From assembly GCA_963514005.1 (NCBI GenBank), contig OY740800.1, positions 30,256,001 to 30,320,000 of the forward strand: a stretch of 64,000 nt of DNA, given 5' to 3'. A model generated the notes under the pieces. That model did not search any database. It saw nothing but the letters and a program-made list of their open reading frames with translations, and was not told the DNA's origin. The stretch is from Raja brachyura. Its lineage: Eukaryota. Made by a program: the position numbers and the translations under genes. Within the stretch, counting starts at the first letter, position 1. Each line of letters starts with the position of its first letter. Positions 1 through 64,000 of this stretch are shown piece by piece.

Positions 1-745
1 GGAGGGGGAGTTGAAGTGCTGAGCCACAGGGAGATCAGGTTGGTTATTGCCTACTGAGCGGTGTTAGGCGCAGCGATCGCCAAGCCTGCGCTTAGTCTCA
101 CCGATGTAGAGCAGTTGACACCTAGAGCAGTGGATGCAATAGATGAGGTTGGAGGAGGTGCAGGTGAACCTGGAAAGACTGCTTGGGTCCTTGGATGGAG
201 TCGAGGGGGGAGGTAAAGTGACAAACGTAGCATTTCCTGCAGTTGCAAGGGAAAGTACCAGAGGAGGAGGTGGTTTGGGTGGGAAGGGACGAATTGACCA
301 GGGAGTTACAGAGATGGTCTCTGCGGATAGCCGAATGGGGAGGAGAGATGTGGCCAGTGGTGGGATCCCGTTGGAGGTGATGAAAATGTCGGAGGATTAT
401 ATGTTGGATGTGACAGCTGGTAGGAAGTTGAGGACAAGGGGGACTCTGTCCTTGTTACAAGTGGGGGGGGGGGGAGAATGGGGGAGTGAGAGCGGAGCTA
501 CACGATATAGAAGAGACCCCGGTGAGAGCCTCATCTATAGTTGAAGAGGGGAACCCCTGTTTCCGAATGAATGAGGACATCTACGATGCCCTGATTTGGA
601 ACACCTCATCCTGGGTGCAGATGTGGCGCAGATGGAGGAATTGGGAGTAGGAGGCAAGTCCTTACAAGAAGCAGGGTGGGAAGAAGTGTAGTCCAGAAAG
701 CCATGGGAGTCGGTGGGTTTGTAGTAGATGTCGGTCAGATATCTC
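1..745 (-). mobile_element. Penelope-like retroelement fragment (RT thumb/linker plus GIY-YIG endonuclease), degenerate
   Basis: Minus strand translates TDIYYKPTDSHGFLDYTSSHP... and FTCTSSNLIYCIHCSRCQLLYIGETKRRLGDR...PDLPVAQHFNS, the PLE GIY-YIG signature. Confidence 0.85.
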
Positions 746-749
746 GTTT

Positions 750-856
750 CCCCATCCCGATTCTAAAGAAGGGTCTCGACCTGAAACATCATCCATACCT
801 CTCTAGACAAGCTGCATGTCCCGTTGAGTTACTCCAGCATTTTGTGTCTATCTTCA
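750..856 (+). repeat. Penelope pseudo-LTR/tail fragment with a degenerate hammerhead-like core
   Basis: ctaaagaagggtctcgacctgaaac...gagttactccagcattttgtgtcta; the same motif is attached to the PLE at 59715-59805. Confidence 0.7.
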
Positions 857-1589
857 AGATAATTTAATGTTGGTCTTGTTTCCAGGACTGTAAGAAAGTT
901 GTTCTGAGTTGGTACAAGTCTATGGTCTCATTTGGTGTACAATAGTTTCAGTTTCCATGCAATCAATGATACTTTATTGTCACATGTTCTTAGGTACATT
1001 TTTTGCATCCAATTCAGGAAAAACTTACTAACCATAAGCACAATCGTACCCAAATTCAAGAGTCTAAGAATGGTAATGTTACTGAGGCAATACACAAGAG
1101 TTGCATGTTCCAGCACCATCTTGTATCCTTCAAGTTCAAAGTTTTATCATGCCTTAAATAACCGTTGTCCTGGCGGCACTGCATCAGAGCTGTAGGGGAT
1201 GGCCAAGCCTGGTGATGATGACAACGTGCCACTGTTGGATCCATGTGATTGTTTGACCTCCAAGGGGCCTCCAGCAGCACCAAGTCGAATGATCCCCAGG
1301 CTGCTGCAGGGCATCCAGCTGCCCACTATAAAATGTTGACAAGTGAACTTCTCCCACAGCCACCATTCCGACTAGATGCACTAGGGAACCTTCCACAGCT
1401 GGATATTGGAATACCCAGAGCATCTCCATGGCTGCAGGAGACACTTTCTGGCCCGCTGAATTGACTTGGATTTTTTAAAAATTATCACCTAGCCATAAAT
1501 TCCTACAAGATTTCTGTGCACTTCCACCTCATGACCATCCTTAATATTCATTGATTTACACATGAGGGCAGTGCCTTCAAGGTCTAGAT

Positions 1590-4500
1590 AGGCCCAGGAG
1601 CGGTTGCAGTGGGAGGAGCGATGTCCGAGCTGTAGGTTTAAAAACTCGATTGCGGGGCTTGTTTTCACAGAGGCCCAGGAGCAGTTGCAGTGGTTGGAGT
1701 ACCCAAATCCGTAATGTTCCATTCGCAGCTCACAGCTCAAAACAAGTGGGCTTGAGGAAGCCGCTGATTGGTGGAAGCGGACTCGAGGGAGCAGCTGCTT
1801 GGCAGTCAGATCCCTGCCGATTTCTTCCAGCTATAATCCTTGCTTTGTACTGTATTGTACATTGTATTGTACTTTGTATTGTAGCCAGGGTAAGGGGGAG
1901 TACGAGTGCCACAGCAGTTTACTGTTCTGGATGTCAGATGTGGGAGGTCATGCAGTCAGATAGCTCTCCAGACATCCACATCTGTGCCAGGTGCGTCAAG
2001 ATGGGGCTCCAAAGGGACCATATTTGGTTCCTGGAGCAGCAGCTCGATGACCTCTGTCTGGTCAGGGAGAGTGAGGAGGTCATAGAGAGGTAGTCACTCC
2101 AAAACCACAGGAGGCAGACACGTGGGTCACGGGTTGGAGAGGCAAGGGGCAGAGGCAGGGACTAGAGAGTATCCTGGTGGCTGTACACCTTGGCAATAAG
2201 TACTCCTGTTTGAGTACTGTTGGGGGAGACAGCCTACCTGGGGGTAGCAAAAGCAGCCGGGCCTCTGGTACAGAACCAGCCCTGTTGCTCAGAAGGGTAA
2301 GGAAAAGAAGAGGGCAGTAATAACAGGGGACTCTACAGTTAGGTGGTCAGATAGGCAATTCTGTGGTCGCAGTCAGGAGACCCAGATGGTAGTTTGCCTC
2401 CCTGGTGCCAGGGTATGGGATGTGACTGAACGTGTCCAAGATATCCTGAAATGGGAGGGAGAGGAGCCAGAGGTCGTGGTACATATAGGTACCAATGACT
2501 TAGGTAGAAAAAGAGAAGAGGTCCTGAAAGGAGAATTTAGGAAGTTAAGAGGAGTTAAGGTGAAGGACCACAAAGGTAACAATCTCAGGATTACTGCCTG
2601 TGCCACGCGACAGTGAGAGTAGGAATAGAGCGAGGTGGAGGATAAATGCGTGGCTGAAGGACTGGTGCAGAGGGCAGGTTCTGGATCATTGGGACCTCTT
2701 TTGGGGAAGGTGAGACCTGTACAAAAAGGACGGGTTGCACTTGAACCTGAGGGGAACCAATATCCCGGCAGGGAGATTTGCAAACGCTACTGGGGAGACT
2801 TTAAACTAGATCGATTGGGGGGAGGGAATCGAATAGAGAAAGCAAGTAGACCGTGTGTGAGGCAGGATGCAGAGAAGGGAAGCAGTCAGACGCAACACAT
2901 GGGGGGGGAAAGAAGAAAAAAATAAACAGAGAATAAGAGGTGGTGTGTTTCTTACATGTGTGAGCAGAGAGACAGAGGGGTGTAAAATGAGGATAGAAGT
3001 AGGTAGCAAGGTGAAAAGTGGCAGACAGCCAAATCCAGGGCAAAATCAAAAAGGGCCACCTTTCAACATAATTGTATAAGGGGTAAGAGCGTTGTAAAAA
3101 CAAGCCTGAAGGCTTTGTGTCTCAATGCGAGGAGCAGTCGTAATAAGGTGGATGAGTTGAATGTGCAGATCGCTATTAATGATTATGATATAGTTGGGCT
3201 CACAGAGACTTTGGCTCCAGGGTGACCAAGGCTGGGAGCTGAATATCCAGGGATATTCAATATTCAGGAGGGATAGACAGAGAGGAAAAGGAGGTGGGGT
3301 AGCGATGCTGGTTAGAGAGGAGATTATCGTAATAGAAAGGAAGGACATTAGCTTGGAGGATGTGGAATCGATACGAGTAGAGCTGCGAAACACTAAGGGG
3401 CAGAAAACAATAGTGGGTGTTGTGTACAGGCCACCTAACAGTAGTAGTGGAGTTGGGGGATGGCATCAAACAAGAAATTAGAAATGTGTGCAACAAAGGT
3501 AAAACAGTTATAATGGCAACTTCAATCTACATATAGATTGGGCAAATCAAATTGGCAGAGGTTCTGAGGAAGAGGATTTCTTGGAATGTATGAGGGATAG
3601 TTTTCTAAACCAACCTGTAGAGGAACCAACGAGAGAGCAGTTTATTCTAGACTGGGTATTGAGTAATGAGGAAGGGTTAGTTAGCAACCTTGTTGTGCGT
3701 GGCCCCTTGGGCAAGTGACCAAAATATGGTTGAGTTCTTCATTAGGATGAAGAGTGATATTGTTAATTCAGAAATACGGGTCCTGAACTTAAAGAAAGGT
3801 AACTTTGAGGGTATGCGACGTGAATTGGACAAGATAGACTGGCAATTGATTCTTGAAGGGTTGACGGTGGATATGCAGTGGAAGGCATTTAAAGACTGCA
3901 TGGATGAACAACAACAATTGTTCATCCCAGTTTGGCAAAAGAATAAATCAAGGAAGGTAGTGCATCCGTGGATAACAAGGGAAATCAGCGATAGTATCAA
4001 AGCAAAAGATGAAGCTTACAAATTAGCCAGAGAAAGCAGCCTACCAGAGGACTGGGAGAAATTCAGAGTCCAACAGAGGAGGACAAAGGGCTTAATTAGG
4101 AAAGGGAAAATGGATTATGAAAGAAAACTGGCAGGAAACATAACTGACTGCAAAAGTTTTTCTCGATATGTGAAGTGAAAAAGATTAGTTAAAACAAATG
4201 TAGGTCCCTTGCAGTCAGAAACCGGTGAATTGATCATGCAGAACAAGGACATGGCAGACCAATTGATTAACTGCTTTGGTTCTGTCTTCACTAAGGAAGA
4301 CATAAATAATTTGCCGGAAATAGCAGGGGATCGCGGGTCAAATGAGATGGAGGAACCGAGTGAAATCCAGGTTAGCCGGAAAGTGGTGTTAGGTAAATTG
4401 AATGGATTAAAGGCCGATAAATCCGCAGGGCCAGGTAAGCTGCATCCCAGGGTACTTAAGTAGCACCAGAAATAGTGGATGCCTTAGTGATAATTTTTCA

Positions 4501-5855
4501 AAACTCTTTAGATTTTGGAGTAGTTCCTGAGGATTGGAGGGTAGCTAATGTAACCCCACTTTTTAAAAAGGGAGGGAGAGAGAAAAAAAATGGGGAATTA
4601 CAGACCAGTTAGTCTGACATCAGTAGTGGGGAAACTGCTAGAATCAGTTATTAAAGAGGGAATAGCAGTGCATTTGGAAAGTGGTGAAACCATTGGACAA
4701 AGTCAGCATGGATTTACGAAAGGTAAATCATGTCTGACGTATCTTATTTTTTTTTTTGAGGATGTAACTAGTGGAGTGGATAAGGGAGAAGCAGTGAATG
4801 TGTTATATCTGGACTTTCAGAAGGCTTTCAACAAGGTCCCACACAAGAGACTAGTATACAGACTTAAAGCACACGCTTTTGGCGGTTCAGTATTGATGTG
4901 GATAGAGAACTGGCTGGCAGACAGGAAGCAAAGAGCAGGAATGAACGGGTCCTTTTCAGGATGGCAGGCAGTGACTAGTGGGGTGCCACAAGGCTCAGTG
5001 CTGGGACTCCAGCTATTTACAATATATATTAATGATTTGGACGAGGGAATTAAATGCAACATCTCGAAGTTTGCGGATGACACGAAGCTGGGGAGTGCAG
5101 TGTTAGCTGTGAGGAGGATGCTAGGAGGCTGCAAGGTGGATAGGCTGGGTGAGTGGGCAAATGCATGGCAGATGCAGTATAATGTGGATAAATGTGAGGT
5201 TATCCACTTTGGTGGCAAAAACACAAAAGTAGACTATTATTTGAATGGGGACCGATTAGGAAAAGGGGAGATGCAACAAGACCTGGGTATCATGGTACAC
5301 CAGTCATTGAAAGTAGGCATGCAGGTGCAGCAGGCTGTGAAGTATGTTGGCATTCATAGCTAAAGGATTTGAGTATAAGAGCAGGGAGTTTCTACTTCGG
5401 TTGTACAGGGTCTTGGTGAGGTCACACCTGGAGTATTGCATACAGTTTTGGTCTCCTAATCTGAGGAAAGACATTCTTGCCATAGAGGGAGTACAGAGAA
5501 GGTTCACCAGACTGATTCGTGGGATGGCAGGACCTCCATAGGAAGGAAGACTGGATACTCAGCTTGTACTCGTTGGAATTTAGAAGATTGAGGGGGGATC
5601 TCGTAGAGACTTACAACATTCTTAAGGGGTTGGACAGGCTAGATGCAGGAAGATTGTTCCCGATGTTGGGGCCAGTTTGTTGGCTATTTTTAAGAGGGAG
5701 TTAGATGTGGCCCTTGTTGCTAAAGGGATCAGGGGGTATGGGGAGAAGGCAGCTACAGGATACCAAGTTGGATGATCAGCCATGATCATATTGAATGGCG
5801 GTGCAGGTTCGAAGGGCCGAATGGCCTACTCCTGCACCTATTTTCTATGTTTCTA
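1590..5855 (+). mobile_element. Near full-length CR1 LINE, degenerate (ORF1 zinc finger + SGNH esterase; ORF2 APE endonuclease + RT)
   Basis: CSGCQMW...CARC zinc finger, VVVHIGTNDLG esterase, GVVYRPP endonuclease, NYRPVSLTS/LDFQKAF/GVPQGSVLG/KFADDTK RT motifs, 3' end cctgcacctattttctatgtttcta; tctagat occurs at both ends (possible TSD); several frameshifts. Confidence 0.92.
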
Positions 5856-6187
5856 GATCCTAAGCTCAGGTATTCCCTCCAGCCACCCCCACTCACTCTT
5901 TTAGATGTCCCTTCTGAACTTATCATTTTAACCAAGGTTTTAGTCAAATATCCATTGTATGCCTTACATGTGTTGTGCATCAAATGTTGCTAAAAGTGCC
6001 CAGTGATGGTCTTTATTGCATTCTCCATTTTAAGGTAACTTACCAACAAATCCCCTCATCTTCTCCCATCTTTTCCCTGGGCCCCACCTGGATGCACACC
6101 CATTCTTGCAAAAATCTAGTAATGGAAAAATCCATATTGGTGTGAAGAAAAAAATAAATCGAAGACAAAACGAAAAGAGTAGCCTGT

Positions 6188-7704
6188 AGACAATAGGTGC
6201 AGGAATAGGCTATTTGGCCCTTCGAGCCAGCACCACCATTCAATGTGATCATGGCTGATCATCCCCAATCAGTACCCTGTTCCTGCCTTCTCCCCATATT
6301 CCCCGACTCCACTATCTTTAAGAGCCCTGTCCAGCTCTCTTGAAAGTATCCAGACAACCGGCCTCCACTGCCCTCTGTGGCAGAGAATTGCAGATTCATA
6401 AGGTTCATTTATTGTCACATACACCAATTGGTGTAGTGAAATTTCACTGGCCAGGTCAGTCATTCAATTAAAAAAAAAAGCAAGACTCAAGAAAACATTT
6501 TAACATGAACATCCATCACAGTGACTCCTACACATTCCTCATTGTGATGGAAGGCGAAATAAAGTTCAAGTCCTTCCCTTTTTGTTATTCCTTGGTCGGG
6601 GGCCTCGAGCCCCCTGTTGACGAGATGGTCTTGACTCCCGTAGCCGGCAGTTTTCAGGCCCTCTGCGTTGAGGTGTTCAGCTCCTGCATCGGGGGGGTTG
6701 TAAGCTCCCCCTGGGCCGGGCGATCAAACCTCACGTCGGGGCTGGACGAACCTTCTGCGCCATTGAAGCTCCAGACTTGCCTCTCCCGAGACGGTGAGCC
6801 CTTGATGGCAAGTCCGCAGGCCGCGGTGAGAGCGATCGCAGGCAAGGGATCCGCTCCGATGGCAAGTCCGCGCCCCATGGCGGGGCTCACGACAGTCCGA
6901 GGTGGCTTTTTAACACCATCGATGGTAGGCCGCAGATCCCGGAGAATGTGATCCGAAACTTGATCACCTCTCCGGGGAGGTAAGAACCTGAAAAAATAAG
7001 TTTCCCCCGACCCCCACATAAAACAAACAGAAGAACATTAAAACAAACTTTAAACAAATGCTAAAAATAAAAAAAAGGATGACAAAACAAACAGACTGCT
7101 GGCAGGGCTGCCATCTCCCTCCTCTGGCGCACCCAAGAAAATTATCACCAATGGATCCACAACTCTGTGAGGAAAAAGTGTTTCCTCGTCTCCGTTCTAA
7201 ATGGCTTACCTCTTATTCTTAAACTGTGGCCCCTGGTTCTGGACTCCCAACATCGGGAACATGTTTCCTGCCTCTAGGGTGTACAAACCCTTAATAATGT
7301 TATGTTTCAATAAGATCCCCTCTGATCCTTCTCAATTCCAGAGTATACAAGCCCAGCCGCTCCATTCTCTCAGCATATGACAGTCCCGCCATCCTGGGAA
7401 TTAACCTTGAAAACCTACGCTGCACTCCCTCAATAGCAAGAATATCCTTCATTTTAGGGGACCAAAACTGCACAATACTCCAGGTGTGGTCTCACTTGGG
7501 CCCTATACGGCAGAAGGACCTCATTGCTCCTTTACTCAACTCCTCTTGTTATAAAGGCCAATATGCCATTCGCTTTCTTCACTGCCTGCTGTACCTGCAT
7601 GCTTACTTTCATTGACTGATGAACAAGGACCCCCCAGATCCCATTGTACTTCCCCTTTTCCCAACTTGACACCTTTTAGATAGTAATCTACCTTCCTGTT
7701 TTTG
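6188..7704 (-). mobile_element. CR1 LINE 3' fragment interrupted by an insertion (~6396-7157)
   Basis: Reverse complement of the CR1 3' UTR and RT C-terminus; the sequence resumes after the insertion at acaactctgtgagg. Confidence 0.8.
6396..7140. repeat. Unclassified GC-rich interspersed repeat (related copy at ~60057-60700)
   Basis: Shared blocks catttattgtcacat...aacatccatcacagtg...tgtgatggaag...aataaagttca...gggggcct with the 60 kb copy; nested inside CR1. Confidence 0.55.
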
Positions 7705-10600
7705 CCTTCTCTCCATACCCCCGATCCCCTTAGCCACAAGGGCCACATCTAACTCCTTAAATATAGTCAATGAACTGGCCTCAACTACCTTCTGTGGCAG
7801 AGAATTCCAGAGATTCACCACTGTGTGAAAAATGTTTTTCTCATCTCGGTCCGAAAAGACTTCCCCCTTAGACCGTGACCCCTTGTTCTGGACTTCCCCG
7901 ACATCGGCAATAATCTTCCTGCATCCAGCCTGTCCATCCCCTTAAGTTTTTATAAGATCCCCCTCAATCTTCTAAATTATATCGACTACAAACAGAGTCT
8001 ATCCAGTCTTTCTTCATATGAAAGTGCTGACATCCCAGGAATCAGTCCAGTGAACCTTCTCTGTCCTCCCTCTATGGCAAGAATGTCTTTCCTCAGATTA
8101 GAAGCCCAAAACTACGCAGTACTCCAGGTGTGGTCTCACCAAGACCCTGTACAACTGCAGTAGAACCTCCCTGCTCCTATACTCAAATCTTTCTGAAAGT
8201 CCAGGTACTGTACATCCACTGGCTTTCTCTTGTCCAATATCCTAGTTACACCCTCAAAAAATTCCAGAAGATTAGTCAAGCATGATTTCCCCTTCGTAAA
8301 TCCATGCTGACTCGGACTGATCCTGTTACTGCTATATAATCCCGGATTTCTCTCTCCTGCCTTACTTAAAAAGTGGAATAACATCAGCTGCCCTCCAATC
8401 CACAAGAACTGACCCCGAATCCATGGAACATTGGAAAATTATCACCAATGCATCCACAATTTCTAGAGCCACTTCCTTAAGTACCCTGGCATGCAGATCA
8501 TCAGGCCCTGGGGATTTATCAGCCTTCTGTCCAACAGTCTACTCAACACCATTTCCTGCCTAATGTGGATTTCCTTCAGTTCCTCCATCACCCCAGATCC
8601 TCTGGCCACTAGTACACCAGGAAGATTGTTTGTGTTCTCTTTAATGCAGACAGATCCAAAGTACCTGTTCAAATCATCTGCCATTTCCTTCTTCCCCATA
8701 ATAAATTCACCTTTTTCAGTCTTCAAGGGTCCAACTTTGATCTTAACTAATTTTTTCCTCTTCATTCCTAAATAAACTTTTACTATCCTCCTTTATATTC
8801 TTGCTAGCTTACCTTTGTACCTCATCTTTTCTCCACTTATTTCCTTTTTAGTTATCTTCTGTTGCTCTTCCAACATTACCCAATCCTCTTGCTTCCCACT
8901 CATCTTCACTACGTTGTACTTCTTTTAGTTTTGTACTGTCCCTGATGTCCCTTGTCTGCCACGGTCGCCCCTTACTCCCCTTGGAATATTTCTTACTCTT
9001 TGGAATGAACTGATCCTGCACCTTCTGTATTATTCCCAGAAAAACCTGCCATCGTTGTTCAACTGTCATCCATGCTAGGGTATCTTTCCAGTCAACTTTG
9101 GTCAGCTCCTCCCTCATGGCTCCATAGTCCTCTTTATTCAACTGTAACACTGATACCTCGGATTTACCCTTCTCCCTCTCCAATTGTCAATTAAACTTGA
9201 CCATATTATGGTCACTACCCCTCAAGTTCCTTTATCAAATCCGGTTCATTACATAACACTAAATCCAGAATTGCCTTCTCCCTGGTAGGCTCCAATACAA
9301 TCTATCACAGAGGCACTCCACAAACTCCCTTTCTTGGGGTCCAATACCAACCTGATTTTCCCAGTCTACTTACATATTGAAATCTCCCATAACAGCCATA
9401 GCATTATCTTTACTACATGCCAATTTTGACTCCCGATTCAACTTGCACCCTATATCCAGGCTACTGTTTGGGGCCTGTAGATAAGTCCCATTAGGGTCTT
9501 TTAAACCTTACAATTCCTCAGTTCTATCCATGCAGACTCCACATCCTGTTTCAATGTCACCCTTTGCAAGGGACTGAATTTCATTTCTCACCAACAGAGC
9601 TACCCCACCCCCTCTGCCCACCTATCTGTCTTTTCGATAGGAGGTAAACCCTTTGAATATTCCGTTCACAGCTGACTCTTGCAGCCATGTCTCTGTAATT
9701 CCCACATCAAACTTGCCCATTTCTAACTGAGCCTTAAGCTCGTCCACTTTATTTCTTATACTTTGCGCATTCATACACAACACTTTCACTTCCGTATTCA
9801 CCTCCCCGCTCGCAATTGGCCCTGACCTTATTCTCTTATCCCTTCTCGAACTTTCCTTCCCATTAATTAGAGTCTTTTGTAACTTTTCCTGTACTCACTT
9901 CCTCTTCAACTCCATCTTTATAGTCCCAATTTGTCAATCCCCCCCCCGCTATTTAGTTTAAACCCACACGTGGAGCCCTAACAAACTTGCCTGCCAGAAC
10001 ATCGGTCCCCTTCAGTTAAGATGCAACCCGTCCCTTTTGTACAGGTCACCCCTATCCCAGAAGAGATCCCAGTGGTCTATAAATCTAAATCCTTGCTTCA
10101 GCCTCTCAGCCACACATTTAGATCCCCTATCTCTCTGTTCCTGTCCTCATTAGCACGAGGTACTGGAAGCAATCCGGATATAACCACCCTAGAAGTCCTG
10201 CTTTTCAGTCTTCTTCCTAACTCTCTGAACTCGCGTTGCAGAAACTCCTTTCTCATCTTCCCTATGTCGTTTGTGCCTACGTACACAACTACTGCGGGCT
10301 GTTCACCTACCCTCTCAAGGATGTTCTGAATTCAGCTCGTGAACCCTGGTAAGATCGCGTCTAGTCTGCCGCCACAGAATCTCCTGTCCGCTCCTCGGAC
10401 AATGGAGTCACCCACCACTATGGCTCTGCCCGACATGTCTCGCCGGTCGAGTCCCATATCAAGGATTGGAGCCACTGACGTGTTTGCCGCTCGGACTGGA
10501 AGCGTCGTCTCCCCCGACAGTTCCCAATAGGGCGCACCCGTTTTCATTAGGCACAGCCACCTGGGTCTCCTGCACTCCACGTTTACCACCCTTTCTTGCT
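7705..10600 (-). mobile_element. CR1 LINE with internal deletions (ORF1 esterase, APE, RT remnants)
   Basis: GDSIVRGADRRFCG and VGTNDIG SGNH motifs, SQHGFTKGKSCLTNLLEFFE, LDFQK. Confidence 0.85.
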
Positions 10601-11305
10601 TGCACTTGCTGGAGTTCAGAAGAATGCAAGGAATTTCAATAATTGAGACATTTTCCACGAGCCCAGGACTAAAACGAGAAGGAAACTCTAAAATAGAGAT
10701 CAATAAACATTAGAATTCTCTACCACAGAAGGAAAACGTAATCATTGAGATTAGACAGTGGAGTGTAAAGTTATTTAGTCTATACTAGATGGTTTGATTG
10801 AATGATTTGAGAGGTCAGACGACTCCTGCAGCTGATATTTAAGCTGCTGGAAGCAATACCCACTTCTACTGGCCTACTCCACACGTCCGTCATCACCAGC
10901 GGTTCCCTCGACTCTACGGTCCTCGGGACCAAGCTCAGCAGCATCCGAGCTTCCAACCTTTGGCTACAGCTGCCGGGCCCTTCTTCGCGGCAGCGTGGCC
11001 TGTCAGGACTCTGCTCGTTGCTCGTTTAGCTCCACGGTGAGCCGCCAGGTCTTTCTTTGACTCCGTGGCGTGGCGGGTCACCTTCTGCCATGGCACGTCC
11101 CGGGAGTCTTGTGGATCCATCCTATGAGTTTCGTTGGGTGTTTCTCCTATTCCTAAGCAGCAGCACTTTCTTCTAGATGTCACAGTAGAAGTCAAAACCA
11201 CAATTTGGTTACCTTCAAAAAAAGCTGGTTACATCATCATATCTAATAAATCTTTCAGAGGACAGTGGGATAAGATTTCTATAGAAATTAGGTAATCTTT
11301 AAGTG

Positions 11306-11319
11306 TTTATTATTTTATT
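11306..11319 (-). promoter_or_regulatory. Candidate DDX11 polyadenylation signals (two AATAAA)
   Basis: tttatt at 11306-11311 and 11314-11319, about 215 nt downstream of the stop codon. Confidence 0.5.
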
Positions 11320-11531
11320 TCAGCAAAAGAGAATACAAATAATTTACAAATGCTTAAAACTCAACTATCAATCACAATAAAACAAGCAAAATGGAAACTA
11401 TAAGAAACAATTTTGTGTATATTTTCATACAACTTGTGAAGGGCCATCCGACTGATTCAGTGGCTTGAATCAATTGAAGCCGAGTGAGGTTGATATTATC
11501 ACAAGCATTTCACTTTCGATTGAGTCTCCAT

Positions 11532-11570
11532 TTACGTAGCATTTCCAAGGGACTTCCTGTCTTTGAAGAA
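11532..11570 (-). CDS. DDX11: DDX11 last coding exon (FFKDRKSLGNAT*)
   Basis: Acceptor ttttgcag, phase 0 matches the previous exon, TAA stop; corresponds to the human FHREK... terminus. Confidence 0.85.
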   Translation of the reverse strand, partial: FFKDRKSLGNAT

Positions 11571-11741
11571 CTGCAAAACACAAAAGAAAATTTGTGGGAT
11601 TATGTTGTAATTGTATTAAAGAGGCTTCTAACCAAATGATAATGTGACAGGATTTTAAGTCATTCATTCTAAGCAATATTACTTAGTAATACATCTAATA
11701 TAGCTTAACAAGTATTAAATGTAACGTCTCAGATGGCCCAC

Positions 11742-11896
11742 CTTTCCAATGGCTGCAAGAGCAGGTCCAAATGAAGCCTCTGTACGTGTTCGCCCCCTGA
11801 TCCAACTTGGCAACTTGCCAATGATTCTGGATTGGGCATAGCGATGATCCAGGAGCACAATATTGGCATAGTCCTCACGATGGCGGATCGCACGCC
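11742..11896 (-). CDS. DDX11: DDX11 exon (GRAIRHREDYANIVLLDHRY...AAIGK), helicase motif VI
   Basis: AG/GT boundaries, 155 nt, strong similarity to the DDX11 C-terminus. Confidence 0.96.
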
Positions 11897-12307
11897 CTAC
11901 ACACAGCACAGAACGGAAATAATGGAACGTTGACATGCAAACTTTCACATCGAACAAGCTACAAGACTGGCAACCTTGTGTACAATTTAATGCAACTGCA
12001 AATCAAAAATCACAAAGAAACTGAAGACGATAAAAATGATCTTGTACAGTGAATATTGCCTTAACATGGTCTCACCAGACCCTCACATTCACTACAGATA
12101 GCCTCACCATGACAAAGTTCATCACTCTGAACAGTGGTACTCGGAACATTCTCCTCTTATACCTGTTTTGTCACCTCATAATGGTTCCTTCATAATGTGC
12201 CCAAGGCATATCCCTGCTTGGACAGTCTCTACCAGGCTGTTTTCTATCCATTGCTATTCACTGCTCATTCAGTTGTCCTCCAACCTATTTCCACTTTAGT
12301 CACCTAC

Positions 12308-12383
12308 CTATAGACTGGTTGACAGCTTTCATGCACAGATTTTCGAGTAGTACTTTTCCTGGACTCTTTCCATCAGCTTTTGC
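12308..12383 (-). CDS. DDX11: DDX11 exon (AKADGKSPGKVLLENLCMKAVNQSI)
   Basis: ccacag/gtaggt, 76 nt, ENLCMKAVNQSIGR motif VI. Confidence 0.96.
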
Positions 12384-14763
12384 CTGTGGGGGTGAAATGC
12401 AGAACAGCAAGATAATATTTTATTCCTTCCATCTCATGTTGTTAGTTGCATAATCTAAAAGTGGGATTGTTTGTAATGTTGCAAACTGTACCACTTGTAT
12501 GGATTCATTTACAAATGACATTGTTTTCCCTCTATAAAACAGAATTTTATAGAGGAAACTACAGCAATAAAGCAGGACATTCTCTGCAGTAACATGCAAA
12601 TTATATATTTCAATCTGACCGCTTTACTGCCTCTTTAAATTAGTGGAATTGCCCAATCATACCCATACTTCAGAATAGTGCTGTCACTGCATGTGGCTTT
12701 CCAGAAAATATTGCAAACTAATTAAATTACTGGTTAAATTATACCTGCAGATCTGCAAAATGCAACCTGCACTTTGGAAGTTATCAATATACTGTAAACA
12801 AAATATCACAATCCGTGCAGGAAACAGTCTGAAGAAGGATCCTGAACCAAAGGTTGCCTGTGTGTTCACTCCAGATGCTGCCTGACCCATAGTTCATCCA
12901 TGACTTTGTGCATTGTACAGTAAAGTTTAGTTACCTGCATTCACGTTGATCAATCACCAGTCAACAATAATGACAGAAAGAAGAGACTGAATAACAAATA
13001 GTTTCATTGTAGCACCACTACTTGTCCGAACTTGCTTGTGCAAGAATGAAGACGCAAAAAATAATTTAGGAAGAAAATGCTTCAACTACTCTAAACTATT
13101 AAAAAAATTATCAATCTTATGAAGGAGGAGCAGTAAAGCAATAACTTCTCATCTGAACAAAACGACCCTTCAATCTATTTGCTCTTGTACATTCATATTC
13201 AGGGTAACAAAGAGAGAGCCAGTCTAACATCTCAGGCTGGAAATTGTAAAATGAGGCAAGCAGAATAGTTCCTGAAATCAAATGAAACCCAAAAGTACTA
13301 AAATTGAAACCTTACAGCTCTGCAGGATACTGTTGCAATTTGATGGCAGTACCAATTTCCTGTTGCGTTATTTACACAGATGGGGAGCATTTTGCTGTTT
13401 CAGGAACACTTAAACATTTTATGCTGACATTGTTTTCAAAAGCGCAGCACATTAATTCCTTTCCTCTTCCTCCACCACGCAGAGGCCTTTTCCCATTTTT
13501 TCTGCATTTTCTGACTACCTCTCCACCCCATCCCCAACACATGAAAAATGTGAAATTCCTTACTTTGGTGGTATTGTTTGAAATGAGTCAAGATTTGTTA
13601 GAGTTGTTATTTAATGGGGCTTCAATACTCTCCACACTAATCTCCCTCCAATTTCTTCTTGGCCTTCATGAACTGCTCAGTATCCTACCTGATCCTCAAT
13701 CTCCTCTGAACCATTCAGAATTTATCACCAACCTCCCATTCCCTGCACTTTTACTCTTATCCTCAAACCTTCCTTCGAGCAACCTCAGCACCTCACCCAC
13801 CAGCTATTTTCCTTGCACCCCTTGATTCTCACTGTACCTCCACTCTTTCTCCTTGCATTATCTATCCTACACCAGTTATCCTAGCACCCCTAAAATCTAT
13901 GCCCACTCCACTAGGGTCTACTGGTTAGCAGCCCAGAGGTCTAAACTACTGATCTAAAACCATGAGTTTGAATTGCACTATGCCAGCTAAGGACTTTAAG
14001 TTCAAGTAATTAAATAAATCATCAATCTATCAATAAAAACAGTGCATATAAAACTACTAGATTGTCGTAATCACCAATCTGAATCATTAAATGTATTTTG
14101 GGGAAGGAAAACTGTTGACTGCCCTTACCCAGTCTGGTCAAAAAGACTCCAGATCCAACATGTGCTTTGACGACTGCTTCTTCTTTTCAAGCGGCAATTA
14201 CTGCTGGCCAATAAATAAAAAGAAAATAGTTGCAGGTATAGGCCATTCGGCCCTTCCTGCACCTGGCCGATCATCCAAAATAGTAAGATTAAACGAGAAC
14301 TTACCAGTTTGAAGTTTGATCTTTATTTTATGAGGAGTTGCGATGAGGGATTTCGTGAAGAACCCGCCAGCACGCATGCGCGACATTTTTCAAAGCAGCG
14401 GTGTGGAATCACAGAACCAACAAACAAAGAAAAGACTTGTTATAGTAAGATTGAAGAGACTCTAATTACCAGTTGACTTTATGATCGAGGGTTGGGAGCG
14501 GAGGGCACGAAATCCCTCATCGCAACTCCTCATAAAATAAAGATCAAACTTCAAACTGGTAAGTTCTCGTTTAATCTTACTATTTCATTTCGGAGTCACG
14601 TGAGTGACTTCGTGAAAACTTCAAAGCTCTGTGATTTCATGCCCTGGACAATGTCCATGCTGTCACACACGCCACTGTAAGGATGGATAGGAGTAAACAA
14701 ATTTTCAGACTGCTTGTACTGAAAAATAATAATATTTATTAATAACAACAAAGAAAAAACCCC

Positions 14764-15748
14764 TCACTGGGGAGTAGCTGTATGTTCTCGACCCGCATTC
14801 AGCACGGCCTCTGCGAACAATGCAGGAGCGGTAACAGGTTTATTATAAAACCGTTGAAAGGTGGCTTCTCTGGCCCATCCCGCTGTGGCAAGAATATGGT
14901 CCATGGGCACCTCCATGACCTTTGCCGCCGACGTCGATGCAGCCCTGGTGGAATGGGATTTAAAGACATTAGTGTCAATACCTGCTTCGTTCAAGACGAT
15001 CCTGAGCCATCTGGAGATCGTCTGTACCGTCACTCTATGGTGAGGTTTTTTTGTGGCTGATTAGCAGGTATTTTTCCATTCCCCTTAATTTCCGCGTCAC
15101 TCTTATATAGTGGCGGATATGGGTGGCTAAACATAGCGTAGCATCATCGGGGTATGCCGGAAACTCCAGCTGCAGCCCTGTGTATCCAGGTCTATGCTGC
15201 TTAAGTAATTCATCAACAAAGAAGATTACTTTTTCTGGGGTAGAGATCATTCTGTCAATCTTGACCTTGTGAAGTGTCTGTACCCTTTGTGCTGAAGTAA
15301 GTGCCAATAACATCACCAGCTTCAGGGTGAGTTTGTCCAATTCAAGCCCATCCATGGGCGACCACGTCCTGAGCAGGGTTAGTACTTTCCCAATATCCCA
15401 GGTGAAGTTGTAACGAGGTTTTGGCGGATTGGAATTAAATATTCCCCGCATAAGTTTGGACACCAGCTTATTGGATCCTACCTCAATATTGAGGTAGAAT
15501 GTTAGCGCACTCCTGGCGCTGTTGATGGCACTGTAGCTGAGGTGTTCGTCATGATGCAACCCCGCAAGGAATTCCAGCACATCTGTGATTGTAACGGAGT
15601 CGTATGTAATGTTGGAGCGGCCGCAGTAGGTTTCCCATTTCCTGATATGCGTCAGATATTGTCGTCTTGTGGATTCCCTGCATGATGCTCCAATTGTATC
15701 CATTGTCCTTGATGAGAGACCATACTGCAGTAATGGTCTGTTCAGAAC
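14764..15748 (-). pseudogene. DIRS tyrosine recombinase (one frameshift near 15050)
   Basis: LALTSAQRVQTL (catalytic R), FKSHSTRAAS (HxxR), AGW...TFQRFY (catalytic Y). Confidence 0.92.
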
Positions 15749-15764
15749 CTGCAAGCCAATAATT

Positions 15765-16200
15765 TCAAGTGATTATCAAGGGATGTTGTTCCCCTGAAAC
15801 AGGGTTCATCACCAATTGTGGGCAACCCTCTAAGAGGACCCATGGTTGACTGATCATATCAAGGACCACCGGATACCATGGCTGAGTAGGCCAGTCGGGT
15901 ATGACAAGAATGCCTTTAGCAGCATCTAGCTGGATTTTCCGCAATAACCGACTGATGAGGCAAAATGGAGGTAATGCATAGAAAAACCATTTCCCCCAGT
16001 CTAGCGAGAAAGCGTCCATCGTCCAGGATCTGGCTCCCATGATACGTATGTTTGTACCTGATGGTTCAACCATGACGCAAAAAGGTCAATATCCGGTTTA
16101 CCAAATTTGGCTGTAATTTTTGCGAATATTTGGGGATTTAACATCCACTCGATGTTGTCATTAAATTTCCGTGACCTGGTGTCCGCCACTGTATTGAGCT
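15765..16200 (-). pseudogene. DIRS N6-adenine methyltransferase-like domain
   Basis: PDIDLFAS, DAFSLDW, YALPPF, LVIPDWPTQPWY. Confidence 0.85.
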
Positions 16201-17660
16201 TACCTGGTAAATAGGTAGCTGAAATCCAAATATTCCGTTGTATGCACTAGAGCCAAATTGTATTTGCCAATTCATCACATGAAATTGACCTGGTACCACC
16301 CATATGATTTAGATATGCCACCGCAGTGGTATTGTCTATTTGGAGACGGACATGAGTGTCAGTAAAGTTTGAACAATAAGCTCTAAGTCCGTGGAATGCT
16401 CCTAGCATCTCCAAATAATTTATCCCTTGTGATAACAACAGGGTAGATTCAAGGGTGTCCCATCTGCCTCCGCAACTAGTGTAGTTGTCCGTAGCTCCCC
16501 AGCCATGGGAGCTTGCGTCTGTTTGTAAGTATACCACCGGACAAGGCACAATGATGGGTTTAAATGAGTTATGGATATTATCAATCCACCATTGTAACTC
16601 AATTTTTGCCTTAAGGGGCAGCTGCATAGGTCTATCAACATGTCCAGCATTCAATTTTAACGCTGAAATCTTGGATCTTTGCAAATTTTGATAATGCAAA
16701 GGTCCGAATTGAGCAGCTGGAAAAACTGCTACGATTTTCCCAATCACCTTGCAGTTTGTCTAATTGATGGTATACTGGCACAGACCAGGTTCTTACATGC
16801 TTGAATGATATCCCCAACTTTGTTAGTTGGTATGGTGGCAATCATGCGATTGGAATCCACCGTGAATCCCAGATAGTCCATGATCTGTGAAGGACAGAAC
16901 TTTGATTTATCTGGATGGATAATAAATCCCATTTTTTGAAATATTTCCACAGTGGCTGAAACTGCCAATTTTGCTGATTCCAGTGTATTCCCAATGATTA
17001 GGATATCATCCAGGTAAGCCATAACCGTATGATTTTGCCTCCTCAGTGTTGCCAGCACTGGCTTGAGTTATTTAGTAAACAATCTGGGGGCTGTGGTAAG
17101 CCCATTAGGCAAAGCTTTGTATTGCCAAAGCTGATCCATCCAGGTAAACTTCAAGAAATTCCTGTGATGTTTCAGAATGGATACTGAATAGTATGCATCT
17201 TTTAAATCAATGCATGCCATGAAGCAGCCCTCAGAAATCAAAGATTTGGCTGTTTCGAACATGTCCATTTTGAAATGGGTATATTTTACAAAAGTATTCA
17301 AATGGGTTAGATCTATAATGACCCGACACCCACCATCTTGCTTGGTTTTCGTGAATATATTGGATACAAATTCAATTGGTTCGTGTATAGTTCTTTCTAT
17401 CACGCCTTTCCCTTGTAGTCTCAAGATTTCAGCATAGCCTACTGCTGTTTCCTTCCTGGAAAGTGCAAATTTGCAATTCGGCATATGCCGAGGTGGAGGA
17501 ATTTGACCATTTATGAACTCAATCTCATGGCCTTGAATACTTTGTAAGATAAACTCATCTGAGGTGATGGTTTCCCATGCCTCCTTAAAAAACCGTAGTC
17601 TACCCCCAACATGTGAGGTTAGACATGCAAGTGAATGAAATCCAGACCGCCTTACATTCA
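16200..17660 (-). pseudogene. DIRS reverse transcriptase / RNase H (frameshifted)
   Basis: IDLKDAYY, ALPNGL, AYLDDILI, QTDASSHGWG, INYLEM, IDNTTAVAY. Confidence 0.93.
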
Positions 17661-17663
17661 TGG

Positions 17664-19400
17664 CTATCGGCGGTCCCTGACATGTTTGGTGGGACGTGGA
17701 GGTGCTGGGTTGTGCTGGTGATGCGGAGCCCGCATTTTCCATGCTGGCCGCTGTGGGCCTTGCCCTAAAAAAGGCCTGGGCTGTTGAGGCTGTTGGTATT
17801 GTGGAGGCGCCGGAACGTAGGTCCTTGCTGGCCTTTCGGTTTGACCTCGTGGCCTGAAATATGATGTTTTCCTGGCCGTTTGTCTGGTCAAGGTGTGTGA
17901 CCTCATAAGACCCACTGTCTTGGCATGGTCATCTAAATCCTTGACCTGTTTCGGGAGGTCTTCTCCGAATAGCTGTCTGGGTGGTGGTGTTGGGGGTGCT
18001 CTGCATAGCCCCGCAAATTTGGGGTTTAATGTAGGCTTGATAATGCTTTTCCGGAACGCATTTATCTCATATTGCGTGTTGCATAGCAGTGCCAGAGCAT
18101 CCTCCTGTTTGGTGTTCAAGTCCACACCGTCCACCGACCTCGCAAAAGCGATAATCCCAGATGTGAGCAGTTTCAGGATCCTTTGTAACTTCACTTCCTG
18201 TGCTCTAATGCCCGGGCTAATATTGCCCCAAATAGGCATGTTCACAATAGGCACATTGAGCAAGTTGCAATTACCCGGTGCCTTGTGTCTGTTCATGGCC
18301 TCCGCAAGGACCTGATCTTGTCGCTGATGGTTGGTGAGGAAATCAATGGTAGCGGCCAGTTTGGTATTGAGGGGTTGTCCCAATGATTCGGGTAATGCAA
18401 ACTTGGCTGCCACGTCCAGGAGTTCCTCCTGAGGGACCTCAGGTGCTACTGGTGCGTGTACCAAGATCTCCTCTTCTTCTGGATGCCTCATGATGATGGG
18501 GATATATCCATGAGTCCCCTGGAACTGAATGTTTCCCGCCTTTGATTTTGCTGCAGGATTTGTTCCATAATTCTCTCCATCCGATCAATACGCCCTTCGT
18601 CATGCGAGAACGGGCGGTTAGAGTCCTCATGCCCGAAGGAACTTCTGAGGCTCCTATCATCGGCCCGTACCTCGTCGAGGTAATCTCGGTGCCGAGATGA
18701 AAAGTCGCTTCCAGCCGCTTCAGCGAAACTGAACGACTCCCGCGCGGATCTGCTCATGCGCCTCCTTTTGGCTGAGCTAGGCCCGGCTGCCTCTAAGGGC
18801 ATATGCGGTGTGAGGTCGGCACCAAACGCCGCAGCGTGGTGACCCGACATCCGCGCGGGCTTGCCGACTGTCGTTTTCCTGGACCCAGACGGCGTACGGT
18901 CCCATCCTGCCGCCAACGGGGGGGCGCGGTGACCGTGACGAGACTCCACCTGTGTGACTCCTCCTGGTCCAACTAGGTGGTGAGTCTACTCTGGCCCTCC
19001 CTGGTCTGCCAGTGGACTCGGGTCTCGCTGATCCACCAGTCCGCAATCTAGCGGCCTCTGGTGAAACCTCTGCCCGAAAAGGGCTAGGTTGTCGAGCTCT
19101 ATCCCTGGCTCTTCCACGAGTGCTCAGGGAGAAGGGCCTGATGCGAGCACGTGAAACCCGTTTGCTCGCATCAGACAACGATCCTGTTGGTGATAATGAA
19201 ATGGAGTCAGGGTCTACCTGCTCCGGCGCCGTACCGACTTGCTGCTCTGCGGGAACCCCGCTAGTGCTCAGCTGTGTCACTGGGTCGGGTCCTGTGAATA
19301 CAGGGCTCCCCGATTTACGCGCCTTTTTCCCGGCCCGTCTAGTGGGTACTGCCGTTGAAGAGGGCTCCGGGATAGGTGGCCGGTTGGAGAAAAAAATACT
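17664..19400 (-). pseudogene. DIRS gag-like ORF1 (broken into 2-3 frames)
   Basis: ORFs 17664-18491 and 18488-18949 upstream of RT, between the left ITR and pol. Confidence 0.7.
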
Positions 19401-20674
19401 CAAAACAGCAGGAACAACCAACTCAAGGTTGCCTGTACTTACCCGAGTGGCCCTTATGAAGGGCTGGTGGTGAGCCACGCTCCACTTCCAGCCGTCGACT
19501 GCAATGCGTAGCGACGATATGTCGCGCATGCGTGCTGGCGGGTTCTTCACGAAGTCACTCACGTGACTCTGAAATGAAATTAGTACCTGTTCCTGCTTTC
19601 TCCCCATATCCCTTGATTTGGTTAGCCCCAAGCGCTATATTGAACTCTCTCTTGAACACATCAAGTGAATTGCCCTCCACTGCCTTCTGTGGCACAGAAT
19701 TCCAGATTCACAACTCTCCTCATCTTAATCCTAAACGGCCTACGCCTATTCTTATACAGTGACCCCGGTTCTGGATTTTTTTCCTGCATCTAGCCAGTGA
19801 AAATACCCTCTCATCCTTCTAAATCCTGCGTCCACTTCCCAGAAAAAGTATCTGAATTTAAGGAAAGTTACCTTCTTTTGCCACCATCTCCATAGACACC
19901 AATCTTTCAACTGCCATTTTCCCCACCTTCTGTCTTTTTCTTGGCCATCTGTCCCCCAACCCCATCATCTACCTACCATGGGACTTTCTCTCCAGAGCAC
20001 TCTCCATGATTTCCACTGCAGTGAGTGACTGCATTAGGAAGTTCTTTGGTTGACTTTACATAGGCAAGTCCTGTTCCACCATACACCTCAATAAGCATTG
20101 TGTTCAGTAAGCAATGGCAAGTGCAATCCACACCATATCTGTACAATGGATGAAATCACGCATTATAGACTTTCTATCTCAGCATCTTCAGCAGAGAAAA
20201 CAAAAGGAGGATAACTAACAAATGACAAAATGCTGGAGTAACTCAGCAATTCGGGCAGCATCCCTGGAGAACATGGATGGTATTAAGGAGGATAACTACT
20301 TTTTATAATAGAATCATCTCAATGAATCTACAAACATTGAGATATGGGACCAAAAGATAGCAGTGACAAACTGAAATTTCACTGACCCTTAACTGGTACA
20401 TGTGACAATAAACTGACCTCGAAACCTTGAAAAGTTGTACCCGTGTAAACTGTTAAGGCTTATATCAGCCTTTGCTGAAAATTGAAGAGTCATGTTAAGT
20501 ATCTCCACGCAAAGTACAGATAACTTTCATGATACCAGAGATGCGTAGCTTGGTTCGATAACAGGTTGGGAGCTGAGACACAGGATTTTTTCCAGTATCT
20601 GGAAATTTAAACAAATCTATTCCAGCTCCTGTAATATGAAAGGAATTTGTATTTCTGAAATCCAGCCAACATAC

Positions 20675-20759
20675 CATGTTCTTATCCAAGTACGCCATCC
20701 TTTCCTGCAGCTCTGGCGAGTTCACATTGGGAAATGGCATTCCAATCATCACCACGCAC
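20675..20759 (-). CDS. DDX11: DDX11 exon ([28 protein letters not shown])
   Basis: cttacag/gtatgt, 85 nt. Confidence 0.96.
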
Positions 20760-22053
20760 CTGTAAGACACATGCAAATGTTCTGATCAAGTCCAGTTCAG
20801 GCAGAAGGGACCCTGGTCTTCAATCCTTGCAAATAACCTCGCATGTCAAAACCCAAGAACTACTGGGAACTTAAAGCAACTGTGCGGAAGGCTCCAGATC
20901 CCACACTCATGCAGTTACTGCCGACATATTCTGAGCTTTCAAATCCCTCTGCGGCCTTGAAATTGAATTCCTGGCAGATCTCAATATCTGTTTATAGCTC
21001 AGTTAAAATCCTTCAAAATAGGCAGTGTTAAAATTGTGTATTAACCTTTTTATAAATCATCTGAAATTTACTAAATTGATGGCAATGTGCAAGTTATTCT
21101 TGTAATGCAAATAGAGTGATGAATGGAATATATCCCAATAATAAGTTTGAGCAATGAAATGTGCAGCAGAGATGAAGTAAAGAAATCGCAGAACAACAAA
21201 TCTTTTTCCGCATTAGTTCTGTGCTTCTCAAAGAGATATCCACCCGGGGCCCAACTCCTTTGCTCTTACCTGCAATTATTTCTCCCATTAATTCATCTAA
21301 ACTCATTTTGTGTGCTATTGGTGAATCTGTATCAACCATAATCTATGTGTTACATGAAAAAGATTTTCCTCGACATTATTTCTGATTCTTTTCCAATCAT
21401 ATTGAATATACGTTCTCTGTTATTCATCCTTCAGCCACTAAAACTTTCATGGTTTTAAAAATACAATCAAACCTTCAGCATAAAGAGTAAACAATTGGTG
21501 CGAACAATCTTGAAGATCCAGTATCTAGGCAACGATCATGACATGAATTCTCTGGCACTGTCAAGTTATGCTCAATCATGCCCTGCCCACTGATAGTCAA
21601 GAACAAAGGAGAACTTACCAAGGACAGAGCAGCAGACAGTGACTGCTAGAAGAAACATTTTGATGGTCTTCTCAATCTTGACACAGCTGTTCTCGACTCT
21701 GTAGTGCACTACCCACCTCAATCTCAGCCCTATCCCACCCTGGCAAGAGATTGAAAAGACCATCTAATATTTGGGGAAAAAAAAACGAGACCGTGGCAAT
21801 AGACAACATTCTTGGGACTCCCTAAACATGGTGACCAGGTACATGAATACAATCCTTGACACATAATTCATTTGGGACAATGGAGATCCACTATTGCAAC
21901 ACTTTTATTGGATCTCATGTGGAGTAGGCCCAGGAGCTAATGCTGATGCCCTCCCTTCGTTCACATTGAGAGGGAAAGCAAAACCCAACAGTAGCAGCAT
22001 TTCTGATGGGGTTGGACAAAGAACTTTGGAGTTATTAGATTTTTAATTCCTAC

Positions 22054-22154
22054 CTGCCCAGGTCATCGGAGAAGTTGATTCCTTCGCTCATCTTTCCCCC
22101 AACAACAGATAAGAGCAGAGCCCCGGTGATCGGGCCTGGTGTTTCGCTTGCGTG
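22054..22154 (-). CDS. DDX11: DDX11 exon ([34 protein letters not shown]), motif V
   Basis: caccag/gtagga, 101 nt. Confidence 0.96.
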
Positions 22155-22324
22155 CTGGTGGTCATTAAATATAACAGTTACTTTTGCAGGCATGGGGCTC
22201 AAAATGTACAGCAAACGTCACTTCCCTCTCCAAAACAAGATAAATCAATGTTTCTTCTCAATCACTATACAACTTTGATCCTTGCCACTTCTACAACGAA
22301 ACAAAGATAGAGATGCTCGACAAA

Positions 22325-22920
22325 ACAGACACAAAGCGCTGGGGTAACTCAGTGGGGCAGGCAGTATCTCTGGAGAGAATGGAGGGGTGATGATTTGGGT
22401 CGGGGCCCTTCTTCAGACTGATTGTGTGGGGGCTGGGGGGGGGGGGGGGATAGAAACTGGACCAAGAAAACACCAAAACAATTAAGGGCCGGCAATAGAT
22501 TACCTCAGGTACGCAGGTTCCCCGATTGGCCAATTGTTCGCTAGAGACAATGCAATCCCAAGAGGGAATCATCATTATGAACTGTGAAACTAGTTATCCA
22601 TCTTTTCATCTTTTCATGGAGAAGGGGTGGGGAAGGTGGGAGGAGAGTGAGGGGAGTGGGTTACCTAAAATTAAATAATTCAACATTCATACTGCTTGGT
22701 TGTAAGCAACCCAAGCAAAATATGCGGTGCTGTTCCTCCAATTTGTGAGAGTCTTCACTCTGGCATTGGAGATGGACCAGGACAGAAAGGTCAGTATGAG
22801 AATCCTAAGAGGAGTTAAAGTGGTTAGCTATTGGAAGATCCAGTAAGCTTTGGCGGGCCAAGTGTAAGTATTCAGTGAAACGGTAGCCAAGTCAAAGCTT
22901 TGTCTCAACAATTTACAGGA
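22325..22920 (-). mobile_element. Penelope-like element 3' fragment with pLTR
   Basis: Reverse complement of the GIY-YIG C-terminus (aaattggaggaacagcacc...) and tail gtctgaagaaggggccccgaccc. Confidence 0.7.
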
Positions 22921-23784
22921 GGTACAGGAGAAATAGAAAATGCTGGAAATACACAGGTCAGGCAGCATCTGTGGAAAGTGATACAATCAATGTTTCAGGT
23001 TCATGAGCTTGCATCGGATTTGGGAAAAATAGAAATGGATCGTTTTAAGTAGCAGGATGGAGAGGAAGGGAATATCTGTGAATTATGTGAAAAATATTCT
23101 GTGAAAAATGGTGCTGGTCAGTTAATCACAGTTCAATCTGCCTATTCAGAACACTGTTGCTGTTCCACCAGAACACCAAAGAAAAACTAATTTTCTGACT
23201 CGCCACATTACCGCCTTAAGGAGCTTGCAATTAATTCAAGGATTTCAGACAACTGGCATTTGCAGACCGTTTAAGAACTGATTAGTTCTGATGAATGGTT
23301 AACCTCCATTAACATCAACAGATTTTCTCTCACCACAGATATTAACTGAAATGCTGATTATTTCCAGCATCATCTATTTCAATTCCACATCCACAGGATT
23401 TTCGTTTGTACACATCGGTTGATTGCATTAGTCGAAACAGGGTGGACCACGTGAAGGTTGCATCAGGAAACTTGCAGGCAACAGCTGGGGATCCAATGCA
23501 CACACCCTCCATACCGCAAGCTTAGCCCATGTCTACTCAACAGCCGAGTTTTGCTCAACAGCTTGGGCTAATAGCTGCCACACCAAACGAGTTGACACTG
23601 TCCTTAACTTTGCAATGCGGATCATCACAACTTTATGCTGTGCACGCCATACGCAAGTAGTAGTATTTTTGTTACTACATTCAAGCCACTTTCTGTATTT
23701 TTCGGTTTCCATTCATCATTTGTGAGTGAGCAGCCTTCACCATTCTCTCACTCAGCACCACTAACAGTTAAACCATACTGACTA

Positions 23785-25173
23785 CCGTATTTCCCAATCC
23801 TATTTTTGACCCCAAATTGAGGCACAAAAATCTACCTGCGTCTTGGAGGCTGAAGGCTAGATTGTTAGCCAAGAAAGATAGACTTGGGCCACTTATAAAA
23901 CATTGGGGGGGGGGGGGGGGGGGGAAGTGGGGAAAGACACAAAATGAGGCCTAAGATAGGGGTCGGCTACCTATGGCCCAGATACGTCAGCAACAAGAAT
24001 TCAAGCGAGCCGACCCGGGAACTGCAGCCATTTGCGGGGCATTTGGCCGTCGTGGGTGTCACAACCAGACTTGGGGCGAGCCAGCCGACCTTGGCACGCA
24101 GGCTTTGGAGGTGTGTGGCAGTTGTCGGTCAAGTGAGAATAAGAATGCTACTGCCTTGTCAACAGAAGCACAAAAAAAAAAATCAGTTGGTATTATTTTT
24201 GAAATTCTCATTATCCCTGTTTTTGATTTGGCTCAGAGGGGACCAGCTCAAGAGCAAAGATCATAGAGTGGAGCGGGTCAGCGGGCGATGGATAACAGGA
24301 CAGCGTGTGATGGAGTTTACTCCTGTGTCAGCGCGAGTAATCTCAATTTTGGTCGCCTAATTATAGGAAGGATGTCAACAAAATAGAGAGTACAGAGGAG
24401 ATTTACTAGAATGTTGCCTGGGTTCCAGCAACTAAGTTACAGACAAAGGTTGAACAAGTTGGGTCTTTATTCTTTGGAGCGCAGAAGGTTTGGGGGGGGG
24501 GGGGGGGTGGGGGGGACTGGACTTGATTGAGGTCTTTAAAATGATGAAAGGGTTAGACAGAGTTGACGTGGATAAGCTTTTCCCATTGAGGGTAGGGAAG
24601 ATTCAAACAAGAGGGCATGACATTAGAATTAAGGGACAGAAGTTTAGGGGTAACATGAGGGGGAACTTCTTTACTCAGAGAGTGGTGGCTGTGTGGAATG
24701 ATCTTCCTGCAGAAGTGGTGGAGGCAGGATCGATTTTAACATTTAAAAGTAAAGTGGATAGGTATATGGACAGGAAGTGAATGGAGGGGTATGGTCGTAG
24801 TGCAGGTAGATGGGACAAGGGGAAAATGAATGGTCGGCACGGACTGGAAGGGCCGAGAAGGCCTGTTTCCGTGCTGTAATTGTTATATGGTTATATGGTA
24901 ATTTGTCCTTTGAACTAGTATTGTCATTGAATAAGATCACAACTGATTCAACTTGGTGTGCTCCCGGTTTTCCCACCATCTCTCCACCTGCCGTCACCCT
25001 CCACCCCCCAACCATTCAGAATGGAGGAGATCTGGAAGCCTTGGGCAAATTGAATTGTTACTTTAATTTAATTTTTAAATTTTTTTGAGAATGAGAAATT
25101 ATGCCCCGCCAGCCTTTTTTCAAAATTTAGCAACCCAAAATGGGGGGTGCGTCTTCATTGCCGGGAAATACGG
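23785..25173. mobile_element. Tc2/pogo-like non-autonomous DNA transposon with a nested CR1
   Basis: TA|CCGTATTTCCC ... GGGAAATACGG|TA terminal inverted repeat with TA TSD. Confidence 0.7.
24345..24900 (+). mobile_element. CR1 LINE 3' fragment
   Basis: DLIEVFKMMKGLDRVD...TRGH...FFTQRVVAVWN; tail gttatatggttatatggt. Confidence 0.85.
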
Positions 25174-25334
25174 TATATGCAGCATTTTCTGCTTTTATCT
25201 AAAAACAGAGGTTTTGCTGGAAATGTTAGCTCTTACAAGAGGTAGGGGAGACCACCAGGCACCTTGTTGAGATCTGTTTATCCGTGCTGTGTATGACAAC
25301 CTATCCTACATTAATTGTCCAATATCGTTACCTA

Positions 25335-25413
25335 TAGTGCCCTCCGTAATGTTTGGGACAAAGACCCGTCATTTATTTATTAGCCTCTGTACTCCACAAT
25401 TTGAGATTTGTAA
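25335..25413 (+). mobile_element. Tc1-like MITE terminal fragment (same family as 61194-61374)
   Basis: agtgccctcc/tataatgtttgggacaaagaccc...ttgagatttgtaat near-identical to the 61.2 kb copy. Confidence 0.65.
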
Positions 25414-25582
25414 TTATCCAGTCAGCAATGAATAATTACATTTATATTATGAATGCAAAAGTTTTTATTTAAGTGTCAAATTAAACTTGATACTCTCCTC
25501 CAGCCATTTTGTTTGACCCGCTACTGAAGAAAACCACCAAACCCTGAAACTTCAAATGATGGCAGCACAGGCTTATACATAC

Positions 25583-25651
25583 CTGGATACATCTGGAATA
25601 CTCAGAAAGCACTTGCTCTACCAGACTGGCCTTTCTGGGCTCCTGGAAAAT
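25583..25651 (-). CDS. DDX11: DDX11 exon (IFQEPRKASLVEQVLSEYSRCIQ)
   Basis: ccacag/gtatgt, 69 nt. Confidence 0.96.
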
Positions 25652-26127
25652 CTGTGGCACCAGATAAACAGAAGTAATTTAGGCAGCAGAATCACAACAT
25701 CTTGTGATTACACCCAACTATATGATGGCAATACAGAAACAAAATGTACATGGCAACAAGGTAAGTATTCTAGTTAGTGAAAACTTAAACGGGATTACAT
25801 TCCAATCAACTGCTGGTGCAAAAGTCAACAAACGTTCCCTCAACATCAGCAAGACCACGGAGATTGTGAATGACTTCAGGAAGTGAAGTACACACACCCT
25901 TGCATACATTGACGGCTCTGAAGTAGATGGTCAAAAGCTTTGTTCTTCGCAACGAAAAAGTTAAAATCCCCAATGACAACCTTATTAGTCTTGCAGCTAC
26001 CTGTAATATCCTGGCACATGTCCTCTTTTAAATTCCTGTTGCCTATTTGGAGGCCTGTATTTCCCAAAAAGGTGGTCCTCTTCTTTGTATTTCTCAGCTC
26101 CACCCATATAGCCTCACTGAACAAACA

Positions 26128-26915
26128 ATCAGTTACTAAAGATGTAATAGCAGTGCATTTGGAAAGTAGTGACAGGCAGCATCTCTCGAGAGAAGGAATG
26201 GGCGACGTTTCGGGTTGAGATCCTTCTTCAGACTGAAAGAAAGCATGCAGGTACAGCAGGCAGTGAAGAAAGCAAATGGCATGCTGGCCTTTTTGGGAGA
26301 GGATTTGAGTATAGGAGCAAGGAGGTACTACTGCAGTTGTACAGGGTCCTGATGAGACCACACCTGGAGTATTGTGTGCAGTTTTGGTCTAATTTCAGGA
26401 AGGACATTCTTGCTATGAGGGAGTGTAGCGTAGGTTCACCAGGTTAATTCCCACGATGGCGGAACTGACATATAACAAAAGAATGGATCGACTGAAGGTA
26501 TATTCACTGGAATTTAGAAGGATGAGAGAGGATCTCATATATAGAAACATAACATTCTTAAGGAATTGTACAGGCTAGATGCAGGAAAAATGTTCCCAAT
26601 GTTTGGAGAGTCCAGAACCAGTGGTCACACTTTAAGAATAACAGGTATTTAGGACTTAAATGAGGAAAACCCTTTTCACCCGGAGAGCTATGAATTTGTG
26701 GAATTCTCTGCCACAAAGGTAGTGTAAGCCGATTCACTGGATGTTTTCAAGAGAGAGTTAGATATAGCTCTTAGGGCTAACGGAATCAAGGGATATGGGA
26801 AGAAAGCTGGAACAAGGTACTGATTTTGGAAGATCAGCCATGATCATATTGAATGGTGGCGCTGGCTCGAAGGGCTGAATGGCCTACTCCTGAACCTACT
26901 TTCTATGTTTCTATG
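26128..26915 (+). mobile_element. CR1 3' fragment with an internal deletion filled by a Penelope tail
   Basis: Matches CR1 4644-4690 and then 5307-5855; [29 protein letters not shown]. Confidence 0.8.
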
Positions 26916-28275
26916 TCATCTCGGACTACTGCCATGATGTTCTCAATCAATAAAGCAACACCCTATTCTCTTTTACCACCACCTCCATCTCTCCTGAAGC
27001 ACCTGTATCAAAGAATTATGTTGCCAGTCATGACCCTCTGTAGCCGCTAGGGAAACCTGGCTAAATGTCCCAATCACACGTACCTATCCACGTTCGGATT
27101 TAATCCACCTTACCTGTCAGGCTTCTCGTATTAAAATAGTTTTATTCCTACATTGGATCCCGCCCCCGCTTAAACCTGCTCTGCCTTAAAGATCAGAAGT
27201 GATCTCATGCCTCGTCCACTTTCCCACCTGATCTTCTCTGTAACCAAAAAATTTAATCTATAAGCCAAATTGTTCTCAAGAAAAGCTACCACTCTGGACA
27301 TTTCCTTCTCTCTATCTTGTATTGGATTCCACACGCAAGAACAGCTGTTTCCCCACTGATAACTGACTCCTGAACCAAGCACCTCTTCCATAACCCCTTC
27401 CCAGAGGTACTGCCAAGTACTTTTAACTTTACATCATTCAGTTATTCTGTTATCGTACTTTAGTATAGTTTTTTTTGCTGTACTTCAGATTCCATGACAA
27501 TCTTTGCAACATTCTGTTTTATTGTTGTGTTTATCATTACCCTGTATACGTTATTCTGTGAGCTGTGAACCAGGCATATTTCCTTGTATCCTGGTATTTA
27601 TGACATGAAACCAATACATACCCAGTCAATGAAGGCTGTGGAATCCCATTAATAGAAAATTCCAAAGAATTACAAATGGCTGCATACATAAAATTTTCCT
27701 CCTCTTATTTCTAGGTGGTCATCCCCTGATCCCAAGATTATGAACCTCAGTCTTCGGCTCTCGTGTTCATAAGATATTGGAGCAAAATTAGGCTATTTGG
27801 CCCATTGAGACTTCTCCGTCATTGATTGATCCGTCTTCGCTAATCTATTTGTCCCTCTCAACCCCATTCTCCTGCCTTTTCCCAGTATCCTTTAATAAGA
27901 GGCTACCAATCTCAACTTGCAATGAAGTCAACAGATTCACCACACTCTGGCTAATGCCTCCTCATCTGCATTCCAAAGGTACATACTGAAGGTACATTAT
28001 TTTATTGAGGCTGTGTCCTCTGGTCCTAGACTCCCTCACTACAGGAAACATCTCTCCATATCAACTTTATCTACGCTTTTCATTATTCGGTATGTAAAAT
28101 GGATGAAGGTACATAAAGTAGCCTTCTGGAGTCTGCTCTATCAACCCATCTCAGAACCTTGTACATTGAGATCTTATTTCATTCTTCCAAATCCCAGTGA
28201 GATCTGAAGAGTGGAATGATTGGTTATATTAAACATAATAGAGGTCAATGAGACAGACATGACAAACTAGAATAC

Positions 28276-28425
28276 CTTCTTTTTGGTTTCCAGTTGTACC
28301 AGGAGACCAGTCTTTTCCCAGTGTTTGTATACCAGATTTTCATATTCATAAGATGGAAAAAAGCACACTATGCCACCAGGGACCACCTTACATAAATTCA
28401 CCAGTACCCGGCCACATTCATCCAG
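28276..28425 (-). CDS. DDX11: DDX11 exon ([28 protein letters not shown]...ETKKK), motif IV
   Basis: ttttcag/gtattc, 150 nt. Confidence 0.96.
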
Positions 28426-29441
28426 CTGAAAAGGAAAAGAAAGTGGTAAAATAATGCAGAAAACAAGATTTCTTCACTGTTCAGTCATGAACAGAACTGA
28501 AAGATGCTGAAAACAATTACAACCAGCTGAGCTATAAGAACTAGAGATGGCTTGTGGACATCTCTATTTTGAGTAGAAACGTTGAGAAATACTGTATTGG
28601 AGATTTCAGCAAGGCACAAATAAACAAAAGCAAGTAAAACTACTATCCATTTGGGGTTCAGTGATGATCAATGCACATCTCCATGATACTCCTAACACAG
28701 CAGTTCTATGACAAGTGTTAATCACAATCCCCTAAAATATTCCCACTGGATCTTATACAAGGCCAGATTGAGCTCAGCTATCATGCGGAGGACTAATGTC
28801 TGCTTAATTTTACTACTTGAAATGTTTCTGAATAAGAACCTATCCAAGTTCCAATCAGATACCTCCAACATGGCATGCCAAAAACTGCAGTTATCTTCTG
28901 AGTGGCTGGATATACGGAAAGTCAAACCTTTACTCAATCAACATTGACAGGGAGTCAGAGTCAATGAAATGTGGGGGCGGTTTTCGAATTAACCTCCTTT
29001 TAGTATCTTGCATCAAAGAATGAGGCCATTCATGAGGAACAGGAAGGAGGAATACCCAGAGCAATAAAGGTCTTTGATTATGTTGGCTGTTTCGAGGCAG
29101 CAAGGTGTGGATGGAGTCAATGGCGGGGAACCTGTACACAGACTTGAATCTACAAGGAATGGAAGACTACATACGAAGTGCTGATAAATATTATTATAGA
29201 CAGGTGGTCAATGGCAGCTAAAATGGTCCTGTTTGAGCCATTCAAACCAAAAATGTTTGTGTCAAAGTAACCTCGCAACCATCATTAAACACATAAATAA
29301 TTTTTGGTAAAGATTTTGAATTACTAACAAGGGCAGCTAGCTGTGTTTTAGGCAGATGTACCATCTGTTATTGAGATTTGTCGCGTTAGGCCAAATTTTG
29401 AGATAAGTCAACAGGAATAATGTACAGACCAATGTACTCAC

Positions 29442-29545
29442 CAATGGTGTCTTGTCCCTCTTCTGAAAGGTGAATTCCAGCTGCTGGCCCGATGGACCAT
29501 TGCCGAGGATTATAGGCAAAATATTTTCTGGTGGAATTACATGAC
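29442..29545 (-). CDS. DDX11: DDX11 exon (GHVIPPENILPIILGNGPSGQQLEFTFQKRDKTPL)
   Basis: ctctaag/gtgagt, 104 nt. Confidence 0.96.
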
Positions 29546-29984
29546 CTTAGAGATTCAAAGTGAAGTCAAATTATAAGAAAGCTTCACAACAAAAATTACA
29601 TAATAATAAATTACATAATACAGACAATACCACAAAAGTAGAACTATAGCATTTTGTCGCGTGCAAACTACTGATTGCAGATTTTGCAAGATTAAGCAGT
29701 CGTTGAAACGTTGACTCAGTTCCTCATCAGTAACCCATTTTAGGAAGTGGACCCTGGCTCTTATTAACATCAGCAAGAAGTCAAATGCGACAAGGTGCTT
29801 ATATTCACACACAAAGTTACTTTGACGCAACAGATTAGAGATTTCTCACAACTATTAAAGCAACTAAGAACTTGTTTTAGTTTCCGAACTCACATGATCA
29901 AAGTAATAGGTCATGAGTGACCCGGATTCTGGGATGACATCAAGCTCCTGATAGCAGGCAAAAACTAGCACTATAAATGAGGAA

Positions 29985-30307
29985 AGTTGTACAGGGCCCT
30001 GGTGAGACCGCACCTGAAGCGTGCAATTTTGGTCTCCTATCTTGAGGATGAACATTATTGGTATTGATAGAGTGCAGCGCAGGTTCAACAGGTTAATTCC
30101 CGGGATGGCGGGACTGAAATATGATGAAAGAATGGGCCAACTGGGCTTGCATTCACTGGAATTTAGAAGGATGAGAGGATATCTTATACAAACATAAAAT
30201 TCTTAAAGGACTGGACAGGCTAGATGCAGGAAAAATGATCCCGATGTTGGGGCATCCAGAACCAGGGGTTACAATTTAAGAATAAGGGGTAGGCCATTTA
30301 GGACTGA
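29985..30307 (+). mobile_element. CR1 LINE fragment
   Basis: Similar to the CR1 RT C-terminal region (agttgtacagggccctggtgagacc...). Confidence 0.75.
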
Positions 30308-30570
30308 GGGCAGCACGGTGGAGCAGTGGTAGAGTTGCTGCCTTACAATGAATGCAGCGCCAGAGACCCAGGTTCGATCCTGACAATGGGTGCTATCTGT
30401 ACGGAGTTTGTATGTTCTCCCTGTGACCTGCGTGGGTTTTCTCAGAGATCTTCGGGTTTCCTCGCACACTCCAAAGACGTACAGGTATGTTGGTTAATTG
30501 GCTTGGTAAATGTAATAATTGGCCCTAGTGGGTATAGGATATTGTTAATGCGTGGGGTTTGCTGGTCGGT
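30308..30570 (+). mobile_element. tRNA-derived SINE (HE1/V-SINE-like)
   Basis: A box TGGAGCAGTGG, B box GGTTCGATCC, V-domain-like core ggagtttgtatgttctccctgtgacctgcgtgggtttt. Confidence 0.8.
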
Positions 30571-31573
30571 TCATTAACCTGTTCACATGTCTTTTAAATA
30601 TGGTAATTGTAGTCATCTCTACAACTTCGTCTGGATGCTCATTCCATATATCCACCAGATCCCCAGTAGAAAAAGTTGTCCTTCAGATCCCTTTTGAATC
30701 TTAAATCTATGCCCTCTAGTTTTAAACTCTCCTACCCTGGGAAGAAGACGGACAACCCACCCTACCGATATCCTTCTTGATTTTATACTAGATTTCACAC
30801 CTCACCCTCCTGGGTAAAAGTCCTAATCTATCTGCCAGTACTTTTAATTCAAGCCCTCCAGTTGAAGTAACATCCTTATGGATTTTTTTTGGCTCAATGA
30901 CATTGTTCCTACAGCTAAGCGACCAGAACTGTGCACAATACTCCAAGTGTCACCTACGACTTCCTAACATCTGTACTTAATGCCCTAACCTATAAAGGCA
31001 ACTGTGCAAAACGTCATCTTCACTACCGTGTCTACTAGTTGTGCCACTCTCAGGGAACAATGTAGATGACGTCTATTATCCCACTCTTAGTTCTCTAAGT
31101 CATCTCTTCAAACAAACAAATTTGTGGGGCACACAAAGAAATGCGTGAGGTTATCTGCTCAGCACCATGCCTACCTTGAAGATTTTTTAACACTATTGCT
31201 CCAATAGAACAGAGGTGCAAAGATTATTCAACCAAAATACAGGATAAGCAGTTAATAATTCAAGTCAAAGAATTGAGCTTTTTTTTTTAATATATCAGAA
31301 AAGGTGGGATCACTCATTCCCCTCCCCCCCCCATCAATTCTGCAACATAAATCTGTACCCACAGCAGTTTGCCATAGTCACAAACAACTCTCTTGAATTA
31401 GCTAAATTAAATCTTGACAGTACAGCAAAACTATGAATTGATAAGAGGAGTGTAACAATCATTGCAAAGTTCTCGCCAATCATCTTTTTCAACAGCCCCT
31501 CGGGATTGACCAATGCTCTAATTTTGTAGGCTCTTGGTTGACTGATGAGGCCAATAATGGGAAATATGGACTT

Positions 31574-33156
31574 AGTTTTCATACCCCTTGAACTTTTCCA
31601 CATTTTGTCACGTTACAACCACAAACGTAAATGTATTTTATTGGGATTTTATGTGATAGACCAACACAAAGTGGTGCATAATTGTGAAGTCGAAGGAAAA
31701 TGATACATGGTTTCCAAATTTTATCACAAATAAAAAACTGAAAAGTGTAGCGTGCAAAGGTATTCAGCCCTCCCCCCAGTCAATACTTTGTAGAACCACC
31801 TTTCACTGCAATTACAGCTGCAAGTCTTTTGGGGTACGTCTCTACCAGCTTTGCACATCTAGAGACTCACATTTTTGCCCATTCTTCTTTGCAAAATAGC
31901 TGAAGCTCAGTCGGATTGGATGGAGATCGCCTGTAGACAGCAATTTTCAAGTCTTGCCAGAGATTCTCAATTGGATTTAGGTCTGGACTTTGACTGGGCC
32001 ATTCTTACACATGAATATGCTTTGATCCAAGCCATTCCATTGTAGCTCTGGCTATATGTTTAGGGTCGTTGTCCTGCTGGAAGGTGAACCTCCGCCCCAG
32101 TCTCAAGTCTTTTGCAGACTAACAGGTTTTCTTCCAAGATTGCCCTATATTTGGCTCCATCCATCTTCCCATCAACTCTGACCAGCTTCCCTGTCCCTGC
32201 TGAAGAAAAGCATCCCCACAGCATGATGCAGCCACCACGATGTTTCACAGTGGGGATGGTGTGTTCAGGGTGATGTGCAGTGTTAGTTAGTAGCGTTTTG
32301 CATTTAGGCCAAAAACTTCAATTTTGGTCTCATCAGACAAGAGCACCTTCCTCCACATGTTTGCGGTGTCTCCCACATGGTTTGTGGCAAACTGCAAATG
32401 GGACTTCTTATGGCTTGGTTTCAACAATGGCTTTCTTCTTGCCGGTCTTCCATGAAGGCCCAACTTGTGGAGTGCATGACTAATAGTTGTCCTGTGGACA
32501 GATTCTCCCACCTGAGCTGCGGATCTCTGCAGCTCCTCCAGAGTTACCATGGGCCTCTTGGCTGCTTCTCTGATCAATGGTCACCTTGCCCGGCCAGTCA
32601 GTTTAGGTGGACCGCCATGTCTTGGCAGGTTTGCAGTTGTGCCATACTCTTTCCATTTTCGGATGATGGATTGAACAGTGCTCCGTGAGATGTTCAAAGC
32701 TTGGGATATTTTTTTTATAACCTAACCCTGCTTTAAACTTCTCCACAACTTTATCCCTGACCTGTCTGGTGTGTTCCTTGAGCTTCATGATGCCGTTTGT
32801 TCACTAATGTTCTCTAACAAACCTCTGAGGCCTTCACAGAACAGCTGTATACTGAGATTAGATTACACATTTGGACTCTATTAATTAGGTGACTTCTGAA
32901 GGCAATTGGTTGCACTGGATTTTATTTAGGGGTATCAGAGTAAAGGGGGCTGAATACTTTTGCACGTCACAATTTTCAGTTCTTTTATTTGTAAAAAAAT
33001 TTGAAAACAATGTATCATTTTCCTTCCACTTCACAATTATGCGCCACTGTGTTGGTTTATCACATAAAATCTCAATAAAATACATTTACGTTTGTGGTTG
33101 TAATGTGACAAAATGTGGAAAAGTTCAAGGGGTATGAAAACTTTTGCAAGCCACTG
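31574..33156 (-). mobile_element. Tc1-family (IR/DR type) DNA transposon with a degenerate transposase
   Basis: ~200-bp TIRs, right end ...gcaagccactg|ta; transposase motifs [44 protein letters not shown]; left TIR lacks its outer ~14 bp. Confidence 0.92.
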
Positions 33157-33869
33157 TATACTGCTTACAATGGATCCTGTGTCCTCCTGATGCACAGCTT
33201 CAGGATCTCAGTCACGACATAAATGGTTCTCTATTTTGAGTAGCCATGGGCCAGCGATTCCCTGGATATTCTAGCAATGTTGAATTTCAAGGCAACATTG
33301 AGCACATACTCAAGTGTGTAGTCAGAATCTGGTGTACAGCTCAGTCAGTCACAACTGTAGTGTTCAGAAAGAATGAAACACATCAGTCACTATGGTTAGG
33401 CAATTATACTTGTTCATTTGAAATAGTTAGACCTCATCAATTCTTAGTAATAAATTGCTGGACCAAAAAATTGATTACCGAGTTGTGAAATTATAAAGCC
33501 ATGGACACAGTACAAGATCAAGGGTGGATACCTGGGCACCAAAGGATATGATCCAGATGAACAGAGAGAATGAATTGGCTAAAAAATAAACTGTTGGCTA
33601 GTTGGAATTTCGCAAGCATGACAGACAGCGAGGGTAGCGGGGAAGGCATTTTCAATTCCACCTTAAAGGCAAATTGTGGATATTTGGTAGGATAGTTAAT
33701 CATAAGTAATGTTGTAATCCCTTGTATGTTCATGTGTAATGAAATCAGTAGCTCCAATTTGAAGTAAAGGTGTATAAGATGCATGTCTCCCTCTCTCTCT
33801 GTTCAGAAAGTGTGCCACTACTCAGTTATACAGTTGTTAAAGCAATGGCATGGCTTAGCCTGGACTTAC

Positions 33870-33942
33870 CACAGGAAAACTCCGCCAGTCTGTCTGCAGA
33901 GACTCCAGAATTAAACAGAAGCTGATCTTTGAAGTCTGCCAC
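33870..33942 (-). CDS. DDX11: DDX11 exon (VADFKDQLLFNSGVSADRLAEFSC)
   Basis: ttggcag/gtaagt, 73 nt. Confidence 0.95.
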
Positions 33943-36024
33943 CTGCCAATTGAAAATGCCATAATTACCCGATAAGTACAAACTTTTTTGATTTTACTCC
34001 ATTGCAATTGATTCACCCCACTTAACATCATTTCATGACACATCAATACTGCATAACTACTAATTTCCCTCACTCGCTTCCTAATACTACATCCAAGCTT
34101 GCTTTATTAAATCATGCTTTCTGACTTTAACTCCGCTATTCCTAATCTTTCCAGCCTGGATGATATTTAACATCATGGCTTTGACCCTTAGCATGTGATC
34201 AGTTATAAACACAGATCAATTCATTCCTAAATCAAAATATCAACATCCTTTCCAGTTAAATGCAAATAGAGCCCCTTGATGAGGTTATGGCTAAGTTTCC
34301 TTTCGACTATTCCCAGTATAAAATAAATGTAAATGATTGTTTCATGTACATGTGTGTGACTATGAGAACAAAAATGGAAATTAATTTCCCAGGTGGTGTG
34401 AAACTGCTTATTGATACTGGTTTGAAACATATAGGCTTGTATCTTTATGGTATACTGAATGGACAACCTTCATTCAAGTCCAGAGTACTGCAGTCAACTA
34501 CTTTTAAAATATGGCCCAGTCTTTGTGGAGATTTAAAAAAACACAATAATTCTTAATATCCAGCCATGATAAAAGAACTACTGAAAACTAAACATACAAA
34601 CATAAAAATGGGTTTTGTTAATGCACATGATGATTACACCGAGCAAACAAATGGGGTGAAATGTATGAAAGATTTTGTCATTATGAGTATCTGGTGCCTC
34701 CAATATTTGTGGTGACTTGTGGTAACTTCAGCAAGTAAAAGAATTACCCTTCAGTGTTCAGTTCAAGAGTGTCATTTTTAAAAGAAAACAAAAGTAGACT
34801 GAAAGTGAGATAATTAATAAGTATCAATTAACTAATTAACAGTAACTAATTAAAACATTAAGCAAATAGACTCACCTAATTAAAAATGTAAAACAGAACA
34901 ATAGAGGGCCATTGAAGTGTTGAAAACATAACATGCCAGGAATTAAAGACATTGGGAGTATCAACATCTGTTTCAAGCAAGTTCAGTTAGAGTTGCCAAC
35001 TTGGAGCACCGTGCTACCACAGATGCTTCATGCATCAGAGAAGGGAGGAATTCACTGCAAAATTAATTAGAGAGGTGGTTTGGTAGTGGACTGGATTGAG
35101 GGAGACACCAGAGAAGGAAGATGTGACAGTCAGGAATGTGACAACGCGGGAGCCATAGCCATTGACCTCCACCAACTTTAACAAGATACTTGCTGCTTGT
35201 TTGGATGCAAACAAAAACGGTAGATAGGACTGGGAATATAAACATGCCATACCAGGCGAATCAAGCAGGAGGCGGCTTGAACGGAACATGATAGTCACCA
35301 ATGTTTAATTGTCATATACACCGCAAACATAAAAATTAAATTCTTACTTGGTGCAAATCCATAGGAACATTAACCCAACATCATAATAAATAAATAATTA
35401 CTGATACAATAAATGGTCAGTAAGACTAGGTAAAAACACCATAGTGATGCAGTACATAGATCAACCATACAAAGTCTATAGCGGATTGTTGCTCAGGAAG
35501 GAATGTGTAGCGTAGTTCAAGAACCAGATGGATGATTGGATAAAGCTGTTCTTCAATCTGGAGGTCACTGATTTCAGGCTCCTGTACCTTCTTCCTGATG
35601 GTAGCAGTGAGATGAGAGCAAGGCCAAGCTAGCGTGGGTCTTTGATGATATTATTTGCCTTTAAGGCAGTGCATACTAAAGATCCCTTCGATGGTAGAGA
35701 GGGTCAATACCGTGATGGAATGGACAATGTCCACCACCTTCTGCAGCTTCCTTCACCTTCTGGAGTTCAAGTTACTGAACAAGGGCATGAAGCGACCATC
35801 TTGCACGTCATCTCTCTCTTGCACTGGTATTCCAGATTTTAACACAGGTGGGACATCTGACCATAGGAGCAAGAGGTGGAAGATGTCCACAAAAACTCCA
35901 GCCTTGTATCTGTCCAAATTTCATTTAAATGTTATTGTAACGGCCTTGGGTACTTCCTCAGGCAGCTTTTTGCATATACCCACTACTTGTGTGTAAAAAG
36001 GTTGCTATTAAATTATTCCCATCT

Positions 36025-36525
36025 CATCTTGAAGCAGGCAGGGACTACGGACTTGTCCAGGGAGAGGTTGAATATTGTAGTGAACACTGGAGCTAGCTGC
36101 ATAGCACAGGACTTGAGTACTCGCCCCGAGATGCCATCGGGGCCTGCAGCTTTCCTCGTGTTCACCCGTGTCAGACATCGTGCTCGGACAGCGAGAATGT
36201 GTGCTCATTCCTCCCATCAGCTTCGTTAGCCAGCCCGCCGGTGGTATTTGTTGATAGTCCGCAGACCTGGGGTGGTGTTGCCCATCTTGAACCGAGCGTA
36301 AAAAGAGTTCAGGTCATCAGCTAGGGAGGTGCCGGCACTTGCAGATGAGGGTGGGGTACTCCGGTAGTTGGTTATAGTCCGTAGCCCCTGCCACAGACGT
36401 CTGGTGTCCTGCTGTTCCACCTGTACCTCCATTTTGCGTCCTTCACCGCCCTTCGCAGTTGGTAGGACTACCTTGTAGACGTTCATGTTTCCTGATGCCA
36501 GGCAAGAGTTGTAGGCACTGGTGCG
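36025..36525 (-). mobile_element. Rex1/Babar-type LINE fragment
   Basis: [40 protein letters not shown]...IFNLSL...VPACFK. Confidence 0.75.
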
Positions 36526-36860
36526 AGCATTCATGGCAAAACGAACAGACCCGCCTACCCTGGGAAAAACGATTCCCCACCCTGGGAAAAAGACAAGGTG
36601 CATTCACCCTATTTAGCCCATGTTTTTATACACCTCATTTGCAAGGAATAAAGTCCTAAGCTGCCCAACCTCTCCCCACAGTTCAGAAGTCCCGGCAACA
36701 TCTTGTAAATCTCTGTACACGTTCCAGTTTAAGGGCATCTTTACTATAGCTGGATGAGCAAAATTGAAGACAATACTCCAAGTGTGGCCTTACCATCATC
36801 TTGCACAACTAGCATATCTCAACTTCTTAACTCCATTCCTTCTGATGAAGGCCAATGTAC

Positions 36861-38792
36861 AGCAATGTTACAAAATTTTGGGATTTTAAAAATCAAGTCT
36901 GCAATTTATCCCATCAGATAAAGCATAAAAAGTTTAATTTGACACCTAATTCACTTTCATATCTTCCGTATTAAAAAAGTTATGGCCATTTTCATACTGA
37001 AATTAGCATCTTGCTCCCCATTGCCTTTCCATTGATTTAACTCAAAAGCTGTGATCTAGAACAGTCAAAAGCCCATAACTTTCTTAAAAATTAAGAGAAC
37101 TCAATGAAATTTTCAGTTATTATATTGAAGCAGTCTGAAACAAATATGAAACAATCTTACTTGGATGATCTGAAATTGAAGCATATAATTAGTTAGTTAT
37201 CTAATTGGGGAAGGCCGCTATCGGTGGCGGCATGACCAGGTGCTCAAGGTGGTTGCTGAGAGCATAGCCATTGCCATCTGCAACAGCAAACACCACCATG
37301 CCCCAAAGAAATCAATCACGTTTGTCAAAGCTGGAGAGAAGCCCCGACCACAACCAAAAACAAGGACGGGCCTCCTCTACACAGCCACTGACTGGCAGCT
37401 GCACGTCGATCTGGGCAAACAGCTGAAATTTCCACAGCACATCACAGCAACATCACTCCGGCCAGACATGATCATCACCTCCGAAGTGACAATACAGCTG
37501 ATCATTCTGGAACTGACAGTGCCCTGGGAAGAGCGTATTGAAGAGGCTAATGAGAGGAAGCGCGCAAAGTACCAGGAACTGGTGGAGATGTGCCAGGACA
37601 GAGCTGGAAGACATACTATGAGCCGATAGAGGTGGCCTGTAGAGGCTTTGCAGGACGCTCACTCTGCAAAGTCCTCAACCAGTTGGGCTTTACGGGGCTG
37701 GCAAAGAAGAGGGCCATTTCATCCGCAAGTGAAGCCGCAGAGAAAGCCACTAGGTGGCTTTGGATTAAGAGGGCTGATCTGTGGGCGGTTGCTGCTGGGA
37801 CACAAGTCGGGCCCTGATCAACCCCAGCTGGCTCGCCTGGGCGAGGGCGTCGGATGTTGTGAGACCCGAAAAACCCGATGACCCCAGGTCACATCACTGA
37901 GGATGTGTCCCAGCGCATCTAGAAGATGTATCTTTCACACCATTGACTGAACTCAAAAGCTGTGATCTAGAACAGTCAAAAGCCCATATCTTTCTTGAAA
38001 AATTAAGAGAACTCAATGAAATTTTCAGTTATTATAGATTGAAGCAGTCTGGAACAAATATGAAACAATCTTACTTGGATGATCTGAAATTAAAGCATAT
38101 AATTAGTAAGTTATCTAATTGTAGCTATTTACAAAATTCAATTACTAGATCTAAACATCTATCCATTTCTTAAGAAAATATAAACTTTTAAAAATTGCCT
38201 AAGTGTCCAAATAACATTCACACAATAACCCACAATATAACATGATTTTTATATCTCATTTTCATGAATTTGTAGGCCAAATGGAAGGAATTTAGTGTTT
38301 AATGCCTGTAAATTAACGGCCATTTAAATTTACTAGCGAGTGGGTTTTAGTGGAATGCGGTGGATTGGAACGTTGTGGTTTGCGGGGAAGTCGGTATGAA
38401 AAATACAGCCGGCTCATACATTTTATTTGTCCCCTTTTCGCAACATGAAAATGTGATTAAAGCCTTCCTAAAAACCAAGTTTTAATGTAAAAATAAACTG
38501 CACTTTATTTTCTCCCCTACGTTAGGTCCGTTCTGCTGTCGACGTTCAGAGCTTTAGAAGATGATTTTTAAACTACTCTAGTTAATCAATAATCTAGTGT
38601 AGTTTAAAAATACCTTCATGAATGAAATGTCGGAGCGATTTCTCTTTAGCGACAAAATCGCCCGACATGGATCGATTTGGACTGTCTAGAGAAAAACGGC
38701 ATTTTAAACCCGCCCCCCCTCTGAAAGGCGCCAAAGTCACGCACACAGAGCGGCAGAACTGCAGTGCCCCTAAAGGTAGGTATTGTAACATA
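36861..38792. mobile_element. Unclassified non-coding insertion with short terminal inverted repeats and an 8-bp TSD; hosts a HERO-like LINE
   Basis: caatgtac at 36853-36860 and 38793-38800; atgttacaa near the left end and ttgtaacat at the right end; the flanking LINE remnant rejoins across it. Confidence 0.65.
37208..37940 (+). mobile_element. HERO/NeSL-like RLE non-LTR retrotransposon, 5'-truncated 3' end
   Basis: GRYRWRHDQVL, LRPDM, LELTVPWEE...ERKRAKY, PIEVACRGF restriction-like endonuclease motifs plus 3'UTR. Confidence 0.85.
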
Positions 38793-39443
38793 CAATGTAC
38801 CAAAAGCCTTTTTCACCATGCTATCTACCTGCGACATCACTTTCAGCAAACAATGTACATGTGCTGTTGGATCTCTTTGCATTACAATATTTCCCTACCA
38901 TCTATTGTGAAGATACTGCCCAAGTTTGACTTCCCAGAATGAAATATTTCACACATCTGAATTAAATTCCATTAGCCATTGCTTGGCCCACTTGCAGGCA
39001 TCATTCCCTGAGACACACCGCTAGTTACAGGCCTCAAGTCTGAAAAAACAACCTTTCACTACCACTTTCTGCTTCCTACCATGAAGCTAATTCTGTATCC
39101 AGTGAGCTGGTTCTCCTTGGATCCAATGCGACCTAACCTTCCATAGTAGTCAAAACTCTTTAAACCAAGAGTGCACTACAGTCAAACCTGGCAATGGCCC
39201 TACTTGAAGTCAATGTGTACTCACACAAACACACACGTGTACAGAGTTTCTGGCTAGCATTGATCAGGGGTAAGAATTTCAAGCAATTATCCCCTCCTTA
39301 GTTGGAGCTGCAAAAAGTACATGTGTTGAAGGAGGAAAATCATTTGACTCAGTTCTCAGATGGAAATGAGGGCTGAGAATTAATCAGGGAGCTAACAAAA
39401 TCTCTCTAACCCAAAACATCCTCCATGTGTCAGGAAGCCTTAC

Positions 39444-39556
39444 CGGCTGCATTGTGCCTCCAGCGATGACCACTGCTCGACACTCCTTCACTACCTCAGC
39501 AAAGTGGACGGCCGGGTTAAGCAACAGGAACTTCAGGCTGCTCTGAGATACTGTAC
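39444..39556 (-). CDS. DDX11: DDX11 exon ([38 protein letters not shown]), motif III
   Basis: tctccag/gtaagg, 113 nt. Confidence 0.97.
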
Positions 39557-40708
39557 CTGGAGATCAAGTTTGAGATCAACCTCAGCTTAAAACCACACTG
39601 CATTAAATCTGTTTTGCTCAACTAAACTTATCATTTGGTTCCGTAGCACAATTCACAGCTGAGGCGGCAACTTACCTTATATTTTAGATGCTGATAGACA
39701 GAGAGCTAACATTTTAAACTTTTCTCACTGCTGAGGAGAGCCCTAAACATGGAATATTGGGAGACCAATACTTGGACAACAGAGGATGCAATTGGAAAAG
39801 ATAGTCTCAACCCAACCAAATGATTGATGATAAATGACTAGTCGAAATGTCAATGGGCTGATCAGTAAGTATGCAGACAACAAATGAGTGGAATTGCAGA
39901 CAGTGATGAAGGCCGTCAAAGGATGCAAGATACGAGTCAGTTACAGATATGGACAATGAAATGACATGGAGTTTAATGTGGGCAAGTTTGACATGTTGCA
40001 GATTGGGAGGTCAAATGTAAGGGGAAAGTATACAGGTAATGACAACATGTTTAATCCGTTGCAACAATTATTGTTATACAGAGGGATATTGGAGTACATA
40101 GTTCCCTCAAATTCACAAATTACAAAGAGATAGATTAATGAAGGTGGCATTTGGTATTCTTGCCCTCATTGGTCAACGCATTGAGTATAAGAATCAGTAG
40201 GATACATTACTTTATAAAAGTTTGCTTTAGCCACATTTGGAGTATTATGCACAATAATATTATAACCCATGAATCTGTTCCGGGGCACATGAACAGTGTG
40301 GGTTGGCCAACGGAGTCAACTGAGTGTAACGAGGACCTCAGTGTTGGGGAAGTTGGGCTGAGAGTGTGCTGATGCTGAGTTGCTATACCTGTGAGTGGAT
40401 TTGGAGATTATTTTTCAGGCAACATAGCTGGTGTCTCTCCAGTGTCTTGAGGTGCCTGCTGTAAATTGTCAAAAGCATAGATCACTTCGGATTGAGAAAC
40501 CATTAGATTGGACACAGGTTTGAGGTCTTTTCAAGCAGCTTTAGTAATACCGTTATAACCATAGAGGAATAAATGACATTAACACACAAAGGACTGTATA
40601 GAGCCTCCATAAGGAACCACAGAAAATATGAGAAAAATATTTGCATAGAAGATTGATTACACAGATAATTTAAGAACATTACGACCATGTTAAGTTGCAA
40701 TAGGAATA

Positions 40709-40960
40709 GGGTGGCACAGTAGTGCAGCTAATAGAGGTGCTGCCTCAACTCCAGCGATTTGGTGGCAATCCTGACCTGGATGCTATCTGTGTGGAGTCTG
40801 CATGTTCTTCTTGTGATTGCATAGGTTTCCTTTGGCTGCTCTGGTTTTCTTCCACATCCCAAAGATGTGTGGACTAGTAGGTTAATTGGCTGCTGTAAAT
40901 TGGCCCTTTGAGGTAGAATCTGAGGCTAGTTAATGTATATGTGGCAAGAATAGTTTACAA
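40709..40960 (+). mobile_element. Old tRNA-derived SINE (HE1/V-SINE-like)
   Basis: gggtggcacagtagtgcagc...gtgtggagtctgcatgttct, a diverged relative of the 30308 copy. Confidence 0.65.
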
Positions 40961-41303
40961 AGAAAATCAATGAGGAATTAGATTATGCTGTGAGCAGGCA
41001 TAGGTTCAATGGGCTGAAATGGTCTTTTTATGATGCAAAGAAATATGAACAAATAGAACATGATTTTAAGGAAGGTAGAAAGTAGAATGGGACGACTGGG
41101 TAAGATGAGGAGGAAGAGGATGGGTAACGCAGTAAGCCCCTGTGGGCTACAAATGGTGGTGAGGCAGTGCCAGGAGTTGAAGTGGAGCAATTTGAAAGAA
41201 ATTAACCAAATTACAAATAATTGATATCATTTAGATTTTCTTCTTACCAAATAAACTAAACTGAAAATATCTGGTTTGCCTGTACAGGTTTGTCTGTTCC
41301 TAC

Positions 41304-41438
41304 CTTGTCTCTGAATGACCACTCGCCCATCTTTGTTGACACTCGTGAGGGCAAAGATAAACCCCTCTATGTGCATCATCGGCGATGCCATCACAGGTTG
41401 TTCCTTGTCCACAGACTCTTCCTGTTCATGGAGTTTAA
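41304..41438 (-). CDS. DDX11: DDX11 exon (VKLHEQEESVDKEQPVMASPMMHIEGFIFALTSVNKDGRVVIQRQ)
   Basis: tttttcag/gtagga, 135 nt. Confidence 0.95.
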
Positions 41439-42173
41439 CTGAAAAATAAGCAAAACAAAAACAGATTATAAAATATGCAATCTAAAACTTCAGGCAGAAA
41501 ACTTCTAAAAATGTATCAAACTATAAATCGCAACACAAATCTCAATACTTATTGTTTACATAATTTTACTTTTCACCCATGTATGCTCAAATCACATATA
41601 GTATGTGATGTTTGACTGGTGGACTTATCTGTATGCTTATCTCACAGAAATTCTGAAGCAGCTTTATTAGCCTAATAGGTGTGAGATAAGGATAGAAGAG
41701 GTGCAAATTGTGAAGCCAGAGGAAGGAATATAGGTGGAAAGGAAGAAATTGATACATATTCCTCCCCCACGATCAGTCGGAAGAAGGTTCCCGACGCAAA
41801 ACATTACCCGTTCATGTTCTCAGAGGGTCAGGCAGCATCTCTGGAGAACATGGCACTACTAAAATTTGCAAAAGCATCTTTTAGTAAATTATGAATCACA
41901 AATGATATTAAATCAAATTTAATTTACAAACAAACAATTTGTTTAGTTCATGTGTCTCATGCAACATCTCAAATATCCTGCCATTTTGAATTAATTTTGT
42001 AGGTAAAGGTTCCACACGATCCTCTTGAATCTTTGCGATGATTATAAAGCTGCATGTAGAATATCCCAGGAATGAATCAGCTTCAGAACTTGAGCAAATT
42101 TACAGAACAGATCAGTTACAGATCACCAGCACAAAGAACAGTCCCCATCACAATCTCAGAGTTAGATACTAAC

Positions 42174-42303
42174 CTAGTCCACTTGCGTTGTCATTAAGAT
42201 TCTGAAGAAAATTCCCAAGAGCAGTTGTCTTGGATTCTTTCTGATTTTGTGCATTGAATGGTTTTGAGACCAAATCCTGGTACTTCTCCACAAACCCGAG
42301 CAG
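42174..42303 (-). CDS. DDX11: DDX11 exon (LLGFVEKYQDL...LGNFLQNLNDNASGL)
   Basis: tccacag/gttagt, 130 nt, phase consistent with both neighbours. Confidence 0.92.
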
Positions 42304-42699
42304 CTGTGGAATGAGGGGAGCCAGTTAAAAATCTGTGATGCAAACAATGTCACACACAATTAAATATTGCCAATTAAAAAACACTGATTTCAGAATGAAC
42401 ACCCATCATCTATCTCAGTAAAACTTTAGAGCCCGTAAATCACGGGATTAAAAAAAAAACTCACCTCTCACCTGTGTTGAATTTTAGCACATTTCCTTTG
42501 AAATGACCAAAGACTCAAGTTCTACTCAAATAAGCATGAGGTGAAACATTTCAAGAAGTCAAACAAGGGCAGGATCGTCACAGTAGGGCTCTGGAGCCCT
42601 TGTACAGCAAGAATCTAGGAGTACAACTACATAGTTTCCCAAAAGTGGTGTTAGTGGGTGGTGAAGAAAGCTATTGGTACATTGTCCTTCATCAGAAAA

Positions 42700-43255
42700 T
42701 GGAATTGAGTAAAGAAGTTGGATCATCAGTGATGCCGCATGAGTATTGTGTTCAGTTTTGGTCACCTTGTCATAGGAAAGATGTCACTAAGCAGAAAGAA
42801 TGCAGAGAAGATTTATGAGGATGTTGCTCAGGACCTCGTAAGGGAAGGTGTTGGACAGGTTAAGACTTTATTCTTCGGAGCACAGGGTACTGAGAGGCGA
42901 TCTTATAGATGGGTATAAAATTATGAGGGGGGTGAATGCAACTTTCTTTTGCCCAGGGTAGGAGAATTAAGAACCAGAGGGTATAGGTTTACCGTGAGAG
43001 GGCAATGTTTTGGGAGCCCGAGGGGCAACTTTTTCGCAGAGGGCAGTGGGTAAATAGAACAAACTGTTAGAGGAACTAGTTGAGGCAGTTACAATAACGA
43101 TATTCAAAACACATTTGGACAAGTACATTGTTAGGATAGGTTTAGGGGGTGATGGCCCAAACGTTGGTAAATGGGACTAGCTTAGATGGGGCATCATGGT
43201 TTGCATAGACTAATTGAGCAAAAGGGCCATTTTTCTTTGCTGCATGACTCCACGA
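42700..43255 (+). mobile_element. Old CR1 LINE 3' fragment
   Basis: EYCVQFWSP motif and 3' tail tgctgcatgactcc. Confidence 0.7.
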
Positions 43256-43714
43256 CTGAATGCAGGCAAGGGTGAGTGATTTGGTACATTTGAACAAAGG
43301 TTAGTTACAAGGCAAAATTCCCTCAATACTGCTGCATTGAGTAGTTGGACAGACAATCATATCTCTAGAATTATTAATTCCTTCACTCCTTTATTCAAAC
43401 AACTCTCCCTTATTCAAACAACTCTCCCTATTCCTAACCACAACAGTTACCCCTGCCACATCAGTACATTTGTCATATTGACAGCTCCTGTACTAAAGTG
43501 CCAAGGAGATTACTAATATTGCACGATTTAGGGAATCTTTATAGACTTGAGCTCTTGTTAATCAGAAACGGATTATCATGACTGTGCACATAGTTGACCA
43601 AGATGAGTTATCTATCCCATGTTGAAACTAAGACCTTGGGTGCAGAAAGCATAGTTCCACTTCTACCTTAGTAAGAATAGACTTCCAACTCTATTGGCAT
43701 TAACAAGCTCTCAC

Positions 43715-43753
43715 CTTTTGACTGAGCATACTCTTTGCATAGTAACGCTGTAC
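43715..43753 (-). CDS. DDX11: DDX11 exon (VQRYYAKSMLSQK)
   Basis: attacag/gtgaga, 39 nt. Confidence 0.93.
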
Positions 43754-44222
43754 CTGTAATATAAAAAAAAACAGCAAACTGAATACATCAAGAGGCATTT
43801 CATATCCATGCCAGTGGTACTGAGATTAGAGGTAGGACATGATTACTACTGGGATCCCAATTACACCCTTCAGTAGATTGTCAATCAATAAACTTTCCTT
43901 CTCTGAAGAGGCTATCAATTTACAATGACAGAATATTTAAACAAAAAGGCTATTCAAACCGTCGAACCCATAGCAACTCTGTACTGATCTTTCCTCACTT
44001 ACAATGTTATATATCAAAGCTGTAGCTTGTGTACTTCATAGATTAGCTGCCATTTCAAAAAATGCTGGATTTATAAATAGAACAATCATGCGGCCTTTGA
44101 GAATGGAGCGCTCCAGGCAATATCATCTTGTTCTAGAATAGGAGAAAAACTCAATTTACAAATGATCTAAAGGTTGGAAAATAAAACACTGACTGATACA
44201 CACCCAGTCCATGCCAAGCAGA

Positions 44223-44436
44223 TGTGTAGGAAAGGACTGCTGATGCTGGTTTAAACCAAAGGCAGACACAAAATGCTGGAGTAACTCAGTGGGACAGGCA
44301 GCATCTCTGGAGAGAAAGAATGAGTGGCGTTTTGGGTCGGGACTGAAGAAGGTCGTGACGATCCAAAAAGTCACCCATTCATTCTCTCTGGAGATGCTGC
44401 CTATCCTGCTGATGTTACTCCTGTATTTTGAGTCTA
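44223..44436. mobile_element. Penelope-derived head-to-head pLTR pair with a 14-bp TSD
   Basis: ccatgccaagcaga at 44209-44222 and 44437-44450; the two halves are inverted copies of the PLE tail. Confidence 0.8.
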
Positions 44437-44725
44437 CCATGCCAAGCAGAAGCTGAGGAATTTTATACTGCTGTCCTCTCAGGGTTTAAGATGGCACTTT
44501 AGGAGATCAAGACAAAGAGATTTACCAGCACCTTGCACTGTAATGCACAGGATACGGAAAGCCCCAAGTTCATTCACAGCAAAACTTGACCAATCTCAGC
44601 CCGGGCTAACAGTTGAAATGACAGTCTCACCATCAGAGGTAGAGGACAGTGATGGGTTGTGGAGTGGAGATGAGCTGGGGAACAGGTACTAGAAGGGCTT
44701 CTCACTGTACATCAATGCTACTTAC

Positions 44726-44793
44726 TTTGAATAAGTTGATGTTGTCAAATTGGGCACGGAAAAGGAAATCGTTGATAGATTGTAGCTCAGTGC
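44726..44793 (-). CDS. DDX11: DDX11 exon ([23 protein letters not shown])
   Basis: cttaag/gtaagt, 68 nt. Confidence 0.96.
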
Positions 44794-45356
44794 CTTAAGT
44801 AGTGAGAAAAGCAGAATGAACTTGAGGCACTTTTATTAAACAAAGATCAGAGTAACCACATAGACCGTCACATATGCAAGGGCTTAGAAATATCACTAAA
44901 GGTAAGCTGCGTGTTCTGACTATAAACTTAAACTCCACATTGATAAGAAATTGGCTAAATTCTGATGGCATATGGTCACACGCTTGACTATTTATCCATT
45001 CTTGCTCCACATTTGCTGACACCTGCGTAATAAAATTTAAGGTCTTAGATTTGAATTTCGTATTTCTCCATAACAATAGAGGAGGATATTCAATCCATCA
45101 AATCTATGACAGCTCAGACAATTCCCACACCCCCAATAATTTTCACTGTAAATTGCCATTTATATAGTGTTGGTTGTGAATTTTGCAACTTCATTTCACT
45201 CTGACAAAGTTATTTTTCTCCAAACTATTCAATTTTACCATTTGATATTCCATGCTCTGTATTCTCTCACCAGAGTAACCATTCCATCCATTCCGTGGAA
45301 TCATTTCTTCATTTTCAATATCATTAATCAACATTCTCTAGTTGATCAAAAACAAG

Positions 45357-46463
45357 GGGGTAGGGTGTTGACATGGATAGAAAATTGGTTGGCAAACTGG
45401 AAGCAAAGAGTAGGAGTGAACGGGTCCTTTTCAGAATGGCAGGCAGTGGCGAGTGAAGTGCCGCAAGGCTTGGTGTTGGGGCCGCAACTGTTTACCATAT
45501 ATATTAATGATTTGGAAGAGCGAATTAGGAGCAACACTAGCAGGTTTGCGGATGACACAAAGCTGGGTGGCAGTGCGAACTGTGAAGAGGATGTTAGGAG
45601 GTTGCAGGGGGACCTGGACAGGTTGAGCGAGTGGGCAGATGTAGTATAATATAGATAAATGTAAGGTTATCAACTTTAGCGGCAAAAACATGGGGGCAGA
45701 TTATTATCTCAATGGGGTTAGGTTAGGTAAGGGGGAGGTACAGCGAGACCTGGGTGTCCTGGTACAGCAGTCACTGAAAGTTGGCGTGCGGGTAAAGCAT
45801 GCAGTGAAGAAAGCTAATGGAATGTTGGCCTTCATAACAAGAGGATTTCAGTACAGGAGTAAAGAGGTTCTTCTGCAGTTGTATAGGGCTCTGGTGAGAC
45901 CACATCTGGAGTATTGTGTACAGTTTTGGTCTCCTAATTTGAGGAAGAACATCCTTGTGATTGAGGCAGTGCAGCGTAGGTTCACGAGATTGATCCCTGG
46001 GATGGTGGGACTGTCATATGAGGAAAGACTGAAAAGACTAGGCTTGTATTCACTGGAGTTTAGAAGGATGAGGGGGCATCTTATAGAAACATATACAATT
46101 ATAAAAGGACTGGACAAGCTAGATGCAGGAAAAATGTTTCCAATGTTGGGCGAGTCCAGAACCAGGGGCCACAGCCTTAGAATAAAGGGGAGGTAATTTA
46201 AGACTGAGGTGAGAAAAAAAAAAATGTTACCCAGAGAGTTGGGAATTTATGGAATTCCCTGCCACAGGGCAGTGGAAACCAAATCACTGGATGGATTTAA
46301 GAGACAGTTGGATAGAGCTCTAGGGGCTAGTGGAGTCAAGGAATATGGAGAGAAGGCAGGCATAGGTTATTGATAGCGGACGATCAGCCATGATCACAAT
46401 GAATGATGGCGCTGCCTGGAAGGGCCGAATGGCCTCCTCCTGCACCCATTTTCTATGTTTCTA
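45357..46463 (+). mobile_element. CR1 LINE 3' portion (RT)
   Basis: [34 protein letters not shown], tail ttttctatgtttcta. Confidence 0.9.
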
Positions 46464-46763
46464 AGCCTCGTTGTGCAATCTAACCTCCAGATTTACCCCT
46501 TTGGGCAACTGGCCAGAAAAAGTACCCAAGGACACTTACTTCACTCTGACACATGCCAGACAGAGTTTCTCACTCTCTAATGAATTACCTCGATCTTTAA
46601 CACACACTGCTTGCAGTGCAAACCAAACCATGAGAATCAAATACACAGGACAAGGTGTTAAGAAGTCCCTTGTGCCAATAGGTGGGGAGCATTTTATGAC
46701 ATTCGTTGATTGTTGAGAATGGTAGACGCTCAACATCCGGGGGGGGGGGGGGGTGGGGGTGGG

Positions 46764-48280
46764 AAATACGTATACGTACATCTTGGCCTGGGTAACCTTC
46801 AGGACAGTTGGGCACAGGACACATCATCAGTAGTGTACCCTTGCATCACTGGGTGTTTCGGCCTTTTAACACAATACACCCTCCACAAGGGCGGGCCGCT
46901 GCAGGATGATCAGCCCTCAGCACGTGTCCCGTGTCAAACTGTCCCAAAGATTCACCATGACGTACTTGGCTCAAGCAGAAAGACCCATGCTGGGCCCCAA
47001 ATCCAACGGCTGCTTCTTTCAGCCGCGTCTGAGAGTGATCTTATGGTCTTCCGCAGAGCCTGACCGTGGATTCCAAGCTCCTTCAGCAGTCTGATGGTAG
47101 ATGATGCAACAAATCCTCTGCATCCCACTTCAACTGGATAGACTTTGATGTTCCAGCCACGCTGCGTTGCCTCTGCTGCAAGCTCTGCGTAGCGCAGCTT
47201 CTTACGCTCATAGGCCTCCTCAACAGAGTTCTCCCATGGAACTGTGAGCTCTATGATGTAAGCAGTCTTCTGTGAAGGGGACCAGAACACCAAGTCTGGC
47301 CTGAGGTTGGTTAGAGCAATTTCAGGTGGAAAGATTAGTTGTCGACCGATGTCTGCCAACATCCTCCAGTCACGGGCCCTGCTTAGGTTTCCTTCTTCTG
47401 ATCTGGTGGAAGGATGTTTAGGCATTTTCTGTCCTTCTCGGACAAAGGTGGTTGCCCTTAAAGGGTGGTTGCTTGCTCTCGGAGGCAAGGAGTTGGTCGC
47501 ACACCGCCTGTTTTCAAGGGCTGTTGCCAGGCTTTTTAGTACCTGATTATGCCGCCACGTGTATCTTCCTTGCGTGAGGCTGGTCTTGCAGCCTACCATG
47601 ATGTGTTTGAGGGTCGCTGGAGTTGGGCAGAGGGCACAGGTTGGATCCTCGCCGTACCACTGATGGAGGTTCTTTGGTGATGGAAGCAAGTCATATGTCG
47701 CTCTGATGATGAAGCTGATCGTGCTTGATTCCATTTCCCATAGTTCTTTCCAGCTGATCTTCCTCCGCTCCACACCTTCCCACTGCATCCATTGCCCCTG
47801 TTTGGCAAGAGAGACCGCCTTTGCACTTCTTGCGGCCTCCTCCTGTCGCCGCACCTCCTCAACCACCAATGTCCTCCGCTCTGATGTTGTGGCCTTTTGC
47901 CAAGTTGGTTTACTTGTCGTAAGGCCAAAGCCTCCTCTTCCCTGCTGCACTTGCCCCACGACATCTTTGTGCCTCAGGGCTGATGAAGCTTGCTGTACGA
48001 CATCAGATGGTGTCCACTTCCGGCCAGTTACTAGGGGCAGCGCAAGAGCACTGATGGTCCTGTCTCTAGAGTCCCTCAGTGTCATCTGGAGTCTTACTTT
48101 AGAACACTTGTATTCCTCTGTTAGACTAGTTAGTGGTAGTTCCAGGACTCCTTTGCCATAGAGGCCGATGTTAGTTAGACATCGTGGGACACCGAGCCAT
48201 TTCTTCGCGTATGAAGTTATGGTTCGCTCCATCTTCTCCACAGTTGTTATTGGGGCTTCATAAACAGTCAGTGGCCAGTG
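46764..48280 (-). mobile_element. HERO/NeSL-like RLE non-LTR retrotransposon, 5'-truncated, ORF uninterrupted for more than 429 codons
   Basis: CALC...HIMVGC...RYTWRHNQVL zinc knuckle, LRPDL, IELTVPWE, ERKKLRY, PVEVGCRGF. Confidence 0.9.
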
Positions 48281-48625
48281 GTTAGTGTTGTCACGTCGTG
48301 CATGTATGCCCTGATGGGTGGCAGACGGAGCCCAACACTGGTTCGTTCACCGCCCACCACCCATTTTCCAGGTGTTCCTCCAATTAAACTCATGGCAGAG
48401 CATTCTTCATTTACAAGTGCACCAAACAGTAAAACATATATATATTGGTGGGTACGTGTGAAAATCTACCGAGGAGTTATTTTAATCACGTTTCAATAGG
48501 TTCCATATCTAACAGAATATATACAACATTCAAATCACTGGATTACTGAATGGAAAATAGTTTTATTATGCTTAAACTAAACTGCACAGAATATTACAAA
48601 AAATCTGACATCATCAGCCACTTAC

Positions 48626-48670
48626 CTCCCTGAAAAATCTTCTGCATGTTGGGATTTTGTCCAACCTTTC
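48626..48670 (-). CDS. DDX11: DDX11 exon (GKVGQNPNMQKIFQG)
   Basis: taaccag/gtaagt, 45 nt; corresponds to human GNIKQNPNTQSLSQT. Confidence 0.9.
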
Positions 48671-50389
48671 CTGGTTAATCATAAAATAGGAAGTTACTAT
48701 AAAGGATCAAGCACACAGAGAATGCACTAAAAATGAACTATAAAAGGCAGGTACCCAATACTTCAGTGGGAAAGCTGCTGGGTTCAACCCTGACATAGGC
48801 TGAAGGAACCCTCTCCATTCTGGGTGAGAAACACAAATAGTTTTTGACAGCTTCCATCCATACTGTCTGATGCTAAGATCAGATTTTGGGTCTGATGCAT
48901 ATTCCGATGAAAGGACTGAATGCTTGGAAGACAAGAGATCTGTGGCGAACGGTTTGTGGTCCACTCATCACATCCCGTCTGTCTGAAATTTGTCTGACCT
49001 GCCTCTCAATTCCAAATTAACTCCAAATGCTGAACAATGTTCCAAGACATGACAAATCTATTCTTAGGATTAGGATGCCATTGGCCAGGCACATTCATCA
49101 TCAAGTCACTGAGGGACATTCTGGAATCTCTGTCCAGAGAAGCTTTTGGTGAACCCATTCCAACAAAAAGATAGTTTGCAGTAATTTTCTGTTGCAACCA
49201 GGAAGTTAAGTGGCTTCCTGAAAGCAGTGTTGAAAATAGTGCCATTTTAATTTTGTGACCCAAATTGCTGGTCCCATTGCTGTTAAATCCCCATTGACAC
49301 GTTGCACTAGTAAGCCAGCTTCATTACTGATGAGTGTCAATCATGTTCCATGTCAAAAACTTTGTACCTCAGTATTTCTTTTCATCTTTGATGCACAGGG
49401 ATGCATTTATCATGTCAACTTTCAGTTTAAGCTAGAGAAAACAATTGTCATATGGCAAATGTGTACAAACACCTGCTTTCTGCACAAAGACATGAGCCTA
49501 CAGGTAAAGTTATTAAAGGTTGCACAATGCAGAAAAGCAAAATTGAGTTAGATAAAACACAATATAAATATCAAGGGCAGAACAGATCCAGTCCAAAACA
49601 TGATGAAAGGGGCCAGTGGAACTTAGAACAGTATAACACAGGAATAGGCATTTTGGCTTACCATGTCTGTACCAACCATTATGCCAATCTCAACTAACGC
49701 CATGTACTGCACATCGACCTACATACACATCTTCTATATCTATTTACCCTGCACGTCACGTTTATCTCCAAATGCCTCCGCATTGTTGCTATTGTATCTA
49801 CTTTCACCACCCCTTTGCAACATTTTCCAGGCACCTAAAACTCTATATAAACAAACTTGTCTCGCAAATATCGTCCCCTCTCTCATCTTAGACCTATGCC
49901 CTCTGCTACTTGTCATTTCCACCTGGGGAAAGTACTATTTACCCTATAAAAACTGATCACCATAACTTGTCACGCTAACTTTTATACAATGCTCCGACCG
50001 ACAAAGGCAACAATCTGGTCTGTACCACCCTCTCCACTTGCATTGACACTTTCAATGATCTATGGACTTGCATCCAAGATCCCTCGGAGGATCAATGCTC
50101 CCATGGGTCCTGCCATTTCATTGTAATCTTTCCTTGTGCATTTGACCTTACAAAATGCATTAACTCACTTGTTTGGATCAAGCTCCATCTGCCATTTCCC
50201 TGCCCAAGTTTCTAACTGATCTGTATGCCATTATATCCCTGGGCAAACTTCCTCCATGATCCACAACTTAATTGTTTTTTTTGCGTCATCAGTAAATTTG
50301 TATCATTCAATAAATAAAACACAATTTTATTTGCAAAATAATGCCATCTTAAAATCAATGACAAGATTTCAACTGGATCAAGAAATCAG

Positions 50390-51260
50390 ATTTACTTCGG
50401 AGTCACGTGAGTGACTACATGAAGAAGCACCGCCTGGCGCTGGATCGGCATTACGTCGACGCTATCGGTAGAGGAAAGAGCTGCAGAGCGCAGCTCCAAC
50501 ACAGCGGTAGGTAAGAAAACGGCCCGCAGGTAAGTAAAATTATTTTACTTCCAGGGCGTTTTCTAAAAACTCCGTAGGCTGGTGGGTAAACCAGGAGGAG
50601 TTAAAATAAAAATTAAAATGTTTAAAAAATGTAGAAAGTCGGGACAGCAGATTATTGCGGAGCTGGTTCCGATACCGGTGGCCGTTGAAATACCCGTTAG
50701 TGAGCCTTTGGTTGCTCCACAAACAAAAACTTTGAAAACCCAGTGCCTAAAATGTAAAAGGAAGCTTGAAAGGCCTGAGGTTTCTGAAAGATCCTGAAGG
50801 AAAGCCTTTGGCTAAGAATGGATCTATTGGAGAAAATACTCCAAACAATAATCAACCAAGGGTCTAAGTACCCAGAATATTCCCAGGCAGCCCCTGAGGG
50901 GGTTCCATATCATGAATATGGTGCCAGTTTGAATTGGGAATTGAAACTCCAGTGCCTGGGATTGGGCTGGAGGTAGTCTCCTTGAACAAGTTTCAGGAGT
51001 ACCAGGGCTGTATGAGACGGACCCTGAAAGTGGTGATTGCGGTCAGGAGTACCCACCACAATACAAATCCAGGTGTGTCTGAGGGGCACAAAGTTTACTA
51101 TACCTGGAGGGGGCGGTGAGGCCATGGAAGGAAACCTGGCGGCCAATGTTAATTATATGGTCTCTCACCTGCCACAAAAAAAAAGCTGTTATGGTTGAGA
51201 CAGCAGATTTGGATTTAAACACCTATTTATTGTAAAAGTGCTCGCTTCGGCAGCACATAC

Positions 51261-51294
<34 letters not shown>

Positions 51295-54200
51295 GCGCAA
51301 GGATGACATGCAAATTCGTGAAGTGTTCCAAACACCTCAAAGAAGGTACCTATGGTGAATCCGGCTTTTTGGGCGCCAATGTCAGCAATAATGCGGGCGC
51401 AGGAATTACGATTCAAAGAATCCTCAAGCTAATTTTGGCATCACTGTCTTTTGGAAGACAAGCTGGAAGGTTGTGGAATGACCAAAGTTCAGAATAAACA
51501 TATGTTGGGTTTATTCTGCAACTCATTTTTGAGATAAATTATATAAAAAATGGAAGATTGCCATTCGGCCTCTTTTACATCCAAGATTTTCAGGGTTGTG
51601 CAGGGCAAGCAATGTTCCAGCTCTTGGTTATTTGTTCGGAGGAAACCTGTCTAAACAAATTAAAGAAATGGATGAAGAGGGAAAAAACTGTTGGCCTTGT
51701 GAAACCCTTCAGTTTTGGCCAGAAAGGCTGGTCATATGAGAAGGGGATTTGATTTTGGAGCTGGAACGAGCCGAGGCAGGAGTATGACAAGGAAGAATTA
51801 CCAGCCAGCACAGCCGAATGTACACCCATTTATTGGGAAAGGAGATCATTTCGTCCAGTTGGAGAGGTACAAAAACTTTATCCTATTAAAGAAGGATGTT
51901 TGGATGAACCTCAGATTGGTGGTAGACTCCGAATGTTTTATAATGAATGGGATGTATGGATCCATTGGGACACAATAAGCCTAATCATTCTTTGATGTTT
52001 CAGTTCTTGAAATAATTCAAATTGACAAAGAGGTTAAGAATTTGTGTGAGAAAGGAGTTATTGAGAAAACAGGAGAGGATCCACAACAATTGTATCAAAT
52101 ATTTTCCCCAGACCGAAGAAAGATGGGGGTTGTAGAATCATTTTAGATCTCACACAATTGAATACATTTGTCCAGTAAACATTTAAAATGGACACATTCA
52201 ACACTGCAATGCAGCTGGTATCAACAGGTTGTTGTATGGCTACAATAGATTGAAGGATGCATATTTTTTGGTCCCAATTCACCATAGTTTCGCAGGTAAT
52301 TAAAGTTTTATGGATGGGACAGCTGTGGCAATACAAGCATTACCTAATGGGTCAATTGGGCAACTAGATGCTAATTCAGCACCTAGATTGTTCACTTTAT
52401 TGTTGAAGCCAGCACTTGCACTGCCAAGGGCACAAAACACATCATTATGGCTTATCTAGATGACATTAATTGTTTATGCTAATCAGGAGTCAGCTGAAAA
52501 TCAGTCTCAGCAACTACAAGCCTGTTTGATAAGTTGGGTTCCTGATTTATCCAACAAAATCTAAGTTACAGCCATCCCAAACCATGGAATATCTGGGGTT
52601 TGTGATTTATTCAGTTACCACGTTGGTAACTTTACCAATGGATAAGGTGATAGATTGACAAATGTGTGTCAGAACCTGATTAACAAACCTTATCCCTCCA
52701 TCCGAGTAGTGCCAAGGCTATTGGGAAGTTGGTAGCAGCATCTGTAGCAGTGGATTTTGGCCCTCTGCATTACCAAAATCTTCAAAGGGCAAAAACTCAA
52801 GCGCTTATTCAGCGAGCAGGCCATTTGATAGGCCAATGCAATTGCCAAGGGAAATTTATCAGAATTACATTGGTGGATTGAGAATGTTCCACAAGCTGCT
52901 TAGAACATTTGGTCGTCAGCCAGTAGTGTTTTGCAAACTGACGCAGGTTCTCTCGGAAGGGGGGGGGGGGGACGGATTATGAGACCAGCTGCGGGGGCAG
53001 GTGGGCTGTCCAAGAGGATTTTTTGCTCCAAACATATGGTATTAATTATTTGGAGCTACTGGGAGCATTTATGGATTAAAAGCTTATTGTTCTACATTAA
53101 AGATTTACATGTCCATACACAAATAGACAATACCACAACTGTGGCATATATCAATCACATGGGTGGCGTCAGATCATGTGATCATCTGGTAACCAGATGT
53201 GGCAATGGTGTATTGGAAAAATATTGGTTCAGCTATTTATCTCCCAGGAAGAGACAATGTTGTGGCAGACAAAAGATCACGAATATTTAAAGACAATACA
53301 GAATGGATGTTATCCACAAATTTTCAAAAATATTGTCAGTCGGTATGGAGTACCGTACATTGATCTGTTTGCATCTAGACTGAATCACCAATTGCCCAAA
53401 TACGTGTCTTGGGAACACGATCCAGGGGCAGTAGCGGTGGATGCTTTCTCGTTACACTGGGGGAATACGTTTTTATACTTTTCCCCATTCTGTCCGATTG
53501 GGCAATGTCCCAAGGAAATAGCGCAAGATGCTGCCAAAGGCATTATTGGTGGTGCCAAAATGGGCCTACGCAGTCATGGTTCCCATTGATGCTTAAAATG
53601 ATTGTTGAACCATGTATGACAAATCCCAGTTGCGACAATCTGTTGACACAACCAGTAACAAAAGAAATTCGTCCATTGCATGATCATATGAATTGTTTAT
53701 CTGCAGGTTCTGACCAGACCATTGCAAGAGTTGAGCTGTTGGACAGGACCATGGTTGTATAGATGTAGCTTAGAGGAATAGCACTAAAAAAAAACACAAT
53801 TTTTGTTGCATATAACAAAATGGGAAGTTTTGTATACAGTCAAAGATATCTTATCATACTGCAAACATTTCAAATGTTTTGGAGTTCCTTGCTGGGCTAC
53901 ACTTGATGAGCATTTGAGCTATAGTGTCATTTATTGTGCTTGTAGTGCATTGTCATCCTATTTAGGACATATTTCTGATCGGGATTCAGTAGGGTCTCGC
54001 CCATTAATATCCTGATTCATGAAAGGTATTTTAATTAAATCCTCCCAAGCCCAGATATACAGAAATTTGGGATGTTAGCATTGTTCTCATTTTGCTGAAA
54101 CAATGGGCTCCAATTACTTCAATGTCTTTGCAGAAATTAACATTTAAGGTGGTTATGTTAATGGCATTGGTATCAGCTCAAAGAGTACAAACTTTGCAAT

Positions 54201-55259
54201 TATTACGGTTGGATTGCATGCATGTGACTACAGATAACATTGTGTTTATGTTTATGACCTGATCAAACAAAGCAGACCAGGGAGAACTGGAATTAAGGTA
54301 ATGTTTAAAGCGTATCCTACTGTGTGTAGTTAAGCATTTAACTCAATACATTGAGGTAACCAAAAATCTCAGAGGTTCTGAGAAAGCGTTATTGATAACA
54401 CACAAAAAGCCACATATAAAGTTCAGTTCAAACCATTTCTAGATGGTTAAAACAGGTTTGGGTCTAGCAGGAATAGACACTGATGTGTTTAAATCTCACT
54501 CCACTAGGGCGGCAGCTGCGTCCGCGGCGAAGGTACAGGATGTACCACTCGATGAAATTTTAAAGGCCGCAGGGTGGTGTAGAGTAGAAACATTTTCAAA
54601 GTTCTACAATAAACCTGTTGTCACGGTGCCAGGATTTGGACACACAGTACTGGGTTCTCTTTAAATGCTTGCTTTGTTTTATATTATCAATTTATACTAT
54701 CGATTTATGTTATCATTGACATCATTTGTCAATTTTCTTTTTGTAATTTTCCCCTGGGATAGAGGGGTTATTATTTTTAAAAAGTTGTTCTTTTTTATAG
54801 CTAAAAGACTTATTACATAAATTGTAACAATGTCTTAAAATACTATTTACTCACTACTGTGTTGACTAAACAGAGAGTCGTATGGAATGAATTTACGACA
54901 TAAAAAAAGAGCTTTAAAATCTTCACGTAGTCACTCACGTGACTCCGAAGTAAAATAGTAAGATTAAACGAGAACTTACCTGTTTGAAGTTTGATCTTTA
55001 TTTTATGAGGAGTTACGATGAGGGATTACGTGCCCTCCACTCCCAACCCTCATAATATAAATGATCATCTGGTAGTTCTAGTCTATTTTTGAGCCTTACC
55101 ATCTTACTCCGGCTATTGGTTCTGTGTTTTTCATGCCGCTGCTTTGAAGTATGCCGATCCAGCGCCAGGCGGGGCTTCTTCACGTAATCCCTCATCGTAA
55201 CTCCTCATAAAATAAAGATCAAACTTCGAACAGGTAAGTTCTCGTTTAATCTTACTATT
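50390..55259 (+). mobile_element. Second DIRS1-type retrotransposon, full-length termini, heavily decayed ORFs
   Basis: Left end atttacttcggagtcacgtgagtgac; ICR 54921-55032; right ITR and extension 55152-55259; remnants AYLDD, LQTDA, IDNTTTVAYINHMGG, IDLFAS, FKSHSTRAAA...AGW...FSKFY. Confidence 0.93.
51238..51330 (+). pseudogene. RNU6: U6 snRNA retrocopy (7-nt internal deletion, 3' U-tract missing) inside DIRS gag
   Basis: GTGCTCGCTTCGGCAGCACATACACTAAAATTGGAACGATACAGAGAAGATTAGCATG...CGCAAGGATGACATGCAAATTCGTGAAGTGTTCCA; flanked by the direct repeat aaacacct. Confidence 0.93.
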
Positions 55260-55675
55260 GTTATTGAGTCTCCATGATGAAAGAGGATTTAAAAATCTTT
55301 CCAGGCAAGTTAATTTATCAAACATGTAATTCCTAACAAGACCCAAGAACAAGAAAACCATCACCTTGAACATGCAGTAGGCCATTAATATCATATTTGT
55401 GTCTTCATATACAAAATTAAAATGTATCATATCTGGCTTTGTTTGGTCAAAAATAAAATCTCATGTGAGTAGGCTTTGGTATTGATTTTGAATGTCCATC
55501 TGACTCTGGTCCTGACAAAATAGTGCAGGACCAGAGTATGTTAGCAATGCACCCAAGTTTGATGTGTTGGTAATCCAAAATAACCATATCGGTAGCTAAA
55601 TGTTTAACTCCACCCATCTACAATACACAAATTGCTGATAAGAAATCTTAAATCAAAGCACAAACAAAACCTTAC

Positions 55676-55755
55676 CTCCTAAAACCTGAAGTAAATTAAC
55701 GAGGATATAAAGGATCTGTTTGATGTACATCAGGTTTTTTGCTTTTAGTCTGCTT
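55676..55755 (-). CDS. DDX11: DDX11 exon (RSRLKAKNLMYIKQILYILVNLLQVLG)
   Basis: tacacag/gtaagg, 80 nt. Confidence 0.96.
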
Positions 55756-57137
55756 CTGTGTATTAAAAGAAAAAGCATTTTGATGTTAAGATTATAAGAC
55801 TATTTTAAAACTAGACCAAGTCTGCAAAAGTACGACTAATTTTATTCAATTAATCGTCATGGTCTGTAAAATCAAGTGCATAAAGGAGATAAGAACACAA
55901 GACATAGAAGTAGTAGTAAGCCATTCAGGCCTTTAAACCTACTCACACCAATACATTCAATAATATCATGGGTGTTTTTTTACCTCAGTACCTTTTTCTA
56001 TCACTATTCCCTCTGCTCTCAATTTCCTGAGTGTACCTACTCTGTAATTGGAAGAAGGGCAAGAGGTGGTGGTCCAGGCGATATGAAGCCCCTTTCCCCA
56101 ACTATGGATAAATATATATCAGAGCAAACTGGAGTCTAAATCTGGCAACAATAAAGGGTGTCAAAACACTTGAGAAAAATAAAGACAAAATCTGGACTGG
56201 ACAAGTTATGTAGATACTGGAAAATGGGTGTAACATCAATCAAACATACCACAGGTGCAGTAGGATGGCTGAGTGAAAGAAACAAGCAAAAAGAGTGTAT
56301 CGATTGTTTATGCATTTTAAACCTCTTCCGATGAGCAGCTTTTAGGAGCGGCAGGATTCACAACAGATTAATGGTCCAACAGCCATAATGCAATTGTGCC
56401 AGTTATGTTAGTCCAAAGTAGTTTTATGGATGTTCACAAACTATACATGCAAGGGTTGAATCCACCCCCACTGAAAACAAATTTGTTGGATATCAACTGA
56501 GAATTCAGATCTGGAACTCCCAGTACACATTCACTACAAGTGTTTGGAGAAGGCTTGAATCCTGCCCCTCAGACAGAAACCACTGAATCATAGACTCATT
56601 GGCCAGATAGATCTTGACACCAGGACTTTATCCCTTCGTCAGATCAAAGATTGGGAAACAAGCCAGAGCATTCTACGTTTCGCAAGTATAATGGTTCAAG
56701 CCAATATCCAATTTAATTCCAGCTGAATGGAAGGTTGTTCAGTTTTAAATTAGAACATTTTGTTCCTGCATGTTTGTTTCCAGGATTCGGTCCCACAGGC
56801 ATACACCACCACCACCACCCAGCGATTCTCTCTTCTTTTAGCAGAAGCCCAAGAACAAGATCAATGGCCTATTCCATTTCAGCAGCATCGCACAAAGCCA
56901 TTCCCGTTGTTCCCTTCCAACACCCGTACAGGGCACATAAGTCATGAACCACAGATACAGATTGATTGTGTAGTTCCTGCCTAACAGTGATGGTCATCTA
57001 ATATAGCTAAGACCAGAGATCAAACCTGGGGCGATCATAGTGTGGCTGACCACACCATATTATACAATTTAGTGAACATTAACTGATCCTGTGGAGAAGA
57101 CAGAATGACAATTTGCAAAAAGAGAATGAGGCCTCAC

Positions 57138-57184
57138 CTGTAACGCTCCAGGTATTGAGACAGTTGGGAGTGAGCACAGCACAA
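57138..57184 (-). CDS. DDX11: DDX11 exon (LCCAHSQLSQYLERY)
   Basis: ttcccag/gtgagg, 47 nt. Confidence 0.95.
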
Positions 57185-58967
57185 CTGGGAAAAGAAAGAC
57201 ATAACAAACCATGAAGGGACTCACTTTGCCCAACTTATGTCAAAGAGGTGTCTGCATTACACTCACATTGACTTAATTCTTTCCCTGCAGCTTGTTTACA
57301 TATGAACCTATCACTGCCTTAAAATGTGAGATTCTGCTTTCATCAATCTTTAAGGAAGAGAATTCCAAAGATTCATCTGATAAAGTTGTCTCATCTCTGT
57401 CTTAAGTAGGCAATTCCTACCTTATAAACAGTTCTAGAATCTTCCATTAGAGGAAACATTCTCTCCACATCCACCCTGTCAAGACCCTTCAAAACATTAT
57501 GCTTCATTTAAGTCCCCTCTCACTTTTCAAAGCTTCAGTATTTACTAGATGGTTATTCACCGTCCCCTTCAAGACACTTAGGGATGGGCGTTAAATGCTG
57601 GCATTGGCAGCTGTGCCCATCTCTAAAATTAATCAGTTCTAATGCAACGACTTATCTCCATTAATGCTATCTATGGACAGTGATACTCTGAACATGCTTC
57701 TTCATCAGAGGGTTAAAACTGTTGACTTCACTCACTTTGCAGGTTTAACAAACGTTTGAACCCAAGCACACCTTTACTAAACATCACTGGCAGCCTCCTT
57801 AAAGAAACTATTGCTTGCTTCCCTTCTCCTCTACCCTAACGTCTGCCAGAGCCCACAATAAAAAAAAAATCAAACCACAAGCAACAGATGGTATTTGTTT
57901 CAGAGGATATTTGGAATATAAGAATCTGTAAATCACAACTCGCTGAAGAAGTTGCCAGAGGAAGTGGTCGAGACGGGTACAATAACAATATTTAAAAAAC
58001 AATTGGACAAGTACATGAATAGGAAACGTTTAAAGAGATACGAGTCAAACATTTGACACTATCATAGATGGGCCTCTGATCAGCAAGAACAAGTTGGGCC
58101 AAAGGGCCTGTTTCTGTGCTGCATGATGCTATCACAAAGCAGAATATTACACTTTCTAAAAAAGCACATTTGTAATTAGGAAGGAGTTTTAAAAGACGCA
58201 ATGACAGCATTAAAGACAGTTGGTCTATAAAGATATGAGACAAACTGAGATTATACGGGACGAGATGCTAAGAAGTATTGGGAGTTTAAAATTAAAATGT
58301 GGATTAGAAAGTAGGAATACAAAAAAGTATGGAGTGTGAACAAAGAATGAAATCAGACATTAGAAGGCATGGGTGGACCATGAATGCAGTCTTAGATTGG
58401 ATAGCAGAGATTTTGTAAATCAAAGCGGCTGTATTTTGTATTGTAATACCTTTGGATAACTTCATATTTAAACAGTAGTGTGTCAGTATCCACAACCTGA
58501 TTCACACAAACTCACAGAACATATGAAATGGATGCAGTTCATTCATCTCATTGTGCCTGCTCTGCCATTTAATAAAACCAGGCTGATCTTTACCTTTGTA
58601 CCACCTTCCTGCATATCTTTCAATCCCCTTATTATCTAAACAACCACTGATCTTTAACATACGTTTATTGTCTCCACAGCTCTTGTCCTTAAGGGTAATT
58701 CTCCCTCAATGAAAATATAGCAGATAGAATTCCAGGTTAATATCCAAGATCTGTTCTAAATTAGTTGGTCTCAGCTTGGACCAGCCAAGATTTTTTCATT
58801 TAGACCACATAATAGGTAAATTTCAAAGATACTCAAAAGATAAAAACATTTGCAGAGGTATGGGGAAAATTAGTGGATGGGACTAATTAGATGGCTAGTC
58901 AGGAATGGTGAATTCAATGAAAGATTCAGTGCTGTCTCATTCCATTATTCTTGTGAACAGTACCCAC

Positions 58968-59120
58968 CTGTGATCCAGTCACCTTGTAGCTGTGAATGGC
59001 AGTGATGGTATCAATAAGGTTGTGCGCTTCGTCAATCACCAGCACTTGCCCCTTCAGTTTAATGCCAGATGCCCGCCTGGTCGAGCTGTGTAGCAACGTT
59101 TGATAAGGCATCACCACCAG
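58968..59120 (-). CDS. DDX11: DDX11 exon with DEAH box ([11 protein letters not shown]...[24 protein letters not shown]); most 5' exon found in the window
   Basis: gtgacag/gtgggt, 153 nt, motif II DEAH. Confidence 0.97.
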
Positions 59121-59248
59121 CTGTCACAAGTAAAGCAAGACAATGCTTATTCCTCTTCGTGTCAACTAAATGCCTGCTATCCAATAATCATTTTGCATCC
59201 TCATAAAACCCACAGAGACAAAGCTTTACTGTGCTGCATCCATTGTTG

Positions 59249-59840
59249 AACCTCCTCCAACCTCATCTACTGTATCTGCGGTTCTAGGTCTGGAATCGGT
59301 GAGACCAAGCGCAGACTCGGCGATCATTTCGCTGAACACCTCAGGTCAGACCGCCTAAACTAACCTGAATGTCCAGTTACTAAACTCCCCCTTTATGTCC
59401 TGGGCCTTCTCCATTGTCACTGTGGGGCCCAATGCAAATTGGAGGAACAATACCTCATATTTCACTTGGGCAGCTTACACCCCAGCAGTATGAATATTAA
59501 CTTCTCTAACTTCAAGTAACCCTTGCTTTCCCTCTCTCCATTCTTCCCCCGTCCCTGTTCCCCGACCAGTCTGACTGTCCCCAATTACATTTCATCTGTT
59601 TGCTTTGTTGTTACCTTATTCTAGCTAACAATTATCTATTCTACCTTTTCCTTGATCTCCACCCCCTTTGATGTCTCATTCTGCCATCTAACTTCCCTAT
59701 CTCCCGACACTCAATCTGGGTCTCGACCCGAAACGTCAGCCATTCCTTCTCTCCAGAGATGTTGCCCGTCCCGGTCAGCGACTCCAGCATTTTGTGTCTA
59801 TTTTAGGTTTAAACCAGCATCTGCAGCTCCTTCCTACACA
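59249..59840 (+). mobile_element. Penelope-like element 3' fragment (GIY-YIG remnant plus pLTR)
   Basis: SSNLIYCI...IGETKRRLGDHFAEH and tail gggtctcgacccgaaacgtc...actccagcattttgtgtcta. Confidence 0.8.
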
Positions 59841-60056
59841 TTTCGTGAACCCAGAAGGATTGACCCCAACTTTCACCAGATTAATCTACTGTAGATAAAC
59901 CATTTGTGACACTTAGTCTAGCTGTGGTAGTTGGTCCAACAATCGATCTAAGTGACAACTGAAGAACCAGAGTTTTAATTTGCATAAAAAATCATGGAAG
60001 TGCATTCCTTTTGATGTTATTCAAGTTCTCACATCAAAGATCACCTCAAACTGAGT

Positions 60057-60700
60057 CCAGATTCACATTTATTGCCACATTCACTAATTAAGGCACAGTG
60101 ATATTTGAGTTACCATGAAGCCATACAATTAAAAGAACACCACACAATTAAAAAGAATGATAGAACTTAACATAAACATCCACCACAGTGATCACTGTGA
60201 TGGAAAGCAATAAAGTTCAGTCAGTCTTCTTCCTTTTGTTCACCCATCTTTGGGGGCCTTGACCTTCTGCAGTCGCCGCAACGGATGGGCCAATATACAG
60301 GCCCTCTCGTCGCGATGATCGAAGCTCCGACGTCGGGACGGAGGGAACACACTTCGCGGCTTGGAGTGCTCGAATCAGCCACTTTCTTACCGGAGAACGT
60401 GGCTTCTCAATGTTCCCTTGTAGGCAGATTCCCCTGTAGGCAGCTGCCTGTCGTATCCTTCTTCGCAGTGGCAAACCAGGCCTGCCGCCGCACGTGGTCA
60501 GATGGCTTGCCTGGTCTTCAATCTCGGCGGCCGCTGGGACCATCCTTGTTCACAATCAGCTGCTGGGTCTTTTGTTCTCATTGGCCACCAGGTCCGTCCT
60601 TGTTCTTGGCCGATCGTCAGTTGTTTGTGGCAGCCACCGGATCTGCTCTTGTAGAAGAGATGCTGGAATCTGGAGTCGCCCGCTGCAGGGTCTCGACTCG
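60057..60700. repeat. Unclassified GC-rich repeat related to 6396-7140
   Basis: Shared terminal blocks; no recognisable protein in the overlapping ORFs. Confidence 0.5.
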
Positions 60701-61193
60701 AAAATTCATTCATCCCTTTGCCTCGCACAGATGCCATTTCCCGCACTAAATTCATCCAGAAGTTTAGTCTTCTTCAACACTCCTCAGTTCTCACTTGGAG
60801 ACACAAGAAACTGCAGATGCTGGAATCTTGAATTAAAAACGTAGCGCCGGAGGAACTCAGTGGGTCTGCGGAGGGCATGATGGGACCTTTCCTCAGAATG
60901 TGCGCAATCACCAGGGAATTTCCCAACCAATTCAGCTCCTTCATCAATATTTCTTCCTTAATCAGAAGTCAAAGATGTGACTCACTAATGAATTTTCTAA
61001 AAAGATTTTGCCGAATGAGGCAACACCCAACATTCATTGTCCATCACGTTGGTGCTGTTCAGCTTCATTCTACAACCGCAGGAGTCCATGTGGTGAAGTC
61101 CTGACCACTGTGCAGTTAGAAAATAATTCGAAGGTTTCAACTCGGTGATCATGAAAGAATGGTGAAATGTTTACAAATCAGGATGGCAGATAC

Positions 61194-61374
61194 AGTGCCC
61201 TCTATAATGTTTGGGACAAAGACCCATCATTTATTTATTTGCCTCTGTACGCCACAATTTGAGATTTGTAATTGGAAAAAAAAAAAAATCGCATGTGGTT
61301 AAAGTGCACATTGTCAGATTATATTTAAGTCCATTTTTTTACATTTTGGTTTCACCACGTAGAAATTACAGCTG
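61194..61374 (+). mobile_element. Tc1-like element left end (TA|CAGTG), truncated by or interrupted at the L1
   Basis: tacagtgccctctataatgtttgggacaaagaccc; same family as 25335. Confidence 0.65.
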
Positions 61375-61377
61375 AAA

Positions 61378-64000
61378 CGTCAATCCGCGTCACGGCTTAT
61401 TCCTCAGATAAGAGACGTACACCAAGACATAACAAGCAATCCAAAAGAAATAAACAATACTTTCACAACTCTTTTATTCTTCTCTTTGCACCTCAGAATT
61501 CCCCTTGGATACTATGAATATGGAAACTTTCATAAATCGTCTATTTAGAAATACCCACTCTGGAATTAGAAGATGCAGAAAATCTAGACCAACCCCTTGG
61601 GCAGGAAGAGATTAATAACGCCATTATGGCGATGCAGAGTGGTAAAACCCCTGGCCCTGACGGCTACCCATTAGAATTTTATAAGAAATTTAAGGTTAAG
61701 CTCACACCTGTTCTTTTAGAAATGTTTGAAGAATCTTTGGAAAAAGGTTCATTACCCCCACCCTTTCACAGGCTTCTATTTCACTTCTTAAAAAAGACAA
61801 GGATCCGACTCAATGTGGATCATATCGCCCCATCTCACTTTTGAATGTAGAGGTAAAAATTTTGGCGAAGGCGCTGGCTTGCCGTTTAGAATGCCAACCT
61901 CACAAAATACTCAGAAGATCAAACAGGTTCATTAAAAATCGTCATTCCTTTTCTAATATCCGCCAATTGGCCAGCGTGGTCTATTCGCCCAGTGCTTCTC
62001 CGCGCCCAGAGGCTGTTATCTCTTTGGACGCGGAGAAGGCATTCGAGCGCGTGGGGTGGCCATAATTGTTCAGAGTCTTGGAGAGATTTGGATTTGGCAA
62101 AATATTTGTAGCCTGGGTTAAGCTATTATATCATTCACCCTTAGCATGTGTACAGACCAATTATTTGCGATCTGATTATTTTCAATTAACACCTGACACT
62201 CGTCAAGGCTGTCCATTGTCTCAGCTTCTCTTTGCGATTGCAATTGAGCCTCTCTCTATTACACTTGGGTCAACTACGTTATTCCAGGGCATTAGGAGAG
62301 GAAACAGGGAACATCGTGTGTCTCTAATACGCTGATGACCTTTTTTATGTCAGCGACCCTATAGCCAGTAGCCCTGCAATTGTGTCCTTGTTGGATCAGT
62401 TTGGGACATTTTTCCGGCTACAAACTAAACCTCCAAAAAAGCAAATGCTTTCCCCTCAACTTAGCCTTACAGATCCAACAGGAAACCCTGCCCTTTCCCA
62501 TATCTCAAGAAGGGTTTGTATATTTAGGAATACACATCACCCACTTTTTCACATCCCTGTTTGCAGCTAACTACATGCCTCAAGTTAGCCAAATGAAGGC
62601 TGACTTTGAGAGATGGCGTAGTCTGCCACTCACTATGGCTGGGAGAGTGCAGTCAGTGAAGATGACTGTACTTCCCAGATTTCTTTACTTGTTCCAATGT
62701 TTGCCGGTTTTCCTACCCAAGTCATTTTTTAACTCAGTTAACGAATCTATAACCTCCTTTATATGGGGTAACAAGTTTCCAAGGGTCAATAAGTGCACTC
62801 TCCAAAGAGGTTGTAAAGTAGGTGGACTGGGCCTTCCTAGCTTTATTAATTATTACTGGGCATCCAATATCCAAAAGATATTATTCTGGCTCCACCGACC
62901 AGATACAGACTGGTGTCTGCTTGAATCACAATCCTGTTACTCCTCGTCTCTCCCAGCTTTAGTATATTCCTCCCTGCCATTGAAACCGTCTAGATTTACA
63001 TCTAACCCTGTCGTACTATCAACCATTAAAATCTTTAACCAATTTCGTTGCCATTATAAGCTTACATCAGCTTCAGTTCTGGGTCCCATTCACAGTAACC
63101 ATTTATTCCCCCCCTCTACACTTGACTCAACCTTTCGACAGTGGGGTTTGAATGGTCTTATGTCCATTAAGGATTTATACACTAACAACATATTTGATGG
63201 TTTCAACTAGCTACACAAAAAACATGGCCTCCCACATAATCATTTCTTTAAATATCTTCAGGTTCGCCACTTTGTCATGAAAAAACTTCCTTCTTTTCCT
63301 GATCTCCCTCCTGTCACAGAGTTGGATAAACTCACTCTTACCTTTGCAAATAAAAGACTGATATCTGCAGTATATTCTCAATTGATGTATTTAGGAGATC
63401 AAAACCTGAACAAAGTTAAAGCTAGGTGGGAGGATGACCTTGGTATGGATCTGTCTGAGGAATGCTGGACAGAAGCGCTGAAAAAAGTCCACTCCTCGTC
63501 ATCATGTGCTAGATTGGGGCTCATACAATTTAGTTTTACACAGGGTTCATTTAAGCAAAGCCAGGCTTGGTAACATATATCCAGGGACGGACGCTGGCAG
63601 TGACAGGTGCTCGTTCTCTCCAGCCAATCTAGCTCGTGCATTCTGGTCTTGCGCCAAACTCGTTAAGTGGTTTTTAAAACCATCAGTGAAGTCCTTGGGA
63701 TGACAGCGAGACCTTGCCCGCTTGTAGCTGTATTTGGTGTAACAGATAAAACCTTGGGTTTAAATACAACCCAGTCTGCTATCATTAGATTTACATCACT
63801 TTTGGCCCGTAGGAGAATCTTGCTGGTCTGGAAATCTAACACTCCTCCATCTGCCGCTGCTTGGCTGGAAGTCGTCAAGTTTTTTTTAAGGTTAGAAAAG
63901 ATTAAATTCACATTGAGGGGGTCTGTGAAAAAGTTTTATTTGAAATGGGAACCCTTTTTTATCATACTTTGAGGGTCTAATGCAAATACCTATTGACTGA
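61378..64000 (+). mobile_element. L1-clade LINE ORF2 3' part, degenerate
   Basis: KTPGPDGYPLEFYK, SLDAEKAF, RQGCPLS, YADD, SGYKLN, VKMTVLPRFLYLFQ, GGLGLP and a C-terminal cysteine-rich remnant. Confidence 0.9.

Follow-up and report, generated by a model that had tools for sequence, protein, structure and literature searches.

Two LINE copies in the window

The DNA analysed here (the window: 64,000 nt of Raja brachyura contig OY740800.1, positions 30,256,001 to 30,320,000 of the forward strand, assembly GCA_963514005.1) contains two 5'-truncated HERO-like LINEs, copy 1 of family 1 on the plus strand and copy 2 of family 2 on the minus strand, each with a structured motif towards its 3' end (Table 1). 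The protein sequences of the two copies are 40–43% identical (tblastn), and a frameshift near position 37605 interrupts the endonuclease part of copy 1. The 3' end of family 1 is common to 30 aligned loci. Alignment of 30 loci per family showed that both window copies are damaged, with private changes and broken stems. Flank duplications around copies of these elements are unusually long: ∼180 bp in the window, 168 bp at locus L357, at least 388 bp at L361 and 95 bp at L367. Elsewhere in the window lie a U6 snRNA copy with a 7-nt deletion (51238–51337), likely a retrocopy and the only hit when the window was scanned with Rfam at gathering score, and two copies (14277–14630 and 54908–55259) of a ∼350-bp MITE-like element with 80-bp terminal inverted repeats.

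A covarying RNA with a kink-turn (k-turn) in the 3' UTR of HERO-like LINEs had previously been proposed for this locus. The 11-bp outer stem, the inner helices and the 3-nt bulge with tandem GA pairs described in copy 1 are all present, as is the second copy on the minus strand. The assignment to the 3' UTR holds for copy 1 only in part: the reading frame, which in family 1 ends inside the motif, crosses the 5' strand of the outer stem and terminates at the TGA of TGATCA in hairpin P2. Folding z-scores were −2.2 and −4.8 for the two window copies and −2.2 and −4.1 for their opposite strands, so that folding energy alone cannot pick the strand.

Table 1. Positions in the window of the two LINE copies and of the parts of their predicted hammerhead motifs
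Feature	Position	Strand	Remarks
Copy 1: 5'-truncated family-1 HERO-like RLE LINE	37205..37939 (735 bp)	+	Endonuclease-domain end and tail; approximate bounds
Long (∼180 bp) target-site duplication around copy 1	Left 37029..37207, right 37940-38121	+	95% identical direct repeat
P1 5' strand (outer stem)	37794..37804	+	Still coding in copy 1
P2 hairpin	37805..37829	+	Palindromic UGAUCA in loop; contains ORF stop TGA 37815-37817
Stem II 5' strand (hammerhead)	37830..37834	+	G10.1 = 37830; private change at 37832 in copy 1
NC ('I') helix 5' strand and non-bulged k-turn strand	37836..37844	+	3n C, G2n, A1n
Stem III strand and GUC triplet	37845..37851	+	Predicted cut between 37851/37852; private change 37848
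Stem I 5' strand, linker, stem II 3' strand	37852..37867	+	Stem I 37852-37857 (first letter changed in copy 1), 5-nt linker, stem II GACCC 37863-37867
GAAA, stem III 3' strand, k-turn bulge, NC helix 3' strand	37868..37888	+	GAAA = G12-A15.1; stem III letter 37872 changed in copy 1; bulge GAU, then G1b-A2b
Stem I 3' strand and CUGAGGA core	37891..37903	+	C3-A9 = 37897-37903
P1 3' strand	37904..37914	+	Directly after A9
Copy 2: 5'-truncated family-2 HERO-like LINE	46633..48277	-	1.6 kb; zinc knuckle and endonuclease region, deletion near ORF end, tail; 96% identical to long copies; by translation
Copy 2 motif	46802..46944	-	P1 46944-46923/46823-46802, P2 46922-46897, stem II 46896-46893/46863-46860
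Copy 2 motif core		-	k-turn GA 46883-46882 and 46847-46846; GAAA 46859-46856; CUGAUGA 46830-46824
Copy 2 cleavage triplet GUA		-	Predicted cut between 46875/46874; private mismatch 46873 in stem I

The host elements

The 2.7-Gb genome holds 1,274 candidates for family 1 and 1,207 for family 2. The unit length of the autonomous element is 3.8–4.0 kb (3,972 nt in family 2), and open frames of 1,129 and 1,096 codons are found in L354 and L359, respectively. A C-X2-C zinc knuckle and the motifs RPD and ELT..E..K (PD..D/ExK endonuclease) were read by eye in the proteins, the RVT_1 domain was present in both relatives scanned, and the one relative that was tested gave structure matches to R2 and L1. 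These features fit a non-LTR retrotransposon of the RLE type with a single ORF for reverse transcriptase (RT), zinc knuckle and endonuclease. The name HERO, taken over from the original prediction, is compatible with non-specific insertion, which has been described for HERO elements (PMC4640811).

Two kinds of additional features were noticed in related elements. A DarT-like DNA ADP-ribosyltransferase domain follows the endonuclease in the same ORF in L187 (1850–3016) and L193 (2086–3234; Pfam PF14487, E-values 9e-22 and 1e-25), and frames similar to this extension occur in L159, L163, L174 and L199, all within one branch of related elements. Furthermore, tRNA-like stretches with A- and B-box-like sequences, recognised by eye, are located just behind the stop codon and before the place of the motif in L134, L143, L147, L161, L164, L183, L196 and L200; ARAGORN reported a tRNA gene in none of nine loci with such 3' UTR stretches. 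These stretches could constitute an internal Pol III promoter transcribing through the ribozyme.

A predicted hammerhead core in a rewired strand order

Alignment of 30 loci per family revealed two pseudoknotted stems in addition to the nested ones. In the first, the strand 3' of the stem III triplet (GUC or GUA) pairs with the strand immediately 5' of CUGANGA; in the second, the partner of the strand 5' of GAAA lies upstream of the k-turn arm. These correspond to hammerhead stems I and II. From 5' to 3' the motif thus reads P1, hairpin P2, stem II 5' strand, clasp helix, k-turn GA, stem III with an NUH triplet, stem I and a short linker, continuing with stem II 3' strand, GAAA, stem III, k-turn bulge, clasp helix, stem I, CUGANGA and P1. 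The core blocks are non-circularly permuted, running from the cleavage block through GAAA to CUGANGA, which is the order of type SGC. Stems I, II and III adjoin the core with A15.1–U16.1, as expected of a hammerhead. The fold is split between A9 and G10.1, where CUGANGA passes into P1, whose partner strand runs into P2 and then into G10.1, and this split takes the form of a four-way junction without unpaired bases. Stem III is connected by a k-turn to the clasp helix, which holds stems I and II.

It is very probable, as judged from these pairings and the conserved core, that the motif is a hammerhead ribozyme core in a rewired strand order. The predicted fold can be derived from the published type SGC by closing its two ends through a k-turn and placing a new opening, a four-way junction, between A9 and G10.1. 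The stems described earlier at this locus are real, but the description was incomplete, missing both pseudoknotted stems and hairpin P2; together with the k-turn, those stems are the scaffold around the ribozyme core. The accompanying remark that CUGANGA and GAAA leave a ribozyme open turned out to be the right lead. In three dimensions, stacked P1 and P2 would keep A9 beside G10.1, and the k-turn would bend stem III back onto the clasp helix. The palindrome UGAUCA frequently forms the loop of P2 (window positions 37814–37821 and 46913–46905, and many metagenomic motifs), while other lineages have other loops; the palindrome could allow formation of kissing dimers.

Several known RNA classes were considered and set aside. 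The classical hammerhead types I, II and III are circularly permuted three-way junctions, unlike the S-G-C order with two pseudoknots seen here, and Rfam yielded no hammerhead match for the motif even at E≤10. An unsplit SGC arrangement of stem II was rejected for the family, since the corresponding positions pair in only 39/96 and 47/96 cases, the level expected by chance, versus 115/120 with the upstream strand. For box C/D snoRNAs only sub-threshold matches were obtained (sR47, 9.6 bits with a cut-off of 40; sR52, 17.7 bits with a cut-off of 50), and the GA strands occur in the reverse order. In SECIS elements the bulged GA strand is on the 5' side, below an apical AAR loop; here the bulged strand is the 3' one, and no SECIS family of Rfam matched. 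Single-sequence folding, a method blind to pseudoknots, recovered P1, P2 and the stem III/clasp arm in three of five intact motifs and was not significant for L145 and L186.

Conservation and covariation

A genome search with a pattern of the shared core gave 1,817 matches as compared to none for the reversed pattern, placing the motif beyond chance; a pattern of the 3' half gave 2,448 matches and its control three. In this genome the motif is present in one non-autonomous derivative and in four or more LINE families. Metagenomic contigs were then scanned at the best 80 of 239 loci, the proteins of which are 33–80% identical to that of copy 2, with a descriptor that demanded UH, GAAA and CUGANGA in this order and stems I and III of at least 3 bp. 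Among these best 80 of 239 loci, 24 downstream regions matched, against 0/80 in each of four controls, and a relaxed descriptor added three of the remaining 56 (controls 0/56), for a total of 27/80. Of the 53 related loci without a match in this set, 18 have less than 300 nt of downstream sequence; most of the others group together in a single branch of a quick tree, and several terminate in simple repeats, as ordinary LINEs do. A viral collection returned 16 pattern matches, none of which was confirmed as the motif.

The quick tree comprised 75 of these 80 rows (L130, L131, L144, L170 and L183 were left out) and its deep branches are weak. On it the motif is clustered, requiring five changes versus 18.8 after shuffling, and is largely missing from one branch of 38 rows. 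This branch includes L165, in which an SGC hammerhead without the split lies ∼170 nt behind the ORF match, its CUGAUGA followed at once by a stem II of 7 bp, and L146, which, like L134, permits both the split and the unsplit form. These three are the exceptions to the split form. L165 is a possible link between the published SGC form and the split one.

Altogether 28 motifs were parsed, and pairs were counted on 24 of them, namely one copy for each of the four local families and 20 metagenomic motifs; near-duplicates (L122, L167, L191 and L083) and cut, decayed or ambiguous motifs (L127, L128, L136 and L146) were left out. Anchored pairing was 118/120 for stem I, 115/120 for stem II with the upstream strand, 117/120 for stem III, 112/120 for P1, 111/120 for P2 and 140/144 for the clasp helix, the percentages for stem II, P1, P2 and the clasp being inflated by selection and registration of the motifs by pairing. 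Each of the six helices exceeded all 2,000 strand-swap shuffles and displayed 13–21 Watson–Crick pair types, although the motif sequences are related and the shuffle counts are therefore not probabilities. In a MAFFT alignment of 21 motifs, which was made from sequence only and fitted to no structure, GAAA and CUGA-GA were invariant columns, stems I and III were 91.8% paired as opposed to 32–57% in slid registers, and compensatory changes were seen in nine of ten pairs. Covariation is thus seen in all six helices, and for stems I and III also on the MAFFT alignment.

The variable positions follow the rules of hammerheads. CUGANGA, GAAA and NUH (H not G) are present in all 24 motifs, the descriptor having required them, and the G10.1–C11.1 pair in 23 of 24. 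Every one of the four letters occurs at N7, and N17 is limited to C, A and U, never being G; variation of these two positions within the hammerhead rules around a fixed core supports the identification as a hammerhead. The four-way junction lacks unpaired bases in all parsed motifs except L134, window copy 2 and L081, which was misparsed (copy 1 of the window gave no parse). Compared with shuffles of the 5' part of the motif itself, it is significant at 5% in 21 of the 28 motifs and falls short in the other seven.

A real but dispensable k-turn

The k-turn consensus (C stem, 3-nt bulge, G1b·A1n, A2b·G2n and NC stem) is present in both window copies, where the C stem is stem III and the NC stem is the clasp helix. 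Among the 28 parsed motifs the k-turn is canonical in 18, has one GA letter changed in five and is absent from five. A bulge takes its place there or, at L186:2261–2383, a three-way junction that bears an additional hairpin; the latter motif keeps both the hammerhead core and the four-way junction. In family 1, G2n is an A in 20 of 40 LINE-type copies versus 2 of 74 copies of the non-autonomous type. According to Eckert et al. the ends of stem III and the clasp are far apart in the crystal structure (PMC10085705); a kink would draw them together.

The k-turn itself and the covariation of its flanking stems are thus upheld, and only its conservation across the clade is partial. The original prediction went further and suggested a snoRNA/U4-like module for 15.5K/L7Ae-family proteins. 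L7Ae-class proteins contact the G1b and G2n guanines (PMC5579392), and the substitution of G2n in half of the LINE-type copies argues that binding is unnecessary; likewise, the optional nature of the k-turn, missing or altered as it is in ten motifs, argues against obligatory 15.5K/L7Ae binding. Such a module as the core function does not agree with these counts. The k-turn is, on the evidence of the alignments, a real yet dispensable joint, and selection would mainly keep something other than recruitment of a host protein.

Head–tail joints in genomic copies

The predicted ribozyme is located 89–234 nt inside the 3' end of the element. A cut at this position would leave the ORF without its priming tail, and even so genomic copies keep the entire motif. 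An explanation was sought at the head end, where a conserved motif gave 447 matches in the genome. Ninety were examined among the matches listed; 85 of these were family-1-type heads, 83 of them scorable. At least 15 nt of the element's own tail precede the head in 61 of the 83, and a second complete ribozyme does so in 20. The length of the joint is identical in 50 of 55 cases, and the upstream ribozyme is positioned 89 nt before the head joint. All five family-4 heads are likewise preceded by their own tail. The upstream tails of the 83 scored heads (again among the matches listed) stop at the head/tail joint in three cases and at the cut site in one, and pass the cut in 30; the stop rate is flat, at 0.0045–0.012 per base, with no rise at the unit joint or the cut.

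The same arrangement was found outside family 1. Among 20 long loci there are three family-2 copies with a recognisable head, which is preceded by 193, 200 and 1,395 nt of the element's own 3' end. True terminal repeats in this set are present in L351, L352, L355, L357 and L358, with 90 nt of tail upstream in L351 and 188 nt in L352; L354 has only ∼13 nt, L359 is ambiguous, the terminal repeats of L361 and L367 were rejected as flank duplications, and the other long loci of this set have no tail–head joint. Five metagenomic loci have a head-like stretch 53–74 nt behind the core. A 535-nt non-autonomous element, retrozyme-like and consisting of the family-1 head and tail, often occurs in tandem (L069:1596–2131, L064, L083 and L298).

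Upstream and downstream copies of the same tandem resemble each other: at 46 tandem loci they share 64 non-consensus letters, compared to a permuted mean of 18.9 and maximum of 36 (0/2,000). At one diagnostic site 32 of 40 informative pairs agree and eight disagree (six more are decayed). The discordant pairs are not obtainable from a single monomer circle and suggest that some templates were dimers or that some switching took place. The 3' flanks match the first letters of the head with decaying frequency (71, 45, 39, 29 and 26 of 75), as if the template had continued beyond the tail, although a target preference could produce the same pattern.

How the element may be copied

The genomic signature as such needs just a template that is continuous through both joints, and cleavage is not implied by it. 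Type SGC hammerheads do cleave (PMC10085705). Eckert et al. assume block C to be uninterruptible, which makes activity of the split form an extrapolation; with its core positions kept, the hammerhead of HERO-like LINEs is nevertheless predicted to self-cleave, and we regard this as likely. Hammerhead repeats are known to give rise to circles, and retrozyme monomers are ligated by RtcB (PMC7229834). The explanation that we favour, and hold to be reasonably probable, is that the motif cuts the element RNA and closes it into a unit-length circle, which RT copies more than once round; a circular template as such appears probable to the same degree. A copy with two complete ribozymes would be transcribed and cut twice, releasing a unit RNA with 5'-OH and cyclic-phosphate ends that four helices would hold together until they are joined by the ribozyme itself or by RtcB. 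Target-primed reverse transcription by the element protein would begin at the tail/head joint within the circle and end at random, often beyond one unit, and so rebuild donors with two ribozymes.

One could instead imagine that the ribozyme cuts and its ends stay unligated, the ring being held by P1, stem II, the clasp and stem III, and that RT jumps the nick or passes between molecules as R2 does. We consider this unlikely. Four helices indeed span the cut site, end-to-end jumping has been reported for R2 (PMC12222951), and the discordant tandem pairs would fit some switching between molecules; however, the cut has left no scar (34 copies lack C17 and 1,516 have it, against 37 at a control position) and no truncation hot spot (2/30 copies truncated there and 2/30 at the control), nor is there a rise of the stop rate. 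Improbable, too, is internal priming at the tail of uncut, linear read-through transcripts of tandem arrays, with the ribozyme cutting only some RNAs in order to provide a translatable 5' end or to limit expression, like the 5' HDV ribozyme of R2. Tandem copies exist and could be transcribed through, the ribozyme upstream of the head joint could define a 5' end, and discordant pairs fit mixed arrays; yet if the cut made the 5' end of the template, a pile-up would be expected there, where 1 of 32 is seen, and the rare alleles common to a pair require one template copied twice. Least credible is a fold descended from a hammerhead but catalytically silent, to which the element's own protein or a host k-turn protein would bind, with tandems arising by jumps between linear unit RNAs or insertion into older copies: the canonical k-turn of most motifs, the location where LINE proteins bind their RNA (R2Tg requires 3' UTR structure; PMC12222951) and the competition of two strands for stem II in L134 and L146 speak for it, but all catalytic positions and the exclusion of G at N17 are kept across proteins down to 35–40% identity while the k-turn is lost or altered in 10/28, a large subfamily has spread with G2n changed to A, and only 3 of 73 stop at the head, where linear unit RNAs predict a pile of 5' ends.

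The circular template thus remains our preferred explanation. Stated in full, an active hammerhead would supply a clade of autonomous RLE LINEs with the covalently closed circular RNA through which they replicate. This hammerhead would represent a seventh natural wiring, with block C split by a perfect four-way junction and a k-turn scaffold, and RT, primed inside the circle, would roll past one unit and regenerate two ribozymes. For this complete scheme we see slightly better than even chances. If it is true, the circle would need cap-independent translation, the stated assumption of an uninterruptible CUGANGA block is broken, and non-circularly permuted hammerheads acquire a biological home; it would also explain why standard searches, in which Rfam has no match, miss such hammerheads, and the unsplit SGC form in sister lineages (L165) would record a step from the published permutation to the split form. 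LINEs and retrozymes would then be bridged by a LINE whose life cycle runs on a circular, internally primed template. Proteins of RLE LINEs are being developed as gene-insertion tools, and natural copying from stable circular RNA would, if true, be of practical interest.

Comparison with known systems

A literature search, which did not extend to Repbase Reports, most subscription papers or bioRxiv supplements, found no paper linking HERO with a hammerhead, a k-turn or circular RNA. No such link appears in the accessible text of PMC7650587, PMC4640811, PMC13725137, PMC12222951 and bioRxiv 10.64898/2026.07.22.740005, and HERO is unmentioned in that of PMC7229834 and of the same bioRxiv paper. 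The terms kink, k-turn, HERO and UTR do not occur in the main text of PMC10085705.

The closest published relatives of the fold are the type SGC hammerheads (HRIMA-1 and variants; Eckert et al. 2023, PMC10085705), which come from metatranscriptome contigs with hairpin ribozymes. The motif shares with them the S-G-C order, all core letters, a short linker between stems I and II and a clasp helix on the other strands of these stems. It differs in that block C is split, the 5' strand of stem II lies upstream of block S and A9 leads into P1 of a four-way junction; moreover, the ends are joined here, mostly via a k-turn, whereas in the published form the stem II strand directly follows CUGANGA. Like standard k-turns of the box C/D, U4 and Kt-7 type (PMC5579392), the one described here has a C stem, a 3-nt bulge, G1b·A1n and A2b·G2n; unlike them, it is an internal joint of a predicted ribozyme scaffold, optional in the clade and without a box C/D guide layout.

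Among the elements, R2 with its 5' HDV-like ribozyme (PMC12222951) is comparable as an RLE-type LINE with a self-cleaving ribozyme, such as is predicted here, and a structured 3' region. Its ribozyme is HDV-like, resides at the 5' end and goes with a linear template, whereas the putative hammerhead studied here is located inside the 3' end, in copies without a fixed 5' end. With non-LTR retrozymes and Penelope-like elements (PMC7229834; bioRxiv 10.64898/2026.07.22.740005) the LINEs share tandem genomic hammerhead copies, and the double cleavage, circular RNA and re-insertion of those elements are what we propose here. The hammerheads there are of type I, in elements that are non-coding or tied to Penelope; here they belong to autonomous elements with RT and a restriction-like endonuclease. 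As a non-autonomous tandem hammerhead unit, the 535-nt derivative is a candidate retrozyme, unlike the autonomous LINEs. What emerges from this comparison is a predicted new wiring of a known ribozyme class and, likely, a new LINE life cycle.
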